Positions 1 to 64,000 of a stretch of DNA of 64,000 bases are shown here, one piece after another. The position numbers were made by a program, and so were the translations under genes. The stretch lies in the IMG/VR virus record IMGVR_UViG_3300046170_000289; one strand, written 5' to 3'. Position 1 is the first letter of the stretch, and every line of letters starts with the position of its first letter. The DNA comes from a virus. The notes beneath the pieces are model-generated. The model had not been told where the DNA came from and did not search any database. It was given only the letters and a program-made list of their open reading frames with translations.

Positions 1-188
1 CACCGTGAAATCTTTTTGTTGCCTGTCGGTTTCCAACTTATCAAATACATCTTCCCAGGTGATGTTACTTACATCAACTATTTTTTTTGACAGCTTTGCT
101 TGACTCATGGAGTTTCTTAACTGCTTTAACTACTGCGGGTGTCTCTTCCCATTCCCAGGTGTCTCCACCCTTCGCAATGAATTGTTTC

Positions 189-437
189 TTAGGCATTTTT
201 CTCCTCCTTTTTAGTTTTGAAGTAGAGTTTATAATACCTCTTCTTCATTTCATTGATAGTGTCCATGTCTTCTTTGAATCCCATATACTTGAGATGTTGG
301 GATGTACCTTCCATCTCACTAATGAGAAGTAGAAGACCCACCGCTGTGACAGGTCTCCCACCAAAGTCATAGGACCGCATGACTGAAGGATCAGTCAGGG
401 ACTTCTTCATAGTTTTCAATCCAATCACTGAGATCAA
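189..437 (-). CDS. hypothetical phage protein (82 aa)
   Basis: Minus-strand ORF packed in a co-oriented run downstream of gp5. Confidence 0.55.
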   Translation of the reverse strand: MISVIGLKTMKKSLTDPSVMRSYDFGGRPVTAVGLLLLISEMEGTSQHLKYMGFKEDMDTINEMKKRYYKLYFKTKKEEKNA

Positions 438-663
438 ATAAGATCGGATGACATCCCTCTAAGACCAAATAGTCCGACGAGGTGTAGAGATCATCCAACG
501 TATACTCTCGTGCAGTATCTGCATCGAGTTTGACTTCATCTAATTCACTCATGAATTTCGGTAACTCTTCAAATGTAAACGGCATACCCTGGATGAAATA
601 CATCTGGACTATACCTATGTCTTTCAAATGATGAAACGAGCTAGTGATCCGAATCTTATTCAT
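391..663 (-). CDS. hypothetical phage protein (90 aa)
   Basis: Acidic ORF packed against neighbours. Confidence 0.6.
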   Translation of the reverse strand: MNKIRITSSFHHLKDIGIVQMYFIQGMPFTFEELPKFMSELDEVKLDADTAREYTLDDLYTSSDYLVLEGCHPILFDLSDWIENYEEVPD

Positions 664-664
664 T

Positions 665-913
665 TTAGAAGTTTTGCGTCATTTCTCCTAGGGACTCTGC
701 GACATATGCACTGACCGCAGCGGGATCAGGCACAAATTCTTCAGGGTCTGGAATATTTATCTCAGACCCTTTGTCCTTGGTGACGAGAGGTGTCATCATA
801 CAAATACCGCCTGGATGGACGATTTTGATTGTATGTCCTCTCTCAACAAGGGAGAATACGAAGTCGAAGTTTGCCTGGACTTCGGCACAGTCTAATGTAA
901 TAATGCTATTCAT
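665..913 (-). CDS. hypothetical protein, Phd/YefM-like N-terminus
   Basis: ITLDCAEVQANFDFVFSLVERGHTIKI resembles the Phd pattern; ATGA overlap with upstream ORF. Confidence 0.55.
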   Translation of the reverse strand: MNSIITLDCAEVQANFDFVFSLVERGHTIKIVHPGGICMMTPLVTKDKGSEINIPDPEEFVPDPAAVSAYVAESLGEMTQNF

Positions 914-1101
914 GCGAGATAGGTAATTAGATCTTGGGGAATGTTTTCATTGAAGGAAACAATAGTCTCCTGAAAACCCTCGGCACCCTCTTCATCAAAC
1001 TTCCATTTGATAACCTCGTCCACACCCTCGTTGTCCATCATTCTGATGGTGCGTTGAGAGATGTTGACCCAGATGTGCTCAAGGTAGGTTTCGGTGTCCA
1101 T
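910..1101 (-). CDS. hypothetical phage protein (63 aa)
   Basis: First ORF after gp5; coupled to next ORF. Confidence 0.6.
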   Translation of the reverse strand: MDTETYLEHIWVNISQRTIRMMDNEGVDEVIKWKFDEEGAEGFQETIVSFNENIPQDLITYLA

Positions 1102-1132
1102 GGAAGCATGATGAAGACTTCCATATCATACA

Positions 1133-3862
1133 TCAATTTAGCAGTAATGGCAAGCCATAGACCTGATGGGGTCCGAGTCCGCAACCTGTTGCCATGTAAC
1201 CCGTGCCAACACCCGTGTGGATGAGACCAGTGGCAACCTGATTCAAGATGGCACCAGAGGGCACAAATTCAGCAATCACACCAGTAGGAGTTGCAATGAA
1301 GGTTGAGTGGACACCTGCTTGTGATCCCATGATGATGTCATTCATGGATGCAGGCATCGATGTGCCTAAGCAGATCCTAGTCTGTGTTGGTGGTGCAAGA
1401 CCAGGGATAGGAAGGTCAGTAGTGATATCAATGATCGCACCATTCACAAAGGTGAATTGACCAGACAGTGCTTTGAGTGGGTTGAATACTGCAACGATCT
1501 CGAATCTACCACTGTTGAGGAAGGAAGAGATCCAGTTTGCTTCGTTAGTAATCTCACCAGATGCCACGTTTTCAATCGTGTTTGCTTCAGACTTAATAGT
1601 CTGAGCGTTGAATGCTAGTGAGTTAATACCAGTGATCTTAACCTTTGCACCCTGAATACTAACGTCACCAGTGTATGCAATGTCATGATCACCCTCTTTA
1701 CGAGATGCAGACTTCTGCTCTTTCTTATCTTCCAACTTACCTTCCAGTTGACTACCCCATGGCACTCTACCGTGAGCATCTGCCTCAGGATGGAAAGGAA
1801 TCTCATCAACAGGATAGAAGTGACCACCAGGCAATGCCTTGAAGTATTGATCACGCTCCTGTTGCTGAATGTGGACCATGTTAATCATGTCATTCTTCTT
1901 CTTGGTAGAAGACTTATCAGCACCAGCAGTATCAATAGAAGATGTAACGTCTGTGCCCTGTTGAGCAATCTTAGTTTGCTTAGCATCAGTACGATCAGTT
2001 ACTTTGATTGCCTGAGCATCAAGGTCACTCTTTGCTTGAGTCTTATCTGCCTTCTTACTTGATCCCTTAGACTTTGCTTGAGGACCCTGAGATGCGTTGT
2101 CATTCTTAGATCCTGTCACTTCCTCATGATAGTTACCCATGACTTTCAGATAGAAGTCACCCTCAACTGTCAACACATAGTTACCTTTAATGGTCTCACA
2201 CTTGTCCTTAGCAATGATCTTAGTCTCATTGTTAGGGACATTCTTGTGCTCGTTACCATGGGCATCTTGGAATGTAGAAACACCACCAGGACCCTGTTTG
2301 ATTTGCTTCTCAATACCAGGGGTGGCATCGTTGATCTCCTTAGCACCATTTAGTTGGGTAACAACCTCCATGAGGTTTGTATTGATGCCAGTAAACATCT
2401 TATCGATGTAACTACCACTACCACCTTTACCAGTGATACCATCATCAAAACTAGAGAATGGTGTGCCAACGATTGCTTCATTAATATTGCCACATTCCGT
2501 GGTCCCGATCAACGGATACCACGCCTTTGATTTCGGTCGTTTAATCTTCCTCCCGCAATCCTTCTTGAAGAACATGCTGAGGAGAGCAAACAGAAGTTTG
2601 ATCAAACCTGCCCAGTTAAGAGAAGTAAAGTCAAACTCAAAGATCGATGTTACTGCATCTCCAAGTGATCTTGCTGCTCCAGCAATACCCTTTGCCATAT
2701 CAACAGCAGCAATCACGTCTCCAGCAATATCTTTAACGCGATTCATCGTCTTAGTGATACCACTAAGGATACGATTCGTAACACCCTTAACAGCAGAGTC
2801 AACACCCTTAAGTTTATCAGCAATCTTATCTACAATCTGCGTCGCTATATTATTAGCGAACGCAGAGACATCCGATATTGCGGCTTGCACTAGCCCCAAC
2901 CACATCGGTTTCTTCATGCAGAAGATATCAAAGATCATCTCAAGAAACATCATGATTGTGTTGATCACAACCAGAGGGACGAAACTAGAAATGATTTGCA
3001 CAATCTTACCAACAACCTCAGCAATGAGTTTGGCAAGCATTTCCTTCAGTGGTGCAAGAATACCAGCGATACCACCAGCAAGGAAATTCATGATCTTACC
3101 CATGTGCTCCATCACCTTATCGCCTGCAACCTTCTTACCCGTTGCAAGGGAGATGAATCCAGAAGGACCACTAGCAAGAGTCGCTGCCATGTTACCGAGC
3201 TCAGTCAGCTGACGCTCTAGGTCAATCGAGAATCCTTCACCACCAGCACCAGCAACACCATCAGCAATCGATTGCTTCTCTACAGGAGGTTTAGCAGGAT
3301 TGGTAACAGCATTACCAGGCAGAGTTTCTTCAGCAGCAGAGATAGCACCGCGTGCTTCTTCACCACCTGCCTGCCCAGGTTGTGTAGGCGTGGATGTCTG
3401 CTTCTTCGGCATTGGATTGCCGTCGTTTCTTTCGTTACCTGCTAAGTCTTTTTTCTGAGGTGAATCAGTTTTCAACTCTTCTGCAACTGTGCCATCAGCA
3501 GCAGTCGTTTTCTTCTTAGGATCTTCCTTTGTTTGGAATCCACGGAATGCACCCATGACAATAGGCAACTGTGCCTCATCACCATCAAGGAAGAATCCCA
3601 TGACCCATGCGCCAGGTTGCAACCCAGTGGTGGATCCAGTACTTTTAATCTGTGCCTTATCACATGGCAGCAAGACCTGTGCCCAGGGCAGCACTTCTGT
3701 AGGCAGCTCTTTGGTGTATGCCTGCTTTGCCTTGTGACCAGTATACCAACCAAGAATACGCACTTGGACACGACCGATCTCAGAGGGGTCCTTGATATTC
3801 TCAACTTCCCCGATCCACCAAGTGTAACCGTCCCTTCCTAGGTAATCAGTGCGTTCTCTCAT
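1133..3862 (-). CDS. gp5: baseplate hub/spike protein gp5 (OB-fold N-terminus)
   Basis: WWIGEVENIKDPSEIGRVQVRILGWY..LPWAQVL..GAWVMGFFLDGDEAQLPIVMG is the T4 gp5 OB domain; later beta-helix-like repeats (ETIKGNYVLTVEGDFYLKVMGNYHEEV). Confidence 0.9.
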   Translation of the reverse strand: MRERTDYLGRDGYTWWIGEVENIKDPSEIGRVQVRILGWYTGHKAKQAYTKELPTEVLPWAQVLLPCDKAQIKSTGSTTGLQPGAWVMGFFLDGDEAQLPIVMGAFRGFQTKEDPKKKTTAADGTVAEELKTDSPQKKDLAGNERNDGNPMPKKQTSTPTQPGQAGGEEARGAISAAEETLPGNAVTNPAKPPVEKQSIADGVAGAGGEGFSIDLERQLTELGNMAATLASGPSGFISLATGKKVAGDKVMEHMGKIMNFLAGGIAGILAPLKEMLAKLIAEVVGKIVQIISSFVPLVVINTIMMFLEMIFDIFCMKKPMWLGLVQAAISDVSAFANNIATQIVDKIADKLKGVDSAVKGVTNRILSGITKTMNRVKDIAGDVIAAVDMAKGIAGAARSLGDAVTSIFEFDFTSLNWAGLIKLLFALLSMFFKKDCGRKIKRPKSKAWYPLIGTTECGNINEAIVGTPFSSFDDGITGKGGSGSYIDKMFTGINTNLMEVVTQLNGAKEINDATPGIEKQIKQGPGGVSTFQDAHGNEHKNVPNNETKIIAKDKCETIKGNYVLTVEGDFYLKVMGNYHEEVTGSKNDNASQGPQAKSKGSSKKADKTQAKSDLDAQAIKVTDRTDAKQTKIAQQGTDVTSSIDTAGADKSSTKKKNDMINMVHIQQQERDQYFKALPGGHFYPVDEIPFHPEADAHGRVPWGSQLEGKLEDKKEQKSASRKEGDHDIAYTGDVSIQGAKVKITGINSLAFNAQTIKSEANTIENVASGEITNEANWISSFLNSGRFEIVAVFNPLKALSGQFTFVNGAIIDITTDLPIPGLAPPTQTRICLGTSMPASMNDIIMGSQAGVHSTFIATPTGVIAEFVPSGAILNQVATGLIHTGVGTGYMATGCGLGPHQVYGLPLLLN

Positions 3863-3883
3863 TTGAATAATAATTCCGTATGA

Positions 3884-4351
3884 TTATTTATCGAGTAATA
3901 CGAATTGGAATTCACCTTCCGCTTCAGGTTTACCCCATGCTTGCTTATCTGTTTCAGTATCCCATCCTTGATCCAAGGATCTATAGTCTAATCCGTTGAA
4001 TCGAATCCTAGACTTAATTAAAAACTTACCTACCTGACACCAACCATCAGGAATACCTGTCCACCATTTACCGTCCCACGTCCATACAAAAGGACAACTG
4101 TCCTCTGTGCTCAAGTAGTTGTAGATATCTGTCTTAACAGTATCCTCAGTAAACTCGGTGATCCTATATCTCAACCAATTATACGGTTCTTTCTCACCTT
4201 TATACTTGTACCAGGACTTGGATTCAAAAACTCCAGATGATGTCTGCCAAATCCTGATATCTATCTGTGGCCATTGAGAGGGATTACTCTGTGCCTGCAG
4301 TTTATTACGATAATGCCCATATAAGAGCTCTTCAAAGTTATTCATTTTCAA
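3884..4351 (-). CDS. cpeT: CpeT/CpcT-like phycobilin lyase-family protein
   Basis: GHYRNKLQAQSNPSQWPQI..SKSWYKYKGEKEPY matches cyanophage CpeT-like proteins. Confidence 0.75.
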   Translation of the reverse strand: MKMNNFEELLYGHYRNKLQAQSNPSQWPQIDIRIWQTSSGVFESKSWYKYKGEKEPYNWLRYRITEFTEDTVKTDIYNYLSTEDSCPFVWTWDGKWWTGIPDGWCQVGKFLIKSRIRFNGLDYRSLDQGWDTETDKQAWGKPEAEGEFQFVLLDK

Positions 4352-4389
4352 CCCTTACATGGTTATTATAATAATTTATTCTATGTTTG

Positions 4390-4617
4390 TCAATCCTCGT
4401 AAACTAGACACTCAGGCTCTGAGGGATTTTGATCACAGTAGAGCTCAAGGTATGTGGGATCGTGATGATCTCCTGCCTCAATCTCTTTCTTGTGATGCTC
4501 AACATAATCCTCCAATTCATGCAATTCGCCCTCAATGTGACGACGTTGATTCGGAGAGATCATAGGGTTATCTAGAATCTCTTTGTCCTTTTCGATGTGC
4601 TTTTCGATACTTTCCAT
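4390..4617 (-). CDS. cp12: CP12 Calvin-cycle inhibitor
   Basis: C-terminal LELYCDQNPSEPECLVYED, the CP12 Cys-pair motif. Confidence 0.92.
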   Translation of the reverse strand: MESIEKHIEKDKEILDNPMISPNQRRHIEGELHELEDYVEHHKKEIEAGDHHDPTYLELYCDQNPSEPECLVYED

Positions 4618-4622
4618 TTCAG

Positions 4623-5993
4623 TTACTTGTTGGGAATTGAGTCTCTAATCAAAAGCAATTCAGAAGTGCAACCCTTCTTGGTGTAGGTAAACGTATGGGC
4701 AGCAATGAGATACTTTCCACTGAATTTCCTATCTCTAGTAACTTTCTTTCCCTTCTCGCGAGATCCAGGAATGATAAGTTTGATAATGTCCCCCGCACAG
4801 AGTGCGGTGTTTCCAGGTACCTTAATGGTTAACTGAATTGCTTTCATTAAATTATATCTAGCCGCTGCGTATTCTGCAACTGCTAATGTGTCGAAGGATT
4901 GAGTCCCATTGTCAGGATCTCCTTTCGGTTGACCCCTGTCACCCTGCTGATGGGCAAGGGCTGGAATGATTCTCATCTTCTGTCTCGTGGGAGATGCGCC
5001 ATCACCCTTGACTTCCTCGGGCATGTCAAAAGGTGGTGCCGTTTCTAGAGTCTTTGCTCTTCCAAAGACTTTATCAAACGCTGTCTCTCTAGCAGGGTAT
5101 ACCGTGCCTGAGGGTGCGCTCTTCTTGCCACTACTACCGCCTGACTGTGTTGTATTATTCAACGTAGGAATAGACATACAGATACCAGTAGTAACTGTTT
5201 TGTATGTGCCCAATCTCATATGTCTGAGATGATTTGCCTTGTCAGGATATTGAATAGATTCAATATTGTAGTAACCAGGGTCTCCTTCTTCTAATTGACC
5301 CTGCTGTTTGTATGTATATGTAAATTCAAACCCTTGCTCACAGAGCATATCAATAGACTTGAAGTGATATCCTTTCTGAGTCTCAAAGAATAAGAATCCA
5401 GATTGCTTCGCATCACCCTTACCACCTGTCACCCTAGTAACCTTGTCAGAGACGTATGAGATAAGGTCTACAGGTCTCCAGTTAGGAGACACAACTATAA
5501 TTCTAGAGTGATTCTCAAAATTCTCTTCCTTAAGTCTCTTGCCAGGTGCTTTCAGGTATTTCTTACAGACGTGCTTGGGAATGTTGTCAACGTCCTTAGC
5601 TCCACCCTCATCGATAGGACCGAATGCTTTGAAAACTTTATTCAACTCATTGTTATACATCTCTGGTGAGCAGCAGAAGAGTTTATACATCTGCCCTCTT
5701 TCAGACTTGATGATGTCACCAATCTTGTAGACTCTAAAGTCTAACTTCAACTCACCTTTACCATCTGAGGATAACGTCTTAAGGTTGACCGAGACTTCTT
5801 CACCACCTTGCAGATTCAAGTTGAAGTCAATCGAGTCAATCATCGTAAGCTCAATACGTACGAATGGTGCCTCAATAGACTCATAGTAGAGAAAGTTTCC
5901 CACCATATCCTTGAGATCATACTCTTTCTCATCCCTGATAGTCTTCAGAGTAATCTTATTACACTTGAATTCTCTGGACTGATTTTCTGCCAT
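4623..5993 (-). CDS. baseplate hub protein (gp27/phage late-control D-like)
   Basis: Position between tape-measure-like genes and gp5; YYESIEAPF, GFLFFETQKGYHFKSID, VPGNTALCAGDII, FSGKYLIAAHTF motifs. Confidence 0.6.
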   Translation of the reverse strand: MAENQSREFKCNKITLKTIRDEKEYDLKDMVGNFLYYESIEAPFVRIELTMIDSIDFNLNLQGGEEVSVNLKTLSSDGKGELKLDFRVYKIGDIIKSERGQMYKLFCCSPEMYNNELNKVFKAFGPIDEGGAKDVDNIPKHVCKKYLKAPGKRLKEENFENHSRIIVVSPNWRPVDLISYVSDKVTRVTGGKGDAKQSGFLFFETQKGYHFKSIDMLCEQGFEFTYTYKQQGQLEEGDPGYYNIESIQYPDKANHLRHMRLGTYKTVTTGICMSIPTLNNTTQSGGSSGKKSAPSGTVYPARETAFDKVFGRAKTLETAPPFDMPEEVKGDGASPTRQKMRIIPALAHQQGDRGQPKGDPDNGTQSFDTLAVAEYAAARYNLMKAIQLTIKVPGNTALCAGDIIKLIIPGSREKGKKVTRDRKFSGKYLIAAHTFTYTKKGCTSELLLIRDSIPNK

Positions 5994-8900
5994 TACATTA
6001 AGTTACTAAGGGTTGAGTTAAACTCAGTGAGGACACCGAATTTGGGCATCAAGAAGTCGTCAGCATCATTCTTATCTGGACCTGGAATAATGATCTCATT
6101 ATCATCACCACCCATGATAGGTGCTTCACTCTTCTCCATAACAAGAGGTTGCATTGCTGCATCACGTTGGGCAGTCAATGCCTTCAGGTTATCTAGCTTA
6201 CTTTCAGACTTCTGCTGCTGAGCATCCTCTACTTTGGTGCCACTGGTATTAGTAGTCGTAGCCTTACCTAATTCTGTAAGACCTTTCTTAAGGGCACCAC
6301 CATCTCTTTTACCATCCACCTCTTTACCAAAGAGTCTATCGAGGATATCATCAGCAGATTCTCCTTTCTTCTCTGTATCTGTCTTTGTTTCTGCTGCTGC
6401 TTTTTCTTCCTGACGCTCTTTCTCAGTGATAACAGCATCCTTCATGGTCTCAGGTGCTGCAAACTCATTATCAGCGCCAGGTTTGACAGACATCTTAGTT
6501 ACAGGGTCAATCTGATAACCCTCTGCTGCTGCTCTCGCTGCATTCTGATCACTAGCACCTTCTGATTTATGATCTTGATATGATTTGTTAAACCAGTATG
6601 CAGTATCTGCCTGTGGGTGGATCTTAATCTCACTGATATTTGCTGGTGTAGATCTTCCCCTCTTACCTGTACTAACCCTATGCCTATTGGCAATGTCAGT
6701 CTTCAGACCACCTGAATTCATTACTGCCTTGAATTCTGGAGAGTCAGGTTTAACACCCTGTCTCTCTTCACCCATGCCCATGACTCCTGCCTTTGTCCTC
6801 TTGGACATGCTCTTGATATTAATCTTGGCATCTTTAGGCGATCCTTCAAAACCATAAACCACATAGTATGACTTGTCATTTAAGACAACTCTACTTGCTT
6901 TGAAACTATCCTTCTTATACTTCTCAGGATCAAACTTACCACCAGAAGAAAACTTAGGTAAGAATCCACCCTTAGAGAAAGGCATAGTGTATCCACCACG
7001 GGATGCCTCACCCATTCTTTGTCCTGTAAGACCAGGATTCATTCTAGTTGCAGGAGTATCAAATGGCACAACAAATGCACCACCACCTGCGAATCCCTTC
7101 ATACCTACCCACTCAGTGCCATGACCGATGAATGAGGTTGTAGCACCACCATCCAGTGACACAGGATAACCTGATTGTGGACCTTGAATCCATCCACCCA
7201 TGGATGCCTTAGGTAAGACACCACCCTCAGAGAATCCAAAGAAGTTACCAACAGCGCCCAGGATACCTCCTGCTACTGCCTTCACACCCTTGAAGATAGG
7301 ATGCTCTACGATTGCTTTGAATAGTTTACCAATCAGTGAGATAGTGCCATCATCACCAGCAATTGCTTCTAGGAGTTTCTCTTCCCAGGTAACTCCTGGA
7401 TCATCTTTTGCTTTTCCTTTATCTTCACCCTTCATATCTTCTTTATTGGAAGCACTACCACCAATAACAGAAGTCGATACACCAAAGATCTTAGCAAGAG
7501 GTGCGATCATTGCACCTAGCATGTTTCTAATAGGTGCGGGGAGGAATGCTCCGAATACTTTACCAATACCACCGATGGCAGTCATAATGCCAACACCCAG
7601 TGCTTTGAATGGGAGTTGCATCAACTGACCGAAAGCTCTAGCAACCTTCGCAGTCTTGCGAAGTTGCTTCGCCATCTCATCTTGCAGGTTAAATGACCCA
7701 CCAGATGCCATCTTAGGTTTGACCATCTTAGCGGTCTGGAAGGACCCTCCTGCCGCCTTACCTGACTTACTCTTCTCCTTATCTATCTCATCTGTCTTAG
7801 GTGCAAAGAATTTCAGCACCGTAGTCAGTGCTTTGATTCCCAGGAATAATGGTGCAAACATGACCTGGATACCAACACCCAGGATCTTACTGATCATTGG
7901 GAGGTGAGGTTGGATGAAGTCAAGCACCCCAGTCATTACCTTTCCAAGGATCTCAAAGAAACCACTCAGACTATCTTTAATAGGTGCCATCACCTGCTTA
8001 AAGACATCACCAATCATTCCGAAGAATCTACCGATTGGTTTGAAGATGGGTTCCATAAACCCACCGATTGCTTTACCTGCCTTACCACCAACGAATGCAC
8101 CAGCAGCACCACCGATCATCCCACCAAGGGGACCACCGAGCTTACTACCAATAGCTTCACCAACTAAGGCACCACCTGCTGTGCCTACACCAGCACCAAC
8201 TGCTTCACTCTGACTAGCACCAGCAGCTTTCTCGCCCAGGTATGCACCAACACCAAGACCACCAGCAACCAAACCCTTACCGAGTTTGGTGCCCATAAAC
8301 TTCTTAAGCTTGGCACCAGCTTGAGCTGCCTTACCAATGTTTAAGACACCTTTGATCAGACTGGTTACGACCCATCCGACAGTCTTAGCAGTCGCTAATG
8401 GATTCTTGAGGAATGCTATCCCCAGGAATATGGGAGCAGCAGACAGCAGGAACTGTCCTAATCCTATAATCCCTTTCAGAGATATAGGATTCTCCATAAA
8501 CTTCACCAGTCCATCAAACGCCGACCCCACTAGGAATGACGTTATCTTCCAGACAAACTTACCAATAGCAGCAAGTCCTTCTACAAGTTTCTGGACCTTA
8601 TCTGGATTCTTAGAGATCCAATCTAATGCAGCAAATCCAATGAAGAGCTTAAAGATACCACCTAAGAATCTAGCAATAGCACCAAGGAATCCACCGAAGG
8701 CACCTTTTGCTGCCTCCTTAAAATTCTGGACTACCTCAGATCCTGCCTTCTTTTCCTTCTTCTCGCTTTGATCTTCTGCCTCGTCTCTCTTCTTCTTTAA
8801 TTCTCTACGCTTCTCTTCAGCAGTTTTCTTCTTTTCTCTTGTTTCCTCTAACTTATCTGCAGCAACCTCTTGCTTCTTAGTAATATTGTCGCCTCTGATC

Positions 8901-9157
8901 TTAGCAGAGACGCGATCTTTCATCGCTTGAGTCATTGCCTCTACTTGGATAGCAATGCCATTCATCGATGCACCCAAGGAATTCATACCTGAGGTGATTT
9001 TCTTAAATGCCTTATCCTGATCCTTGACAATCTTACCTAACTCGTCAGCAGCAGTCAGGGCAGTAAACTTCTTGCCACCACCAGTACCCCTATAAGATAT
9101 CATCTTATAAAGTTTTGGTTTTGAGACCCTAGTTGATGGTGCTTTTGGTGATGCCAT
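5993..9157 (-). CDS. tape-measure-like / gp29-like tail protein (1054 aa)
   Basis: N-terminal coiled coil, Gly/Ala zipper (GGMIGGAAGAFVGG), amphipathic helical repeats. Confidence 0.65.
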   Translation of the reverse strand: MASPKAPSTRVSKPKLYKMISYRGTGGGKKFTALTAADELGKIVKDQDKAFKKITSGMNSLGASMNGIAIQVEAMTQAMKDRVSAKIRGDNITKKQEVAADKLEETREKKKTAEEKRRELKKKRDEAEDQSEKKEKKAGSEVVQNFKEAAKGAFGGFLGAIARFLGGIFKLFIGFAALDWISKNPDKVQKLVEGLAAIGKFVWKITSFLVGSAFDGLVKFMENPISLKGIIGLGQFLLSAAPIFLGIAFLKNPLATAKTVGWVVTSLIKGVLNIGKAAQAGAKLKKFMGTKLGKGLVAGGLGVGAYLGEKAAGASQSEAVGAGVGTAGGALVGEAIGSKLGGPLGGMIGGAAGAFVGGKAGKAIGGFMEPIFKPIGRFFGMIGDVFKQVMAPIKDSLSGFFEILGKVMTGVLDFIQPHLPMISKILGVGIQVMFAPLFLGIKALTTVLKFFAPKTDEIDKEKSKSGKAAGGSFQTAKMVKPKMASGGSFNLQDEMAKQLRKTAKVARAFGQLMQLPFKALGVGIMTAIGGIGKVFGAFLPAPIRNMLGAMIAPLAKIFGVSTSVIGGSASNKEDMKGEDKGKAKDDPGVTWEEKLLEAIAGDDGTISLIGKLFKAIVEHPIFKGVKAVAGGILGAVGNFFGFSEGGVLPKASMGGWIQGPQSGYPVSLDGGATTSFIGHGTEWVGMKGFAGGGAFVVPFDTPATRMNPGLTGQRMGEASRGGYTMPFSKGGFLPKFSSGGKFDPEKYKKDSFKASRVVLNDKSYYVVYGFEGSPKDAKINIKSMSKRTKAGVMGMGEERQGVKPDSPEFKAVMNSGGLKTDIANRHRVSTGKRGRSTPANISEIKIHPQADTAYWFNKSYQDHKSEGASDQNAARAAAEGYQIDPVTKMSVKPGADNEFAAPETMKDAVITEKERQEEKAAAETKTDTEKKGESADDILDRLFGKEVDGKRDGGALKKGLTELGKATTTNTSGTKVEDAQQQKSESKLDNLKALTAQRDAAMQPLVMEKSEAPIMGGDDNEIIIPGPDKNDADDFLMPKFGVLTEFNSTLSNLM

Positions 9158-12100
9158 TACTTAGTGAGAAGTGGCGATGGTGAGGTATACACTGCGCTTG
9201 TGCTACCTCTTGTATTTATCTGCTGTGTAACCTTTTGCACAACTAATTTCTCCATGACAACAGGGACAATGTTTGCTTCCTCATCACGCTGTGCTTTATC
9301 TGCGATTGCTCTGAGATCTTGGACAGCTTTATCTCTGACATTTCCCAGTGGTTTGATTTTAGATGAATCAATGTTTGCAGGAGTTTCACTCACGGTGGGA
9401 CCCGTGGCATCAACTGCAGAAGTATCTGCAGGATCCGTTGGTGTTGCTGAGACGTTGGTGCTGATCTTTGTCAAGGCAGATGTTAAACCTGTCTTGAATG
9501 CCTCCATCATCTCTTCGAGAGTCTTGGGTTTTTCAGGTTTGGCATCATCTCCACCGTCACCACCGCCATTACTGCTGCTTAGGGATGTAATTTGACCCTC
9601 AGACGTTGTGGTGGATATATCAGATCCATCACCAAACTTAGTAGATGGTTTGATAGATCTAGGTGCTTTCCACATCCAGACATCACCATCAGGCAACTGA
9701 TTCTGGAAGAGATTCTTGTCCATGAAGTAATACTTACCAGGACCATTTTTCTTATCACCAGCACTGTTAGTTTTCTTCCAAGCGCCTCCCATGTTTAGTT
9801 GTCCAAATGGATCATGAACCACGAATCCATTATTTTTGTAACCAACGACCATACCCCAGTGTCCAGATCCCTTGTATTTGAATCCAACTGGGACAGGATA
9901 CCCTGCTTTTATCTCTGAGCGAAGATCTTCCCAACTCTGACCAGTTTGCAATACAGAATCAATACCAAAGTCTGCAAGTGCTTTCTTCTGAGGATATGCC
10001 AGAGTGGAAATACCATACTGACTACGGACTTTGTTATATTCCTCAGCAGATAACGATTTACCAGTGAGTTGTGATGTCCACATTGCCATTGTGGTTGAAT
10101 AGCACTGTGTATCACCAGGGCGACCATATTTGTCTGATTTGTTTGCTCTCTGGTTAAGATAAGGCACATCTTTGATGATCTTACCACCCTCAGCAGCAAA
10201 CTGAATACCAGCACGCTTACTGCTGCCAGATTCCATCACACCTGCTTCATCGTTACGACGCCAGTCATTCATGCCGCCGTTATGCTTAGCAAGCTTATTA
10301 CGATATGCAGCAATAACTGGACCGTAATCACCACTCTTCAGTGCCTGTTGCACAGTGCCTTTGATACCAGCACCATCTAAAGATCCATAGTTAAAGACTA
10401 CAGACTCAAGACCAGCTTTTACTTTATTAGGTGCCTTGTTATAGTCACCACCAACCTCATCGACGAGGCGTTGACGGTGCTCAATAATATGCTTAGATTT
10501 GATCCAATATGCTTCCTCTTCGGTGATCGTGTCACCTCTCTTGACTTTACCCGACTTACGGAATCCAGATGGATAATAAGTTGCACCAATACCAATGGTA
10601 GGGATTTCCCAACCATAGTTAGCATCGGCATATGCCTCTGTCCTCAATCCCTCATAGCTACCTAGAAGTGCTGCAAACTTCTCATCAAATCCACCAGGAA
10701 TGTTTTTAACTGGAGTGGTGCTACCAGGACCATTATTGGTGCTTGCTGAAGACCCCATCTGATTCCCAGACTGAGATCTTTGCTTCTCTATCTCTGCTGC
10801 CTTTGCAGGATCAAAGATCTTGATACCACTGATGAGGAGTTTATTCAGTCCATTATGGATGGCATCGAAGATATTCTCCTTATAAGTGAAATTCTTAACT
10901 GCCTCGACCTTTTTCTGCTCAGTCTGAGTTGCTTGGAATTGTACGCTATTACTTACACCACCAGCAGTGCCACCACCACCAGTGCTGACATTTACACCTA
11001 GTCCACTAGAGATCCTTTGGATGTCAGGTGCTAGGACAGATTTTACTTTGTTGCCAACGAATCCAAATGCACCAAATGATCCAACTATGGATTTAAGGTA
11101 GAGACCACCCACCATGCCTAGCATGTCGGGGTGACTACCAAACTGCATAGCACCACCCGCTGCCATCTCTACAGGACCGCCTGCTGCCTTCTTATTCTCT
11201 TTGTCAAAGTCAAACAGGTTGAATGTCAACGCATCAGCAATACCACCTGCCACAGAGGCAGGATTCATCAGACGCTTGGCATTATTGACGACAAACTGGA
11301 CAGTGCCCTTGATAGCATCCATCATGCCACCAAAGATAAACCCAATGAAGTCACCAAGGATCTTGGCAGCATCCATCAGGACTTTGCCGAGTCCTCCTAT
11401 GAGACCAAATATCAACCCTAAGGGCTCAGAGAGCTGCTGGAATAGAGGTCCGATGGTCATCTTGACCACCTCAAACATCATCTTAAATGCTCGACCGATA
11501 GGACCAAAGATAGGCTCCATGATCGGACCTAACTCTTTACCTACCCACTCACCTAAGAAACTACCGATCGCATTACCAACGATAGGTGCAAAGGGTCCTA
11601 GGAATGGTCCTAAGAGTGCTGTGCCAGCGATACCGCCAACTAAACCACCAACACCCTGACCGACACCAGCACCAATAGCAGAGGATGCCTTCTCACCGCT
11701 TGCAAGACCTGCTGCGATCCTTCCAGCGCCACCTACGACGCTCATGCCGACGTTTAACTTACCGCCGAGCTTACCAAATGCTTTGTTAGCACCAGCACCA
11801 AATCTCTTGCGTGCTGCAGATGCTTTACCTTTGAATTTAGAGAAACGACTTTCTTTGCCAAATCTATCCTCAAATGCTTTACCAGCACCAGGATTCTTGC
11901 GTTCTGCCTTTGCGGCAGACTTCTTCATCGCTTCGTATTCTTCTTTGGAGTAGATAACTCCAGTCTTCTTATCTCTAAACCCGCTCTTTCTTACCTTCTG
12001 GTTTTGATCCTGCTCTGCAGACTGCTGGTTAGACATCTGGAAGATCATTCTCAGACGATTAACGTCCTTCATCAACTTCCAAGGCATGATCATATACTGT

Positions 12101-12774
12101 GCAGTCCTTAGCACAGCAAGACCACCCATCAGTTGCACAACTCCGAGTATACCTCGGAATGCACGTCTGATCGGACCTTCTTCCTTAAAATTACCAATTA
12201 CATTAGTCAGTCCATCAAGGAGCAGACCAACCCCAAATTTAGTAACTTTGAATGCAAACTTACCTATGGTAAAGAGTATCTTGAATACCTTTACGGCACT
12301 CTCAGCATTCTTGGGGTTACTTAACCAGTTTAATGCTCCAAATATAATCATATATTTGAAGACTTTGAATAGACCATTGAAGAATCCACCAAGCATATTT
12401 AACTTGGGTTTCTGCTTCTCAACCGCCTTTCTACCTTCCTCTTTACCTTCCTCTACGCCCTTCTCTGCTTCATCTTCTAAGCGAGCACGTTTCTTCTTTC
12501 TGAAAGTGCGTCGGATATCCCGCATGGATGTAGTCCACTTGGTCTTATCCTTCTTTGATTTCTTCTTGATCTCCGTGACTTCTGTCTTAGAAGTGTCTGA
12601 AAGATACTCCTTTTCAAACTTTAGAAGCTCAGTCGTATCATAAAAACTCTTGGCAATGCCATCCGTCACGCTACCCATGCGATTGATGCTTTTACGCACC
12701 TGATCCATGTTTTTAGCGATACCTGACTTACCAGTTATCGGTTGAATTTTTACGAAACTACGGATTGCTGCCAT
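9157..12774 (-). CDS. tape-measure-like protein with lysozyme and C39-like peptidase domains (1205 aa)
   Basis: Glycine zipper; YEGLRTEAYAD..IPTIGIGATY (phage lysozyme); VPYLNQR..QCYSTTMAM..GHWGMVVGY..VHDPFG (C39-like C/H/D). Confidence 0.75.
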   Translation of the reverse strand: MAAIRSFVKIQPITGKSGIAKNMDQVRKSINRMGSVTDGIAKSFYDTTELLKFEKEYLSDTSKTEVTEIKKKSKKDKTKWTTSMRDIRRTFRKKKRARLEDEAEKGVEEGKEEGRKAVEKQKPKLNMLGGFFNGLFKVFKYMIIFGALNWLSNPKNAESAVKVFKILFTIGKFAFKVTKFGVGLLLDGLTNVIGNFKEEGPIRRAFRGILGVVQLMGGLAVLRTAQYMIMPWKLMKDVNRLRMIFQMSNQQSAEQDQNQKVRKSGFRDKKTGVIYSKEEYEAMKKSAAKAERKNPGAGKAFEDRFGKESRFSKFKGKASAARKRFGAGANKAFGKLGGKLNVGMSVVGGAGRIAAGLASGEKASSAIGAGVGQGVGGLVGGIAGTALLGPFLGPFAPIVGNAIGSFLGEWVGKELGPIMEPIFGPIGRAFKMMFEVVKMTIGPLFQQLSEPLGLIFGLIGGLGKVLMDAAKILGDFIGFIFGGMMDAIKGTVQFVVNNAKRLMNPASVAGGIADALTFNLFDFDKENKKAAGGPVEMAAGGAMQFGSHPDMLGMVGGLYLKSIVGSFGAFGFVGNKVKSVLAPDIQRISSGLGVNVSTGGGGTAGGVSNSVQFQATQTEQKKVEAVKNFTYKENIFDAIHNGLNKLLISGIKIFDPAKAAEIEKQRSQSGNQMGSSASTNNGPGSTTPVKNIPGGFDEKFAALLGSYEGLRTEAYADANYGWEIPTIGIGATYYPSGFRKSGKVKRGDTITEEEAYWIKSKHIIEHRQRLVDEVGGDYNKAPNKVKAGLESVVFNYGSLDGAGIKGTVQQALKSGDYGPVIAAYRNKLAKHNGGMNDWRRNDEAGVMESGSSKRAGIQFAAEGGKIIKDVPYLNQRANKSDKYGRPGDTQCYSTTMAMWTSQLTGKSLSAEEYNKVRSQYGISTLAYPQKKALADFGIDSVLQTGQSWEDLRSEIKAGYPVPVGFKYKGSGHWGMVVGYKNNGFVVHDPFGQLNMGGAWKKTNSAGDKKNGPGKYYFMDKNLFQNQLPDGDVWMWKAPRSIKPSTKFGDGSDISTTTSEGQITSLSSSNGGGDGGDDAKPEKPKTLEEMMEAFKTGLTSALTKISTNVSATPTDPADTSAVDATGPTVSETPANIDSSKIKPLGNVRDKAVQDLRAIADKAQRDEEANIVPVVMEKLVVQKVTQQINTRGSTSAVYTSPSPLLTK

Positions 12775-12971
12775 TAGAGGGCCATGCGTGACTGATCTTG
12801 GTTTTGCCTTCTTTCTTCCTCAGCAATGTGTGCGAGGAGAAGATTCACATATACATCACGTTCCCACGGTATCATATTCTCTAACTCGGTCAGTGAATAT
12901 TTGTGGTGCTGCATCAAAGCAAAGTTTGTTTTATAGTAGTTTTCAAGACTATCGTGCAGTAGGGCTATGCG
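12774..12971 (-). CDS. gp51: gp51 baseplate hub assembly protein, probably reached by -1 frameshift from gp26 (not in ORF track)
   Basis: Frame reads RIALLHDSLENYYKTNFALMQHHKYSLTELENMIPWERDVYVNLLLAHIAEEERRQNQDQSRMAL*; first ATG only at 12914; TAA overlaps next ATG. Confidence 0.8.
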   Translation of the reverse strand, partial: RIALLHDSLENYYKTNFALMQHHKYSLTELENMIPWERDVYVNLLLAHIAEEERRQNQDQSRMAL

Positions 12972-13669
12972 AAAAAACTTGCAAGTCCTTCAAGCACAAC
13001 ATCAGATACGACTTTAGTGTTGGGGTTAACAACTTCAAGTGTGTATGATAGTTTGGGCATAGTCTCAAAGAATTTTTGGACTTTAGCAAACTGCTCGGAA
13101 TTCAAGTCTTCCAAGAATTCAAGTGCTTCTTTCTTAGTGAAGTTGTCATAGACTTCTTCCTTATCGTAAACACTTTCAATACACCCTGCTGCCAACTCGA
13201 AGATATCCTCGATATTGGGATCATCCGACATATTTTGACTGATGAATACATCAATCGACGGATACTTCATAACGATACCTACATTGTCATCAAGAAGCAT
13301 TTTCTTCTCATGATCTGCAGGAATAACAACCTCAACTTCATTCAGAGGGACCATCACTTCGACTTGGGTCTCATTATCATCAGGGCAGGTGATCTTGAAT
13401 TCACTTGCTTCACCGACAGCAGTAGCACGGATGCGAAGGAAGATATATTCGATCTCGAAGGTTGCGAGATCTTCAACCTTACCTTTCAGGTTGGTGCAGT
13501 TTCTGATGATGGTCTTAACTGCTTTGATCATCTGCTTGTCGTCTTGCGACTCCATAGCGAGATACAGCAGTTTTTCCTCCTTAACGAGGAAAGGTCTATA
13601 TGTGATTTTCGTGCCAGTGATAGGCAGCGTCAAATCATACTCGGGGATAGCGAGCTTAGGTAAAGGCAT
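12965..13669 (-). CDS. gp26: baseplate hub subunit gp26
   Basis: MPLPKL..YRPFLVKEEKLL..FEIEYIFLRIRATAVGE..CPDD..KFFETMPKL..LEGLASFFA. Confidence 0.9.
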   Translation of the reverse strand: MPLPKLAIPEYDLTLPITGTKITYRPFLVKEEKLLYLAMESQDDKQMIKAVKTIIRNCTNLKGKVEDLATFEIEYIFLRIRATAVGEASEFKITCPDDNETQVEVMVPLNEVEVVIPADHEKKMLLDDNVGIVMKYPSIDVFISQNMSDDPNIEDIFELAAGCIESVYDKEEVYDNFTKKEALEFLEDLNSEQFAKVQKFFETMPKLSYTLEVVNPNTKVVSDVVLEGLASFFA

Positions 13670-13694
13670 AATGCTCCATAACTATTAAATTTAT

Positions 13695-14447
13695 TTAGGT
13701 GCCAAAGAAGGATGAATCTATTTGATCGGCAGAGAATCCTAAGCGAGCAAATATCTCATCAAAGTTACGAATAACTTTATCATTGACTTCAGGTTTGAAT
13801 GATAACACGTCCTCTGCAACTGTATCAAATCTGAATCTCTCATATTTGAAGTCAACATCAATCTTCAATAGATCTGCTGGACCATTGTTGAGAGACATTG
13901 CTGAGATGTCGAAGGGATATGCACCATACATTTGCCAGACTGCAGTGGATCTATTCATCCTCTGCTCAAACTGGACTGGTCTTCCAGCACCATTATTAGC
14001 AGTGCCTTTATATACAACGTTAGCAGCATTCTCCCACTTCAGGATCTGAATGGATGACGTGTATTCATCGTAAAATGTAACTCTATTTTCAGCATCATTA
14101 GCAGTCATATTCATCCAATTCTCAAAGAATTGACGATGATACATGTCCTTTGTCATGATGAATGACATTCGGACTTCTTGCTTCTGCTGACCATATGCAT
14201 AGTCATATGGCATACCAACAGTCTTGACTGATTGTGTCTTAATCCTTCTAGCAGGGATAGTTACACTGTCAGCGAAGTAGTTGATAGACTCATAATGCTC
14301 CTTATAGGAAGGCTGTATCCTCTGAGCATACAACATCGGGGGGAGAGTGATCTCAACCGAAAATAGATTCGACTTTGCAATATCCTTCTCACCACTGCTG
14401 ACCAGATCAGCAAATCGGAGAAAACTATTGGGATTTCTGTAACTCAT
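13695..14447 (-). CDS. gp54: tail tube initiator gp54 / gp19-like protein
   Basis: AKSNLFSVEI..ADSVTIPARRI..FENWMN..FYDEY..GAYPFDISAMSL..VDFKYE; position between gp2 and gp26. Confidence 0.7.
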   Translation of the reverse strand: MSYRNPNSFLRFADLVSSGEKDIAKSNLFSVEITLPPMLYAQRIQPSYKEHYESINYFADSVTIPARRIKTQSVKTVGMPYDYAYGQQKQEVRMSFIMTKDMYHRQFFENWMNMTANDAENRVTFYDEYTSSIQILKWENAANVVYKGTANNGAGRPVQFEQRMNRSTAVWQMYGAYPFDISAMSLNNGPADLLKIDVDFKYERFRFDTVAEDVLSFKPEVNDKVIRNFDEIFARLGFSADQIDSSFFGT

Positions 14448-14917
14448 TAAACTCGACTCCAGATGTGACTGCTAGGGACTTCGATCCAGCGACCTGCTGC
14501 ATTAAATAAGAATTGCTCTATAGGCAATGGAGTCATATCCTGCAGATCAATCGGTTTAACAGTATAGACGTTGGTAGCATTTGACATAAAGTATTTATGA
14601 TGGCAACGGGCAGGATAAGCAGGACTACCCATAGACCACTGTGCAGCAATCGTCCTTCTTGCTGATGGTTGTAGATAATGCAAGTTACCACCTGAGAATT
14701 GCATGTTTGGTTTATCCAGATCGGATATCTGCACCATAGGGAATCTGTCATAAAATGACAGTTTCTCAGTTGCAGCAGAATACGCAAAGAAGATGATATC
14801 ACCAACTGCAAAGGTGCCTTCATAAGGCTCTAAACCAAATTGTAGTTGTGAGCGATACCACTCTTTGGATTGACTCTTACCTTCGGCAAGATCTTTGACA
14901 TCACTGAAGATGCTCAT
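14447..14917 (-). CDS. gp2: DNA end protector protein gp2
   Basis: SKEWYR, FFAYSAATEKLSFYDRFPMV, GGNLHYL motifs. Confidence 0.85.
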   Translation of the reverse strand: MSIFSDVKDLAEGKSQSKEWYRSQLQFGLEPYEGTFAVGDIIFFAYSAATEKLSFYDRFPMVQISDLDKPNMQFSGGNLHYLQPSARRTIAAQWSMGSPAYPARCHHKYFMSNATNVYTVKPIDLQDMTPLPIEQFLFNAAGRWIEVPSSHIWSRV

Positions 14918-15348
14918 ACGTTTAACTCTGTTTCTGTGAGAATTAGGAATTCCATACGACGATCCTTACAGTATTCTCTTGCTGCCTTCCACTTTGCTTG
15001 GTTGACACCGTAAGTTTTCACTTCAGTTATGTATCTTTTAGTCTGCCTCTTTGGGCGCTTCGGGGGCGAGCACTGTATCTTCGGTTTAACCTCGATAATG
15101 AACTTCTGAGTCCCTCCGTTTCTAGTTCTTGCTCTGACGTAGAAGTCGGGAAAATAGCGGTGAATCCGACTGTCAACAGGACTGATGTATGGAATAACGA
15201 TCTCTTCACTGCCCCACTCCAATACGTTTACATTTTTATCACACCAGACCATAAACTTTCTTTCCCACAAACTCCTATAAATAATATTGGTGGGATCACC
15301 CTTATACTTATGTCTATTTGATGGTCTGAATTTGCCCGAATAACTCAT
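14914..15348 (-). CDS. gp4: head completion nuclease gp4
   Basis: MSYSGKFRPSNRHKYKGDPTNIIYRSLWERKFMVWCD..HRYFPDFY..IEVKP..NQAKWKAA; start placed at 15348. Confidence 0.92.
   Translation of the reverse strand: MSYSGKFRPSNRHKYKGDPTNIIYRSLWERKFMVWCDKNVNVLEWGSEEIVIPYISPVDSRIHRYFPDFYVRARTRNGGTQKFIIEVKPKIQCSPPKRPKRQTKRYITEVKTYGVNQAKWKAAREYCKDRRMEFLILTETELNV
15276..15283 (+). promoter_or_regulatory. T4-type late promoter for gp48
   Basis: Exact TATAAATA inside gp4, 64 nt upstream of the gp48 ATG. Confidence 0.7.
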
Positions 15349-16258
15349 GTCAGAAACCTTAGTATTTCCAAGGGTCAAACCGTTAGGGACCAGCGGTAGC
15401 ACCAGAGCGTCTATCAGAGATAAAGCTGCTTTCCCAACGGAAGTCATAGACTACCTTAAGTTAAATATTTATAAACACCAAAAGAGAGGTGATAAAGGAA
15501 GTGGTGGAATTCAAAAATCCCTCTACCTATATCTTCCTCCTGGTTTGAATGAGAGATATTCTGCCAAGTATGAAGGTAAAAACCTTGGTGCAGTTGGTAA
15601 TGCAGTACTTGATGCTGCTGCTGACGTGGTTGGTAGTGGTGGATCTCTTGACAATATTGGTAAAAATGTTTCAGCAGCGGCAGCTGCAGCAAAACCTGCT
15701 CTAGGATTTAAGATTGGTGCTGCAGCCATCAACACGACGGTGGGTGAAGTGTCACCTTATGGGTTTAACATTGATTCTAACGACCTTTCCCAAATAACGC
15801 AAGGTAAAGTATTCAACCCTTATGAAGAGATGCTCTTCAAAGGTGTTGGGTTTATCTCTCATAGTTTTAAGTTTACCTTTGTGCCTAAGAGTGCTGCTGA
15901 TGTGCAGACAATCTATGAGATCATTAGTTCTCTTAGACAGTCAATGCACCCTGCAAAAGAAGGAAACGACTGGTTGCTCATCCCTGATAAGTTTAAGGCA
16001 GAAATTGTTAGATACGTTTCTAAGGATGATAGAGAAGAATTGGGTGAGGGTAATGCAGCAAAAGGATATATGAATACACTCATGCGATTCCCTCACAAGA
16101 TGGTGTTGCAAGACATGAGTGTTGACTTTGGTGATTCAACTGCAATTCGCACCCAGATTCCTGGCATGGAATCAAAGGATTTCGGTTTCGCTGTCTATAA
16201 CATGACTCTTACTTTCCAAGAAACCAAATACCGCACACGCGAAAACTTTGAAGACTAA
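15347..16258 (+). CDS. gp48: baseplate tail tube cap gp48
   Basis: SLYLYLPPGLNERYSAKY..VFNPYEEMLFKGVGFISHSFKFTFVPKS..LTFQETK. Confidence 0.85.
   Translation: MSETLVFPRVKPLGTSGSTRASIRDKAAFPTEVIDYLKLNIYKHQKRGDKGSGGIQKSLYLYLPPGLNERYSAKYEGKNLGAVGNAVLDAAADVVGSGGSLDNIGKNVSAAAAAAKPALGFKIGAAAINTTVGEVSPYGFNIDSNDLSQITQGKVFNPYEEMLFKGVGFISHSFKFTFVPKSAADVQTIYEIISSLRQSMHPAKEGNDWLLIPDKFKAEIVRYVSKDDREELGEGNAAKGYMNTLMRFPHKMVLQDMSVDFGDSTAIRTQIPGMESKDFGFAVYNMTLTFQETKYRTRENFED
15466..15473 (-). promoter_or_regulatory. T4-type late promoter for gp4-gp2 operon
   Basis: Exact TATAAATA on minus strand inside gp48. Confidence 0.7.
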
Positions 16259-17217
16259 TGGCAAATTATTTCTCCTACTTACCAGATGTATTCGTAAGGA
16301 CATCAAGTTATCGCACAGGTAGCAATGATCCTTACGTTAGAGCGAAGAATCTCTTTCGTCGTATTAAGATCAGAGATGATCTGAGTGATGTGATTCTTGG
16401 ATTTGAAAAATACATTATTCAACATAATGAAAGACCTGAGCAGATTGCTGACAGGGTATATGGTGATGTTGACTATGATTGGGTTGTGCTCCTCACTAAT
16501 AACATCATCAACATCTATGATGAATGGCCTATGAGTGAGCAGGAGATGTATCAGCACATGGTCCGTAAGTATGGTGTTGCTCATGTAGAGAGTGTCCACC
16601 ACTGGGTGACACAAGAAATTAAAAGCACAAGGGGTGATGTAGTCCTTAGAGATGGATTTGAGGTCCCAGAGGACTTCCAATACCAGAGACCTGATGGCAC
16701 AGTTATCCCTAGAGAAGAGTTAATTAGACCCGTCTCCAATTATGACTATGAAACTCAATTGAATGACTATAAGAGAGGTATACACATCCTTAAACCTCAA
16801 TATATCGATGCATTCGTTGAAGAATTTGAGAAACTGGTTGAATACCTTCCTTCTAATGAAGTTGATGCTGCTACAGGCATTAAGAAGACTTCTAACGTTG
16901 TTGCAGAAGCATTTACCAACGTCAAACCCACATACGAGACTCTTGTGGGAAGAACATCGTCTATCGACTTCTCCTCTTCAGCAGAATACACCTCCAGAAA
17001 CTTTGGATCTTCTGATCCTACTATCTCTGAAGGTGATGTGCTTGCTGATGGTAGCACCGTTGCAGTTACTGTCTCTACTGGCACTAATAGTGCTACTATT
17101 GAGCAGGCAGGACAGATGGATACAACTGAAACTAACCAATATGGATCTGCTGGATCTTCTAGTGGTCAGACATCAGGATCCTCAGGATCGTCCTACAGCG
17201 GTGGTGGTGGATATTAA
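16258..17217 (+). CDS. gp53: baseplate wedge protein gp53 with S/T/G-rich tail
   Basis: MANYFSYLPDV..KNLFRRIKIR..ERPEQIADRVYGDVDYDWVVLLTNNIINIYDEWP. Confidence 0.88.
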   Translation: MANYFSYLPDVFVRTSSYRTGSNDPYVRAKNLFRRIKIRDDLSDVILGFEKYIIQHNERPEQIADRVYGDVDYDWVVLLTNNIINIYDEWPMSEQEMYQHMVRKYGVAHVESVHHWVTQEIKSTRGDVVLRDGFEVPEDFQYQRPDGTVIPREELIRPVSNYDYETQLNDYKRGIHILKPQYIDAFVEEFEKLVEYLPSNEVDAATGIKKTSNVVAEAFTNVKPTYETLVGRTSSIDFSSSAEYTSRNFGSSDPTISEGDVLADGSTVAVTVSTGTNSATIEQAGQMDTTETNQYGSAGSSSGQTSGSSGSSYSGGGGY

Positions 17218-17459
17218 ATAAGTCCTCTGTCTTTTGCTACATGTAGCAATTCTTTCAAATTACCCACATGTTGCGCTCCAAGTGCAATTTGTGGGTATTC
17301 TGCTTTTGGTCCAAATTCGTTTTCAAACGCTCTTTGGTCAAAATGCTGATCTAGGCGATATTCGAGATATTCGCCATCTAGTGCTTTTAGCAGTTGTGCT
17401 GCTCTTTCACATTCAAGGCTTCCATTAGAATAGATTACGGCGGTCTGAGGTACTACCAT
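17214..17459 (-). CDS. glutaredoxin-fold protein
   Basis: IYSNGSLECERAAQLL..AEYPQIALGAQHVGNLKE; only one Cys. Confidence 0.65.
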   Translation of the reverse strand: MVVPQTAVIYSNGSLECERAAQLLKALDGEYLEYRLDQHFDQRAFENEFGPKAEYPQIALGAQHVGNLKELLHVAKDRGLI

Positions 17460-17607
17460 TACTTCTCCTTGTGATCGTAGGTAATTACTATCTTTTGATG
17501 CTGGGTCTTTCTATCAGTGCAGATATAGTGACTTACTTCGCCACCTAATATCCTGCATATATTATCTAGTTGCAATTCAAGTGCGAAACCTTTATCATTT
17601 TCAAATT

Positions 17608-17838
17608 TCATAGATCTAGCTCAAGTTGTAGTTTTGCCTCTTCTTCTATTCGGTGTTGCTCTGCCCACATCTCAGCAACCATATCTACTGCTGGTGGGGT
17701 CTTATAGTGCTCGGGTGGTTTTGACTTCCACTCGTCAATTGCTTCCTGTGTAGGAATAGAGATTCGGAAAGGAATATCATCCTCCACGAATTCCTTATTC
17801 ATATCAATATAAGTCTGTGGAGTGATCTTTTCACTCAT
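17608..17838 (-). CDS. hypothetical phage protein
   Basis: ORF coupled to upstream ORF by ATGA overlap. Confidence 0.55.
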   Translation of the reverse strand: MSEKITPQTYIDMNKEFVEDDIPFRISIPTQEAIDEWKSKPPEHYKTPPAVDMVAEMWAEQHRIEEEAKLQLELDL

Positions 17839-18149
17839 AGTGTCCTCTCTAAGCGATTGGTTGCTTGGTCTGGAAAGTCTCTTGGTCTGCTATCAGTGGC
17901 ATTGTCGGTTTTAGGAGATCCTTCATTTGCCTTCATAGTGTGCTGATAGTTGGGTCGTGGATATCTCATATAAAATGGATCAGGCATCCAATAGGTCACC
18001 TGCCATTCTTGCTCAGGACACAACTCAAGGTGTTTTTCTACACTATGGGAGAAACTACCAAGTTGGATATATCCATCGTGACTGATGCATCTGCCATCTC
18101 CTGCATCAACCAAAAACAGCATTTTACTACTCAATCTCGCTGCCTCCAA
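17835..18149 (-). CDS. hypothetical cyanophage protein
   Basis: EWQVTYWMPDPFYMRYPRPNYQHTMKANEGSPKTDNA. Confidence 0.65.
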   Translation of the reverse strand: MEAARLSSKMLFLVDAGDGRCISHDGYIQLGSFSHSVEKHLELCPEQEWQVTYWMPDPFYMRYPRPNYQHTMKANEGSPKTDNATDSRPRDFPDQATNRLERTL

Positions 18150-18445
18150 TCATCAGGTTTGTCTTGATGAAACCAATTCTTAATATCGTCTGCACTGTCA
18201 AACCCCGTTTTGTGGTTGGATGGGTCGGGGTCGCCTAATCCCATCCTATTCATAAAATCATCGATACTTCCTTCTTCAATGTCTTGGGAAGCTTGTCGTC
18301 GTGCTTGCTTTAACCAGTCTCGGGCAGTTGTATACTGTTTGGCAATTTTCTCTGCCCAGATCATGTCCTCTAGTTTTACTTCTTCCTTGTTAGCGATCTT
18401 CTTACAGATAAACTCTAGTCTAAGTCTGTATTGAGTGGATAACAT
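18131..18445 (-). CDS. hypothetical cyanophage protein
   Basis: MLSTQYRLRLEFICKKI..MGLGDPDPSNHKTGF..DDWRQRD; start placed at 18445. Confidence 0.7.
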   Translation of the reverse strand: MLSTQYRLRLEFICKKIANKEEVKLEDMIWAEKIAKQYTTARDWLKQARRQASQDIEEGSIDDFMNRMGLGDPDPSNHKTGFDSADDIKNWFHQDKPDDWRQRD

Positions 18446-18446
18446 G

Positions 18447-18653
18447 TTAGTCTCTAAAATCGAGTTTGAGTTCGAGGTCTTCCAGTCTATGGAATTCAGC
18501 GTGTGCTCTTTCTTGGCGTTCACAGACGATACCTAGGATATCCTTCATGATAGTGTCATTATCGACGTAATCGTCAATATACTTATCTAGTGCCTCCTTC
18601 AAATAGCGGTATCTGTGCCATTCTTGGGAATATGGTTTGTAGTGTGTTGTCAT
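18447..18653 (-). CDS. hypothetical phage protein
   Basis: MTTHYKPYSQEWHRYRYLKEALDKY. Confidence 0.65.
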   Translation of the reverse strand: MTTHYKPYSQEWHRYRYLKEALDKYIDDYVDNDTIMKDILGIVCERQERAHAEFHRLEDLELKLDFRD

Positions 18654-18744
18654 AGTAAAATAGTGAAAAACCCTGGAGACGAAAAATTACCCCGAATTTT
18701 TTTCCGCCGATCCTGTGAATCAAAAGTGAAATAATATATAGGGG

Positions 18745-19026
18745 TTAATAGTGTCGTCCACAAGGTTTATACTTGAGACGTGTCTGCTTCTCGTAGTAAC
18801 CTTCGACGTATTCGTAGCGCCCTAACCAACGACCAGGGACCCAAACACGTCGGGTTACTTGCACTTCACACATGCGTCTCCTAGGACGCTCATAATAATG
18901 ATGGTAGTGATGAGATTCATAATGCCCATGCCCATCAAACGGCTCCCAGAATTCCTTCCAGGTTAGTGCGTTGGCAGGTGCCGCAGCAGACAGTAGCAGC
19001 AGAGTGGCAAGGGCAAGTTTTTTCAT
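18745..19026 (-). CDS. exported hypothetical protein
   Basis: Signal peptide MKKLALATLLLLSAAAPANA; starts just after gp32 stop. Confidence 0.65.
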   Translation of the reverse strand: MKKLALATLLLLSAAAPANALTWKEFWEPFDGHGHYESHHYHHYYERPRRRMCEVQVTRRVWVPGRWLGRYEYVEGYYEKQTRLKYKPCGRHY

Positions 19027-19027
19027 G

Positions 19028-19966
19028 TTAGTCGTTAGCGAGTGCGGCGAAGTAGTCCAAGTCAGGACCATCATCTGCCTTATTTAACTCTTCAATCTTA
19101 GCACCGAATCCACTGGGTGTGGGGTCGGGAGCGACCACTTGTGCAGGTGGCATAATGTCAGGCGAGTTGAAATTGCCACGTCCCTCAGACTCATCCTCGA
19201 AGGACTCGTCACGAGTGCGGACCTGAGTACGACCCTTGTTAAGGACCATATTCAAACGCTCTTCCAGTTTCTCGTAAGACTTGAATGCAGTAGGATCAGT
19301 GAATTCCTTGAGGGAATACTGAGACTTCCACAGTGCTTCCAGTTTGTCATCATCGAAACCACCCAACGTAGCAGGTGATGCGAAGTCAGACTTATCGTAA
19401 TTCCAGTAACCACCAATGGTCTGGATCTTGATACGGAAGTCAGCGCCTTGCCAAAGATCGAAAGGATTGATAGGCTCTTCATCCTCAAACTGAGGTTGCA
19501 TAGAGGACACCACCTTGTCGTGGATCTTCTTACCATACTTATAGAGGAATACTTTACCCTCATTCTGAGGATTCAGTTGATCCTTCACCACATAGATGTT
19601 GCTGTAGTAGGAGAGTTTCCTCTTCTGCTTACGAGCAATCTCTTTGTCAGCATCGAGACCACTATTCCAGAGTGTGCGATTCAATTCACCAACAGGATCT
19701 TTCTGACCCAATGTAGTGAGAGAGTTTTCAATATACCATCCACCAGGACCTTGGAAAGCGTGGCTCCACACCTGTGCCCAAGGAAGGTCTTCACCATCAG
19801 GCTCAGGAAGGAAACGGATCACGGCATAACCGTTTCCGCTCTTGTCCACCCCAGGTTTCCAGAGACGCTCGTCAGGACCAGCACCCTGTGGTTTGGACAT
19901 CTTTTCAATCTGCTGGGTCAGTTTATCAAACGTGCCAGACTTTTTCTTAAGACTTGCAAAAGACAT
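19028..19966 (-). CDS. gp32: single-stranded DNA-binding protein gp32
   Basis: DERLWKP..GNGYAVIRFLP..HAFQGPGGWYIENSLTT..KRKLSYYSNIYVV..FLYKYGKKI..NYDKSDF; acidic C-tail. Confidence 0.97.
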   Translation of the reverse strand: MSFASLKKKSGTFDKLTQQIEKMSKPQGAGPDERLWKPGVDKSGNGYAVIRFLPEPDGEDLPWAQVWSHAFQGPGGWYIENSLTTLGQKDPVGELNRTLWNSGLDADKEIARKQKRKLSYYSNIYVVKDQLNPQNEGKVFLYKYGKKIHDKVVSSMQPQFEDEEPINPFDLWQGADFRIKIQTIGGYWNYDKSDFASPATLGGFDDDKLEALWKSQYSLKEFTDPTAFKSYEKLEERLNMVLNKGRTQVRTRDESFEDESEGRGNFNSPDIMPPAQVVAPDPTPSGFGAKIEELNKADDGPDLDYFAALAND

Positions 19967-20011
19967 GTGTTTCTCCGTTGTGTTGTGTTTTGTTGTGTTT
20001 GCCACCGTATT

Positions 20012-20041
20012 ATGGTAGCACTCTTATTTAGCGTTTGTCAA
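20012..20041 (-). promoter_or_regulatory. sigma70-like promoter with nested late-like CTAAATA upstream of gp32
   Basis: TTGACA-18nt-TACCAT; spacer contains CTAAATA. Confidence 0.55.
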
Positions 20042-20180
20042 GCGCCCGTGTGCGGTTTATGATCAGGACCTTCTCACCATCGTGAGTGAATTGTAGCTCG
20101 TCGTCAGCGTCCCACAGTAACTCTTCGTATAGGTCATCGAGTTTCTGCATGTCTTGCCATAGTGCTTCAGGATTTGGCAT
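20028..20180 (-). CDS. small hypothetical protein (50 aa; not in ORF track)
   Basis: Hand translation MPNPEALWQDMQKLDDLYEELLWDADDELQFTHDGEKVLIINRTRALDKR. Confidence 0.6.
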   Translation of the reverse strand: MPNPEALWQDMQKLDDLYEELLWDADDELQFTHDGEKVLIINRTRALDKR

Positions 20181-20535
20181 CTTTCAACTCCTTTCTCCAA
20201 GTTTGCAGTTTGTCTTCCATCGTCTGGAGGATCATCATTAGATTCAATCCACCAGAATACTCTTGTGATAGGAGATCAATCCTATCCTTCACATACTTTG
20301 CTTCATTGTCTTTGTCATCAGTAGGATCCAACCCATGTGATGCTAGTGCCAAGCGTGAGTAGAATACTTTCTGCTTAGCAATCAACTCCAGGGTCTTCTC
20401 CACATGCTCTAGACGTTGCTCAGGATCAAACTCCTTAAGACCTGCAGACATCTTCAAGAGATCTGTATAACACTCCTGAATCTCTTCTACTTCCTCTTTT
20501 ACTACGTCACTCTTGAAAAATTCGTTGTCTGTCAT
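20167..20535 (-). CDS. DUF1825-like cyanophage protein
   Basis: FFKSDVVKEEVEEIQECY..LIAKQKVFYSRLAL. Confidence 0.75.
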   Translation of the reverse strand: MTDNEFFKSDVVKEEVEEIQECYTDLLKMSAGLKEFDPEQRLEHVEKTLELIAKQKVFYSRLALASHGLDPTDDKDNEAKYVKDRIDLLSQEYSGGLNLMMILQTMEDKLQTWRKELKDAKS

Positions 20536-20777
20536 AGTGGCAGGATACCTCTACTCGTTCGTTTAATGTAATTTAATTGCTGTGCGTCCCATTTAATTTT
20601 GTCCTTGAGTGGTTTCGAGATGAGTTTACTCACAGTTTCAACCTCGATCTCAAACTCCTCGCAAACAGATGCGACTGCTTCTATGTAGTTGATGAGTCCT
20701 TGAGACTCTTTGACTCGCATTTCCACGAGTGAGGTAAACTTACCTTGTGTCATGAATTTTTCTTCAATCTCTTTCAT
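20532..20777 (-). CDS. gp33: late promoter transcription coactivator gp33
   Basis: NYIEAVASVCEEFEIEVETVSKLISKPLKDKIKWDAQQLNYIK. Confidence 0.88.
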   Translation of the reverse strand: MKEIEEKFMTQGKFTSLVEMRVKESQGLINYIEAVASVCEEFEIEVETVSKLISKPLKDKIKWDAQQLNYIKRTSRGILPL

Positions 20778-21448
20778 TTAAGTCCCTCGACATAGTAGCG
20801 ATACTCTTCGATCCATTTGATGAGTGTATCCATATAAGGTATCTTATCATACTTTTCCACAACTTGCATGGATCCTTGCTCGGATACTGAAATTGTGACA
20901 AGTTTGTCCACTTCAACACCTGTCATCTCATAATACATGTAAGCATACGCTGCTTCCTGCACGAAGTATGACTTAAGATACTCTTCTTTCTTAATTCGAG
21001 TTGTAGTTTTGAAGTCAATGATTGCTAGAGAATTATCAAACTCAGCAATGCAATCAACACGACCAGCAATCCCCAACTTAAGAGAATGAAGAGGGGCTTC
21101 AATACAATGAATGTTAGAAATACGATCAAGATCCTGACGAGCAAACCCAAAAAGGTACTTGGGAAGACCCTCGCTTTTTTCAACTTCTTCCAATTCATTT
21201 TTAAGATAGTGCTCCACGATGGTATGGTATTTGGTGCCACGCCATGATGCTGCACGGCGGATGCGCTCTGCCTCAGTATATCCTACTCGTTTCTCCCAGG
21301 CAAGGATACCTGCCTTAGTATTATGACCGACAACAGTTGTGACGCTAGGCATCCAACCACTATCGGTCTTATAGAATCTTCCGTGAGGAAGAGTCCTACT
21401 CTCCAACTCTTTGAGGGGAGAAGCAGGACCCACATAATTAAAAGACAT
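20774..21448 (-). CDS. PD-(D/E)XK (Cas4-like) exonuclease
   Basis: PSVTTV, RGTKYH, IAGRVDCIAEFDNSLAIIDFKT, QEAAY. Confidence 0.85.
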   Translation of the reverse strand: MSFNYVGPASPLKELESRTLPHGRFYKTDSGWMPSVTTVVGHNTKAGILAWEKRVGYTEAERIRRAASWRGTKYHTIVEHYLKNELEEVEKSEGLPKYLFGFARQDLDRISNIHCIEAPLHSLKLGIAGRVDCIAEFDNSLAIIDFKTTTRIKKEEYLKSYFVQEAAYAYMYYEMTGVEVDKLVTISVSEQGSMQVVEKYDKIPYMDTLIKWIEEYRYYVEGLK

Positions 21449-22213
21449 TCACATTCCCATGTTAATTTTAGATACAAGATACTCTTTCACTAAACCAGAC
21501 CTTACGATGTCCTCGATACCAAACTCAACACAGTCGAAGGATGGCATAGATTGTAGGATCTTCATGAAGTCAAGGACGCCATTGCGCTCATTAGATTTCA
21601 CGAGATCGGACTGGGAGTAGTCACCAGAGAAGATGATCTTAGAATCTTCACCAACACGAGTGATAATGGAATCAAGCTCATGGAAGTTGAGATTACTAAA
21701 CTCATCTACAATTATAATACACTTGTCAAGTGTCACGCCACGAATGAATGAGGTAGACCAGAAAGAGACAGTCTCCTGTGCTCTGAGGTTATCATACAGT
21801 GCCTCGAAGGCATTGTCATCTGGCATCTCAAACATATACTTCACCATATTCTTATAGGGAATCTGGTAAAGGTTACTCTTGTCCTCATGATCACCAGGGA
21901 GAAAACCAATCTCTCTAGTAGGGACCAGTGATCGGACCATGTAAACCTTCTCGTATGGAGTCTCAGGATCCAAGACCTCACGCAATGCTAAGTAAAGACT
22001 AATGAATGTCTTACCTGTGCCAGCGGCACCATGCAATACTAGATTCTTACCTTCAGCGTAAGAGTTGAAGATAGTTTCTTGATTGTCTGTGAGTGGATTG
22101 ATCTGCTTGAGATGCTCAAGATTGATAGGTTTCTTTCTTCTCATTTGCTTTGCTGTGAGTGTCTCCAGTTTCATGGAGCGACGGCGTGTCTTGGACTTGA
22201 CAGATGTTGGCAT
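21449..22213 (-). CDS. phoH: PhoH-like ATPase
   Basis: GAAGTGKTF Walker A, VRSLVPTREIGFLPG, IIIVDEFSN, IFSGDYSQSDL. Confidence 0.95.
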   Translation of the reverse strand: MPTSVKSKTRRRSMKLETLTAKQMRRKKPINLEHLKQINPLTDNQETIFNSYAEGKNLVLHGAAGTGKTFISLYLALREVLDPETPYEKVYMVRSLVPTREIGFLPGDHEDKSNLYQIPYKNMVKYMFEMPDDNAFEALYDNLRAQETVSFWSTSFIRGVTLDKCIIIVDEFSNLNFHELDSIITRVGEDSKIIFSGDYSQSDLVKSNERNGVLDFMKILQSMPSFDCVEFGIEDIVRSGLVKEYLVSKINMGM

Positions 22214-22227
22214 AGAGGGGGTGTTGG

Positions 22228-22458
22228 TTAGGTGTAACGGGACAAGTTTGCTCTAGGGTGGTCGGCTTGCATCTTCTGCATGACCTCTTTGAATCCATCC
22301 GATTGTTTGGGTTCTCCGTAGGTAGTGCCAGCGACACCTGCCTGCCAGTCCTTATCCCAGTCGGGATTATCTTTACGCCACTGATCATAGGCGACCATTG
22401 ACATAGAGAATTCTTTTTTCTCGCCTGTCTTTAGATTCTTTACACTGTATGTAGGCAT
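22228..22458 (-). CDS. FmdB-like small protein
   Basis: MPTYSVKNLKTGEKKEF..WRKDNPDW..GFKEVMQKM. Confidence 0.75.
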   Translation of the reverse strand: MPTYSVKNLKTGEKKEFSMSMVAYDQWRKDNPDWDKDWQAGVAGTTYGEPKQSDGFKEVMQKMQADHPRANLSRYT

Positions 22459-22631
22459 TACAAACTCCTGCTTTGGGGCATTACACCACTGCAAATCCAC
22501 TTAGCAGTAGGCACGTCTGCTTCAAAGAGTTGCCTTGATTCAGACTGGGATCGTGCTTCCACGATCCTGAAGTGGTGACGATTACCTGTAGCAGGTAACG
22601 TATATGTGATCATGTATCTAATTAATTTCAT
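22458..22631 (-). CDS. small hypothetical protein (57 aa; not in ORF track)
   Basis: Hand translation MKLIRYMITYTLPATGNRHHFRIVEARSQ..; TAATG overlaps at both ends. Confidence 0.6.
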   Translation of the reverse strand: MKLIRYMITYTLPATGNRHHFRIVEARSQSESRQLFEADVPTAKWICSGVMPQSRSL

Positions 22632-23371
22632 TAATCAATCCTCAAACAAGGTTGTAGGTCTTCCCAATAGGTATCATTATCCTCACACCCACACTCACTA
22701 GGGTTAGGACACCAGTCCAGTGCCTTAGAGATAGTAGGAAACTGACAGATGAAATGCTTCTGACATAGTTTAGCGATGTCCATGTGCTCCTGCTGTGTGC
22801 CATTAGCAGACCTCAGTTGGATGTAATGGATCCATGAACGCACAGAGCCCGTCATGAAAATTCTGGTGGGTGCGGCGAGGGGAAGCACAAAACGAGCACA
22901 TTCCTTTGCAATACCTTCACGCAGCAATTCATTGTAGAGATCCATTCCCTCAATAAAGTATTGATGAATGCGTCCCTGCAGGAATGCTTTCTGCTCTGCA
23001 TCCACAGCGTCAATACTATTCTGACGATTCTTTGTGTCTTGCAGACGCAAGTCAGGCACCTCAATCATTTCACTCAGCAGATTAGTATCTGCATAGCGTT
23101 GTGAGAACTCTTGGTAGGTAAAACTACGGTGCCTCAGGATTTGAGCTGCCAGTCCTCTGGTAGTGTTGATCTCAAGCGTCATGAATGCTTGCTCAAACAC
23201 ACTCCAGTGTCCATGCTTAATACAATACTTCAATAGACCAGCAACCTCAGGGTTGTCCTGGTTGTTGGGGTTGCTCACACGAGCGACGTATCCCATATGC
23301 TTCTCAGCATCAGGGGTCACAGATACCATACACACCTTAGAGGAGTGCTCTACAGGAGAAATTTTAGTCAT
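22631..23371 (-). CDS. thyX: flavin-dependent thymidylate synthase
   Basis: HGHWSVFE, QILRHRSFTYQEFSQRY signature, KECARFVLP. Confidence 0.97.
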   Translation of the reverse strand: MTKISPVEHSSKVCMVSVTPDAEKHMGYVARVSNPNNQDNPEVAGLLKYCIKHGHWSVFEQAFMTLEINTTRGLAAQILRHRSFTYQEFSQRYADTNLLSEMIEVPDLRLQDTKNRQNSIDAVDAEQKAFLQGRIHQYFIEGMDLYNELLREGIAKECARFVLPLAAPTRIFMTGSVRSWIHYIQLRSANGTQQEHMDIAKLCQKHFICQFPTISKALDWCPNPSECGCEDNDTYWEDLQPCLRID

Positions 23372-23663
23372 TCTTAGGGATAAGCAGGCGAGAGATTACG
23401 ATTAGTCCCATGCTTGTCCAGTAGGTTAGCACAGGTAGTGCGAATAGTCCTGGCATAAAAATATTCCAGACAAACATCAACACCAGTGGTGAGATGAAGA
23501 GAGTGCCGAGACCTGCAACAATAGATTTACCCATCTCAATGTTGCTCAGTTTCTCCTGCTCCTCTTCTTCCTTCTTCAATGCAGCATCAACTGCTGCTTT
23601 CATGTCCTCGATCTGCTGCTCAGCAGATTGTCGGGGGTCAAAATAGACTTGATCTTTAGTCAT
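23364..23663 (-). CDS. membrane hypothetical protein
   Basis: Coiled coil then two hydrophobic segments; ATGA coupling at 23660-23663. Confidence 0.65.
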   Translation of the reverse strand: MTKDQVYFDPRQSAEQQIEDMKAAVDAALKKEEEEQEKLSNIEMGKSIVAGLGTLFISPLVLMFVWNIFMPGLFALPVLTYWTSMGLIVISRLLIPKND

Positions 23664-23938
23664 CCTTTGCCTTTGGTTACCTTTGCTTGGGGTTTGTTTG
23701 GATCTTGCCATAGTTTGGGATTGATTCTTCCTTCTGCTTGTTTATACCATTTCAAGTCATGCTTATACTTGTCCCAATAATGGTCAAAGATATCAACATT
23801 CTTACCGCTGGTAACGATGTCGTAGTGCTCCTTACCCTCGATCAGATAGCAGACGATAAATGCTGAGGTTGGTAGCGATCTATCCTCTGCTGCTTCAAGG
23901 TTACAGTCAGATTGTAAGGTCTTGATCTTACTGCTCAT
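23660..23938 (-). CDS. hypothetical cyanophage protein
   Basis: AAEDRSLPTSAFIVCY..DIFDHYWDKY..GRINPKLW. Confidence 0.7.
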   Translation of the reverse strand: MSSKIKTLQSDCNLEAAEDRSLPTSAFIVCYLIEGKEHYDIVTSGKNVDIFDHYWDKYKHDLKWYKQAEGRINPKLWQDPNKPQAKVTKGKG

Positions 23939-24375
23939 CGAGCTCTGCCTCCCCACTCAATCATGGGGAATGCCTCTTGGACTACTGCTTTGGTGATACG
24001 AAACTTCTTGTGGAGAGTCTTATTCACTGCCTTGATAAGGACTTCTGCCTCTGTTGCGTGCAGTCCTTCAAGCATCTGAATAAACATACTCTCTACCTTC
24101 ATCCCAGGCAGTGTATCATCACCACCCTTAAAGAATCGATAGAGTTTCTTTCCTTCCTTCTCTAGCAGTGTGTGCTCAGTGCCTACAGGTGCATCGTTAG
24201 GACGGTAAGGGACATCTTCACCCATGGGGACACGAGGCTCTACACTATCATCAAAGTTAATGATGAAGATAGACCTCAGTGTCTGGGTGTTGTTGTCTTG
24301 CAAGATTTTAATCTTTGCTGCTTTCGTCTTAGCGTTATGTGCTTTCTGAAGCACTTCAGAAATCATCAGTTTCAT
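23935..24375 (-). CDS. conserved T4-like phage hypothetical protein
   Basis: MKLMISEVLQKAHNAKTKAAKI..ESMFIQMLEGLHATEAEVL. Confidence 0.75.
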   Translation of the reverse strand: MKLMISEVLQKAHNAKTKAAKIKILQDNNTQTLRSIFIINFDDSVEPRVPMGEDVPYRPNDAPVGTEHTLLEKEGKKLYRFFKGGDDTLPGMKVESMFIQMLEGLHATEAEVLIKAVNKTLHKKFRITKAVVQEAFPMIEWGGRAR

Positions 24376-24397
24376 GGTGTGAGTAGTAAGTTTACAT

Positions 24398-24634
24398 TCA
24401 ATCTTCGTCATCCATCATATCATCTTCATCTGCAATCCGCAAGTAGAGAAGCTCAGACGGGTCTACCATGCCATCCTCACCCTGCATTTCAGGGTGCATA
24501 ACAACAGCAGCATACTCTGCTCTATCTATCCACAGATCAAACACATGCTTCAGATTCCAGGATACGATAAACCCTAGGAGGAATGCTCCGAGGGTCAGAA
24601 AGAAGGCAATGTACAGAAATGAAAGATCAGCCAT
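24398..24634 (-). CDS. membrane protein (DUF2973-like)
   Basis: N-terminal TM helix, HPEM motif, acidic tail. Confidence 0.65.
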   Translation of the reverse strand: MADLSFLYIAFFLTLGAFLLGFIVSWNLKHVFDLWIDRAEYAAVVMHPEMQGEDGMVDPSELLYLRIADEDDMMDDED

Positions 24635-24661
24635 GATGCCTCCTTTAGGGGGTAGTTAAAA

Positions 24662-25015
24662 TTATTTAGCAACCTTTTTGCGCCTGCCAGGCTTCCTTTC
24701 AGCGTGATACTTCCAGGTGTCTTCAAGGATGCCGTAGAGATAGTCACGAATCTTTCGTGCCTTTGGTTTAGGGATGTGACCATACGCTTCTTTGAGTGTC
24801 TTGTCACCTCCCTTGATGTAACCATTCAATTCCTCAACTGTGTTGCTCAGTTGTGCAGCAGTGGACGACTCAATGAATTCATTTGTCTCACGTCGTGTCC
24901 ACTTACCTGCCTTGAGGTAGTTATACATCTTAAATAGGAATCGCTGGTTGAGCATTGCCTCGTCGAGTGCTCGCTCAACTAATTGATAAACTTCAGTTGT
25001 GTCTTTTGACTTCAC
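24662..25015 (-). CDS. hypothetical cyanophage protein
   Basis: LKEAYGHIPKPKARKIRDYLYGIL..RKPGRRKK. Confidence 0.7.
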   Translation of the reverse strand: MKSKDTTEVYQLVERALDEAMLNQRFLFKMYNYLKAGKWTRRETNEFIESSTAAQLSNTVEELNGYIKGGDKTLKEAYGHIPKPKARKIRDYLYGILEDTWKYHAERKPGRRKKVAK

Positions 25016-25260
25016 AGTAGGTTGTTTTCTCTCAGGTACTTGACAGTTTCAGTGCAACCACCCATCTGTCTCCCATTGATCAGGACTTGAGGGAAGGTAG
25101 CACCAGGACCAAACTCTTTGTAGAATTGCTCCCTAGTAAAGTTAACATTCAAAGTGAATTCTGCAAAGGGGTAACCTTTCATTCGATACACTTCTTTAAT
25201 CTTAGTGCAGAAAGGGCATCCAGGTCGTGTGTAAATTGCTGTGTTTCCAGGTTTTGCCAT
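25012..25260 (-). CDS. nrdC: glutaredoxin
   Basis: IYTRPGCPFCTKIK, ATFPQV, GGCTETVKYL. Confidence 0.9.
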   Translation of the reverse strand: MAKPGNTAIYTRPGCPFCTKIKEVYRMKGYPFAEFTLNVNFTREQFYKEFGPGATFPQVLINGRQMGGCTETVKYLRENNLL

Positions 25261-25280
25261 CGTGATATATGATAGAGAAT

Positions 25281-25303
25281 AAAAAGGGGTCCCGAAGGAC
25301 CCC
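25281..25303 (-). terminator. Rho-independent terminator
   Basis: GGGGTCC-TTCG-GGACCCC followed by TTTTT on minus strand. Confidence 0.85.
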
Positions 25304-25335
25304 AACAGAGCATCAGATTCCGTCTAGATTATATA

Positions 25336-25713
25336 TCAGAAGGAATACTTGACACCCAGTTTACCACCGTAGCCACGGTCGATGCTGTCATCGCCGCTGC
25401 CCACGAAGGAGACTTCACCATACGCACCCAGAGCATCGCTCAGGGCAACACCAACACCTGCCTTACCAGAAGGAACGGTGTCATTCTCAGCGCCATCAGG
25501 AGAAACCAGCGTAGCACCGCCTTGGACATAGTATGAAGCGGATTCGCCAAGTGCGCCTTCGTAGCCCACATGGAAATCTGTATTTGCCCCATTGTAATCA
25601 GCGCCAGTCCAACCAGCATTGGTTTCTACGTTAACGTAGGGACCTGCGAGGGCAGCAGACGGAGCCACAATTGCGGCAGTGGCGGCGAGAGTTGCGATAG
25701 CAGTTTTGATCAT
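25336..25713 (-). CDS. small outer-membrane beta-barrel-like protein
   Basis: Signal peptide, alternating beta-strand pattern, terminal GGKLGVKYSF. Confidence 0.75.
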   Translation of the reverse strand: MIKTAIATLAATAAIVAPSAALAGPYVNVETNAGWTGADYNGANTDFHVGYEGALGESASYYVQGGATLVSPDGAENDTVPSGKAGVGVALSDALGAYGEVSFVGSGDDSIDRGYGGKLGVKYSF

Positions 25714-25829
25714 TTGGTATTTACCTCTTAGTGTTTTCTTGTGGAGTGTTTACCCACAGATGATAGGGGATTCGACTCTCCCCGTGTTTGAGTTGTAACA
25801 ATTCGTAACCAAGGTGGGTCACGAATGGT

Positions 25830-25860
25830 TATTTATAACAGAAAAATCTTAAAGTGTCAA
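25830..25860 (-). promoter_or_regulatory. composite sigma70 / late promoter
   Basis: TTGACA-17nt-TATAAA where the -10 is part of an exact TATAAATA. Confidence 0.75.
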
Positions 25861-26111
25861 GACCTTGTGCCAGTTGGACAACGCTTGACCTTCTCGATCA
25901 ACTGCTCCTTGAGATTATAGTAGAGGGCATGGGTTTCTGTCAAGACATAATACCCAGTCAAGTCCTTACCATTATCTGTCCAACCGTAGGACACCACACG
26001 CTCATGCACCTCAGCACAATCCAGCAACCTGTTTGTGTTTAGGTAATGGTTATACTTCTGGTGCAGATTGATCATGGGTCTCTTCTCCCTTGGACTTAGA
26101 TAGTATATCAC
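25857..26111 (-). CDS. hypothetical cyanophage protein
   Basis: NLHQKYNHYL..GYYVLTETHALYYNL. Confidence 0.6.
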   Translation of the reverse strand: MIYYLSPREKRPMINLHQKYNHYLNTNRLLDCAEVHERVVSYGWTDNGKDLTGYYVLTETHALYYNLKEQLIEKVKRCPTGTRS

Positions 26112-26454
26112 GAATCTCTGACATTTGTCCAGTCGTTAGATTCTCTTCAGGATCTGGACCGTCATCTTTGGTATCTTCTACAGGAGAAAGATGCTTCTGG
26201 ACTGCTGCTAGGTCTTCGACCATACCTACAGGGACAAACCCACCACCAAACGCTTGAGTCTTGCCAGGTTTGTGATCCATACCCTGCACCTCTGCAAGGT
26301 TAGACCTCCAATACTTCTGCATCTTCTTCATCATCTTCCGACGACCCTTAGGATCGTCTTTGTATTTCTCGATGACTTTCCTGAGTGCCTTCAACTCACG
26401 GGAGGTTTTCTCCATGGACCTTTCGGCACGTCCAGTATTACCAAATCCTGTCAT
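26050..26454 (-). CDS. hypothetical phage protein
   Basis: Basic N-terminus, acidic C-terminus; starts just after the 1448-aa gene. Confidence 0.65.
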   Translation of the reverse strand: MTGFGNTGRAERSMEKTSRELKALRKVIEKYKDDPKGRRKMMKKMQKYWRSNLAEVQGMDHKPGKTQAFGGGFVPVGMVEDLAAVQKHLSPVEDTKDDGPDPEENLTTGQMSEIRDILSKSKGEETHDQSAPEV

Positions 26455-26456
26455 AA

Positions 26457-29400
26457 TTAGCTCGTTTGGGTGATGATTAGTTTGAATTTAACTCGGTGTT
26501 TGTCTCTATCAGAGCTAGTATACCACACAGGTGAGTCTTTGTTGTGTGATTCTTGATAGAATGCTTCCTTCGCTGTCCTCTTTTGACCATCCTTCTCATA
26601 GAAGGCAGCAAGTTTACGAGGTAGTCTGAAGTTACCCTTCATATCTGGGTAGTAGGGGGACGTTGCAGTGTCCTCCATAGCATTGTAAGCAGCGTCTTCT
26701 GATTGTCCACCGCCACCATCAGTAGTTAGGTCTGCAATCTCCATTGTAGCATTGGTGTCAAATCCATTGCCAGCATCGTCATCCCATTGAATCTTCTGAC
26801 CACCATCTCTGATCCTGTGACCAGCAGTCTCACTCTGTCCAGTAATAGTCCAGAGATATTCGTTGCCACCTTCGACATTGAAGGATCTAGTCTGGTTACC
26901 AGTGGTGCTAGTGCCTTGATCAAATGTTTGACCAGCAATATCTAATTGCTTAACTGCCTGACCAGAGACATACACCTTGTCATCCCAATCAAAGTCCAGG
27001 GTGATGGTGCCAGTGCCACTACCTTCGACAGCGATACCTGTGCCATCTGGTTTGAAGTATGCCGTCAAGGTGCCACTGGATCCAACGTTGTATCTCTTAG
27101 GTGGCCATTGGAGATCATACTCCTGCCCCTCAGAGTATCCTATACCCGCCTGCAGCACCTCTAGGAGGGTGATGGCACACAACCACCTCTCAGGGTTGTC
27201 AGCACCGCCTTGTGCCTTGCCCAGCTCGTTAGGGATTCCCTTGGTGGAGTAGAAGGTGAATGCGATTCTAACCTTTGCATACAATGCAGATGCTACGCTC
27301 ACATTCTCAACAGCATCATTCTCAAACTCATTACCATCTAGGTAGTAGTCTTGAATGAAAGTATTTGCATTAAAGAAAGTAGTATCCTGTGGAGACTGTG
27401 TTGATCCAGGGAATTGTGTTGCTGCTGCTGATCTAACGTTAGCAACTTCATACCATGGTTTCTCTTTCCTAGCAAAGCAGACAGGAGAATTCTTTAGGAA
27501 TTCACCACGCTGAGAGAAGTTACCAGCAACCTTATCGAAACGTGTGATGAGATGTCTTCTTACAAGGTCACCGTAGTCACCACCCAACACCTGAATACGA
27601 TACCCTTGCCTTCCTCCTCTCTCATAGTTACCTTCTGCTTCCTCAGGATAACCTGTGTCAATATATCCATTAGAGATGTTAGGCATCAGAGGGTTGTGGA
27701 GATCCCTATCAACACCACCTAGAATTTCAGGGTTGCTCTGCAGCAGACCATGCATGGATGTCCTTGCAGAGTTTTCAAACACCGTAGTAGATGCCTGCTT
27801 AGGACCAGAGGATTTCTTGTTATCTCTAGCAGTATTGTGCCAAGAGTCACCACTGTAACTACCTGCTCGCACCTTACCATCTGCCTTAGCATTAACCTGA
27901 CTACCGTATGATGGATAGAATTGCATATCAAATCCAGTGATAGCACCAGCAGCAGTAATAGAAAGCAACTGTGTGTTTGCCATCATCATTGGACTGAGTG
28001 GTGTGTCACCTGATGATGTAGTCAACTGCAGACCCCACTGCATCTCAAACTTACCTGTATCTACATTCCATAGAGCACAGTAAGGTGTGATCGTACCTGT
28101 AGGGGGACCAGTGATAATTGATATCAGTTTGAAGTTGAGTTTATCTCCAGGTGCAAGGGAAATGGTGCCATCATATAGGTCTTGCCCAATGCTCGGCCAT
28201 GACCCTGCATCATACCTGTCGTTAAATATCTGCGACCCATTCTTTTTCATTCTCATTTTGAATCTGATGCAGTCACCTGTGCTACCACCAGTGATTCCAC
28301 CAAAGGACTTCAACTTAAAGTTACCACCTGTGATCGAAGTAATAGTTTGGTCACGACCTTGTGAGATTGTATAGTCTCCCTCACACTTACCACACTCATG
28401 GTTTTCATCCCACTCACCGAATGTGATTGGTGAATCGTTACCACACTCCTGACGTTGGAGGATAACATCCTTAAAGTTTTTCTTGAATGACTGAGGATCA
28501 CATGGGTTAGACAGATCAATCTTCAGCATGACAGGCTCAGGTCTGTCCTGTGCATACACATAGCACTGAATACCCTCGTATCTGTATCCAGGGTAGGTAG
28601 TAAACTCTACGGTATGCCAGAGGATCAGGTCATCATAGTCATCATCACCATCAATAAGGTCTTCCCACATCTGTTTGTTAGGACCCTTCCACTTGGTGTA
28701 GTCCTTCTCATCCTCAGGATTCCACTTCTTATCTGAGAAGAGAGCGTAGTTATTTTCTTTGGTTTGAATACCACTGCCCCTAAAACCCTGGCCATGTCCA
28801 CCACTAGAGTGAGAATTAAAGTTGAATGTCTGGTTAATACTCAGGTTGTTTTGACCAGCACCATCTGACAGCAGGAAGAATCCCATGGTGCCACCTTTGT
28901 ATTGCTCCAACTCAGACTGACTGATTGTAATAGTGCTGGTCTCGTTACCACCACCCTCTTCAGCATTCTTAGCACTAGGCACAACGATCTTGCCCCACTG
29001 AGGACCATCTTTATCTGCTAGGTAGTAACCAAAAGCATTGTCATATCCTGCCTTACCCTTCTCAACATCCATACGGACTTCAAGAGCGTTGGTTACATTC
29101 TGAGGGATACGATATGCAAACCTACTATCAGAGACTCTCTGTGGAGTGGTGTTATTCTGCGGGTCAATTGTATACCTATGGTCCTTTGTAGAGGGGTTAT
29201 AGAAGCGATGGAGTGCCCACAACTTCTCCTTGTTAGCAAGGTATGAGATGCCATCAGGTCTTTTCTGGAAGACATATCCTAGGACACTGTGGAAGACCAT
29301 GCCAGCAGCATTCATGGACTCTCTTTCACCAGGACCCTGAGTATCAGGAGCACCAGGGTTTGTAGTTAGGAAGTGATCGCTTTGATTACCCTTATACTTA

Positions 29401-30803
29401 AACAGAGGCACGACCTTCTCTCTTGACTCAGGTCCAAGCACATTGATAGTAATGTACATGACTCTCTGACCATCCTTACCATTCTGCTGAGGCATGAATG
29501 AGAATGGAATCTCTACACCAGACTCAGGCAGTTTGCCAGTCCAAGATGTGACTCTCCATTCACTGTCAATATCATCTGCCTTACCATCACCACCGACATC
29601 ATATACAGGTCGGACTTCAAAGTTAATCTCAGCACCACCATATCTGACAGTGTGCTGTGCAATATCTCCTCGTCTTCCGTTGCCACTACTTAGACCAAGG
29701 TTTTTCTTAGGCCAGAAGTCAGCACCACCCTCATTATAAACCCAGTTACCGTTACTCTGACCTGTTTTGTCAGTGGTTTTGATCGGTGGATTCTTTTCAG
29801 AGTTAGTGAAACCTGAGTTAGTAGTAGTAATTATCTCAACGTTGACACCACTGCCACCTGCTGCACCAGGAATCTTATCCTTTAACACCCACCATGCAGG
29901 ATCACTGTCAGTCAGAGAGTATCCACTAGGACCAGACGATTCATTGTGATAGTTATACTCATCACCATCTACTGACTCATAGACAGGAAGTCTTTCGGGG
30001 AAGCAATTCTTGATACAAACTTCAGTCTTGTTAGCAGACCATCCACGCGGGTGCATTCCTTCACAGTCTGCCTTGGCAGGTGTCCAACCACCACCTAAGT
30101 ATGGTTTGAATGTACATTCAAGAGTCTTTCTAACACACTTCTCCCACTCTATATTTGGTGTAGGTCTATCAGGACAGTAAAGGATCTCTTCAGGATCACT
30201 GCCGATGACTTTCCAGTATCCACCACCAATATCTTCTACCTTACTACGGACCTTTAACCTAGAAACACGAGCACAATCATCCCCACCAGTTGAGATCCAG
30301 GGACCATCAGGGATCTTAGGATCTGGAATCTTGATGACGATATCATCGCCACATTCCATACCAGGAATTTCTATACCTAACTGGTCCGTTACGAAACAAA
30401 TAACAGGATCAACAGGGATGATCGTAGGTAGATCAGGGATATCTGCATCAGGTGGGGGTGGCAGCAGTGGTGGGAGCTCAGGATAGCATCGCCCAACCAG
30501 TCCCTGAATAACCTGATTAGGTGTGGGTACATCTGGAGCATCAGGTACAACAGGACGCTCAGGAATATTGATTGAATCCAGCGGGTTGGGAGCCAGTACT
30601 GGTGGAGTAGGACCATAGCATCTACCAACCAGGCTCTGGATTACTTCAGCAGGAGTCAGGGATTGGATAGGACCAGACGATGATGCTGATGCGGGGGTGA
30701 ATTCACTCGCAGGATTCTGACCGTCAAGAGCGTTGGGCTCTAGACCGATAGGACCAGTCACGTTATAGCAACGTGCAACTAAATTACGAATATGCTCGGA
30801 CAT
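26457..30803 (-). CDS. large virion structural / fibre-like protein (1448 aa)
   Basis: Late promoter upstream; Pro-rich repeated N-terminus; G/S/D-rich beta domains. Confidence 0.7.
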   Translation of the reverse strand: MSEHIRNLVARCYNVTGPIGLEPNALDGQNPASEFTPASASSSGPIQSLTPAEVIQSLVGRCYGPTPPVLAPNPLDSINIPERPVVPDAPDVPTPNQVIQGLVGRCYPELPPLLPPPPDADIPDLPTIIPVDPVICFVTDQLGIEIPGMECGDDIVIKIPDPKIPDGPWISTGGDDCARVSRLKVRSKVEDIGGGYWKVIGSDPEEILYCPDRPTPNIEWEKCVRKTLECTFKPYLGGGWTPAKADCEGMHPRGWSANKTEVCIKNCFPERLPVYESVDGDEYNYHNESSGPSGYSLTDSDPAWWVLKDKIPGAAGGSGVNVEIITTTNSGFTNSEKNPPIKTTDKTGQSNGNWVYNEGGADFWPKKNLGLSSGNGRRGDIAQHTVRYGGAEINFEVRPVYDVGGDGKADDIDSEWRVTSWTGKLPESGVEIPFSFMPQQNGKDGQRVMYITINVLGPESREKVVPLFKYKGNQSDHFLTTNPGAPDTQGPGERESMNAAGMVFHSVLGYVFQKRPDGISYLANKEKLWALHRFYNPSTKDHRYTIDPQNNTTPQRVSDSRFAYRIPQNVTNALEVRMDVEKGKAGYDNAFGYYLADKDGPQWGKIVVPSAKNAEEGGGNETSTITISQSELEQYKGGTMGFFLLSDGAGQNNLSINQTFNFNSHSSGGHGQGFRGSGIQTKENNYALFSDKKWNPEDEKDYTKWKGPNKQMWEDLIDGDDDYDDLILWHTVEFTTYPGYRYEGIQCYVYAQDRPEPVMLKIDLSNPCDPQSFKKNFKDVILQRQECGNDSPITFGEWDENHECGKCEGDYTISQGRDQTITSITGGNFKLKSFGGITGGSTGDCIRFKMRMKKNGSQIFNDRYDAGSWPSIGQDLYDGTISLAPGDKLNFKLISIITGPPTGTITPYCALWNVDTGKFEMQWGLQLTTSSGDTPLSPMMMANTQLLSITAAGAITGFDMQFYPSYGSQVNAKADGKVRAGSYSGDSWHNTARDNKKSSGPKQASTTVFENSARTSMHGLLQSNPEILGGVDRDLHNPLMPNISNGYIDTGYPEEAEGNYERGGRQGYRIQVLGGDYGDLVRRHLITRFDKVAGNFSQRGEFLKNSPVCFARKEKPWYEVANVRSAAATQFPGSTQSPQDTTFFNANTFIQDYYLDGNEFENDAVENVSVASALYAKVRIAFTFYSTKGIPNELGKAQGGADNPERWLCAITLLEVLQAGIGYSEGQEYDLQWPPKRYNVGSSGTLTAYFKPDGTGIAVEGSGTGTITLDFDWDDKVYVSGQAVKQLDIAGQTFDQGTSTTGNQTRSFNVEGGNEYLWTITGQSETAGHRIRDGGQKIQWDDDAGNGFDTNATMEIADLTTDGGGGQSEDAAYNAMEDTATSPYYPDMKGNFRLPRKLAAFYEKDGQKRTAKEAFYQESHNKDSPVWYTSSDRDKHRVKFKLIITQTS

Positions 30804-30804
30804 T

Positions 30805-30831
30805 AAAAAAGAGGAGCAAGTGCTGCTCCTC
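30805..30831 (-). terminator. terminator-like hairpin downstream of psbD
   Basis: GAGGAGCA-5nt-TGCTCCTC then TTTTTT. Confidence 0.7.
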
Positions 30832-30888
30832 TATTTAGTGCGATGTGTCTGATGGATTTTGCCATCCACATCAGCGGCGACGATACTT

Positions 30889-30896
30889 TATTTATA
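30889..30896 (-). promoter_or_regulatory. late promoter overlapping psbD stop codon
   Basis: Exact TATAAATA containing the psbD TAA. Confidence 0.7.
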
Positions 30897-31947
30897 GAGC
30901 ATTACCTCTAGGCAAAACTTCCTCAGGGAATACAAAGTTTTCATGTGGTTGATCAACTGGTGCCAACCATGCACGAAGTCCTTCATTCAATAGGATGTTT
31001 TTAGTGTAGAAGGTTTCAAATTCAGGATCCTCCGCCGCACGAATCTCCTGAGATACAAAGTCGTAAGCACGAAGATTAAGAGCGAGTCCAATAATACCGA
31101 TAGAAGAAGTCCAGAGACCCATGACGGGCACGAAGAGCATAAAGAAATGCAACCAACGCTTATTAGAAAAAGCAACACCGAAGATCTGTGACCAGAAACG
31201 GTTCGCAGTAACCATCGAGTAAGTCTCCTCCTCTTGCGTAGGTTCGAAAGCCTTGAAAGTATTTGCTTGCTCACCATCTTCAAACAGCGTGTTTTCTACA
31301 GTAGCACCATGGATTGCACATAACAATGCTCCACCCAGGATACCTGCCACGCCCATCATGTGGAAGGGATTCAAGGTCCAGTTGTGGAATCCTTGAAGGA
31401 AGAGGAGGAATCGGAAGATCGCTGCCACTCCAAAAGATGGAGCGAAAAACCAACTCGATTGACCCAGAGGGTAGATGAGGAAGACGCTAACAAAGACAGC
31501 AATAGGACCAGAAAAAGCAATCGCATTGTAAGGACGGATACCAACTAGACGAGCGATCTCAAACTGTCGAAGCATGAAACCAATGAGAGCGAAGGCACCG
31601 TGGAGAGCCACGAAAGCCCAGAGTCCCCCAAGTTGGATCCACCTGACGAAATCCCCCTGAGACTCAGGACCCCAAAGTAGAAGAAGAGAATGACCCATAG
31701 CATCAGCAGGCGTTGAGACAGCTGACGTAAGAAAATTAGCACCTTCAAGATAGGAAGTAGCAAGTCCGTGGGTGTACCAACTCGTGACAAAAGTCGTGCC
31801 AGTAAGCCAACCGCCAATGGCAAGATAAGCAGTGGGAAGAAGTAGTAGTCCAGACCAACCCACAAAGACAAAGCGATCCCGTTTAAGCCAGTCATCGAGG
31901 ACATCGAACCACCCCCTCGTCGGTTGTTGTAGTGTGCTTGTAGTCAT
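30892..31947 (-). CDS. psbD: photosystem II D2 protein
   Basis: [29 protein letters not shown]. Confidence 0.99.
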
Positions 31948-31988
31948 GTTTTTTCATTCCTTTTAGGTAGTACAGTTGAGGCCAAGTA

Positions 31989-32219
31989 TCACGAATTATT
32001 TCCGCTAATTTCCAAGAAGAATTTTGATTGATCACTGGGTGTATTCTCGTAGATGGATGAATCACCATAAGTTTTATGATCTTTATAACCTACCATACGA
32101 CCTTTTGTATTTTGGATAGCACCCATCATAGCAATGATGAGGAAGATCGCAGGTGGACCGATGATGAGAGCACCACCGATAACATAGTAAGTGAGCAATT
32201 CGATTAGGTCAGTAGACAT
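31989..32219 (-). CDS. small single-TM protein
   Basis: Hydrophobic YYVIGGALIIGPPAIFLIIAMM then QNTKGRMVGYKDHK. Confidence 0.7.
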   Translation of the reverse strand: MSTDLIELLTYYVIGGALIIGPPAIFLIIAMMGAIQNTKGRMVGYKDHKTYGDSSIYENTPSDQSKFFLEISGNNS

Positions 32220-32240
32220 AAAACTTCACATGATAAGAAA

Positions 32241-32266
32241 AGAAAAAGGGGTCCGTAGACCCCTTT
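32241..32266 (-). terminator. terminator after psbA
   Basis: GGGGTC-4nt-GACCCC then TTTTT. Confidence 0.75.
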
Positions 32267-32285
32267 GATTAGATTGTAACTAGAC

Positions 32286-33362
32286 TCAACCGATAGCGGG
32301 AGCGGTGAGTGCCACGGGAGTGGACTCTGCTGCTGCCAGATCGAGAGGGAAGTTATGAGCGTTACGCTCGTGCATGACTTCCATACCAAGACCAGCGCGG
32401 TTAAGCACGTCTGCCCAGGTAGGGAGGACACGACCATTGTTGTCCAAGATGGACTGGTTGAAGTTGAAACCGTTGAGGTTGAATGCCATGGTGCTTACGC
32501 CCAGTGCAGTAAACCAGATTCCGACAACAGGCCATGCGGCAAGGAAGAAGTGAAGACTTCTGCTGTTGTTGAAGGAAGCGTATTGGAAGATCAAACGACC
32601 AAAGTAACCATGAGCGGCGACGATGTTGTAAGTCTCTTCCTCTTGTCCAAACTTGTAACCATAGTTTTGTGACTCAGATTCAGTCGTCTCACGGACGAGT
32701 GAAGAAGTAACAAGACTACCATGCATTGCCGAGAAGAGTGACCCACCGAAGACACCTGCTACTCCCAACATGTGGAAGGGGTGCATAAGGATGTTGTGCT
32801 CTGCTTGGAATACAAGCATGTAGTTGAATGTACCAGAGATGCCAAGTGGCATTGCGTCAGAGAAAGAACCTTGACCGAAAGGATAGACCAGGAAGACTGC
32901 GGATGCTGCTGCAACAGGTGCAGAGTATGCAACACAGATCCAAGGACGCATCCCAAGACGGTAAGACAATTCCCATTCACGTCCCATGTAGGCAAAGATG
33001 CCGATCAGGAAGTGGAAGATTACCAATTGGAAAGGACCACCGTTATACAACCACTCATCGAGTGAAGCTGCTTCCCAGATGGGGTAGAAGTGAAGACCAA
33101 TTGCGTTGGAGGATGGGACAACAGCACCAGAGATGATGTTGTTACCATACATGAGTGAACCTGCTACGGGCTCACGGATGCCGTCGATATCGACGGGAGG
33201 TGCCGCTACGAAAGCGATCACGAAGCAGATGGTTGCCGCCAACAGAGTTGGGATCATCAGCACACCAAACCAACCGACATAGAGACGGTTGTTTGTGGAA
33301 GTTACCCACTCGCAGAAGTTATCCCACGCGGAGGTAGTTTGTTGCCTTGAAAGAGTTGACAT
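32286..33362 (-). CDS. psbA: photosystem II D1 protein
   Basis: [43 protein letters not shown]; uninterrupted. Confidence 0.99.
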
Positions 33363-33438
33363 TGAAATTTAGGGTAGGTAAGAGTGCAGGGAAACACTGA
33401 TATGATATTCCTGTGACACCCTCAGTCACAGGTATTAA

Positions 33439-33480
33439 GGACTGTTATTTAATGACGCTGTTTAGTCCTGGTGAGGCGTC
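33439..33480 (-). ncRNA. PhotoRC-II-like structured RNA in psbA leader
   Basis: GACGC/GCGUC stem whose loop GGACU can pair with downstream AGUCC (pseudoknot). Confidence 0.65.
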
Positions 33481-33508
33481 AAGTGTGTCGTTGTGTAACG
33501 ACCGTCCT

Positions 33509-33537
33509 ACTATATATGGTTTTCAACACCTTGTCAA
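33509..33537 (-). promoter_or_regulatory. sigma70-like psbA promoter
   Basis: TTGACA-17nt-TATAGT. Confidence 0.8.
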
Positions 33538-35006
33538 GAATAATCGAAGGTGGACTCTAGGAAAACTGACATAGGAGGACATGACTCGGCATATTGTAGC
33601 ACACGTTGGTGCCTGATTGCCCACTCATCGACCTTGCGACGAGCAACAAGCTCTGGATACTTGAAGTATTCATTGAGTCGCTTGTTGACTGTAGTATAAC
33701 CAGATCCTGCAAGGATGTAAAGGACCTGAGTCTCCCCATGATTGACGGGTTCGTTGCCATTCATAATAAACTGAATGACTTCATGGGTGTTGCCTGTGAG
33801 ATCATACTCAACCTCATTGCTGACGTGATTCCAGAAGGGTGTGTCACGACGGCGACTGTAGTAATAGTGTGCCTCTACAAACTCACGCCATCCGTCCATA
33901 TGCTCAGTGAGATTATGGTTGAAGCGATCACGCTGGAATTGTCCAGGCAGAGGTGCCTCCCGCAGGAGGTCCATGAGAGCAAGGATGCCATGGTGTGTGT
34001 TGAAGAGACTTGTAGATTCTAGCGGCTCGATGAATCCAAATGAGAGTCCGATGGACACACAGTTACCTGTCCATGCCCTCTCGTGTCTGCCATTCTCAAA
34101 CTTGATCAGGCGAGCGTCATCGTATCCAAATTCTTTACGGGCATCCTCTTCGCTCTGAAACTTTGAGCAGAATACATATCCCCTGCTGAGGAAGTCATAG
34201 GTAGGGATGGTCCACTGCCAACCAGCAGTCATTGCTTTGGCGTTGGTGTAGGGGACCATCTCGGTCTCACGATTGGTGTAGTCAGTCTTAACTACAAGTG
34301 CGCTGTCAGTTACAATTGAATCGTAGGGTTGCCACTTGCTAAGCGCCCCTCCGACAACTGCTTGCTGCCCACTACAGTCGATAAAGAGATCACCAAAAAC
34401 CTTTTCTCCCCCAAGTTTGTATGGTCCACCTGTGACCACGACGTGCTCGACGTTCCTTCCTTTAGTAGCAACAGACTTAACTGTGCTATTAACCACCTTA
34501 AGATTTTTGCAGAAGGTCTTTCTGAGAAAGTCGGAGAAGGCTGCTCCGTTAATATGGAATGATCTGTCTTTAGCGAGGTCATATGGGTTTAAGATATCTT
34601 TATTCAGGGGGAGTCGTCCTGCCTCTGCTACTGCCGTGAATGGCATGAAGGTGTGTGCGAAAGGTGGAAGATTCTCTGGATGAAATGCTTTAGCGAGCAT
34701 CCACTCCTGAAATTTTATACGTTGGTTAACTGTTTGTCCATTAGGATAGTGAAATACTTCACCCTCGTTTACGAAACCATCAAACCTTGAAGAGGATTTG
34801 TATGTTGCTCGTGCTGCAGGGAGAAATACTTCATCAGTGATCCCCATGTATGAGAGATACTGATTGATGTGTGGCGTAGTGCTCTCTCCCACACCGATGG
34901 CATCACCACCATTGATCATAGTGATGTCCCAGTCTGGGAAAGTTTTACAAAAAGCAGCGGCAGTCATCCAACCAGATGTCCCGCCACCGACAATCACAAT
35001 ACGCAT
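33534..35006 (-). CDS. prnA: flavin-dependent (tryptophan) halogenase
   Basis: GGGTSGW FAD motif, GVGEST, WQWTIP halogenase motif, GFIEPLESTS. Confidence 0.9.
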   Translation of the reverse strand: MRIVIVGGGTSGWMTAAAFCKTFPDWDITMINGGDAIGVGESTTPHINQYLSYMGITDEVFLPAARATYKSSSRFDGFVNEGEVFHYPNGQTVNQRIKFQEWMLAKAFHPENLPPFAHTFMPFTAVAEAGRLPLNKDILNPYDLAKDRSFHINGAAFSDFLRKTFCKNLKVVNSTVKSVATKGRNVEHVVVTGGPYKLGGEKVFGDLFIDCSGQQAVVGGALSKWQPYDSIVTDSALVVKTDYTNRETEMVPYTNAKAMTAGWQWTIPTYDFLSRGYVFCSKFQSEEDARKEFGYDDARLIKFENGRHERAWTGNCVSIGLSFGFIEPLESTSLFNTHHGILALMDLLREAPLPGQFQRDRFNHNLTEHMDGWREFVEAHYYYSRRRDTPFWNHVSNEVEYDLTGNTHEVIQFIMNGNEPVNHGETQVLYILAGSGYTTVNKRLNEYFKYPELVARRKVDEWAIRHQRVLQYAESCPPMSVFLESTFDYS

Positions 35007-35092
35007 GTTACTTTTTCTTTAGTGTCTTTTTAATTAGTTTAGCATACAAAACTTCCTCTGGTGTATACCAAGTGGGATGTTTCTTTGCTCCT

Positions 35093-35407
35093 TTAATTAG
35101 TTTCTTTACTGCTTTCTTTGTTGATAGTGGTTTCTTTGGATCCTGGTCCTGCATTTATGTTTTGCCATATTGAAAATTCTTTGAAGAGATTCTTGCCAAC
35201 AAAAGCATAAAGATCACCACCGTGATCTGCTAATTCTTTTTCTAATTCTTCTTGCGACGTTGGGATAGTCATCAACCCATTCGACACATAGTAGTGACAG
35301 AACTCATACACTTCTCTATTTATAGGGATTTCCTGATGAATGAATGCAGTCAAGCAGATCTGTCTCTCTGCCATCTTGCCATCGTCATAACGCCAGTCAT
35401 CAATCAT
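35093..35407 (-). CDS. hypothetical phage protein
   Basis: MIDDWRYDDGKM..VYEFCHYYV. Confidence 0.6.
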   Translation of the reverse strand: MIDDWRYDDGKMAERQICLTAFIHQEIPINREVYEFCHYYVSNGLMTIPTSQEELEKELADHGGDLYAFVGKNLFKEFSIWQNINAGPGSKETTINKESSKETN

Positions 35408-35562
35408 TGAGCGATCATCCTGAATTCTTTTTTAGTTTGGAATACTTCTTGCCCTGTTTGACACAGGTGCAAGAGGAATTGAGCCTTGTGTATGGATAGG
35501 TTTGAGTAGTTTTTTAACTTGACCCAGTTACCATCCCAGTAAAACTCTAAGCAATACATGAC

Positions 35563-36159
35563 TCATGCATCCAACCTGAGTTTATTTAGATAGTCCCAAG
35601 CATACACTTCGCGGTTGCCTTTGATGCCCCAACCTAACCAACGATAAGCAGGTTGCATATAGTCTGCAATGCTTAGTCCATTCGCTTGGAAGTATGGAAG
35701 TTGGCGCTGAAATATATTCTCGTTAACCATGTAACGAAGTTGGCAGTCGAATGTGGAGGGATCACACTCAAACTTAGTGGCAAATTTACCGAGGTTGACG
35801 TAGCGGTTTACGCTGGTCCACTGAATGATGCCATAACCACCCCGATAACAATCGTGGTAAGGAACTCTAGCACCTCCCTCGCATATATTGGCAGTGAAAT
35901 TAGACTCCTGTCTAATGTTGCCAAGAATTGTAGCAATAGCATTTTTGTCTGTGATATTTACTGATGGTGTTTGTAAATATGCTACGACCTGTGTTTCTTC
36001 TGGAGTGCAGTCAACGCACTGGTATGTTGTTGGTATCACCTCCTCCGCTGCTGGCATGTCTAGGAATTCGGGATCCCGAAGTCCTGATGCAACCATATCC
36101 TTAGGGTTGCTACATGCGATGAGGAAGGGAGCGGCAATAAATGCTGCTTTCTTGATCAT
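35563..36159 (-). CDS. lipoprotein with phage tail lysozyme-like domain
   Basis: Lipobox LIAC; AIATILGNIRQESNF..GYGIIQWT motif. Confidence 0.7.
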   Translation of the reverse strand: MIKKAAFIAAPFLIACSNPKDMVASGLRDPEFLDMPAAEEVIPTTYQCVDCTPEETQVVAYLQTPSVNITDKNAIATILGNIRQESNFTANICEGGARVPYHDCYRGGYGIIQWTSVNRYVNLGKFATKFECDPSTFDCQLRYMVNENIFQRQLPYFQANGLSIADYMQPAYRWLGWGIKGNREVYAWDYLNKLRLDA

Positions 36160-36228
36160 TGTATGTCATCCAATAGAAAAGGGTGCTGCTGTCAGCACCC
36201 CAGTATCATAGCGTATTTAGTGTGGTTG

Positions 36229-36366
36229 TCAAGAGGTTGGGTTGTAAGCAGGCATCATCATGCCACCACCGCCTTCGTCATCATCGTCCTCGTAGTCTGC
36301 TAGGAGCAGCAGGATTGCGAGAGGAGTGAGACAGAAGGCAATCGTCTGGACTACCTCTATACTCAT
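36229..36366 (-). CDS. small membrane protein (45 aa)
   Basis: TM segment then DDDDEGGGGMMMP; TAATG overlap with hli. Confidence 0.6.
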   Translation of the reverse strand: MSIEVVQTIAFCLTPLAILLLLADYEDDDDEGGGGMMMPAYNPTS

Positions 36367-36473
36367 TACCAAATACCTGGGATAATTTGTCCCGTGACGG
36401 CATAGGTGCCAATTGCTGCGACGATACCGATCATCGCTGCCCATCCGTTGAATCTTTCTGCTTCAGGTGTCAT
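36366..36473 (-). CDS. hli: high-light inducible protein (35 aa; not in ORF track)
   Basis: Hand translation MTPEAERFNGWAAMIGIVAAIGTYAVTGQIIPGIW. Confidence 0.92.
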   Translation of the reverse strand: MTPEAERFNGWAAMIGIVAAIGTYAVTGQIIPGIW

Positions 36474-36474
36474 C

Positions 36475-36693
36475 TTACCACACTCCGAAGAAGAGTTTGC
36501 CAGTGAAGGCATAGGACAGGAATGCAGATACGATGCCGAGCATTGCTAGGCGACCGTTGAGTTTCTCTGCGGACTCGTTGTGAGTTTCGTAAACGTCAGA
36601 TTGCATGGCTTCTTTTACTTTGGGGTCGATGTACATTTGGGGCTCGGTGGCATACATGTTAGTGCGTCCACCGTCTTCGATTGTAACAGTCAT
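36475..36693 (-). CDS. hli: high-light inducible protein (72 aa)
   Basis: AEKLNGRLAMLG..TGKLFFGVW. Confidence 0.93.
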   Translation of the reverse strand: MTVTIEDGGRTNMYATEPQMYIDPKVKEAMQSDVYETHNESAEKLNGRLAMLGIVSAFLSYAFTGKLFFGVW

Positions 36694-36718
36694 TTGTTAA
36701 GGTATGTTACTTCTTGTA

Positions 36719-36747
36719 ACTATATATAACATTTCTTAACTTGTCAA
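36719..36747 (-). promoter_or_regulatory. sigma70-like hli promoter
   Basis: TTGACA-17nt-TATAGT. Confidence 0.8.
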
Positions 36748-36765
36748 GCCCCCTTGGGCAGATCC

Positions 36766-37107
36766 TTAAGAAAATGTGATGACATCCTGACCACCGATCA
36801 CTCCACCGAGGTCTACAGGTTGTGCTGCTTGGTCACCGTAGGCACTAAAGGTGATGTGATCACTGCCCTCACCACCAACGATACCAGTGTCAATGTTTTG
36901 GAAGTCATAGTTATCATTGAGATAGATCGGACTGCTAGGGAATTCGATCTGTGGCACGTCCTCTGCACATGCTTCAGTGATGGTCTGTAGACCATTGTAG
37001 TGACGCCACAACTCACTCAGGTGACTACGGTTGAAGTTGGGGTCGTCGATCGCACTGTGCAGTGCTTTCTTGAGTGCTTCTGTTGCTGCTGTCAATTCTG
37101 CTTTCAT
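36766..37107 (-). CDS. hypothetical phage protein
   Basis: MKAELTAATEALKKAL..SELWRHYNGL; start placed at 37107. Confidence 0.6.
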   Translation of the reverse strand: MKAELTAATEALKKALHSAIDDPNFNRSHLSELWRHYNGLQTITEACAEDVPQIEFPSSPIYLNDNYDFQNIDTGIVGGEGSDHITFSAYGDQAAQPVDLGGVIGGQDVITFS

Positions 37108-37270
37108 AATTCCAGTGACGGATAACTCCGCTGACGATAAAACAATTGGTGACAAGATAGGATACAAAAATGCAGGTACGAATACCTGCAATGTAATTAT
37201 CGTAGGGTCCTGTCTTGTCATCAGAGAATGACCCTAGGGAATACTTCCATATATCGACTAACTTCTTCAC
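37025..37270 (-). CDS. small membrane hypothetical protein
   Basis: IWKYSLGSFSDDKT..IAGIRT..TNCFIVSGVIRHW. Confidence 0.6.
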   Translation of the reverse strand: MKKLVDIWKYSLGSFSDDKTGPYDNYIAGIRTCIFVSYLVTNCFIVSGVIRHWNYESRIDSSNRSTQESTAQCDRRPQLQP

Positions 37271-37797
37271 CGTTGGAATACAATGTTGAATGATAAACTT
37301 AGTCGATCATGGTCTGAAGTATTTGTTTTGATACCATGAGTGAGGTATCCAGGAAACAATACCATACTACCCTGAATAGGTTGTATGTCATGATAGTTTC
37401 TTGCTTGAGACCAGACGCTAGTGGTTGCTGCTAGTGCAGGATTCATGAAGTAAAGGTTACCCTCGTCTCCATTAGTCTTGTAATAGTATACACCAGACAT
37501 GTCAGAGTGACCATGCTGGTGTGCAACAGCATACTGACCAGGCTCTAACCTAGTCATCCATGATGCAGTGATACGAAAATCATCACGTCCTGTGTAATTC
37601 ATGATGTGATCTGCAATCTCTCTACCAAGACTATCAGGTATAATGGTCTTGGAAAATGTTTTATCAGAGATGAAATGAGTATCCCATAGGTTTTCCCATT
37701 CAATACTCGCCTCTACATCAGAGAGATCACTCTGAATTACATCATAGTTGGATACCTTCTCAAGGTATATCCTAGTGGGAAACAGATCTAGAAACAT
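37267..37797 (-). CDS. 2OG-Fe(II) oxygenase (TIGR02466-like)
   Basis: HQHGHSDMSGVYY, LFPGYLTHG, RLSLSFN. Confidence 0.85.
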   Translation of the reverse strand: MFLDLFPTRIYLEKVSNYDVIQSDLSDVEASIEWENLWDTHFISDKTFSKTIIPDSLGREIADHIMNYTGRDDFRITASWMTRLEPGQYAVAHQHGHSDMSGVYYYKTNGDEGNLYFMNPALAATTSVWSQARNYHDIQPIQGSMVLFPGYLTHGIKTNTSDHDRLSLSFNIVFQR

Positions 37798-38023
37798 TTT
37801 CTTTTACATAGCAAGGCACACCAGCTGGGTCTAACCATTTGGCATACTCAAAGTCTTCAATAGCAAGAAGCAACTGATCACCATTATCAAAGAGATAGAT
37901 GTCAGAATACTTCTTAGTATACTCGTCTGCTTTTTGCAAACGATAGTCAGGTTTACCATTCAATTCAATGATACCCCTCTGCACATAGCGATATGGAAAC
38001 CGCTCGTGAATGACTGTGGTCAT
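37772..38023 (-). CDS. hypothetical cyanophage protein
   Basis: ERFPYRYV..NGKPDYRLQK..YAKWLDPAGVPCY. Confidence 0.7.
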   Translation of the reverse strand: MTTVIHERFPYRYVQRGIIELNGKPDYRLQKADEYTKKYSDIYLFDNGDQLLLAIEDFEYAKWLDPAGVPCYVKENVSRSVSH

Positions 38024-38198
38024 GGTCGTCTGAGTGTCTTCAGATATGATAGCACATCCTCACGGATCCACAACAGTTCGTGGTAGCATTTCTCGGAATG
38101 AGCACATGCCCTTAGACCTGGGTCTGGAGCGTAGACACTCTCGATAAAAATATCTAGTCCCCGATTCCACTTTTCGTCTTGCGTTTGCATGTAACTCC

Positions 38199-38822
38199 TT
38201 AGGTAAAACTAAACCAACCTGTAATGATCTTCTTCTCTTCTGTATCAGACACCCTACCACGATGGTGGAATGTCCAATCTGCTGGCCAGATCACAGTGTA
38301 TCCACGCTGCGCTGGGACATACTTCTGTTGGTGATACCATTCAGTGCCACCATCAGGGACATCATTTAGATATGTCATGAAGACTAAATGACGGTAGGTG
38401 TTTCCAGGCAGAGCATTAGACCTTTCGGTATGCCACTGCTTGAATCCACCGCCTTTAGGATACCACTGCATAGACAGTGGTTCCTTTACTTGGAATCGTG
38501 AGGTCTCTGAGAATGGAAACCTCTCCAAGTATTGATTGAGCACGCCTTGAAGTGCCTTCAGGTAGTTAACCACTTCGGGGCAAGACAATTGATGGGGGAT
38601 GAGCAGATCGAGAGAGTCTTTATAACTCTTATCAACTGTTACATCTCCCTGTCGCATGACCATTCCCTCATGAAACTCCAAGACGTTTTGTTTATGCCAG
38701 AAATCTTCAAGTCCCGTCACAACGGATTCATCAATAAAGTTACCCCAGATAAAGTCATTACACTCATCATTAAGTGGGGTGCAGACGCGACCTTTATAAA
38801 TTACGATTTCTTCTTTAAGCAT
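38199..38822 (-). CDS. 2OG-Fe(II) oxygenase (prolyl-hydroxylase-like)
   Basis: WHTER, RHLVFMTYLNDVPDGGTEW, FHHRG, KIITGW. Confidence 0.88.
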   Translation of the reverse strand: MLKEEIVIYKGRVCTPLNDECNDFIWGNFIDESVVTGLEDFWHKQNVLEFHEGMVMRQGDVTVDKSYKDSLDLLIPHQLSCPEVVNYLKALQGVLNQYLERFPFSETSRFQVKEPLSMQWYPKGGGFKQWHTERSNALPGNTYRHLVFMTYLNDVPDGGTEWYHQQKYVPAQRGYTVIWPADWTFHHRGRVSDTEEKKIITGWFSFT

Positions 38823-38845
38823 AAGTATCCCGACCAGGGTAAAGT

Positions 38846-39070
38846 TTAGGTCATTTCCAAGACGCCATCGGCAATCATGTTATCAATGAGAATCGTATAG
38901 TCCTCCTCTACATCTAGTCCCCAAAAGTGGACGTGACGTGCGCTCTTATCACTATAAAAACGACAGAGTGCTTGGAAGAGGGGTGGATACTCTATGTCAA
39001 GGGCAATGTTACCATTGACAGTATCCTTCAGGATTTGCATTGAATCTGCAAAGCGATCTCTAACAGTCAT
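38846..39070 (-). CDS. hypothetical cyanophage protein
   Basis: AGGAG RBS; VHFWGLDVEEDY. Confidence 0.65.
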   Translation of the reverse strand: MTVRDRFADSMQILKDTVNGNIALDIEYPPLFQALCRFYSDKSARHVHFWGLDVEEDYTILIDNMIADGVLEMT

Positions 39071-39112
39071 GACTGACTCCTATGTGGTTTTCCGACTTGC
39101 ACCGAAGTGCAA

Positions 39113-39186
39113 CGATCCAGGTTGGATTCGAACCAACGACCGACTGCTTAGAAGGCAGTTGCTCTATTCCACTGAGCTACTGGACC
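39113..39186 (-). tRNA. tRNA-Arg (UCU)
   Basis: Cloverleaf: GGTCCAG acceptor, TAGCTCAGTGGA D arm, ACTGC-CTTCTAA-GCAGT anticodon arm, GTTCGAATC T arm; no encoded CCA. Confidence 0.95.
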
Positions 39187-39191
39187 GAGGG

Positions 39192-39782
39192 TTAAGCAGG
39201 AATACGCACTATAGGATCGCCTTCCCACATAGTCCTCTTAACCTTGTCAACTTTACCTCGTATGTTAAACGAGACAATGGTGCGTGATTTGTCAGACTCA
39301 TTGGGTAGTGCCTCATGTGCAATGGTTGCTGGAAAGATAACCATGTCCCCTTCATTAACAGGTGGGATGAAGGTCTGTAACCTACCACTCCAAGGGTTAT
39401 TGAAAGGTGAGATGAATTGCGTGGCTTGATGGACTTTAGGATCAAAGTCCACATACATTACTGCTGACCATCCACTGTGTCCATGATTGTGTAGACCGTG
39501 CTTCTGACCTTTGTATGATGTTTGACACCACATGTCAGTAAACTCGATGCGTCTACGCTCAGTAAACTCAGCAAGGTATGGCTCGATGATAGCAATCACC
39601 GTGTCAGCATAAGCAGGCAGCAACTTCTCATCCTGATGGAAGAAGTCAGTATACTGCTCGCCGTTAGATTCTAGATGCTCTTGCCCAAAGATGGGGAGAG
39701 CATTCATAATCCTTTCTTTATTCTGTTTCCAATTCTGTATTTCATAGTGTGCAATCGGAATAGAAAATAAAGAATGAATCAT
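39192..39782 (-). CDS. 2OG-Fe(II) oxygenase (TIGR02466-like)
   Basis: HGLHNHG..WSAVMYV, IFPATIAHE, RTIVSFN. Confidence 0.85.
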   Translation of the reverse strand: MIHSLFSIPIAHYEIQNWKQNKERIMNALPIFGQEHLESNGEQYTDFFHQDEKLLPAYADTVIAIIEPYLAEFTERRRIEFTDMWCQTSYKGQKHGLHNHGHSGWSAVMYVDFDPKVHQATQFISPFNNPWSGRLQTFIPPVNEGDMVIFPATIAHEALPNESDKSRTIVSFNIRGKVDKVKRTMWEGDPIVRIPA

Positions 39783-39928
39783 GCTGTTTCAGATTGTTGT
39801 TTGATCTTCTCTGCGAGGACTTGACCCCGTAGGTGATCTCCTGCTGCTAAGGCTTCGTGTAATTGATCCACTAGAAATTCGATTGTATAATTAATCTCAT
39901 CAATCTCCTCAAGAAATTGATCTTCCAT
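39779..39928 (-). CDS. small hypothetical protein (49 aa; not in ORF track)
   Basis: Hand translation MEDQFLEEIDEINYTIEFLVDQLHEAL..; ATGA coupling. Confidence 0.55.
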   Translation of the reverse strand: MEDQFLEEIDEINYTIEFLVDQLHEALAAGDHLRGQVLAEKIKQQSETA

Positions 39929-39974
39929 GATGGGTCTCCGCTCCTTAACTTGCTAATTATATATGCTCGATAGG

Positions 39975-40313
39975 TCAGGTGTCAACCCCGAAATGTTTGA
40001 TAAACCATTCGGCATCCACTACCACTAGAGGTTGCTTCCTGTTTTTCTTCATAAAAAGAATAGGTTCGTGATCTCCTGAGTTGGCACATGCCTGATCGTA
40101 AGCATCGTAGACATTTAATTTCTCTACATTCTTACACTCAATACTAAAAGGAAACTTCTTCCTAGCATCTCGTGCCATGATAAGATCTTCTCCACCAGCA
40201 CCCATGCTGCGAGACTCAATGTCCTCTGGGTGGACATCTCTATGCTCAATGAGCATATCTCTCACCCACTTCTGGAAGTTTCTACCCTTTGCTTTCGCAC
40301 TCTGTGGTTTCAT
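39975..40313 (-). CDS. PD-(D/E)XK endonuclease (Holliday-junction-resolvase-like)
   Basis: SAKAKGR..GAGGEDL..SIECKN..PILF. Confidence 0.8.
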   Translation of the reverse strand: MKPQSAKAKGRNFQKWVRDMLIEHRDVHPEDIESRSMGAGGEDLIMARDARKKFPFSIECKNVEKLNVYDAYDQACANSGDHEPILFMKKNRKQPLVVVDAEWFIKHFGVDT

Positions 40314-40477
40314 CTTCCTTCTCGCTCATCGAGTGCCTCGTGAATGATTTCCTTCAACTCGATACGCTCTTGTGGTGTGAAGATTGTCCGCTTGGGTACG
40401 ACAAGAGGAGGATACTCACGTTGTGGGATCGCTGGTCCTTTACCAGGCAATGACATACCCTGAGTATCAATCTTCAT
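40310..40477 (-). CDS. small hypothetical protein
   Basis: MKIDTQGMS..IFTPQERIELKEII; ATGA coupling. Confidence 0.6.
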   Translation of the reverse strand: MKIDTQGMSLPGKGPAIPQREYPPLVVPKRTIFTPQERIELKEIIHEALDEREGR

Positions 40478-40682
40478 CTTCTTCTGTCTCCTTCTTAAAT
40501 CCAAACGGTGCAACCTTATCTTCCTCCAGTCTCAACTTGAGTGCAACAGCACCCAGAGACTCCATTACTTTGAGGATGTCTTCGGTCTTAGCATCACCGC
40601 CCAATTCTTTGGCAACATACCAATACTTTTCCCAGAAAGTATCGCCTGCCTTTTTGTAATCATCTAGTGTTAGTAGTTTCAT
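40467..40682 (-). CDS. hypothetical cyanophage protein
   Basis: KTEDILKVMESLGAVALKLR..PFGF. Confidence 0.7.
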   Translation of the reverse strand: MKLLTLDDYKKAGDTFWEKYWYVAKELGGDAKTEDILKVMESLGAVALKLRLEEDKVAPFGFKKETEEDED

Positions 40683-40867
40683 CAGTCTGCATAACCATCA
40701 TCATCGTCACTATATCTATATCCCAAACGCTCTGCCTGGTTGGGAGGAAACCATGGTTTGTCAGGCACGGGTTTGTATGCATCAGGATCTTCTTTGATAG
40801 CATCCTCTAGGGAGATTGCTAGGAGTTTAAGATTGTGTGCAATCAGTTTTACTTTCTCGTGATTCAT
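40682..40867 (-). CDS. hypothetical cyanophage protein
   Basis: MNHEKVKLIAHNLKLL..DDDDGYAD. Confidence 0.65.
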   Translation of the reverse strand: MNHEKVKLIAHNLKLLAISLEDAIKEDPDAYKPVPDKPWFPPNQAERLGYRYSDDDDGYAD

Positions 40868-40884
40868 AGATGTAAAAGAATATT

Positions 40885-40908
40885 AAAAAAGAGGGGTCAC
40901 CCCCTCTT
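40885..40908 (-). terminator. terminator after DUF4278 gene
   Basis: AAGAGGGG/CCCCTCTT hairpin running into a T tract. Confidence 0.7.
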
Positions 40909-40916
40909 TACTTAGG

Positions 40917-41084
40917 TCACTTGCTGTAGGTCTGCCCACGGTAGCAGAAAGTCCCATGGGACTCAGTGCTTTCCACACAACGTGTGTCATACTTAACACC
41001 ACGGTATGAGGTGTGAGTAATCTGTGCGTCATGCAAGGCAGATGCCTTGTGGATTTGCTTGCGAATGAGGTTAAGTGTGTTCAT
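40917..41084 (-). CDS. DUF4278-like small protein
   Basis: Two YRG motifs (TSYRGVKY, CYRGQTY); GAGGA RBS. Confidence 0.8.
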   Translation of the reverse strand: MNTLNLIRKQIHKASALHDAQITHTSYRGVKYDTRCVESTESHGTFCYRGQTYSK

Positions 41085-41116
41085 GAGTATGTCCTCTGAA
41101 GTTAGGGTTTTTAATC

Positions 41117-41360
41117 CCCGTTCCTTCAGCCGTTTTCGTCCCAATACCACTCACATTCTGGTGCTGATTCCTTTAAGGTATCGACCAACTCGATCTTAAC
41201 TTGATTGCTAAGATTCTGATTGCTCTCAATCTTCAGCATGATAGCGTCAGTCTGAGTGCAGGTGAGTGTTGAATAGAATAATAGTTCTAGCATGGGATGA
41301 ACGCTCCGTTCCGCGACTTACTTGCGTCCAAAAGGATATAGAGTCCCTTGGATGAACGTA
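41117..41360 (-). ncRNA. tandem glutamine-riboswitch-like aptamers
   Basis: Two copies of CGUUCA-UCC..GGA-CG(C/A)A..GGAACGG upstream of a DUF4278 gene. Confidence 0.65.
41126..41293 (-). CDS. 55-aa ORF nested in second aptamer (not in ORF track)
   Basis: Hand translation MLELLFYSTLTCTQTDAIMLKIESNQNLSNQVKIELVDTLKESAPECEWYWDENG. Confidence 0.7.
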   Translation of the reverse strand: MLELLFYSTLTCTQTDAIMLKIESNQNLSNQVKIELVDTLKESAPECEWYWDENG

Positions 41361-41365
41361 TGGTC

Positions 41366-41394
41366 ATGATAACATGACATGACTATTTATGCAA
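41366..41394 (-). promoter_or_regulatory. sigma70-like promoter with overlapping late-like CATAAATA
   Basis: TTGCAT-17nt-TATCAT just upstream of aptamer 1. Confidence 0.6.
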
Positions 41395-41399
41395 GTCCC

Positions 41400-41603
41400 T
41401 TATTTATCACGTTTCTTTTTACGACGATTGAGTTTATAAGGGGTGTTGCTAATGGGCTTGGTATTCTTTAAGTCCTTCTTGAGTTTCTTCAAGAAAGATA
41501 AGTGGTCCCTTATACCATGTATCGGGGTCTTCGGAATACCAGTCGATTGTGTCTCGTTTGTATAAAGGGACCTCGCTTGTCTCTTCCAATTTCTTCTCGG
41601 CAT
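41400..41603 (-). CDS. small basic hypothetical protein
   Basis: HLSFLKKLKKDLK; frame and start uncertain. Confidence 0.4.
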   Translation of the reverse strand: MPRRNWKRQARSLYTNETQSTGIPKTPIHGIRDHLSFLKKLKKDLKNTKPISNTPYKLNRRKKKRDK

Positions 41604-41653
41604 TGTGATGTGTACCTGGATACACCTTGGGTATCCGTATCCATGTTGTAATT

Positions 41654-42790
41654 TTATAGCTTAAACCCGCTAAAAGTTTCCGCACTAACATCCTGCTTGA
41701 TTCCTCCGACGACATAGGATTCAATCTCAGTTTCCTGAGGGGCATTTTGTTGACCCTTGCTATTTAGCCAGTGCTCTGTCCAAGGCAGAGGATTGTTTTT
41801 AGCAGGGATGTCGAAGGCAGGTGCTAGACCGATTGCTTTCATACGACGATTAGCAATCCACTCAACGTATTGAGAAAGGAGACGCTCGTTAAGACCGATC
41901 ATGCTACCATTCTCAAACAAATATTTTGCCCACTCTTTCTCTTGGGATACTGCGTCAAGAAACATCTGACGCACTGTCTCCTCTTCTTCCTTGATGATCT
42001 CTTGCATCTCAGGATCGTCACCCTTCTTCCACTTGTAGAGGATCTTCTGGGTCAACGCGAGATGTTGCGACTCATCCCTGGCAATAAGGGAGATAATTTT
42101 TGCAGAACCTTCCATGAGTTTAAGTTCACCAAAAGCAAAACTGCAAGCAAAAGAAACATAAAACCGTATACCTTCAAGGATGTTAACATTAGCGACCGCC
42201 AGATAAAGTTTACGCTTGACATCCCTCATAGTCCATTGGGCAGTGGGGGAATCTTGCCAAGTTCCTTTCCACATGTTACTGAGTGACCACTCAGTTGCTA
42301 CCTCAATGAAGTCATTGTATGCTTTGCATACTGCAGTAGCACGGTCAAGGATCTTGTCGTTGTCTAATACCGCATCGAAGACTTCTGATGGGTCTGCGTA
42401 TACGTTTTTGATGATATGAGTATAGGAGCGGGAGTGAATCTGCTCCATGAATTCCCATACTCCCATGCATCCTTCCAACTCTGGAAGACTACAGTAAGGT
42501 GAGAATGCCATGCCAGGACCCCGCCCTTGCACAGAGTCCAGAAGGATCTGATACTTAAGATTGCTGGTGTAGATATGTTTTTGTTGCTCATTCAGTGTCT
42601 TGTAATCGGCACGGTCCTTCTGTAGAGATACCTCTTCAGGTCTCCAGAAGTAACCGAGTTGTGTCTGTGTTAATTTATCGAAGTCAGGATACTTGTATTC
42701 ATCGTAGCGTTGCATCCCTAGGGGTGCTCCGAAAAACATCGGTTGTTTTTTGGTGTCCACTTTCTTATCGTTGAAAACAGTCAATCCCAT
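41654..42790 (-). CDS. nrdB: class Ia ribonucleotide reductase beta subunit
   Basis: FWRPEEVSL, LDSVQG, EQIHSRSY, LEGIRFYVSF, RDESQH, PQETEIESY. Confidence 0.97.
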   Translation of the reverse strand: MGLTVFNDKKVDTKKQPMFFGAPLGMQRYDEYKYPDFDKLTQTQLGYFWRPEEVSLQKDRADYKTLNEQQKHIYTSNLKYQILLDSVQGRGPGMAFSPYCSLPELEGCMGVWEFMEQIHSRSYTHIIKNVYADPSEVFDAVLDNDKILDRATAVCKAYNDFIEVATEWSLSNMWKGTWQDSPTAQWTMRDVKRKLYLAVANVNILEGIRFYVSFACSFAFGELKLMEGSAKIISLIARDESQHLALTQKILYKWKKGDDPEMQEIIKEEEETVRQMFLDAVSQEKEWAKYLFENGSMIGLNERLLSQYVEWIANRRMKAIGLAPAFDIPAKNNPLPWTEHWLNSKGQQNAPQETEIESYVVGGIKQDVSAETFSGFKL

Positions 42791-42948
42791 TTTGGCTCCC
42801 TTGGATTCGTGCATGTACCGTAATTGTAAACATAATTTAGAAATGCATTGATCCTTGGAGCAACCTCCAGTGATGTGCAGCAATCAATGTAGGACTCGAA
42901 GTCTTCCTGCAAGTCCTTACATAGTGTAATCGTAACTTCTTTAGACAT
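42781..42948 (-). CDS. small hypothetical protein between nrdA and nrdB
   Basis: MSKEVTITLCKDLQEDFESYIDCC.. Confidence 0.55.
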   Translation of the reverse strand: MSKEVTITLCKDLQEDFESYIDCCTSLEVAPRINAFLNYVYNYGTCTNPREPKWD

Positions 42949-45262
42949 TACAAGCGTCGCATTCAGACTCGTCGCTTGCATCAATCTCTGCTAGGAGATT
43001 GTTTAACTTATCTGTGGTCTCATCAACCCACCCAATTGAATGAGCAGGCTCATCGACATCCTTCTTAGCATCATAGGTATTCTGATAATAAGATGTCTTC
43101 CAACCATACTTGTAAGTCATCAGTAGATCTTGTGCCATAACGGATACAGGCACTTCGTTGTTGTCGAATTTCTCTGGGTTATAAGACCAGTTGCCAGAGA
43201 TGGCTTGGTCAAAGAATTTCTGCATGACTGCAACAATCTCAACGTATCCTTTGTTGGATTGCATTTCCCATAGGAGAGTGTAATTATTTTTTAGTGTATT
43301 GTATTGAGGGACAATCTGCTTAAGAGGTCCTTTCTTTGATTTCTTAATGGACAAGTAGTCTCTAGGCGGCTCGATTCCATTGGTTGCGTTTGACACAACG
43401 GAGCTGCTCTCCGAAGGCATTTGTGCGGACAGAGTGCTGTGCCTGAGTCCGTATTCATCGATATCTTGCCTAAGAGTATCCCAATCATACTTGTATTCTG
43501 GTGCTACTAGGTCATCTACATCCTTCTTATATGTATCGATTGGAAGAAGTCCATCGGAATACTTTGTGCGATGGAATGCTTCACATGCTCCACGCTCTTC
43601 AGCAAGTTTGTTAGATGCTTTGAGCAGGTAGTATTGGAATGCTTCCGTCAACTCATGGACGAGTTTCAATGCACCTTTGTCATCATAATGCTCGCCATGC
43701 TTAGCAAGGTAGTGTGCTAGTCCAATGTATCCGATGCCCAGAGAGCGACGTGCCAGGGTGCTACGTTGAGCAGCAGCGACTGGATACTCCTGGTAGTCAA
43801 TCAACTCCTCCAGACCCCTCACAGAGAGGTCACAGAGGTCTTCCATCTCATCTAGGGACTTCAGTTTACCCACGTTGATAGCAGAGAGAATGCACAGAGC
43901 AATCTCACCACCACGATCATCAATGTGATTGATAGGATCAGTAGGCAGAGTGATCTCCTGACAGAGGTTACTCATATTCACCTTGTCCTTGAAGGAGGAG
44001 TGACTATTACAGTGGTCGATATTCATGATGTAGATACGACCTGTCTCTGCTCTCTCCTTTAGTAGATCAAGGAAGAGTTGTTGGGCAGAGATGGTGAGTC
44101 TAGGGATTGACTGATCCCTCTCGTAACTACAATACAGATCGTCAAACTCATCAGTGCCGAAAGCGTCATACAACCCAGGGACATCATGAGGACTAAAAAG
44201 CGAAACCTCTCCGTTTCCGATGAATCTTTCATAAAATAGTTTGCTAATTTGGACTGAGTAATCAAGTTTCCTTACCCTGTTATCTTCAGTGCCCTTGTTA
44301 TTCTTAAGGACAATGATATCTTCTATTTCTTTGTGCCAAATGGGGAAGTGGACTGTTGCGCTTCCACCTCGGACGCCATTTTGAGTGCAGCATCTGACAG
44401 TTGCTTCAAACTTTTTGAGAAATGGAACAACGCCTGTGTGCTGAACTTCACCGCCCCTGATTTTACTGTTGATGCCACGGATTCTTCCAGCATTAATACC
44501 GATGCCAGCCCTTTGAGCAACATAGTAACCGATAGCCATGTCACTACTAAAAATGCTATCGATGGTGTCATCAGCATCCACAAGAACACAGCTTGCAAAT
44601 TGTCGAAGTGGAGTCCGCACTCCTGCCATGATGGGCGTTGGGATGTTGATCCTGTGCTTCGAGATTGCGTTGTAGTATCGTCTGACATAATCGAGTCTTG
44701 TCTCTTTGGGGTATGTTTGGAAGAGAGTTGCTGCAATCATGATGTACATCTGTTGGGGTGTCTCATACACCTCACCAGACGACCGATCCTGCACGAGGTA
44801 TTTATCAACCACCTGCCTTAGACCAGCGTATGTAAACAAATAGTCACGGTCATGATCGATGAAGGATTCAATCTGATCCCACTCATCATCTGTGTATGCT
44901 TTGAGGATGGACTTATCGTAGACGCCACGCTCAATGCAGTCCCATACATGCTCCTGAATATGAGGACGCAAGTCTGGGTGTCCATTATACACTTGCTTAC
45001 GAAGACCAAACAGGAGCAGACGTGCTGCTACAAACTGATAGTTTGGTGCATCCAATGTAATCAAATCATTAGCAGAGCGCACAAGGATCTCTTGAATGTC
45101 ACTCGTCTTAATGCCATCAAATAGTTGCAGGTTAGCATTCATTTCGATTGCTGACTCTGACACACCAGCAAGTCCTCTGCAAGCGTGCTCTACCATTTCA
45201 TGGATTTTACTAAGGTGGATCTCTTCCACCTGTCCGTTGCGTTTGACAACTGTGTTGCTCAT
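42941..45262 (-). CDS. nrdA: class Ia ribonucleotide reductase alpha subunit
   Basis: ATP cone VVKRNG, FASCVL, SNLCQEI, MPSESSS, KTSYY, C-terminal ECDACNV; no intein. Confidence 0.98.
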   Translation of the reverse strand: MSNTVVKRNGQVEEIHLSKIHEMVEHACRGLAGVSESAIEMNANLQLFDGIKTSDIQEILVRSANDLITLDAPNYQFVAARLLLFGLRKQVYNGHPDLRPHIQEHVWDCIERGVYDKSILKAYTDDEWDQIESFIDHDRDYLFTYAGLRQVVDKYLVQDRSSGEVYETPQQMYIMIAATLFQTYPKETRLDYVRRYYNAISKHRINIPTPIMAGVRTPLRQFASCVLVDADDTIDSIFSSDMAIGYYVAQRAGIGINAGRIRGINSKIRGGEVQHTGVVPFLKKFEATVRCCTQNGVRGGSATVHFPIWHKEIEDIIVLKNNKGTEDNRVRKLDYSVQISKLFYERFIGNGEVSLFSPHDVPGLYDAFGTDEFDDLYCSYERDQSIPRLTISAQQLFLDLLKERAETGRIYIMNIDHCNSHSSFKDKVNMSNLCQEITLPTDPINHIDDRGGEIALCILSAINVGKLKSLDEMEDLCDLSVRGLEELIDYQEYPVAAAQRSTLARRSLGIGYIGLAHYLAKHGEHYDDKGALKLVHELTEAFQYYLLKASNKLAEERGACEAFHRTKYSDGLLPIDTYKKDVDDLVAPEYKYDWDTLRQDIDEYGLRHSTLSAQMPSESSSVVSNATNGIEPPRDYLSIKKSKKGPLKQIVPQYNTLKNNYTLLWEMQSNKGYVEIVAVMQKFFDQAISGNWSYNPEKFDNNEVPVSVMAQDLLMTYKYGWKTSYYQNTYDAKKDVDEPAHSIGWVDETTDKLNNLLAEIDASDESECDACNV

Positions 45263-46251
45263 ACCTTTTTCCAATCTGTAAGTTGTACCTTTGCTGTTAA
45301 TCCTGAAAAGGTGTTGCTTTTTATTATAGCAGAAGGGTCAAGTCCTGCCAACACCATGTCATTTATGTCTTTTTCTTTTACTGACTTCGGCCAGATTACT
45401 ACTGCCTCGCCGCTTCCAATTGCCGCATCAATCCTAGACACGATCTGTCGATTTCTTGGCTCGTTGTCGAAGACCCAGACCCTATGTGGATAAGGAAGAG
45501 TGCGGTGGTCAACATCGCTGCCACACATAGCAACAGATTGCTTAATGAAAGTACTGTCGAATGGTCCTTCTGTGACATACACTGTCTCCTTAGGGTTTAC
45601 TTGGTCTTGTCCGAATAGTTTGAGTTGATCCTCAAACATCACGGTGATGTATCGTAGCGTAGAAGTTGCTGCCATAGATCTACCCTGAATGCCAAACCAA
45701 TTACCGTCCTTGTCAATGAGAGGGATAATAATTCTAGGTCTGTCATTCTGTAGGTTATCAAATGTCTGGCGTTGCGTATTAACCCACCTCTTAAACTTGT
45801 CAACATAGAAGAATCTACCCAGTTGATCTTCTGGGATTCTTCTATCGAGGAGATACTTCTTGGCGGGGTGCGTTGTATTTAGCTCGCTGATCGGAGTGAG
45901 ATCTGTCACTTTGTTAGCAAACTTTGGCTTTGCACCTTTGTATTGAGGAGCAGGTGTGTGCCTACCTTTACCAGTCATCCCCTGCTTATATTTCTCCATG
46001 ATGTATTCATCATGAAGGTCCACCGCATTGTCCTTTAGAAAATTAGACAGCGATCTACCCATGCCACAGTTGTGACACTTGAAAATGTATTCAGTCTTCT
46101 TCAGAAAAAAATAACCCCGTGCCTTATTCTTATGCTTCTGTGAATCACCACAGTAAGGGCAGCGGAAGTTATAAAGTCCAGACTTGACGTGTTTGTATTT
46201 CTCTAGCCTAGTGCTGAGGAGTCTGATGTATTTGTCATCGACGTAATCCAT
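45259..46251 (-). CDS. gp61: DNA primase gp61
   Basis: NFRCPYCGDS..FKCHNCG zinc finger; VTEGPFDS, FDNEPRN, KDINDM TOPRIM. Confidence 0.95.
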   Translation of the reverse strand: MDYVDDKYIRLLSTRLEKYKHVKSGLYNFRCPYCGDSQKHKNKARGYFFLKKTEYIFKCHNCGMGRSLSNFLKDNAVDLHDEYIMEKYKQGMTGKGRHTPAPQYKGAKPKFANKVTDLTPISELNTTHPAKKYLLDRRIPEDQLGRFFYVDKFKRWVNTQRQTFDNLQNDRPRIIIPLIDKDGNWFGIQGRSMAATSTLRYITVMFEDQLKLFGQDQVNPKETVYVTEGPFDSTFIKQSVAMCGSDVDHRTLPYPHRVWVFDNEPRNRQIVSRIDAAIGSGEAVVIWPKSVKEKDINDMVLAGLDPSAIIKSNTFSGLTAKVQLTDWKKV

Positions 46252-46634
46252 GCAGGGGAGTCCACTGCAGGTAGCATAGCAGAAGGATCGCCAGGTGTCA
46301 ATGACCTAAGCACTGCTTGACCTGGGACACTGACGAGGAAAGAGATTACAGCGAGTCCACCGAAGATGGTCCACATCTTTTTCTCCATCATCCTAAGTCT
46401 ATCATCTACCAAACGAATGTCTCTCTCACAACCTTTCTTGATTGTGTCACATTCTTTAGTTAGATCTGAATGAAGTCTGTCCACTTTCTCGAATAGAATA
46501 CCATCTACTTCACTCTGTGTGGATAACTTCTCGTTATGCACAGCAAGTAACTGACCCATTTTGACACTGTTGTCTTGCAGTGAGTCAACTACCTTTTCTA
46601 ATCGCTCTAGAATTGCTGAGTTAATGTCTGCCAT
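46203..46634 (-). CDS. coiled-coil protein with C-terminal TM
   Basis: Heptad pattern then MWTIFGGLAVISFLV. Confidence 0.7.
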   Translation of the reverse strand: MADINSAILERLEKVVDSLQDNSVKMGQLLAVHNEKLSTQSEVDGILFEKVDRLHSDLTKECDTIKKGCERDIRLVDDRLRMMEKKMWTIFGGLAVISFLVSVPGQAVLRSLTPGDPSAMLPAVDSPAWITSMTNTSDSSALG

Positions 46635-47023
46635 TATTCTGCTCTTAATGCTGCTTGTCGTTTCTTCCAGTAAAACTGGATTACATCATTAGGATATAGA
46701 CGTTTGACATCTAACTTCTTAAAGTTTTCTGGTCGATAGATCTTACGAAGCTCTATCTTCAGTTGTGCCTGGGACTTACTATACAATACATACTGCTCTG
46801 CTCCATCATACGAGATGAGGAATGGTAGGTATGAAGTATCTTTCTGTGCTCCCTCAGTTGCTAACATGTCAGACTGAGAGATTGTGTAGCGACGACGCTT
46901 CTTAGGTTTCTTCTTCGACCCTCCTAGGAGAGGAGTGAAACCAGCATTGGGTCCAGTAGCATCAGCAGTATTGCTGAAACCACCATCGCCTGCGCTCATT
47001 GTTGGTGCGTCTTCATTCATCAC
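46634..47023 (-). CDS. hypothetical phage protein
   Basis: EDAPTMSAGDGG N-terminus; TAATG coupling. Confidence 0.7.
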   Translation of the reverse strand: MMNEDAPTMSAGDGGFSNTADATGPNAGFTPLLGGSKKKPKKRRRYTISQSDMLATEGAQKDTSYLPFLISYDGAEQYVLYSKSQAQLKIELRKIYRPENFKKLDVKRLYPNDVIQFYWKKRQAALRAE

Positions 47024-47391
47024 AGATCTTCTAGTAATTCTTTTACGTCGTTATCGATATCAACAAGGTCAAGACATCCAGCAGGGATCTGTGGATATCT
47101 ATTCAGATATACAAGAAAGGTCTTTATGAGAGACCAATATTCTCTTTCTAGTTTATACATTAGTAGCGGGATCGTCCCGTCACCGAATACATTAAACAGA
47201 ATGATGAGATGATTCAGTATCAAATTGACACGGAGGACACCAGTCTTCAAATACCTCTTGAGTAATCTCTTAAGGTATTTGAATTTCTTCATGTCCTCCA
47301 TAAAATCATCCACGGTTACTGACTGTGGATTATCATAATGCTGAATAGCAAACATCAAATAGTTTTTTTCATTAAGTAAATCAAAGTGCAT
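47020..47391 (-). CDS. conserved T4-like hypothetical protein
   Basis: LMFAIQHYDNP..FKYLKRLLKRY..LILNHLIILFNVFG. Confidence 0.8.
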   Translation of the reverse strand: MHFDLLNEKNYLMFAIQHYDNPQSVTVDDFMEDMKKFKYLKRLLKRYLKTGVLRVNLILNHLIILFNVFGDGTIPLLMYKLEREYWSLIKTFLVYLNRYPQIPAGCLDLVDIDNDVKELLEDL

Positions 47392-47410
47392 TATGTAAAA
47401 AAGTCAGTTA

Positions 47411-48235
47411 TCAAGACCCGAAGGTCACAGTTGCAGCACCATCAGTGATCACTTCTTCTGTGCCACCTGCTGAGGTAATCTTGACGCGATACTTGTAACC
47501 GTCCAGAGCGTCGCTAGCGAGGCCACTGTAAGCAAGAGTTGCGGTCGTGAAGTCTGCATAGGTGATACCTGTGTCAAGTCCAGCAGTGATGTTAGTCCAC
47601 TTCTTGGTAGAGCTAGCAGTCTGACGTTGCCAGACATAAGCAAGTGCTCCAGGTGTTCCTGTGGTAGAAGTGCTGAGCGTAAATGTGCCAGCGCCAGAGG
47701 AAGAAGTAGAAGCAGCAGGTTGTGCAGTAACAGTTACAGCAGATGCAACATCAGCAACGATGGTGTCATCAGCGTCGTCACCAGCAGCACCAGCAGTAGC
47801 ATGGACGAATGCAATGCACTCAGCCTTATGCTTGGTGTCTCCAGCAGCGGTGGTGTATGTGCGATACTGCCACCAACCAGGACCAGTGATACCGCGAGAC
47901 TTATTCTCAGCGAGTGACATCTCAGTGGTGTCAACAAATACGAGATCGTATGAGTTGCTATCGCCACCTTTGATTACATACTCAGCAACCGCTTTAGGTG
48001 CAGTCCTACGGACAGCGCCAGCGAGTGCAGCAGCAGTGCTACCTGCGTATGCTTTGTGCAATTCGATTGCAGTAGTGCTAGTAACTTCTTTAACGATGTA
48101 TGCAACGTTAGAGAGCTCTAGAATGTCGCCCACGACGACAGTATCCGCAGCGTTTTTCGTAACAGTGGCGTCACCATTGGTGACCGCTACATTGTTGGCG
48201 AAGGTTGCGGCATCAATTTTTCCAAATACAGCCAT
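47411..48235 (-). CDS. virion structural protein with C-terminal Ig-like domain
   Basis: Late promoter upstream; PGWW motif; TAQPA..AYVWQ..DGYKYRVKIT. Confidence 0.75.
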   Translation of the reverse strand: MAVFGKIDAATFANNVAVTNGDATVTKNAADTVVVGDILELSNVAYIVKEVTSTTAIELHKAYAGSTAAALAGAVRRTAPKAVAEYVIKGGDSNSYDLVFVDTTEMSLAENKSRGITGPGWWQYRTYTTAAGDTKHKAECIAFVHATAGAAGDDADDTIVADVASAVTVTAQPAASTSSSGAGTFTLSTSTTGTPGALAYVWQRQTASSTKKWTNITAGLDTGITYADFTTATLAYSGLASDALDGYKYRVKITSAGGTEEVITDGAATVTFGS

Positions 48236-48269
48236 TGTTTCTCCGTGTATGAAGATTATTCCTATAAGT

Positions 48270-48277
48270 TATTTATA
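48270..48277 (-). promoter_or_regulatory. T4-type late promoter
   Basis: Exact TATAAATA. Confidence 0.7.
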
Positions 48278-48278
48278 G

Positions 48279-48455
48279 CTATTCTTCTTTCTGAAACAGA
48301 AGCGACTCCACAACGTCCACAGCCTTGTCATCCAACTTGTTGTCAGTTGTAGACACCAGTGAGCGCAGCACGTCCACGATAAAGTGACGCACTTCGTCTT
48401 TACCGAGTAGTCCGATAATTGTTTTCTTTGCTAGGGGTAGGAAAATTGCCCACAT
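48279..48455 (-). CDS. small hypothetical protein (58 aa; not in ORF track)
   Basis: Hand translation MWAIFLPLAKKTIIGLLG..STTDNKLDDKAVDVVESLLFQKEE. Confidence 0.65.
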   Translation of the reverse strand: MWAIFLPLAKKTIIGLLGKDEVRHFIVDVLRSLVSTTDNKLDDKAVDVVESLLFQKEE

Positions 48456-48492
48456 AGATCAGTCCTCGTAGGTTACTGATCTATATATGTGT

Positions 48493-48882
48493 TTACTTCC
48501 CGCCTGCCTTCTTTCTATCGAAATCGATAGTAGCTTGCATCATCTTCGCCTTCATGCGCTCCTTGGCAGCCTTCTTAGCAGCGTCGTCTGCTACGTTGTC
48601 AGCTTTAGGTGCAGCAGCAGGGGGATCGCATTCTTCTTTCTTGACATCCTGACCAGGCTCATACCATTTGCCGTCGCCGTCAGAGTCTTGCCAACGCTTG
48701 CCTGCTTTCGCAGCTTTGATGTGTTTGTCTTTCTTTTTGGCAGCTTCCTTGAGTGCTTCCACACTACTAAGGATTCTACTTCTCAAATGTTCAGACATAA
48801 GGTCCTCTTTTCTTGGATTGATGGTGACATTTCCTTTTTTGGTTGTCTTCAGAGATGTTTCTTTATGACCGATAGGCTTCAT
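48493..48882 (-). CDS. K/E/A-rich putative internal head protein
   Basis: KRWQDSDGDGKWYEPGQDVKKEE; late promoter upstream. Confidence 0.6.
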   Translation of the reverse strand: MKPIGHKETSLKTTKKGNVTINPRKEDLMSEHLRSRILSSVEALKEAAKKKDKHIKAAKAGKRWQDSDGDGKWYEPGQDVKKEECDPPAAAPKADNVADDAAKKAAKERMKAKMMQATIDFDRKKAGGK

Positions 48883-49754
48883 TCCATCTCCCCCATCTTT
48901 TGCAATTCCGCTTCAGTAAACAATCCTGAGTCGGATAGTTTATTTATAAAGTCCTCATTCTTTGCTTTGAGGTTTGCTTTACGCATTTGCAATTCTGCGC
49001 GACCGCCCTTGTCCATTCTACCTTGTGCCTTTGGTTTCTTAGAACCACCTGCAGGTTGTGGACCAGCACCACCATCATCAACTCTTCTACCATGAGAGTA
49101 CTTTGCACCACTCCCTTTAGAATCACCAGAGACCATCTTGCCACCCTGTGAGCGACCGTCCTGATACTCTTTCTCACTCTGTCCGTGCTTACCTTTATAG
49201 AGCTCTGTCACGTCTTCTTCTTTGACACAGTTAGGGACATCTTTGCCGCCCTTCTTCTTAGTGCCACTTGCTTTGTATCCGTCCCAACACTTGCTAGCAC
49301 CCACATTCTTGCGTGCTTGCTTGAGACCTTCAAGCATTTCTTGATGGAGATCATCGATATCAATACCGACCACTTCTTCTTTAGTGGTCACACCGAGGTC
49401 AGCAGCATCTCTCGCTGACTTCTCACCTTTCTTACCGACAACAATGTAGCGACCGTCTGCCTTCTTACCAGTGATGAGCATAGAGTCACCACCTGATTGG
49501 ACAACACGACCAACATTTCGATCATCCTTATACTCTGCCTTCTTCTTGGAGACAGTGTTACGATCAACTTTGAATCCTGCATAGCCTTCAATTGTAGGCT
49601 CGTAAGCATCGAATGCTTCCATCACTTTCATGACACCTGTGTGGAGTCTCTGTGATTTGGGAAGAGTATCTTCTTCGATTGCCTTGAGGATATATGCCTG
49701 CTCAGTGGGATTGTAATCCATGAGTGCCGCAGACACCAGCATTTCTAACGTCAT
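48879..49754 (-). CDS. putative internal head protein (291 aa)
   Basis: KCWDGYKASGTKKKGGKDVPNCVKEE motif; charged low complexity. Confidence 0.65.
   Translation of the reverse strand: MTLEMLVSAALMDYNPTEQAYILKAIEEDTLPKSQRLHTGVMKVMEAFDAYEPTIEGYAGFKVDRNTVSKKKAEYKDDRNVGRVVQSGGDSMLITGKKADGRYIVVGKKGEKSARDAADLGVTTKEEVVGIDIDDLHQEMLEGLKQARKNVGASKCWDGYKASGTKKKGGKDVPNCVKEEDVTELYKGKHGQSEKEYQDGRSQGGKMVSGDSKGSGAKYSHGRRVDDGGAGPQPAGGSKKPKAQGRMDKGGRAELQMRKANLKAKNEDFINKLSDSGLFTEAELQKMGEME
48941..48948 (-). promoter_or_regulatory. T4-type late promoter
   Basis: Exact TATAAATA. Confidence 0.65.
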
Positions 49755-49784
49755 GTTTCTAAACCGAAATGAATTTCGCTAATA

Positions 49785-50900
49785 CTATTTAGTTTGAGCA
49801 GATTTTCTGAAATCTGTGAATTTAATTGTCTTCTGACCAGGGGTCATGTCCTGAAGTGCTTGACGATAGCGATCAGTCCCTGCTTTCCAGGTGTTACCAC
49901 TGCCATCATCGGCACTGTAGTTACTCTGATCCTTAGTGGTGTCAGCAGCAACCTCTTGTGCATGACTAAGATCATCTGGTCCTAGTTGTGCAACTTCAGT
50001 GATGTGTTGTAACCAGCAGCGATGCTCACCACCCCAACCATCACGCATGATGATGTAGTTAGTGCCACGATGAGCAACCTTACCACGGATACCACTGTCA
50101 TCATGCTCTACAATTGCACCCACCTTGTAGATGTGGTTGAGCATATAGTGATCACGGAAGGCATCGAAGTCAAGTTTAGGAGCGTATGACCACACAGATT
50201 CGTGGACAGACTCACCCTTCTTACCCTTCTTCGCTTTAGGTGGAGGTGTCATCCCTTGGATAACATCACCCATCAGTTTCTTAGAGTCCTTGTATCCACC
50301 AGTCCCAAGATGGAATGATTCGTGATCTCCCCCTTGGGCATGTTTCCGCATTGCTGATGCTGACAGATTTTCGATAGGGTCATCACTATCAGTAGCACGA
50401 GCACCTGCAGACTTAATGTTAATAGACTTGAAGTCATAGTGCATACCATTATATTTGTTAGCAAGAGTTTCAAACTCTTTCACACGGTCATCTCCGACCA
50501 CCATAGTGACATGCTCATGTCCCTCATCATGGAGGTCACGAAGAATGTCAAAGATATTTCTATGTGCTTCGTTGTTTTGGATAGCATCCTTGTGCCCCTT
50601 AAACATCTTACGCATATGATCCACCTTCTGATGTGCAGTCAGTGGATTCTTCTTATGATCTTGTGATCTAGAAGGGTAGATACGATAGTTACCTGAGTCA
50701 CCACCATGTGCCTTGACTGCATCAAGGAGTTTACCATGACCAGCATGGGGTGGGTTAAACCTACCGAAGGTGATAGCAACATGCTTATCATCTAACTTTG
50801 CTTGGGCAGCAGGAGACTTCCCCTTATTAGAAGTGGAAGGTTTCTTAGCAGCAGGCTTTGCTGCAGCTGCTGCCTCCCTGATAAATTGAATAAATCTCAT
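49785..50900 (-). CDS. HxGH nucleotidyltransferase (cytidylyltransferase-like)
   Basis: ITFGRFNPPHAGH, SRSQDHKKNPL, VVGDDRV, SASAMR; ATGA coupling to upstream gene. Confidence 0.88.
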   Translation of the reverse strand: MRFIQFIREAAAAAKPAAKKPSTSNKGKSPAAQAKLDDKHVAITFGRFNPPHAGHGKLLDAVKAHGGDSGNYRIYPSRSQDHKKNPLTAHQKVDHMRKMFKGHKDAIQNNEAHRNIFDILRDLHDEGHEHVTMVVGDDRVKEFETLANKYNGMHYDFKSINIKSAGARATDSDDPIENLSASAMRKHAQGGDHESFHLGTGGYKDSKKLMGDVIQGMTPPPKAKKGKKGESVHESVWSYAPKLDFDAFRDHYMLNHIYKVGAIVEHDDSGIRGKVAHRGTNYIIMRDGWGGEHRCWLQHITEVAQLGPDDLSHAQEVAADTTKDQSNYSADDGSGNTWKAGTDRYRQALQDMTPGQKTIKFTDFRKSAQTK

Positions 50901-52096
50901 TTGCCCCAATCTTTTGCGACGGTGAAGTTTGCTCGTGAAAACTCTAGACGATCAACAAGTTTGATTGCTTGTCCATCCATGATTGCTACAAATCCTTCTG
51001 GACTTGTGACACGGTATCCTTTCTCGTCTTCCAAGAAAGTACCCACGCCTTCAATCTTTGTAAGTTTATTTATCACTTGCTCTTTTGCAGCGATAAGGTC
51101 CTTGAATCCAGTAAATGTATGGATCATTACAGACTTATTATTATTTAGGTAAGCGAGAGCGTCTACCTTACGACGCTTCCACTCTTCCTGTGACTTCTCA
51201 GTCTTTTTCTTCTTGATCTCATCGTCATATTTCTTGGTCACAAAGTTAACATAACCAGTAGCAATGCCCTCTGCAGAGGGGACAGTGCCACCACGAATGA
51301 CTTGGTTGAAGTAGATCTTGAAGAGAGCAGGAGGTGCAAAGGTCTGTGGTCCACCTGCCTTCTGGATCTCATCTAGAAACTTCTTACCCTTAGCAAGACT
51401 ACGCTGTGCCTTACCGATAGTGCCATTGAGTTTGCTGATCTCACCTGGTGCAAGGTTTGCAATGCCATTGGTATTCTGGAAGGTGGAGGAGAAGACTGCA
51501 ACGTCTTTGACACCCTGCATACCAGATACATCAACACCGAAACCAGCACTCATATCACCAATGGAGGATCCACTGTAGGAGGTGTGGAATACAATGCCCA
51601 ACTTAGACTTAGCAACCTTAGCACCTAACTCAGAGTGCTTAGGAATCACATAGGTAATGGTGTTAGGTTTGAAGTTGTAGCATGGTTGACCACGCATGGC
51701 GATGACGTTAGGTCTCTTGGTATAGAGAAGGTCACCCTGCACAACACCTTTGATAGGAAGTTTCTTTAACTCCTTGAGGCACTGCTTCAGGATGTCAGCG
51801 ATTGCACCACCAGGATAGTGGAAGTCAATAAACTCATCAGTGTAACAAATCTTAGGAGCAGTCTTATTGAAGACTGACTTGGTGCCAACGAAAAACTCTC
51901 CTGTCTCAGGATCTGTGCCGCAAATGATAGCAGGAGCACCGTCCCACTTCACAGTCACCTTGGTGTTGTTGCCACCCTTACCTGTGGTGAGCATGTCACG
52001 AAGAGACTCTAGGAATCTAACAGCGTTGGTAGCGCCAGCAGATCCTTGGTTGAAGATGTCGTCTTCTAGGTGCTCTAGGTGTGTGTTTTTTGCCAT
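50897..52096 (-). CDS. conserved phage protein with ligase-like nucleotidyltransferase motifs (DUF6267-like)
   Basis: TVKWDG, VVQGDLL, GIVFH, PEGFV, IKLV. Confidence 0.7.
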   Translation of the reverse strand: MAKNTHLEHLEDDIFNQGSAGATNAVRFLESLRDMLTTGKGGNNTKVTVKWDGAPAIICGTDPETGEFFVGTKSVFNKTAPKICYTDEFIDFHYPGGAIADILKQCLKELKKLPIKGVVQGDLLYTKRPNVIAMRGQPCYNFKPNTITYVIPKHSELGAKVAKSKLGIVFHTSYSGSSIGDMSAGFGVDVSGMQGVKDVAVFSSTFQNTNGIANLAPGEISKLNGTIGKAQRSLAKGKKFLDEIQKAGGPQTFAPPALFKIYFNQVIRGGTVPSAEGIATGYVNFVTKKYDDEIKKKKTEKSQEEWKRRKVDALAYLNNNKSVMIHTFTGFKDLIAAKEQVINKLTKIEGVGTFLEDEKGYRVTSPEGFVAIMDGQAIKLVDRLEFSRANFTVAKDWGK

Positions 52097-52102
52097 GGTC
52101 TT

Positions 52103-52131
52103 ATTATAGGGCAGAATGGGGGCAACGTCAG
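52103..52131 (-). promoter_or_regulatory. sigma70-like promoter
   Basis: CTGACG-17nt-TATAAT upstream of the 399-aa gene. Confidence 0.5.
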
Positions 52132-52145
52132 GGTAGAGTGGACAC

Positions 52146-52934
52146 TTATAAACCTGGCTTCAGCAGGAAGTTAGCATCCTTGTCTAGGTCATGACTGCTC
52201 TTACCGAGTCCTGTTATCTTGATTGCCATCAGGAATGACCACCTTGCATTGGATGAAGAGTTAGTCTTAATACGAATCCTAATACTACTCTCTCTTACAG
52301 AGGAAGAGAATCGTGGACATCCATATCCCTCAGGATCTCTTCCCATATAAAATAATCCTTTACCCTTCACCTGTATATAATAAGTATTCTTTGAGTTATA
52401 ATACTTCTCTACTTCTTGTGCTGCTGCTGATCCCTTTGCTAGAAACTTATCTGGAAATCTTTTAAGATCTAATTTGTGTGCTGCCTTACGTTGATCAAGT
52501 GATGAGCTACTACTCAACGTAAACTTAGCAGGTATATTTTTTTGTGGTTGCCAATGAGAATTCGCTTCTCTTATGATGCCATAGGACTCGGCAATACCAA
52601 TCATTGTCTTTGCTGCTTCTTTCTGAGCAGACGCTTTATTCTTGTCAATGGTAAATTGCATTGACGAAGTATCAAAATCAAAATTCATTTGAGCGAAGTC
52701 GGCAGACAACTTCTCTTTCAACTCAAACTTAATTATCTGATTTTTATATGTGGGTGTCAATTCCAAGTCTGCCTTGGCACTATCTGCTCCTGCAGGATCA
52801 GACACAGTAAAACCTTCCTCTCTCAACTTCTTAATGAGATCCAATTCATACTGGAATCCAGCATTCATCTTTATCTCTTGTGGAGAGGGACCGTCCCCAT
52901 CGTATAATGGCTCTGTGTCGATCTTCTTCGGCAT
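52146..52934 (-). CDS. putative PD-(D/E)XK endonuclease
   Basis: DPAGADSAKADLEL..KFELK pattern; AT-rich relative to flanks. Confidence 0.55.
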   Translation of the reverse strand: MPKKIDTEPLYDGDGPSPQEIKMNAGFQYELDLIKKLREEGFTVSDPAGADSAKADLELTPTYKNQIIKFELKEKLSADFAQMNFDFDTSSMQFTIDKNKASAQKEAAKTMIGIAESYGIIREANSHWQPQKNIPAKFTLSSSSSLDQRKAAHKLDLKRFPDKFLAKGSAAAQEVEKYYNSKNTYYIQVKGKGLFYMGRDPEGYGCPRFSSSVRESSIRIRIKTNSSSNARWSFLMAIKITGLGKSSHDLDKDANFLLKPGL

Positions 52935-52960
52935 TAGATAGAGAAATTCTACCTAACTAT

Positions 52961-53197
52961 TTAGTCAGGTGCTTTAGAAGGGATCCATGGGTCACGAGTT
53001 TTGTTTTTGATAACAATGAAGGCATCCTTATTATACTTACGATGCCCTTTAGGTGATGACCACTTCTTATTGTAACCTTCAGGTTGATCGATACCAGAGA
53101 CAACAGTGCCTCCAATCTCGATCGCAATGTCATCATGTCTTACATCCCACCCAAGAGTTTGCATGGTCTCCCAGAAATCTTCTTGTGTAAACCTCAT
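52961..53197 (-). CDS. hypothetical cyanophage protein
   Basis: IEIGGTVVSGID..WSSPKGHRKYNKDAFIVIKN. Confidence 0.7.
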   Translation of the reverse strand: MRFTQEDFWETMQTLGWDVRHDDIAIEIGGTVVSGIDQPEGYNKKWSSPKGHRKYNKDAFIVIKNKTRDPWIPSKAPD

Positions 53198-53312
53198 CGT
53201 CCAAACCTCTGATCCATTTTAAGTTTAATGTAATACATTCCCAACAACCAAACGGAGAAGAGAAATCCTTCCCCGTAACTCATGGTATTCCATGCGTGGA
53301 CTGCGCTATCCA

Positions 53313-53969
53313 TTAGATATCTCCAGGAGCACGATTCTCACTGTAGTTAACATCAAACATACCCTCAGGGTAACGTGCTGCCAGTTTCAGTGTGTTGATA
53401 TAGATGATCTCATCAAGTCGCATGTCCAGTGCCATGGCAGCATTGGCAACATACCACATGATATCACCCAACTCTTTCTGCAGGTGCTCTTTGTTAGCAG
53501 TGTCCCAAGGTTTGCCTTGGAATTTAATCTTCTTAACGATCTCCATAAACTCTCCACCCTCTGCACAGATACCTGCAGCAGCAGTGTCAAGACGCTCAAT
53601 GTTACAACCTGCTTTGTGCAACTCAGTGAGTCGCTCCATGTAAGAAACGTAGTCCTTACTAGCAGGAGAAGTAACACGATCTACAAAACTGCAATAGCGA
53701 TCAAGATCCACTTCAAACTTTTCTTTACCACCCCCCGCTGCAGCGGCAGCAGCTTTCTTCTCTGCTGCTTTCTTCTTGGTCTTGGGTGCAACAACGTCTT
53801 CGTTGTTAAGCATCTCCTCAGGGGTCTTGGGAGTAGCGTCAGCGACCTGTTGAGCACGTTGACGCTCGTCTTCAATCTTCTCTTGGGCATCACCAGAGAT
53901 TTTCTCTGCTTGATTTTCCAACTCATAATTAGGGTCACCACTTTGGGTGAAATTGTTAGGGTCGCTCAT
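53313..53969 (-). CDS. mazG: MazG-family nucleotide pyrophosphohydrolase with N-terminal extension
   Basis: AAGICAEGGEFMEIVKKI..KELGDIMWY..NTLKLAARYP. Confidence 0.92.
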   Translation of the reverse strand: MSDPNNFTQSGDPNYELENQAEKISGDAQEKIEDERQRAQQVADATPKTPEEMLNNEDVVAPKTKKKAAEKKAAAAAAGGGKEKFEVDLDRYCSFVDRVTSPASKDYVSYMERLTELHKAGCNIERLDTAAAGICAEGGEFMEIVKKIKFQGKPWDTANKEHLQKELGDIMWYVANAAMALDMRLDEIIYINTLKLAARYPEGMFDVNYSENRAPGDI

Positions 53970-55342
53970 ACTTTGAATCCGTCAAAACTTTTTTTAGTAT
54001 CGGTGAATGCATCCTCACTGATGTCACCAGCATCAATGATGTTGTCCTGGGCGGACTGGTCACAATCATACAGCCTCATCTTCGCCCTGTCAATACCTAC
54101 AACGAATCGCTTGAATACTGTGGGATCATTGTATCTATTTTTAAGTTGCTTGACCATGATCTGACCAAGTTGCTCCATCTCTTCTGTGGATATAAGCGCG
54201 ACCATAAGGTCAGCAGTAGCAGGCAGTCCAAAAGACTCACTGGTATCAGTAATATCCACATCAGAATTTCCATAGCCGCTTCGTGTAGTTTGGGTAGCAG
54301 AGACAATAGGGACATTCAACTTGCCAGCGAGTCCTCTAAGCTCCTCTGCGATAGACTTAACATATGTATAGGAGTTGACAATAGTCCCCTTGTATCGTGA
54401 GGATGCACAGATATTCAGGTAGTCAACGAATACAATGTCAGGATGGAAACCTTTCTTGAGTGACAATTCATTCAAGAGTGCCTCAAAGTGTCCCACATGT
54501 GCAGACGCTGTGGGATACTCTTTGATAACCAACCGACCTTGTGTCTTCTTCTTAAGAGAGTCTACCTTCTTGGTATACCTCTCTTTAGTAAGCATGGGAT
54601 CACTCAGTTGTTGGATCGGGATGTCCAGAAGGTTGGCGTCAATTCGCTCAGCAATCTTCTCCTCTGCCATCTCAAGTGTAATGTAGAGTACGTTCCTCCC
54701 CTGCAGGAGACTGGCACTAGCGCAGTGGCACATGAATAGAGACTTCCCGACGCCCGTACCAGCAAGTGCGATGTTGAGAGTCTTATTAGGCAGCCCACCT
54801 TTTGTAATTTTGTTAAAATAGTCGATGTCAAAGGGAATCTTCTCCTCTTTCCTGTGGTAAAAGTCGTAACGGTCTGATGCATCGGAGATGTAATCGTGAC
54901 CTACATGATCATCAAAACAGACGCCCAATGCCTCAGACATAATGCTGGGGATGGCGTCCTTTGTCCTAGTCTTATCTTGTCCATCAGCAATCTTAACCGA
55001 CTCCATGAGAGCGAGGTAGACTGCCCTTTCCTTACACCACTTCTCAGTGGTCTCCATCAACCATTCATCATTGTAAGTATCACGATCTAGGTTATCAAGG
55101 AAGGTTTCAATCTCCTTGTAAGTGTCTTCCGTGATGTCACGTCGCTGCTCAATCTCAATCTTTAGAGCGTTAGGCTCTGGATTGATATCATACTCACTGA
55201 TGTATTCCTGAATCGTCTGAAACAACAGACGGTTAGTAAACATATCGAAGTATTCATCCTTAATGAAAGGCAAAACCTTTCGACAGTAATCTTCCTCAAG
55301 GATAAGTTTACTGAGTGCAATCTCTTCGATCTTTAGGCTCAT
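53966..55342 (-). CDS. gp41: replicative DNA helicase gp41
   Basis: LAGTGVGKSL, YITLEMAEE, VDYLNIC, ATQTTRSG, SESFGLPATAD, QLKNRY. Confidence 0.97.
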   Translation of the reverse strand: MSLKIEEIALSKLILEEDYCRKVLPFIKDEYFDMFTNRLLFQTIQEYISEYDINPEPNALKIEIEQRRDITEDTYKEIETFLDNLDRDTYNDEWLMETTEKWCKERAVYLALMESVKIADGQDKTRTKDAIPSIMSEALGVCFDDHVGHDYISDASDRYDFYHRKEEKIPFDIDYFNKITKGGLPNKTLNIALAGTGVGKSLFMCHCASASLLQGRNVLYITLEMAEEKIAERIDANLLDIPIQQLSDPMLTKERYTKKVDSLKKKTQGRLVIKEYPTASAHVGHFEALLNELSLKKGFHPDIVFVDYLNICASSRYKGTIVNSYTYVKSIAEELRGLAGKLNVPIVSATQTTRSGYGNSDVDITDTSESFGLPATADLMVALISTEEMEQLGQIMVKQLKNRYNDPTVFKRFVVGIDRAKMRLYDCDQSAQDNIIDAGDISEDAFTDTKKSFDGFKV

Positions 55343-55899
55343 TGATAATGTAGATAGGTGGTCAATTCATACTTGTCATTACTGATAGGAGCGTTGTCCG
55401 AGTAAGGAAACGTCCACCCAGGTGGATATAATACCACATCACCTTGCTGTGGTTTAATTTTGAGTCCGACTTGAGGAAATTCCATTTCGCCTCCCTCCTC
55501 AACATCGTTAAGGAAGAATTTGTATGCTAGGAATCTCTTAGCAGAGTCAGCATCACCAACGTCGATATGTAAACCGAAGTTATCTCCAGTCTCGACATTG
55601 TATTTATTCAATTTGATCTGCTCCAGGTTATTCTTTGCTGCCCAGAATTTCTCGCAGTCCAATTCCTTCATGTATTCATGTGCAGACCACTGAATGATAG
55701 GCACAATCTGTTGTTGGATTGCATTCCACTCGTGATCTCCCTGGTCTGCCAGGTAAGAAACATTGATGATGTTATATTGAGGGATGCCATCATCCCATCT
55801 CATCATCTTGTCACAAGCGTCAGCCTTGATGACTGTGTGACGGCACACGTTTGGATCAAGCACCTTAGGATAGATTTTAATCCACTCCTTATGCTCCAT
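55339..55899 (-). CDS. 2OG-Fe(II) oxygenase-like protein (distal His absent)
   Basis: [31 protein letters not shown]. Confidence 0.8.
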
Positions 55900-56902
55900 A
55901 GGAAAACTCCTGCTCTGCTGCTTTGTCAAGTTTCATCATCACTTCGGGGGTGAAGTATTTTTCAGGGTCAGAAAGAATAGACTTAGGATAGACAGAAGAC
56001 TCACCAAACTTGATACGATTACCGACCCGTTGGAAGACTCCATACTTCTCACCCAACTCCAGTAGTCCGAAATAGCGGTCAAGTCCACGCTCGTCGTAAT
56101 AAAGTCTGGTTTCAACGTCGGCATTCTCCTTACTCAGACGCGACTTAGCAGTCTTTGCCTTGATAATGTTTCCAATGACTTCCTTACCATCCTTCTCCTT
56201 CTTCTTGCTGAGATAGATGATTGTAGATGCAGCATACTTGAGTCCACTGCCTCCACCCATTTCTTTTGTAGGGACATAAGATCCAATAACATCGTAAGTG
56301 TGGTTAGTAACGATCATAGGCACGTTTGCTTTGCCCAGTTTAAGGGTGAGCACACGGAAGATAGACTTAACTACCTGTGCCCGTGACATATCGCGGGTCT
56401 CTTTACCCGCCTCGGTGTCCTCAATCTCCTTAGAGGTCGAGAGCATACCCAGAGAGTCTAGCACAAACATCATGGGTTGGCGAGACTCTTCAGGCATCTG
56501 TAGATACTTATCAATGATCTTGATTGCCTGCTGCCTAAACTCCTGCACTGTTGTAACAGGGACAATAACCATACGCTTAGAGTCAATCTTGCGTGACTCA
56601 ATCATATTCTTACTGATAGCAGACTCAGATTCAAAATAGATTACACCTGCGTCAGGATCCATGTCAAGAAAATGCTTGACAATGCCAAGGCAATAGAAAG
56701 TCTTACCAGTTGAAGACTCGCCTGCCAGAGCTGTAATCTTATTGGACGGGATGCCACCATAGATCGATCCAGATACCAGTGCATTAAAAATATAACTGCC
56801 AGTATCAATGTAAGAGGTGGTATCACCTGCTGCAACTCCGTCTGAAACCAGACCAGCGTATTCATTATCGATCTCCTTTACGATATCGGAAAGAAAATTC
56901 AC
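55889..56902 (-). CDS. uvsX: RecA-like recombinase UvsX
   Basis: [32 protein letters not shown]; GTG start overlapping gp43 stop. Confidence 0.95.
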
Positions 56903-59406
56903 GACCACAATGCCTCCAGGGTGTTTACTTTTTCGGGTTTCCAACCAATGGTGTCTAAGATCACAGTCAAAGGGTCAAGAAACGACTTCTTAAACTGTAA
57001 GTCATAGTCTATGCTTTTGTCAAGTCCAAACTCGGTTGGAAGAGTCTGGAAGAATGAGATCACATTCTCGTTGATCTTGTTTGGTGTCCTCAGCATCACA
57101 TACTTGATCTTCTCACCCTCTTGGATGATGGGATACTTGTGTGCGAGTTTTCTCTTCTTGATGTAGAAGTTATACAGCAGTGCTCCTCGCACATGCATGG
57201 GACATCCCTTGCCATAGATGGTAGCAGGTGACGAATTCTTTGCCACGTTGTTACATCCACGGGGGAATGCGATCTCTTCTACAGGCATCGCTTCAAACTT
57301 CTTACGGAAGTCAGCGATAAACTTCTGCAACTCATCCTCTGTGCCATTCATGATGACCTTCAGAGCGTCCTTAATTGCAGTGCGACAGGGTGCAGGGGTG
57401 GAAGACTTAACTGCCTCAATGCCGTTGATCTTAAGTTTAGGTGTCTTGTATCGGACACCCTCAGAGTCAAACACATTGAGGATATATCTTTTCTTAGCAG
57501 TCCAGATGCCACGGTTAGCGATATTCTCTCGCTTCATAAACATCTTCTGGTCATATGCATTTACATAGGACGCCAACGCTTCATAAGAATTTCCAATATA
57601 CTTCTCAAATTCCACTTCACACACCTTGTTAAGGAACCCAACAATACTCTCATCGCTCGCCTCTCTGCCCTTGAATACCTCGTGTACAAAAGGACCCAGA
57701 TTGAGATAGATGGAATCAGTATCAGCAGCAATAACGTAGTCAACATCAGTAGTCCTCAATATTTTATTAAGGTAAGCATTCATTTTGTTTTGAATCCATC
57801 GGATGCTTACCTGTCCCGATAGAGTAATCGCTTCAGCGTTTGCCAAAGAGTAGTATCGGAAGTATTGGTTTCCGATGGCTCCATAGGCGGAGTTGAGTTG
57901 GATTTTTCTTGCCATTTGGATGTTGTTGAATTTGGACACATCCTTTTGTAATGCCAAGGTTTCTGCAGGTGTGGTGGCATCTTCGAGATTTTGCTTAGCG
58001 GCAAGCATTCTCTTCTTGTAAATGGTTCTTTCATCGTAGATTCTCTGCATCATTTGTGGAAGGAAACCAAGAATATCTTTACGATATTGAGCGCCATTGG
58101 CACACACACAACCTTCTCCCTCGAAGACTACTTCTTGATTAAGTATTCGATCAACTGTAACCGTTGGGTGTCGTTCATCCAGGAGCGTCTCGGGGGAGAT
58201 GTTATACTGCATAATAAGATGAGGATAGAGAGAGTTAAGGTCAAAAGAGACCACCCAATCATAGCTTCCTGGTATCGGTTCTTTAACATATGCCCCCGCA
58301 TACTTGTCATCCTTCTTAGTAGTTAGGCGAGGTGGCACCACAATGTTGCGTCCCTTAAGATCATTGTAGATCAGGGTATCCCACATGCGGACCTGAGAAT
58401 ATACATCCTCAAGGTTTACCTTAGCGTCATACGCCATGGTAACTGCCAACTCGATTAACTTCATCTTATCTTCCAACATGTCAACCAGATTCACGTCATG
58501 GATGTTGTATTCCACGAAGCGTTGCCAGTCTGACGTATAGAAATCCTTGAAGTTTTCAAACTCCGAGTGGTCCAACTTCTTATCACCCAACTCAACCATA
58601 GCGATATGGTCTAGGCGATAGGATTCCTGGTTAGTGTAAGTGAATTTCTTATAGAGATCTAGGTAATCAAGGATCGCTACACCAGTGATTTCATACGCTA
58701 TATTGGTGCGTCCCATCATCTTGATCTCTCTGTCAATGACCCTATTCCAGGGGGACAAAGACTTCTTCCACTTCTCACCTAGCACCCGCTCGATACGACG
58801 ACAGATGTAAGGGATGTCATACAGGTTGTTATTCCATCCAGTAATGATATCAGGGGTATTCTGATTCCACCATGAGTGAAAGTCCTGTAGCATCTCTTGC
58901 TCTGTCCAGAAGACTCGGTATTCAATACCCTCAGGAGGTACAAACTCTCTGGTCCCCCAGGTGATTGTCTCCTTGGTATTGAAATTCTTCATCGTAATAC
59001 AAAGCATCTCCTCAGCAGATGCTTCAACGTCTGGGAATCCATTCTCACAGGCAACCTCAATATCAATTGTCCAGATCTTCATCTTGGACATATCATAATC
59101 AATTTCACCCTTCCATTTTTGAGCGATGTGTTGGTAAACAAACCGCTCGTATCCATGGACTTCCAGACCCGATGCGCCCTCATACTGTTTGATAAACTCC
59201 CGTGCTTCACGAGCGCCATCAAACTGCTTAGGGAAAGCATAACGACCATCCAGTGTCTTAAACTTACTTGTCTTCTGTTGTGCGTTAGGCACTAGAAACA
59301 AAGTAGGGCGAGACTTCTCCCGATACTGCACGGGGTCTCCGTGCTCGTAACCTCGGATGAGAATGTCATCGCCCAGTAGACAGACACTTGTATAAAAATC
59401 ACTCAT
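56899..59406 (-). CDS. gp43: family B DNA polymerase gp43
   Basis: DIEV exo [28 protein letters not shown]; unsplit. Confidence 0.98.
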
Positions 59407-59644
59407 TAACTGCTTTCTGGTATGCTGCCAGCACTGCGGGTGCAGGATCCAGTATAGACATAATATCCGTAGATGTCAAGAAGAGGAATCGTTGGTCAGT
59501 GTGGAGAGGATACACTTGCACAGTGCCATCCGACTCAATCACATGTGAATCTTCCAGTAGGAGACTGGGTTCTTCATCCATCTCAGTCAGTTTACCAACT
59601 AGGTATGTGTTTGGATGATGTTTAAGAATTAAAACTTTGATCAT
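59399..59644 (-). CDS. hypothetical protein
   Basis: Coupled ORF upstream of gp43. Confidence 0.65.
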   Translation of the reverse strand: MIKVLILKHHPNTYLVGKLTEMDEEPSLLLEDSHVIESDGTVQVYPLHTDQRFLFLTSTDIMSILDPAPAVLAAYQKAVNE

Positions 59645-60033
59645 AGATCTCGTGCGGTGTCATCCTGCTCGTCAAAGTATACACTCATGCCAGCAGGTTT
59701 ATGGGATTTAAGTATGGCCTTGTAACTTTCGGTGACGTTTTCGTGGGGATCACCAAGACTCACAACTGACATTACAGATACGATGTTGTTACCCACAGTC
59801 AATGGAGACCATGGAAACAGTTTGATCTGCACGTCAGAGAGGTCCATCTCGTCAGGGACAGTTTCTTCTCCCTGAAATTCAAACATCTTGTCTGCTGGTT
59901 GCTCAATCACCACTGAGTATGGTTGAGTAAACTGATACGCGAGAGGCAGAGTGTGGTCTTCGGATGCCCTGACTTCTTTAACGTCAGCGATTACGTCCTC
60001 GCCGCTTTGCATTCTTGCGATTTTTACGCTCAT
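59641..60033 (-). CDS. conserved hypothetical protein (Sm-like fold)
   Basis: MSVKIARMQSGEDVIADVKE..FPWSPL. Confidence 0.7.
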   Translation of the reverse strand: MSVKIARMQSGEDVIADVKEVRASEDHTLPLAYQFTQPYSVVIEQPADKMFEFQGEETVPDEMDLSDVQIKLFPWSPLTVGNNIVSVMSVVSLGDPHENVTESYKAILKSHKPAGMSVYFDEQDDTARDL

Positions 60034-60226
60034 AATCTTTTTCCATTAGTTGTTCGTAAGTGCCTTGCACCATGTCTTGAAAGGCACGGCGAGCAGAGAT
60101 GTTTTTCTCCTCTGCAAGGACATGGACATACTGCATAAACGTTTCCATCTGATCAGGTGGCACGTCTAGAGTAAGTGTTTCGCTCTTCTCTGTGTATGCT
60201 GTACACAGGTTAACATACATATTCAT
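59984..60226 (-). CDS. hypothetical protein
   Basis: HVLAEEKNISARRAFQDMV; start placed at 60226. Confidence 0.5.
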   Translation of the reverse strand: MNMYVNLCTAYTEKSETLTLDVPPDQMETFMQYVHVLAEEKNISARRAFQDMVQGTYEQLMEKDYERKNRKNAKRRGRNR

Positions 60227-60243
60227 TAAAATCAACTCCAAAC

Positions 60244-60268
60244 AAAAAGAGACCCCGTGAGGTCTCTT
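60244..60268 (-). terminator. terminator after petF
   Basis: AGAGACC/GGTCTCT stem then TTTT. Confidence 0.65.
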
Positions 60269-60287
60269 TGGTTGTGTATTATATAGG

Positions 60288-60575
60288 TCAGTAAAGATAC
60301 TCTTCTTGCTCTGCAAGGATCACTACATCAGATGTAGGATATGAGACACAAGTAAGTAGGAATCCTGCTGCTAGTTGATCGTCATCAAGGAAGGATTGAT
60401 CCTCCTGATTCACTGTGCCTGACTCAATCTTACCTGCACAAGTGCTACATGCACCTGCTCTACAGGAGTATGGCATATCTGCTCCTGCTTCTTCTGCTGC
60501 GTCTAGAATATATGTGTCACCGTCACATTCAAAAGTTGTTTCGGTCCCGTCTGTTTGCTTGATAGTTACGTTCAT
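60288..60575 (-). CDS. petF: plant-type [2Fe-2S] ferredoxin
   Basis: [33 protein letters not shown]. Confidence 0.97.
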
Positions 60576-60604
60576 GTGTAGTAAGTCACTAACCCCAGTA
60601 TATA

Positions 60605-60820
60605 TCAATAATCCTCACTGTAACTTCTGCAGATCTTTTTGTTTTCATCTGAAGACCTACACCATTGCCTGACATATGAATCTGCATCCTGATCCATGGA
60701 GAAGTGGGCATGGTTGTGAAGGATCCCGATCATAATCAGGACCCCCACCATCATAAGATTAGCGTGTGTCGCTGGGTGCATCACTGCTGCTTTCAGGTAG
60801 TGCAGTATTTTGGATGTCAT
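60605..60820 (-). CDS. small membrane hypothetical protein
   Basis: [27 protein letters not shown]. Confidence 0.6.
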
Positions 60821-61247
60821 ATACCTTGAGTTTCTGGTGGTCAGGGATGATCTTCTGTAATTCTACCACGAGCATTCCATTTGTGAAGCTGACTGTGCCA
60901 ACTTCGACATCATCTGACAGGTTGAAACCTCTTGCGAAGGACCGAGATGCCACGCCCCTGTGGACATACTCCTCCTCGTTTGCCTTCGCCGCCCTTGACT
61001 TGACGATCAGGACATTGGTTTCTGTCGTTACCTCAATGTCTTCTGGTGACCATCCAGCTAGTGCTACTTCGATCCTCCACTTAATATTTGATTCCTTAAC
61101 AATATTGTAGGGAGGATACTGACCGCCTGGTGATCCTACTCCATAGGAATGTAAGCGGTAAAATAGGTCGTCAAAACCTACTGAAAATCTTTGTGACGCA
61201 TCAAAAATTGCGTCGATGTCTTTCGACGTGAACTTAGTAATGTCCAT
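60759..61247 (-). CDS. hsp20: small heat shock protein Hsp20
   Basis: YPPYNI..IEVALAGW..YVHRGVASRSF..FTNGML..IIPDHQK. Confidence 0.95.
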   Translation of the reverse strand: MDITKFTSKDIDAIFDASQRFSVGFDDLFYRLHSYGVGSPGGQYPPYNIVKESNIKWRIEVALAGWSPEDIEVTTETNVLIVKSRAAKANEEEYVHRGVASRSFARGFNLSDDVEVGTVSFTNGMLVVELQKIIPDHQKLKVYDIQNTALPESSSDAPSDTR

Positions 61248-61298
61248 AGCTCCTTATAAAGCGAGTGGTAATGTGTGGTCCCCGAAGGCAACCAAATT

Positions 61299-61306
61299 TA
61301 TTTATA
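61299..61306 (-). promoter_or_regulatory. T4-type late promoter for hsp20
   Basis: Exact TATAAATA. Confidence 0.7.
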
Positions 61307-61373
61307 AAATTAAGGCGTGTGGTTTACCGTAAACATATTCATCTTGCTAAATAGGCTTAGCACTATACAATCG

Positions 61374-61877
61374 ATGGAAATGAGAAAATCTCTGCTCCCT
61401 ATCGTTATGCTTTTGATGACAGCGGGTGCCGCCCAAGCAGGTGGTCTCGTTACTAAACATGCTTCCAGTGTGCAATTGAATGTTGATGCGGCAAGGTCTA
61501 CTGTCTCCAGAGTTGGTAATTCTTACGCAATTTCAGGTAGTGGAATTAATACTACCGACGGTACAACTGCTGGTACTGTCTCAGCAGGCACGATCACCTC
61601 AGGTGTGATGGCACCAGGCACTATTGCAGCGACACAGCACACAGACGGCAATGCATTCAGCTATAGCCAATCGTTTACTCAAGGTGATGCTATTTCAACA
61701 AGCGCACCGACTGTAGGCACTGTGGGTAACTTCTCTAGTCAGACTTCCTACACTGCTGGCTCGAAAGACAGCCTTGCAGGTACTGTCTTGACCAGTGGTG
61801 CTCTTACCGTGACAGCTGGTGGAGCTGGCACATCGGCAACGGGACAATTCGTTTCTGAGATTACTGTCATTGACTGA
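61374..61877 (+). CDS. exported S/T/G-rich beta protein
   Basis: Signal peptide MRKSLLPIVMLLMTAGAAQA; late-like CTAAATA upstream. Confidence 0.75.
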   Translation: MEMRKSLLPIVMLLMTAGAAQAGGLVTKHASSVQLNVDAARSTVSRVGNSYAISGSGINTTDGTTAGTVSAGTITSGVMAPGTIAATQHTDGNAFSYSQSFTQGDAISTSAPTVGTVGNFSSQTSYTAGSKDSLAGTVLTSGALTVTAGGAGTSATGQFVSEITVID

Positions 61878-61885
61878 GGTTAAGG

Positions 61886-62332
61886 ATGACCCATTCTGGA
61901 AAGACAATCTTATGGTCTGTGATGTGTGTGGTGGGTGCAAGTGCCATACTTGCTCCTGCCCAGGCGGTCCCCGTGGTCCCCAACTTCACCCAGGGCTCAA
62001 TGACGAGCCACACGGAGACGACCAGTAAGGTAACAGAAACCATAAACAGCATGGACTATAACACGGGGTATCAATACTCCGTGACTGGATCAGGAGTTAC
62101 CGCTTCAGGTAACCTAAATCCTGGCACAGGTACAAACAATGTAACTATTGATGGAGTGACTTCTTCATGGACAACGCCGACGAGCAAACCAGCGTTTACA
62201 CAAACGACACCAGGCGCAGCGTTTCAATTCACGGAAACTCTGAGCGGACCAGGGTTGACTCAGCAGACAATTATTCAAAGGGTGACAGAGGTCACCAGCG
62301 TAACCGATACTACAAGTATCTTTACCCAGTAA
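61886..62332 (+). CDS. exported S/T-rich beta protein
   Basis: Signal peptide ending PAQA, VPVVPNFTQG. Confidence 0.75.
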   Translation: MTHSGKTILWSVMCVVGASAILAPAQAVPVVPNFTQGSMTSHTETTSKVTETINSMDYNTGYQYSVTGSGVTASGNLNPGTGTNNVTIDGVTSSWTTPTSKPAFTQTTPGAAFQFTETLSGPGLTQQTIIQRVTEVTSVTDTTSIFTQ

Positions 62333-63165
62333 TAGCACTGTTTATAGCAGCACCAGTCAACGCCGAAACAGTTGGTGGTGTATCAGCAACAGCATCTCCA
62401 ATCGCGAATAGCTCTGGCTCAGTGACGAACCAAGCTATTCAGGTTTTGCAGGGTCCATATATTACTAACACCTATGGCAACGGTATTAGTTGTCAAGGAC
62501 CCACAATGAATTTCACTCCCTATGTGACAGGCAGTGCGTCAGCATCTAAACCATATGAGCCATACTATATGGATCCTGTGTATGACATGCGTGACCTTGA
62601 TGAGGACGGTTCTCTTGACAATCCAGGGGATATTCTCTACCACGTCCCTACTAGGACTGGACAGAAGGATAACTACAGTTTGGGTATAGGTTTCTCTGCC
62701 ACATGGTCTAGACCATTGGATAAGAAACTACAAGAGCAATGCAAAGAAGCAGCTGCTGCTAACATCAACATGATGAATCAGCTAACTGCTAATAAAAGAT
62801 TAGATTTTGAGATCGCGAGACTTAAAAATTGTGGTACTTTGTTGAAGGAAGGTATTCGCTTTGCACCTGGCACACAGTATGCTTCTATCTGTGCTGATGT
62901 CCAAGTGCAGAATGTGAATGTCTTAAAGAATCACACTCATACTATTCCTTCCCCTTCAGTTTCCGAATCGCGTGTGAGCGAATCCGCTGCTGATCTCGGC
63001 GGAACATTACAGATTCAATCGGAGACTTCTTCCCCCGTATCGCAGCAATCTTCTTCATTACCTTCTTCACAGTCGGCTTCACCACTTTCAGAATTAGATC
63101 GGCAAGCGGTTTTGAAAGCAGTGCAGCAGTCGTTGCAACGACAGCAATCGATGCAGTTGCCGTAA
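62167..63165 (+). CDS. exported protein, start uncertain
   Basis: Internal signal-like YPVIALFIAAPVNA-E; SATASPIANSSGSVTNQA..SCQGPT..RLDFEIARLKNC. Confidence 0.7.
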   Translation: MDNADEQTSVYTNDTRRSVSIHGNSERTRVDSADNYSKGDRGHQRNRYYKYLYPVIALFIAAPVNAETVGGVSATASPIANSSGSVTNQAIQVLQGPYITNTYGNGISCQGPTMNFTPYVTGSASASKPYEPYYMDPVYDMRDLDEDGSLDNPGDILYHVPTRTGQKDNYSLGIGFSATWSRPLDKKLQEQCKEAAAANINMMNQLTANKRLDFEIARLKNCGTLLKEGIRFAPGTQYASICADVQVQNVNVLKNHTHTIPSPSVSESRVSESAADLGGTLQIQSETSSPVSQQSSSLPSSQSASPLSELDRQAVLKAVQQSLQRQQSMQLP

Positions 63166-63724
63166 CAGCGCCAGCACTAGGGAGATTACCTATAACTTGA
63201 TCAGGAATGGATAGTTTATCTGTTATCTGTATACATTCCTTACCAACCAGTCGATACTCAGTGACCTTCTTGTCACCCTTGATGTGTCCGACTGGTTCTT
63301 TTAATGCTTGTGTCTCTGTAGGACAGTCCACCTTAGCGGTGCTTACACTCGTGTCCTTAGGGATCTCTGGTGTGTCAACCTCTGGTTGCTCAGGAGATTT
63401 TACTGGTGGGACTGGAGTGTCATACTCAAAGTCCATCTTATTTGTATCGTAGTCAAGAGGATTGAAGGACGGCATACCAGCATCGCAGTATGTTACCAGT
63501 CCATTCTCATCATCTACACCTACAGTATTAGAATTATTATTTGATTCGTGTGCCTCTACACATCCAGGCACGTCCACGATGGGCACACCCACCTGCTCTG
63601 TGATAGGGACACTAGGTGGGACTGCTGTTGGGGGATTTACAATCCAGTCACGGACCTCAGAAATACGAACATTCCCAATATCGATACTTCTAATACCGAT
63701 ATCAATATCAGGAATGTCAGGCAT
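62942..63724 (-). CDS. Pro-rich membrane protein
   Basis: VPGCVEAH..CDAGMPSF, C-terminal hydrophobic helix then basic tail. Confidence 0.7.
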   Translation of the reverse strand: MPDIPDIDIGIRSIDIGNVRISEVRDWIVNPPTAVPPSVPITEQVGVPIVDVPGCVEAHESNNNSNTVGVDDENGLVTYCDAGMPSFNPLDYDTNKMDFEYDTPVPPVKSPEQPEVDTPEIPKDTSVSTAKVDCPTETQALKEPVGHIKGDKKVTEYRLVGKECIQITDKLSIPDQVIGNLPSAGAVTATASIAVVATTAALLSKPLADLILKVVKPTVKKVMKKIAAIRGKKSPIESVMFRRDQQRIRSHAIRKLKGKE

Positions 63725-63962
63725 AAGTCACTACCAATACAACACGACGACCCTCTTCAGGCATAACATGACAGTGCGGTCCCTCAAATAGACACGCAGT
63801 ATCTTCTACTGGATCTGAATAATCATCTCCTGCAATGGTGGCACCACCAGCGTCAGTCAAATATATGATGACGTTTTTATGTGGGAAGGGATGATCTTCA
63901 TGCACCTCACTAATCTTAGGGTGGGATGGATGTGCATCAATAGCATTTGCATTCATCCTCAA
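63717..63962 (-). CDS. 2OG-Fe(II) oxygenase-like protein (may extend beyond window)
   Basis: HEDH..IIYLTDAGG..HCH..RRVVLV. Confidence 0.55.
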   Translation of the reverse strand: MRMNANAIDAHPSHPKISEVHEDHPFPHKNVIIYLTDAGGATIAGDDYSDPVEDTACLFEGPHCHVMPEEGRRVVLVVTYA

Positions 63963-64000
63963 GAGATAGTTGAATCCTATATCCTCATTGGATTGACAGA

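Follow-up and report, generated by a model that had tools for sequence, protein, structure and literature searches.

Glutamine riboswitches have been described as compact RNAs of about 60 nt that sometimes occur in tandem, and Ames and Breaker reportedly gave the first description of tandem glnA RNAs in 2011. The glnA RNA family is associated with DUF4278/gifB genes, in front of which glutamine-I and glutamine-II aptamers switch translation ON by disrupting the pairing of an RNA segment with the ribosome-binding site (PMC6212724). Both types bind glutamine at the outer P1 end, where the CGC strand and a C:G linchpin pair take part, and glutamine-I has loop E as its hallmark (PMC6698751). Two separate RNAs can come together as a glutamine-II aptamer when glutamine is present (PMC6698751), so that assembly over a long range is plausible. 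Tandem, and even triple, glnA RNAs are known (PMC2864571, PMC10265488), and a 99-nt glnA match has been found in cyanophage S-CREM1 (PMC9964418); this length fits an ORF-less form of the nested pair described here. Full-text literature searches, whose reach did not extend to the original tandem-glnA description, returned no report of a glutamine riboswitch that is nested, is permuted or contains an ORF.

We analyzed a viral DNA of 64,000 nt (IMG/VR record IMGVR_UViG_3300046170_000289), referred to as the window, in which a preliminary description had seen two successive glutamine-riboswitch-like aptamers, the second enclosing a 55-codon ORF. Our best explanation, which we hold to be probable when taken as a whole and with its switching mechanism included, is that the region is a single composite glutamine riboswitch with nested cores rather than two successive aptamers, and that its outer core is a canonical type-1 (glnA-type) three-way junction.

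The window is T4-like cyanophage DNA. It encodes a PhotoRC-II RNA (33397-33493, minus strand, 48.9 bits) and a tRNA (39113-39186, minus strand, 69.7 bits), both found with Rfam at the gathering threshold, as well as nrdA and nrdB, and the region matches 419 cyanophage records. The locus lies downstream of nrdA and nrdB, which are also on the minus strand, and is flanked by nrdB-proximal small genes on one side and by a terminator on the other. It has the form of a mini-operon, in the order promoter-like site, structured RNA, ORF1 (55 aa), ORF2 (55 aa, DUF4278-like) and intrinsic terminator (40885..40909, minus strand). The promoter-like sequence TTGCAT-17 nt-TATCAT (41366..41394, minus strand) is proposed from its position and homology; relatives have TTGACT-17-TATAAT at this site, and a consensus promoter scan of the window gave no match there, the window copy being too weak. 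A transcript from this site would begin 2-8 nt ahead of the sensor. The -10 box of the operon lies inside an inverted-repeat loop (41363-41378, minus strand), at the same position in L001-L088, and the arms of the repeat covary among phages, being GUCAUG/CAUGAC in the window and GGUCUA/UAGACC, GGUA/UACC or GGAUC/GAUCC in others. This repeat resembles the promoter-early stem-loops (PeSL) of T4-type phages. Some relatives have a second, longer DUF4278-like ORF (...KYRGVTYWSCYRIH...) 3′ of ORF2, as in L200:1377-1583.

Two full sets of glutamine-aptamer strands are present on the minus strand between 41358 and 41118. The first comprises CGUUC (41358-41354), a P2 hairpin (41352-41327), CGCAAGUA (41326-41319) and GAACGG (41311-41306). 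The second opens with CGUUC (41303-41299) and UCCCA (41297-41293), and between its 5′ strands (CGUUCA-UCCC-AUG) and its 3′ strands sits ORF1 (41126..41293, minus strand; 55 codons and UGA; phrog_504 / T4-GC 430). The end of ORF1, W-D-E-N-G-stop, is written as UGGGA (41143-41139), CGAAAA (41138-41133), CGGCU (41132-41128) and GAAG (41127-41124), after which GAACGG (41123-41118) follows. When the sequence was re-read, every strand that the preliminary description had listed was found in its place on the minus strand, an arrangement far beyond chance, and the second set does begin directly after the first, although the spacing is 2 nt and not three.

Relatives of ORF1 were collected by a protein-based search in which the RNA motifs were not used, and are encoded in at least 569 IMG/VR stretches. 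The order of 5′ strand, 3′ set, 5′ strand and 3′ set is kept in 222 of 257 retrieved cyanomyovirus loci, and the whole arrangement in all eight of the eight isolate genomes inspected first, which represent different Kyanoviridae genera. Apparent extra sensor halves near some loci proved to be regex false positives inside speD and other genes. A scan of genome contigs for GGAACGG-N(1-6)-CGTTCAYC was unspecific, with at least 120 chance matches in unrelated bacteria, and was uninformative on cyanobacterial hosts.

In the nested fold, outer P1 joins the first CGUUC (41354..41358, minus strand), invariant in the 236 parsed loci, with the last GAACG (41123-41119), which is followed by the linchpin G (strand 41118..41123, minus). 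This helix is 100% paired in 56 aligned sequences and closes a three-way junction of the glutamine-I kind. Directly after CGUUC-A comes outer P2, a hairpin UCCAAGGGA...UCCUUUUGGA (41327..41352, minus strand) with many stem variants and rich covariation in relatives, three of its four counted pairs being changed on both sides. Next is the outer junction strand CGCAAGUA (41319..41326, minus strand), which holds the CGC ligand and linchpin residues and the loop-E strand AGUA; it is invariant in the 236 loci and agrees with the Rfam Glutamine consensus CGGAAGUA. P3, a helix absent from the preliminary description, then pairs AGUCG (41314..41318, minus strand) with CGGCU (41128..41132, minus strand; CGACU in relatives, with a U.G wobble in the window), whose last base opens the UGA of ORF1. 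Only in the nested fold do CGCAAGUA and GAAG (41124..41127, minus strand; also part of P4, below) flank P3 and thereby form the junction of a glutamine-I aptamer. The same fold alone brings AGUA and GAA together, and by the family consensus AGUA and GAAG would form loop E.

P3 is common to both cores, and opens into the second. The presence of such a helix is as expected for glutamine-I, while a whole second core as its loop is atypical. Inner P1 is a local hairpin, GAACG-GAG-CGUUC, also present in the plain MFE fold: its 3′ strand, GAACG with the linchpin G (41306..41311, minus strand; the G is kept in 247/247 loci), comes first and pairs through 41311-41307 with the 5′ strand CGUUC (41299..41303, minus strand) across the loop GAG. 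Inner P2 pairs UCCCA (41293..41297, minus strand), whose final A is the A of the ORF1 start codon, with UGGGA (41139..41143, minus strand), which encodes W-D, and so closes over 145 nt in which the body of ORF1 lies. The AUG and the last codons of ORF1 thus lie in the P2 5′ strand and in the P2 3′ strand plus junction, respectively, as had been proposed. Around the inner junction (41133..41138, minus strand), the elements follow one another in the cyclic order of the outer junction, namely P1, A, P2, CGCA.., P3 and a short linker. Since inner P1 is closed by a loop and inner P3 is open, the inner core is circularly permuted and has P3 in common with the outer one.

The preliminary description had instead paired each set side by side, so that aptamer 1 would gate ORF1 and aptamer 2, formed across ORF1, would gate ORF2; in such a model, GAACG-loop-CGUUC would be only an off-state hairpin. 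Canonical strands, found in 227 of 236 parsed loci, are identical to each other and permit either P1 pairing equally well. Moreover, the first set is made before the second and could adopt a short-lived fold; by itself it is aptamer-like (22-28 bits), and the second set of L096 (phage ACG-2014f, which has the strands without the ORF) scores 32.1 bits alone on Glutamine-II (GA 33). The loci with changed strands point to crossed partners. At least 120 IMG/VR contigs, which differ widely in their loops and nested genes, have the double flip of inner P1 to CAACG/CGUUG, and none has either single flip; scans of metagenome contigs for each single flip also gave 0, a result that adds only weakly to that from IMG/VR. 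Outer CGUUC/GAACG is retained in 94 of 94 complete double-flip loci. Side-by-side pairing would put a C.C or G.G mismatch in both P1 helices of at least 94 such loci, whereas the crossed pairings are perfect. Across the 56 aligned sequences, 99.7% of the nested structure is paired and both partners have changed in six of its pairs, whereas the side-by-side structure has unpaired cells in both P1 helices, in the flipped variants.

P3 is AGUCG:CGACU in 232 of 236 parsed loci, the others being two G.U variants, the window with its U.G, and L082 with AGACU:AGUCU. The helix is never broken in these 236 loci, and its sole non-wobble variant is doubly compensated. An IMG/VR scan for a changed third P3 base returned 11 matches, of which the 5 genuine ones were all AGACU:AGUCU and 6 were due to chance; that for a changed fourth base returned no contigs. 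Two double-flip loci carry CGACC and hence a terminal A.C mismatch in P3. The long-range pairs of inner P2 occur as UCCC:GGGA, UCCU:AGGA, CCCC:GGGG and UCUC:GGGA; the first 4 bp are without mismatch in the 236 loci, and one mismatch is seen in 2 of about 100 parsed double-flip loci. The UCCCA/UGGGA pairing, whose conservation the preliminary description had named as a check, is conserved in cyanophages, and so is that of CGUUC with GAACG, with its partners exchanged.

The covariation consists of few types of change, one P3 variant lineage and one flipped pair in many backgrounds, because most helix positions are invariant. The ligand-free MFE contains the inner P1 hairpin as well, so that the covariation of this hairpin taken alone would fit a side-by-side arrangement with an off-state hairpin too. 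P3, loop E and the unchanged outer strands argue against that reading: side-by-side aptamers leave the covarying P3 without a role, place loop-E AGUA and GAA in different aptamers and, by nearest-neighbor energies for L096, are 8.5 kcal/mol less stable (-21.7 versus -30.2 kcal/mol for the nested fold). We regard two side-by-side aptamers as improbable, and a separate gate for ORF1 made by aptamer 1 does not fit the nested fold.

The nested fold also bears on how the element scores with Rfam models. At gathering thresholds, there was no Rfam match in the sensor region of the window. At relaxed thresholds, the covariance-model check proposed earlier, with glnA and Downstream-peptide models, did find the first set, with both scores below the gathering thresholds: 22.1 bits on Glutamine (RF01739, GA 35), covering the first strand set only, and 23.2 bits on Glutamine-II (GA 33). 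The low Glutamine score results from the 168-nt ORF, which splits the model; the split second set cannot be reached by a covariance model of about 55 positions. In the ORF-less L096, by contrast, the Glutamine model (GA 35) finds a single aptamer of 41.1 bits bounded by the first CGUUC and the last GAACG, in which AGU...ACU pair as P3 over a distance of 41 nt; extended, this P3 is AGUCG:CGACU. This match and the agreement of the outer core with the RF01739 consensus bear out the earlier assignment of the strands to the glutamine-riboswitch type. A glutamine-II aptamer would be a pseudoknot of at least 33 bits; the window and L096 fall below that value, and the covariation is that of nested helices. 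A classical Glutamine-II aptamer (47 bits, GA 33) was seen at L092:720-781, before a DUF4278-like gene of S-CRES1, a cyanophage outside the Kyanoviridae. Here P1/PK is formed by CGUUG/CAACG, evidence that an ordinary aptamer accommodates the flipped pair.

Both cores of relatives have the glutamine-contacting residues (C1:G, G2:C, the G of CGC and the linchpin C:G), and membership of the family would assign the sensor RNA its ligand, its regulatory sign and its stoichiometry. The inner junction is CGCAAA or CGCACA in 234 of 236 relatives. In the window, it is CGAAAA, a C-to-A change at the linchpin position that occurs in only 2 of 236 loci, so that the C of CGC does not face the G after GAACG. 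Given the linchpin role of that C (PMC6698751), the inner glutamine site of this particular phage may be weakened. Closure of inner P2 carries the entropic cost of a 145-nt loop, and ribosome traffic on ORF1 could keep the sensor mostly unfolded.

We then consider the nested reading frame itself. ORF1 is a real coding gene, to judge from its substitutions: among 117 distinct coding sequences, the third codon position is the most variable and the second the least, the length varies between 52 and 56 codons in whole codons, and two Cys residues, 35 residues apart, are invariant. The claim that a complete 55-codon ORF is nested here is thereby upheld. The product is predicted to be a small helical protein, with four short helices in an AlphaFold2 model (pLDDT 81). 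It matched no Pfam family, and a Foldseek comparison of the model with the PDB gave no match at E<=0.001. Both phrog_504 (ORF1) and phrog_545 (ORF2) are PHROG families of unknown function, and the ORF1 homologs found are from phages or metagenomes only.

The end of ORF1 behaves differently from its body. Third-position entropy is about 1-1.8 bit in codons 3-53 and 0.00-0.07 bit in the last five (117 distinct sequences). The terminal codons GAC, GCA, xAC and GAC are never replaced by synonyms, whereas the fourth-last codon varies at its first position (N/H). In the eight isolates, ORF1 starts as CGUUCAUC(C/U)C-AUG and ends as UGGGACGCA(A/C)ACGACUGA-AGGAACGG. The frozen wobble positions of the last five codons indicate that an RNA function constrains them, and the same pattern is seen at the gene end of an unrelated nested family. 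The C-terminal peptide of ORF1 is conserved, and could suggest that the 3′ motif is kept for a peptide ending W-D-A-N-D, or that the split aptamer is a relic broken by insertion. Yet the wobble positions are frozen while an amino-acid-changing first position varies, a codon-position pattern that already refutes this reading. Furthermore, the same nucleotides are found without the ORF in L096 and at the ends of unrelated nested genes, and in L082 the peptide end becomes WDAQV, keeping P3 paired. A protein-constrained or decayed motif is thus very hard to maintain, and we give it hardly any weight against a functional, nested sensor.

Other phages have other contents at the same places. In L096, a GAAA loop caps the 5 bp of inner P2. 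S-RSM4, S-B64 and S-SCSM1 have a different, 64-aa gene at the ORF1 site, still ending D-A-N/H-D-stop, and S-H68 has a third gene there, with a classical signal peptide; in S-H68, the ORF-containing set alone remains before the DUF4278 gene. About 85 loci carry an entire 66-aa gene inside outer (first) P2, with its stop codon in the P2 3′ strand, and its stops UGA, UAA and UAG covary with the P2 5′ strand (UCUCAUG:CAUGAGA, UCUUAUG:CAUAAGA and UCUUAUGU:AUAUAGGA). In some phages, the first strand set is separated or replaced (L026, -100..0 relative to ORF1; L093:425-550), either by an 85-nt segment or by a gene ending ...SIRRWKKSL. L053:827-1360 (plus strand) has a third CGUUCAUCCC strand after ORF1 and then an open frame with HNH-like motifs that gave no Pfam match. 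In L064:157-597 (minus strand), an HNH_3 endonuclease gene of 146 aa (Pfam E=9.7e-11), encoded on the opposite strand, occupies the outer P2 loop. The sensor loops seem to be landing sites for mobile genes.

This variety raises the question of whether the genes are passengers: the nested double sensor would then be real and control ORF2 only, and small genes would simply fill insertion-tolerant P2 loops, with no effect of glutamine on them. P2 loops do range from 4 to more than 400 nt and hold at least four different inserts, the opposite-strand endonuclease gene included, and an ORF-less version exists. However, every nested family starts exactly at the P2 5′ strand, with its AUG inside the helix, and ends in or just past the 3′ strand. 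The three main families also align Cys-to-Cys (hhalign P = 1.5e-4 to 4e-3, with the last five residues removed), which suggests that they are diverged paralogs. This exact placement in P2 and the Cys residues in register suggest in turn that sensor and nested gene were duplicated as one unit. We therefore consider mere passengers unlikely, if somewhat less so than side-by-side aptamers.

The gene after the sensor is ORF2 (40917..41084, minus strand; 55 aa; phrog_545 / T4-GC 937), a DUF4278/IF17-like protein with two YRG motifs. It matches phrog_545 with E=9e-35 and Pfam DUF4278 with E=3.9e-5 and 24.4 bits, slightly below the cut-off of 25.3, in agreement with the DUF4278-like gene named in the preliminary description. 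Through ORF2, the RNA is the leader of a DUF4278/gifB-type gene, as expected for glutamine-I. An AGGA-type site precedes ORF2 in 188 of 221 loci; in the window, it is the Shine-Dalgarno-like GAGGA (41092..41096, minus strand), whose first G is the last base of P4. The stop codon of ORF1 lies 38-47 nt before the ORF2 start in most loci.

Between the two genes, the expression platform (41096..41129, minus strand) consists of P4 and P5 and is mutually exclusive with P3, loop E and outer P1. P4 pairs CUGAAG (41129-41124) with CUUCAG (41101-41096) and encloses P5, GGGG (41119-41116) with CCCU (41107-41104). CUGAAG is made up of the last two bases of P3 and GAAG, and contains the ORF1 stop; its partner CUUCAG abuts the ORF2 ribosome site. 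Where the stop is UAA (CUAAAG), the partner is CUUUAG and never has C, in 33 loci with ORF2 downstream. MFE folds contain P4 and P5 together with outer P2 and the inner P1 hairpin and, in the window, the UCCCA:UGGGA long-range pairing as well. Constrained folds of the window gave -71.5 kcal/mol for the nested state and -74.0 kcal/mol for the OFF state. Over the constrained folds, the nested state lies within about 2.5-5 kcal/mol of the ligand-free optimum, a plausible gap for ligand-driven switching. A subset of phages (L010, L043, L045, L058, L059, L088, L091 and L095) carries about 35 nt of conserved extra sequence in the platform-helix loop, between GGAACGGG and CUUCAG; it consists of ACGGAUCC, a small covarying hairpin with a GAAA-type loop and then GAGAAGGUU, and may be an extra structured module.

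Given this architecture, the nested sensor could work as follows. Without glutamine, CUGAAG would pair with CUUCAG and block the ORF2 ribosome site. Glutamine would stabilize outer P1, loop E and P3, so that P4 melts and ORF2 translation is turned ON, in the manner of the Synechocystis gifB leader. Closing the fold would at the same time hide the start codon of ORF1; for that reason ORF1 may be favored at low glutamine, a less certain step. Since the ORF1 stop is so close to the start of ORF2, terminating ribosomes might transiently open P4 and the ORF2 site, and the two sites, which flank one helix, may bind cooperatively. The anatomy alone sets one constraint: an RNA molecule can carry a translating ribosome or the folded sensor but not both at once, because the ORF1 start is in inner P2 and the last five codons and the stop are in sensor strands. 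The preliminary description had suggested a riboswitch-uORF relay, in which ribosome transit would remodel aptamer 2 and so control the DUF4278 gene; one part of such a relay follows from geometry, since a ribosome can reach the end of ORF1 only by opening both cores as well as the helix that covers the ORF2 site. A reciprocal switch is conceivable on these grounds, in which two cooperative sites lock the fold at high glutamine, with the nested gene OFF and the IF17-like gene ON, and ribosomes on the nested gene keep the sensor unfolded at low glutamine, sensor and gene having evolved and been duplicated as a module. We put this forward tentatively, as possible but rather doubtful.

If the reciprocal switch is true, a riboswitch would have its ligand-binding core partly written in codons. 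Even apart from it, a ligand-binding core here tolerates whole protein genes in its stems and appears co-evolved with them, the same nucleotides serving as codons and as aptamer core, and the locus lends itself to the study of how ribosomes and aptamer folding compete in nature. Because covariance-model scans miss such elements, the use of riboswitches by the abundant marine cyanomyoviruses is under-annotated. By analogy, the element would control a homolog of the host glutamine-synthetase inactivating factor, ORF2, and control of an IF17-like gene would bear on how a phage reads or resets host nitrogen status during infection.

Among known systems, the glutamine-I riboswitch (RF01739; the gifB/IF17 leader of Synechocystis PCC 6803, PMC6212724) corresponds to the outer core, with its CGUUC/GAACG P1, A followed by P2, CG(C/G)AAGUA, P3 and GAAG. 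The linchpin G, the DUF4278/IF17-like gene downstream and a 3′ aptamer segment that pairs with the ribosome-site region are also shared. Unlike glutamine-I, P3 leads into a permuted second core where a small hairpin would be, entire genes lie within the P2 arms, some core nucleotides belong to codons, and the window copy is below Rfam thresholds, which its ORF-less relative passes. With glutamine-II (RF01704, marine picocyanobacteria; 6QN3, PMC6698751), the element has in common the pocket nucleotides CGUUC, GAACGG and CGCA and an association with short DUF4278 peptides. Glutamine-II is, however, an H-type pseudoknot with GGAACGG in a hairpin loop, whereas the helices here are all nested, and loop E and P3 are those of type I.

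Like tandem riboswitches, such as the cooperative glycine riboswitch and the tandem or triple glnA RNAs, the element places two cores of the same class in one leader, which may sharpen the response. Here the cores are not consecutive: one permuted core lies inside P3 of the other and the helix is shared. The cyanophage "tandem" form would be an interlocked pair, and offers a structural route to cooperativity unlike that of the glycine riboswitch. Group I introns carry homing-endonuclease ORFs in their peripheral loops and likewise show an RNA fold that tolerates a whole gene in a loop, as does L064 with its HNH endonuclease gene; in contrast to them, the gene here lies in an mRNA leader that senses a ligand and not in a ribozyme, and the start and end of the nested gene lie in the RNA helices and core. 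Finally, the B12 "RpfB switch" of M. tuberculosis reportedly contains a uORF, located in its expression platform, and so combines translation of an upstream reading frame with an RNA switch on one leader, as does the element described here. It differs, as far as it has been described, in that the cyanophage RNA holds a conserved gene for a 50-66-aa protein inside the aptamer itself.

Follow-up and report, generated by a model that had tools for sequence, protein, structure and literature searches.

T4-like phages of cyanobacteria, and related phages that infect hosts of the SAR11 type or methylotrophs, count among the most abundant marine viruses, and the absence from them of the T4 DNA ligase has long been noted. 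In T4 itself the RNA ligase Rnl1 works with Pnkp in tRNA repair, and the internal proteins ipII and ipIII both begin with the capsid-targeting peptide MKTYQEFIAE. Here we examine two coupled genes in a 64,000-nucleotide stretch of marine T4-like cyanophage DNA (IMG/VR record IMGVR_UViG_3300046170_000289, hereafter the window) that recall both of these systems. According to the reading of the open reading frames, both genes lie on the minus strand, and their features are as follows.

50897..52096, minus strand: gene A, a DUF6267 protein of 399 aa, predicted to be a ligase-like covalent nucleotidyltransferase without an OB domain
51947..51949, minus strand: codon of K50, the lysine predicted to be nucleotidylated, in motif I (K-W-D-G)
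51053..51466, minus strand: Lys-rich helical insert of gene A (residues 211-348), between motifs IIIa and IV
49785..50900, minus strand: gene B, an HxGH adenylyltransferase-like protein of 371 aa
50874..50900, minus strand: leader of gene B, MRFIQFIRE (residues 1-9), with a predicted prohead-protease site after E9
50235..50786, minus strand: nucleotidyltransferase domain of gene B (residues 39-222), with H52-A-G-H55 and S180-A-S-x-x-R185
49986..50132, minus strand: small beta-barrel (SH3-like) domain of gene B (residues about 257-305), with strands at 263-302
49788..49943, minus strand: C-terminal tail of gene B, DQSNYSADDGSGN..W K.GTD.YR..LQ.MTPGQ, conserved and predicted to be disordered (pLDDT <50)
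52146..52934, minus strand: gene of 262 aa upstream of gene A, probably a PD-(D/E)xK (R.HinP1I/Hjc-like) nuclease fold, given here as a lead

The two reading frames and their coupling were found just as the original prediction had described them: the end of gene A (...GGC AAA TGA) overlaps the start of gene B (ATG AGA TTT) in an ATGA. The DUF6267 gene is located within the replication/recombination block (gp43, UvsX, gp41, MazG ... gp61, NrdA). Near the genes, T4 late-promoter boxes with one mismatch occur at chance frequency (56 found versus 48 expected), and hence we make no claim about the timing of their expression.

Gene A belongs to the Pfam family DUF6267 (PF19782; E 1.9e-127), which contains at least 2,599 clusters at 50% identity and on which a full-text literature search found no paper. 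It was the sole Pfam family matched, with no match to PF01068, PF04679, PF09511 or PF09414. When PDB sequences were searched with gene A by phmmer and by profile hmmsearch, no ligase was recovered and the matches were confined to low-complexity helical segments. Comparison by hhalign of the DUF6267 profile with T4 Rnl1, Rnl2, gp30 and an Rnl2 profile (30 sequences of at least 55% identity, a homologue set that is too shallow) was non-significant, with probabilities <2%, and it is in such a non-significant alignment that the motif IV-V stretch of gene A locally matches T4 Rnl1 EGYVAVMKDGSHFKIKS. These sequence methods thus connect DUF6267 with no ligase family. An alignment of 102 homologues (33-63% identity) nonetheless reveals a set of invariant residues of catalytic type: K50, D52 and G53 of motif I, K73 (FVGTKS), D122 (QGDL), H171 (GIVFH), E367 and G368 (PEGFV) and K379 (IKLV). 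All six of the motifs that had been named from the sequence are therefore at conserved positions, but motif V has its first lysine alone (K379-L-V-D-R383), the second being missing, and the assignment of motif IIIa is ambiguous, with GIVFH (H171) and F142/Y149 as the two candidates. The same homologues share an invariant N-terminal cluster, H6-x-x-H9-x-E11, for which we recognize no counterpart among the ligases known to us.

In the AlphaFold (AF2) model of gene A (pLDDT 93.3, pTM 0.91) these motifs occupy beta strands and follow one another as in the nucleotidyltransferase domain of a ligase: K50 at the end of strand 45-50, D122 on strand 118-125, F142/Y149 or H171 on strands 137-152/166-175, E367-G368 at strand 368-373 and K379 on strand 376-380. 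The predicted architecture is a core interrupted by a 138-residue helical insert (helices 217-346), whose structural matches are all to helical proteins, YqeY for example. Past motif V the chain continues for just 20 residues, with a single helix (383-392), which leaves the protein without OB domain or motif VI, and Pfam finds in it none of the LigA modules (domain Ia, zinc finger, HhH, BRCT). In an exhaustive search of 48,161 chains with the model (VIA), the beta-rich core was matched solely by nucleotidyltransferase domains of ligases; no other fold and no capping enzyme appeared. The 17 ligase chains have 159-190 residues aligned across model residues 1-399, with Z 5.4-8.1 (NgrRnl 8.1 over 182 residues, Trl1 7.3, Rnl2 6.8, Rnl1 6.7, Rnl3 6.5, REL1 6.2; DNA ligases 5.4-5.9), it being understood from the search tool that at Z 6-8 common structural arrangements can produce matches. 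Foldseek against the PDB yielded no ligase, its matches (carbonic anhydrases, Mre11 and the like) being noise. In BFVD many viral RNA ligases (lowest E 1.5e-3) come after 20 family-like rows at E <= 0.001, many of these rows unnamed. The modelled fold of gene A is that of a ligase-like nucleotidyltransferase, as had been anticipated.

Gene B had been described as an NMNAT/cytidylyltransferase-type enzyme with an HAGH motif, and this holds. It matches Pfam PF01467 (CTP_transf_like; 37.1 bits versus a cut-off of 21, E 4.2e-9) and phrog_395 (E 4e-86), its relatives are annotated as "cytidyltransferase," and both H52-A-G-H55 (GxFxPxHxGH) and S180-A-S-x-x-R185 (SxSxxR) are conserved across its homologues. 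Family-level matches are weak and all of NMNAT types, the NCBIfam equivalog cut-offs not being reached (TIGR00482, 25.7 versus 112.45 bits; TIGR01526, 19.4 versus 341). With the gene B model (m18edc74b0136; pLDDT 80-93 in the nucleotidyltransferase domain) Foldseek finds PPAT and NaMNAT (E about 1e-4, TM by target about 0.64). From its motifs and its model, gene B is thus classed as a putative HxGH/SxSxxR adenylyltransferase, its nearest kin being NMNAT and PPAT. Annotations also use a TagD or teichoic-acid reading; we did not accept it, the family matches being all NMNAT and the structural ones PPAT/NaMNAT. The protein also carries a basic Ala/Lys linker, and its SH3-like domain is bounded by the sites V-H-E234 and I-T-E302, which are kept in 29/33 and 33/33 homologues, respectively.

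The N-terminus of gene B, MRFIQFIRE followed by A, resembles the capsid-targeting peptide of the T4 internal proteins, and its I-x-E site is kept in all 33 of the unfused homologues. Gene B is the only leader-type open reading frame within the window; gene A starts MAKNTHLEH and is untagged. The leader pattern occurs in 25/54 transferases and 23/76 DUF6267 proteins versus 18/793 background open reading frames, and to judge from these N-termini DUF6267 is untagged in the clade of gene A and tagged in many others. Six open reading frames of the 178-kb genome of S-SZBM1 match a loosened form of the pattern, and the three of these with an M-[KR]-x-F-type leader are the gene B orthologue and two small genes that lie between those of the terminase subunits. 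That orthologue, S-SZBM1_140, was found in purified virions with 2 peptides, and the untagged DUF6267 protein, 141, is absent from the published virion list (PMC9146016); the virion proteome of S-CREM2 likewise includes the transferase (ORF154, 3 peptides; PMC10665884). These detections amount to 2-3 peptides each, and the authors themselves allow for contamination. The original prediction had missed the leader and the detection of an orthologue in virions, as well as the probable restriction-endonuclease-fold gene directly upstream and the lack of any other recognizable ligase.

Of 80 viral DUF6267 loci, 54 have the transferase downstream and on the same strand, and 1 has it as a fusion. If only the informative contigs are counted (those with the pair present, or with at least 4 kb of sequence downstream of DUF6267), the two are neighbors or fused in 55/62, and the other 7 loci have no transferase in spite of 4 kb or more downstream. 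An overlap by a few bases is called in about half of the 54 adjacent pairs (21 of the ATGA type), and DUF6267-transferase fusions exist in both domain orders. This linkage is stronger than that with any other cargo gene. The predicted ligase-like fold, together with such strong co-conservation and fusion, is why the earlier description of a two-enzyme system stands. The transferase is, however, also fused to unrelated enzymes (a P-loop kinase, a RimK ATP-grasp and a Pol-beta-type domain), so that what fused partners have in common may be their packaging and not their pathway. Many marine relatives have, between the two genes or fused to the transferase, an AAA_33 (PNK-type) kinase, an adenylate kinase and a weakly matching Pol-beta-type nucleotidyltransferase. 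The 262-aa gene upstream of gene A may be part of the module. It has a weak match to Hjc (E 0.089) and a D...E-L-K motif; in the ESM Atlas its nearest named cluster is R.HinP1I (0.93), and a fusion of a methylase with R.HinP1I matches its structure at TM 0.59. It gave no reliable alignment with the genes found upstream in distant relatives.

Searches for PF01068, PF01653, PF09414 and PF09511 ligases found none in 5/6 DUF6267-carrying genomes, the T4 controls being positive for the PF09511 and PF09414 models. The exception is Stenotrophomonas phage DLP6, in which DUF6267 and a gp30-type ligase are both present. A plain replacement of gp30 by DUF6267 was not adopted as the sole reading, since DLP6 has both and DUF6267 is without an OB domain. 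In terms of recognizable sequence, the DUF6267-transferase pair is conserved across ocean phages without a recognizable ligase.

The explanation that we favor, although we give it somewhat less than an even chance, is that DUF6267 represents a new family of ligase type, devoid of the OB domain, which acts with a cofactor-supplying partner and is in part delivered by the capsid. Lys50 of the KWDG motif would become nucleotidylated, most likely with AMP, and hand this group on to a 5'-phosphate end; attack of the adjacent 3'-OH on the activated 5' end would then allow gene A to seal the break, its helical insert probably clamping the substrate, a role that falls to terminal accessory domains in other RNA ligases. 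Gene B would be the partner enzyme, its translation coupled to that of gene A, and its most likely role would be to make or recycle the adenylate donor (NMN + ATP -> NAD+); we know of no ligase that needs an HxGH partner. It is because gene B carries the T4-type leader that we infer its loading into the head, its trimming after Glu9 and its injection with the DNA. Gene A, being untagged in this clade, would probably be produced only inside the cell. A bolder version, in which DUF6267 itself, OB-less as it is, seals strands with NAD+, is accompanied by enzymes that recharge it and, partly capsid-delivered, fills the place of the "missing ligase" in marine T4-like phages, appears to us quite unlikely. 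There the NMNAT-like partner would return the NMN by-product to NAD+, the adjacent adenylate kinase of many marine relatives would clear AMP and their PNK-type kinase would make the 5'-phosphate, and capsid delivery would let breaks in the incoming genome be sealed at once.

Two other explanations deserve consideration, each of them unlikely in our estimation. The first is a heal-and-seal RNA repair kit, in which DUF6267 would rejoin tRNAs, of the host or of the phage, after their cleavage by anticodon nucleases, the ends being prepared by gene B and the other enzymes of the module. It draws on the fact that the closest structures are RNA ligases, which lack the OB domain just as gene A does, on the kinase and nucleotidyltransferase neighbors of the marine relatives, which fit a ligase + kinase + nucleotidyltransferase "syntax," and on the separate DNA ligase retained by DLP6. 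But S-SZBM1 and P-TIM40, the closest complete genomes, contain no AAA_33 kinase above the cut-off and no 2H phosphoesterase, so that 2',3'-cyclic phosphate/5'-OH ends could not be healed in this clade; moreover, no HxGH enzyme is, to our knowledge, involved in RNA end healing. Among the functions that had been proposed at the outset, tRNA repair is for this reason weakened in the clade, and NAD chemistry is favored by the NMNAT-type matches.

The second, to which we accord just as small a chance, treats gene B as independent capsid cargo: an injected NMN adenylyltransferase that would by itself prop up NAD+, with DUF6267 having an unrelated job and the linkage reflecting regulation or packaging. 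The purpose of such cargo might be to counter NAD-depleting defences or to feed the NAD+-dependent LigA of the host. The fusion of the transferase to many unrelated enzymes suggests a polyvalent cargo, S-SZBM1 virions yielded the tagged protein and not DUF6267, gene B matches are of NMNAT type, and the cyanobacterial host type does have an NAD+-dependent LigA (control search); an NAD+ role for the transferase, which we count in favor of this reading, had already been proposed by authors of cyanophage papers. Against it stand the 55/62 adjacent or fused pairs, with their frequent short overlaps and fusions in both orders, and the NMNAT equivalog score far under its cut-off (25.7 versus 112 bits). 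The weakest alternative, that DUF6267 does not seal strands and serves instead in a capping-like 5'-nucleotidylation, in protein nucleotidylation or as an inactive scaffold, has on its side the occurrence of KxDG in capping enzymes, the incomplete motif V, the missing sequence-level tie to ligases and the H6-x-x-H9-x-E11 cluster, which is not known from other ligases, but we consider it very unlikely because gene A is without the OB domain typical of capping enzymes, the structural matches to its core are all ligases with no capping enzyme among them, and K50, D122, E367 and K379 are invariant, which speaks for catalysis.

If the favored reading of a ligase-type enzyme with a cofactor-supplying partner is true, the pair would be a candidate answer to how marine T4-like phages seal or repair nucleic acids, and it would exemplify the injection of enzymes as cargo, with a ligase-fold enzyme and an NAD-type adenylyltransferase tied to head packaging. 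DUF6267 is nearly universal in these phages, and if it is a ligase-fold enzyme, it would add a new branch to a well-studied superfamily.

Among known systems, gene A is most like the OB-less RNA ligases (NgrRnl/Rnl5, Trl1, T4 Rnl1, T4 Rnl2, REL1), with which it shares the predicted core fold (Z 6.2-8.1, a range that common structural arrangements can also reach), the KxDG lysine and a motif IV of the form EG-x-V with a lysine-bearing strand after it, its motif IV-V sequence being most like that of T4 Rnl1. It differs from them in having no significant sequence similarity, in the internal position (IIIa/IV) of an accessory helical domain that is terminal in the RNA ligases, and in its single motif V lysine, its invariant H-x-x-H-x-E and its HxGH transferase neighbor. 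With neither PF09511 nor PF09414 and no terminal accessory domain, it falls outside Rnl1, Rnl2 and Rnl5. The gp30-type (PF01068) and LigA (PF01653) DNA ligases share with it the core fold (Z 5.4-5.9) and KxDG, but it is without their OB domain, motif VI, Ia, zinc-finger, HhH and BRCT modules. Gene B has the GxFxPxHxGH and SxSxxR motifs and the predicted fold of NadD, NadR, NadM and CoaD, but its scores are far below the equivalog cut-offs and it has in addition a leader, an Ala/Lys linker, an SH3-like domain and a tail. The leader itself resembles that of T4 IPII and IPIII in its form, M-[KR]-x-[FY]-x-x-F-I-x-E, with ten residues in T4 and nine in gene B. The head targeting of gene B is suggested by this leader and by the detection of its orthologue in virions, whereas its ligase-like partner is here untagged, and where the T4 cargo is a small basic protein (the IPs) or an ADP-ribosyltransferase (Alt), that of the cyanophage would be an enzyme of nucleotide chemistry.

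The window derives from a T4-like cyanomyovirus (Kyanoviridae), and the region around the gene pair considered here shares 67-80% DNA identity with Synechococcus and Prochlorococcus myoviruses. The minus-strand order runs from DNA polymerase gp43 through UvsX, a 2OG-Fe(II) oxygenase, the gp41 helicase and MazG to a small ORF, a 262-aa ORF, gene A and gene B; several Lys/Glu-rich ORFs, the gp61 primase and NrdA follow, an arrangement that is also the annotated one in phages S-SZBM1 and P-TIM40. We conclude that gene A probably represents a new branch, distinct in architecture, within the ligase-type covalent nucleotidyltransferases, and that gene B is probably both its dedicated adenylyltransferase-type partner and a capsid-targeted protein. 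The features concerned are:

50897-52096, minus strand: gene A, 399 aa, a DUF6267 protein
49785-50900, minus strand: gene B, 371 aa counted from the ATG, an HxGH adenylyltransferase-like protein (the transferase)
52146-52934, minus strand: 262-aa ORF upstream of gene A, with three weak pointers to a PD-(D/E)xK restriction-endonuclease fold
48879-49754 and 48493-48882, minus strand: two Lys/Glu/Gly-rich proteins (phrog_27523 and others), directly downstream of gene B
48270-48277 and 48941-48948, minus strand: exact T4 late-promoter boxes (TATAAATA)

Over its full length gene A belongs to Pfam DUF6267 (E 1.9e-127), a family for which an exhaustive HMMER search returned 2,599 cluster representatives at E <= 1e-3 and of which a full-text literature search found no mention. 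An alignment of 102 of these representatives, which share 33-63% identity with the query, shows no variation at 16 positions (H9, K50, D52, G53, G60, P63, F68, F69, K73, D122, Y149, H171, E367, G368, K379 and F386), and each of the nucleotidyltransferase motifs that the original prediction had read in gene A coincides with one of them. The AlphaFold2 model built from this alignment (pLDDT 93.3, pTM 0.91) has a beta-rich core formed by residues 1-210 and 349-399, and an entirely helical insert (211-348). A Foldseek search of the PDB returned nothing beyond noise. Exhaustive structural alignment with 48,161 representative chains placed Naegleria RNA ligase first (5cot, Z 8.1, 182 residues), then fungal Trl1 (7.3), T4 Rnl2 (6.8), T4 Rnl1 (6.7), archaeal Rnl3 (6.5) and trypanosome REL1 (6.2), with several DNA ligases at Z 5.4-5.9. 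All these values are individually moderate, and best scores of 7-8 can, as the tool warns, be fortuitous. The ligase matches all extend over residues 1 to about 390, and each non-ligase match is restricted to the helical insert. A viral structure library, after rows resembling family members, also yielded many viral RNA ligases (best E 1.5e-3). None of the sequence methods (Pfam, PDB phmmer/hmmsearch, hhalign) reached a known ligase, the sole trace being a local alignment of PEGFVAI..G.AIKLVD with T4 Rnl1 EGYVAVMKDGSHFKIKS, which corresponds to motifs IV and V. The argument for a ligase fold is a joint one: the matches are consistent with each other, the catalytic-type residues are invariant, and these residues lie on the strands where they would be expected.

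The original prediction had also treated the two enzymes as a coupled system, and their co-conservation is borne out. In the window the genes share an ATGA overlap; among 80 viral-contig loci recovered with the family profile, the transferase lies downstream on the same strand in 54 and is fused in one, 18 having too little downstream sequence to judge and seven lacking it despite at least 4 kb. In about half of the 54 adjacent pairs the gene calls overlap by a few bases (ATGA-type in 21). Fusions are known in both orders, S-PM2 encodes a fusion of 591 aa, and phrog_455, to which gene A also belongs, has a 764-position profile that covers gene B too, a hint of fused forms.

Gene B scores above the Pfam cut-off for CTP_transf_like and conserves G46-R-F-N-P-P-H52-A-G-H55 and S180-A-S-x-x-R185. 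Its weak NCBIfam matches are all NMN/NaMN adenylyltransferases, far below equivalog cut-offs, and its model (pLDDT 68 overall, 80-93 across residues 39-222) resembles phosphopantetheine and nicotinate-mononucleotide adenylyltransferases to the same degree (E ~1e-4). From the N-terminus, the protein consists of a helix, a disordered linker rich in Ala and Lys, the transferase domain, a small beta-barrel (263-302) and a tail that is conserved but disordered. Papers that discuss the transferase present it solely as an auxiliary gene, TagD-like or NMNAT-like. Some members of the pair in public records (Syn1, metaG-MbCM1) are labelled "ribonucleotide reductase alpha subunit" or "NrdB", which look like annotation errors propagated through phrog_4808.

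Gene B begins MRFIQFIRE, then Ala, a start that resembles the capsid-targeting leader of the annotated T4 internal virion proteins ipII and ipIII, both of which start MKTYQEFIAE in the T4 genome. Beyond the cyanophage clade, DUF6267 homologues mostly begin with such a leader (e.g. MKSFKQFLTE, MKTFKQFICE); gene A and its closest relatives start MAKNTHLEH and are untagged. A strict pattern in the first 20 residues was found in 25/54 transferases and 23/76 DUF6267 proteins, against 18/793 other ORFs of at least 100 aa in the same loci, and a looser pattern picks out one or both partners in 36 of 50 pairs. In the window, no real gene other than gene B has the leader. The whole 178-kb S-SZBM1 genome gave six matches to a loosened pattern, three of them of the M-[KR]-x-F type: the gene B orthologue and two small genes that adjoin a virion protein gene:

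122311-123125 of S-SZBM1 (locus L102, 2812-3626): genes 191 and 192 (105 and 165 aa), flanked by the genes for the small and the large terminase subunit

Their N-termini (MKSFKSFLSE, MKTFKQYITE) are near-perfect T4-type leaders, making them candidate cyanophage internal proteins. The S-SZBM1 virion proteome includes the gene B orthologue (S-SZBM1_140, 2 peptides) and its downstream neighbour 139 (4 peptides), which occupies the position directly downstream of gene B, and does not list 141 (DUF6267) or 142 (PMC9146016). S-CREM2 virions contain the transferase (3 peptides), its authors remarking that such enzymes are frequent in cyanophage virions while cautioning about contamination (PMC10665884). 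Conserved [LIV]-x-E sites at three domain borders of gene B, E9, E234 (29/33 homologues) and E302 (33/33), would fit processing by a gp21-type protease.

The position of gene 139 is taken by family F0, which follows the transferase in 45 of the examined loci; the Lys/Glu/Gly-rich proteins of this region share a CWDGYK...GK.VPNCV motif that recurs in many phrogs. Exact late-promoter boxes are enriched across the window (8 observed, 1.7 expected), and of the two listed, the box at 48270-48277 lies upstream of a 274-aa gene (47411-48235), the counterpart of which in S-SZBM1 has been detected as a virion protein, and the one at 48941-48948 upstream of the 129-aa gene. On the other side of the pair, the 262-aa ORF shows a marginal Hjc match, a D...E-L-K motif and R.HinP1I-type neighbours in the ESM Atlas, and is likely to have a nuclease fold; in distant relatives, the genes at the upstream position have diverged too far to be aligned with it reliably. 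The MazG-like pyrophosphatase (53313-53969, minus strand) has an unusually long acidic/basic extension of ~120 residues ahead of its MazG domain.

Between the two homologues, many uncultured marine relatives encode two kinases, one an adenylate kinase (PF00406, E 1.9e-37) and the other a P-loop kinase of AAA_33/zeta type, and HTVC008M likewise has the AAA_33 kinase there. The two kinases stand in tandem in L046 (1244-2516) and L047 (8183-10924), the AAA_33 kinase of the latter being joined to the N-terminus of the transferase protein. Other fusion partners are a weak Pol-beta-type domain, DUF5824 and, in L068 (1734-3788) and L090 (3010-5160), a RimK-type ATP-grasp ligase (PF08443, E 1e-32 to 1e-35) with a RimB-like aspartic protease domain (PF05618), which suggests that glutamylation enzymes are further head cargo. 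This context can be read as a repair module of ligase, kinase and nucleotidyltransferase; it can also be read as polyvalent head cargo, several partners also carrying the leader, in which fusion would mean co-delivery and not shared chemistry.

Models of ATP-dependent DNA ligase and Rnl2 had no match in S-SZBM1, P-TIM40, HTVC008M, Melnitz or phage C48C1. For NAD+-dependent DNA ligase and Rnl1 the models were applied to three genomes, those of S-SZBM1, P-TIM40 and T4, and matched neither cyanophage. T4 served as positive control for all but the NAD-ligase model, which matched 11 of 14 control genomes. With T4 gp30 as the query, tblastn returned 2,644 phage records, "Synechococcus" lying outside the ten commonest names; DUF6267 was found in 371 Synechococcus phage records. 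Marine cyanophages have been reviewed as lacking gp30 and other quasi-core replication genes (PMC2993671). In Stenotrophomonas phage DLP6, DUF6267 occurs together with a gp30-type ligase, which shows that one does not strictly exclude the other. The nearest cyanophage genomes score no PNK-type kinase above cut-off and contain neither a 2H phosphoesterase nor an adenylate kinase, which weakens heal-and-seal RNA repair for this clade; simple nick sealing would be the more economical activity.

Strand sealing through a predicted Lys50-AMP would be the likeliest chemistry for gene A, with gene B perhaps providing the adenylate donor or recycling it. NAD+-dependent ligation releases NMN and AMP as by-products. 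As the enzymes most often found with DUF6267 are the NMNAT-like one and, in relatives, adenylate kinase, NAD+ is an attractive but unproven cofactor. The substrate may be RNA or DNA and the cofactor ATP or NAD+, and the linkage may reflect either one common pathway or joint packaging. New here are the tagged/untagged split, which agrees with virion proteomics already in print, the finding that the leader is rare across a whole genome, the census of ligases and end-healing enzymes, the argument from by-products and the gene upstream of gene A with its likely nuclease fold.

The C-terminus of gene A lies 20 residues past motif V, and there is consequently no OB domain, which sets it apart from the DNA ligases and capping enzymes. 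An OB-less architecture is common to gene A and the RNA ligases; in the latter, however, the accessory domain is terminal, whereas in gene A it is internal.
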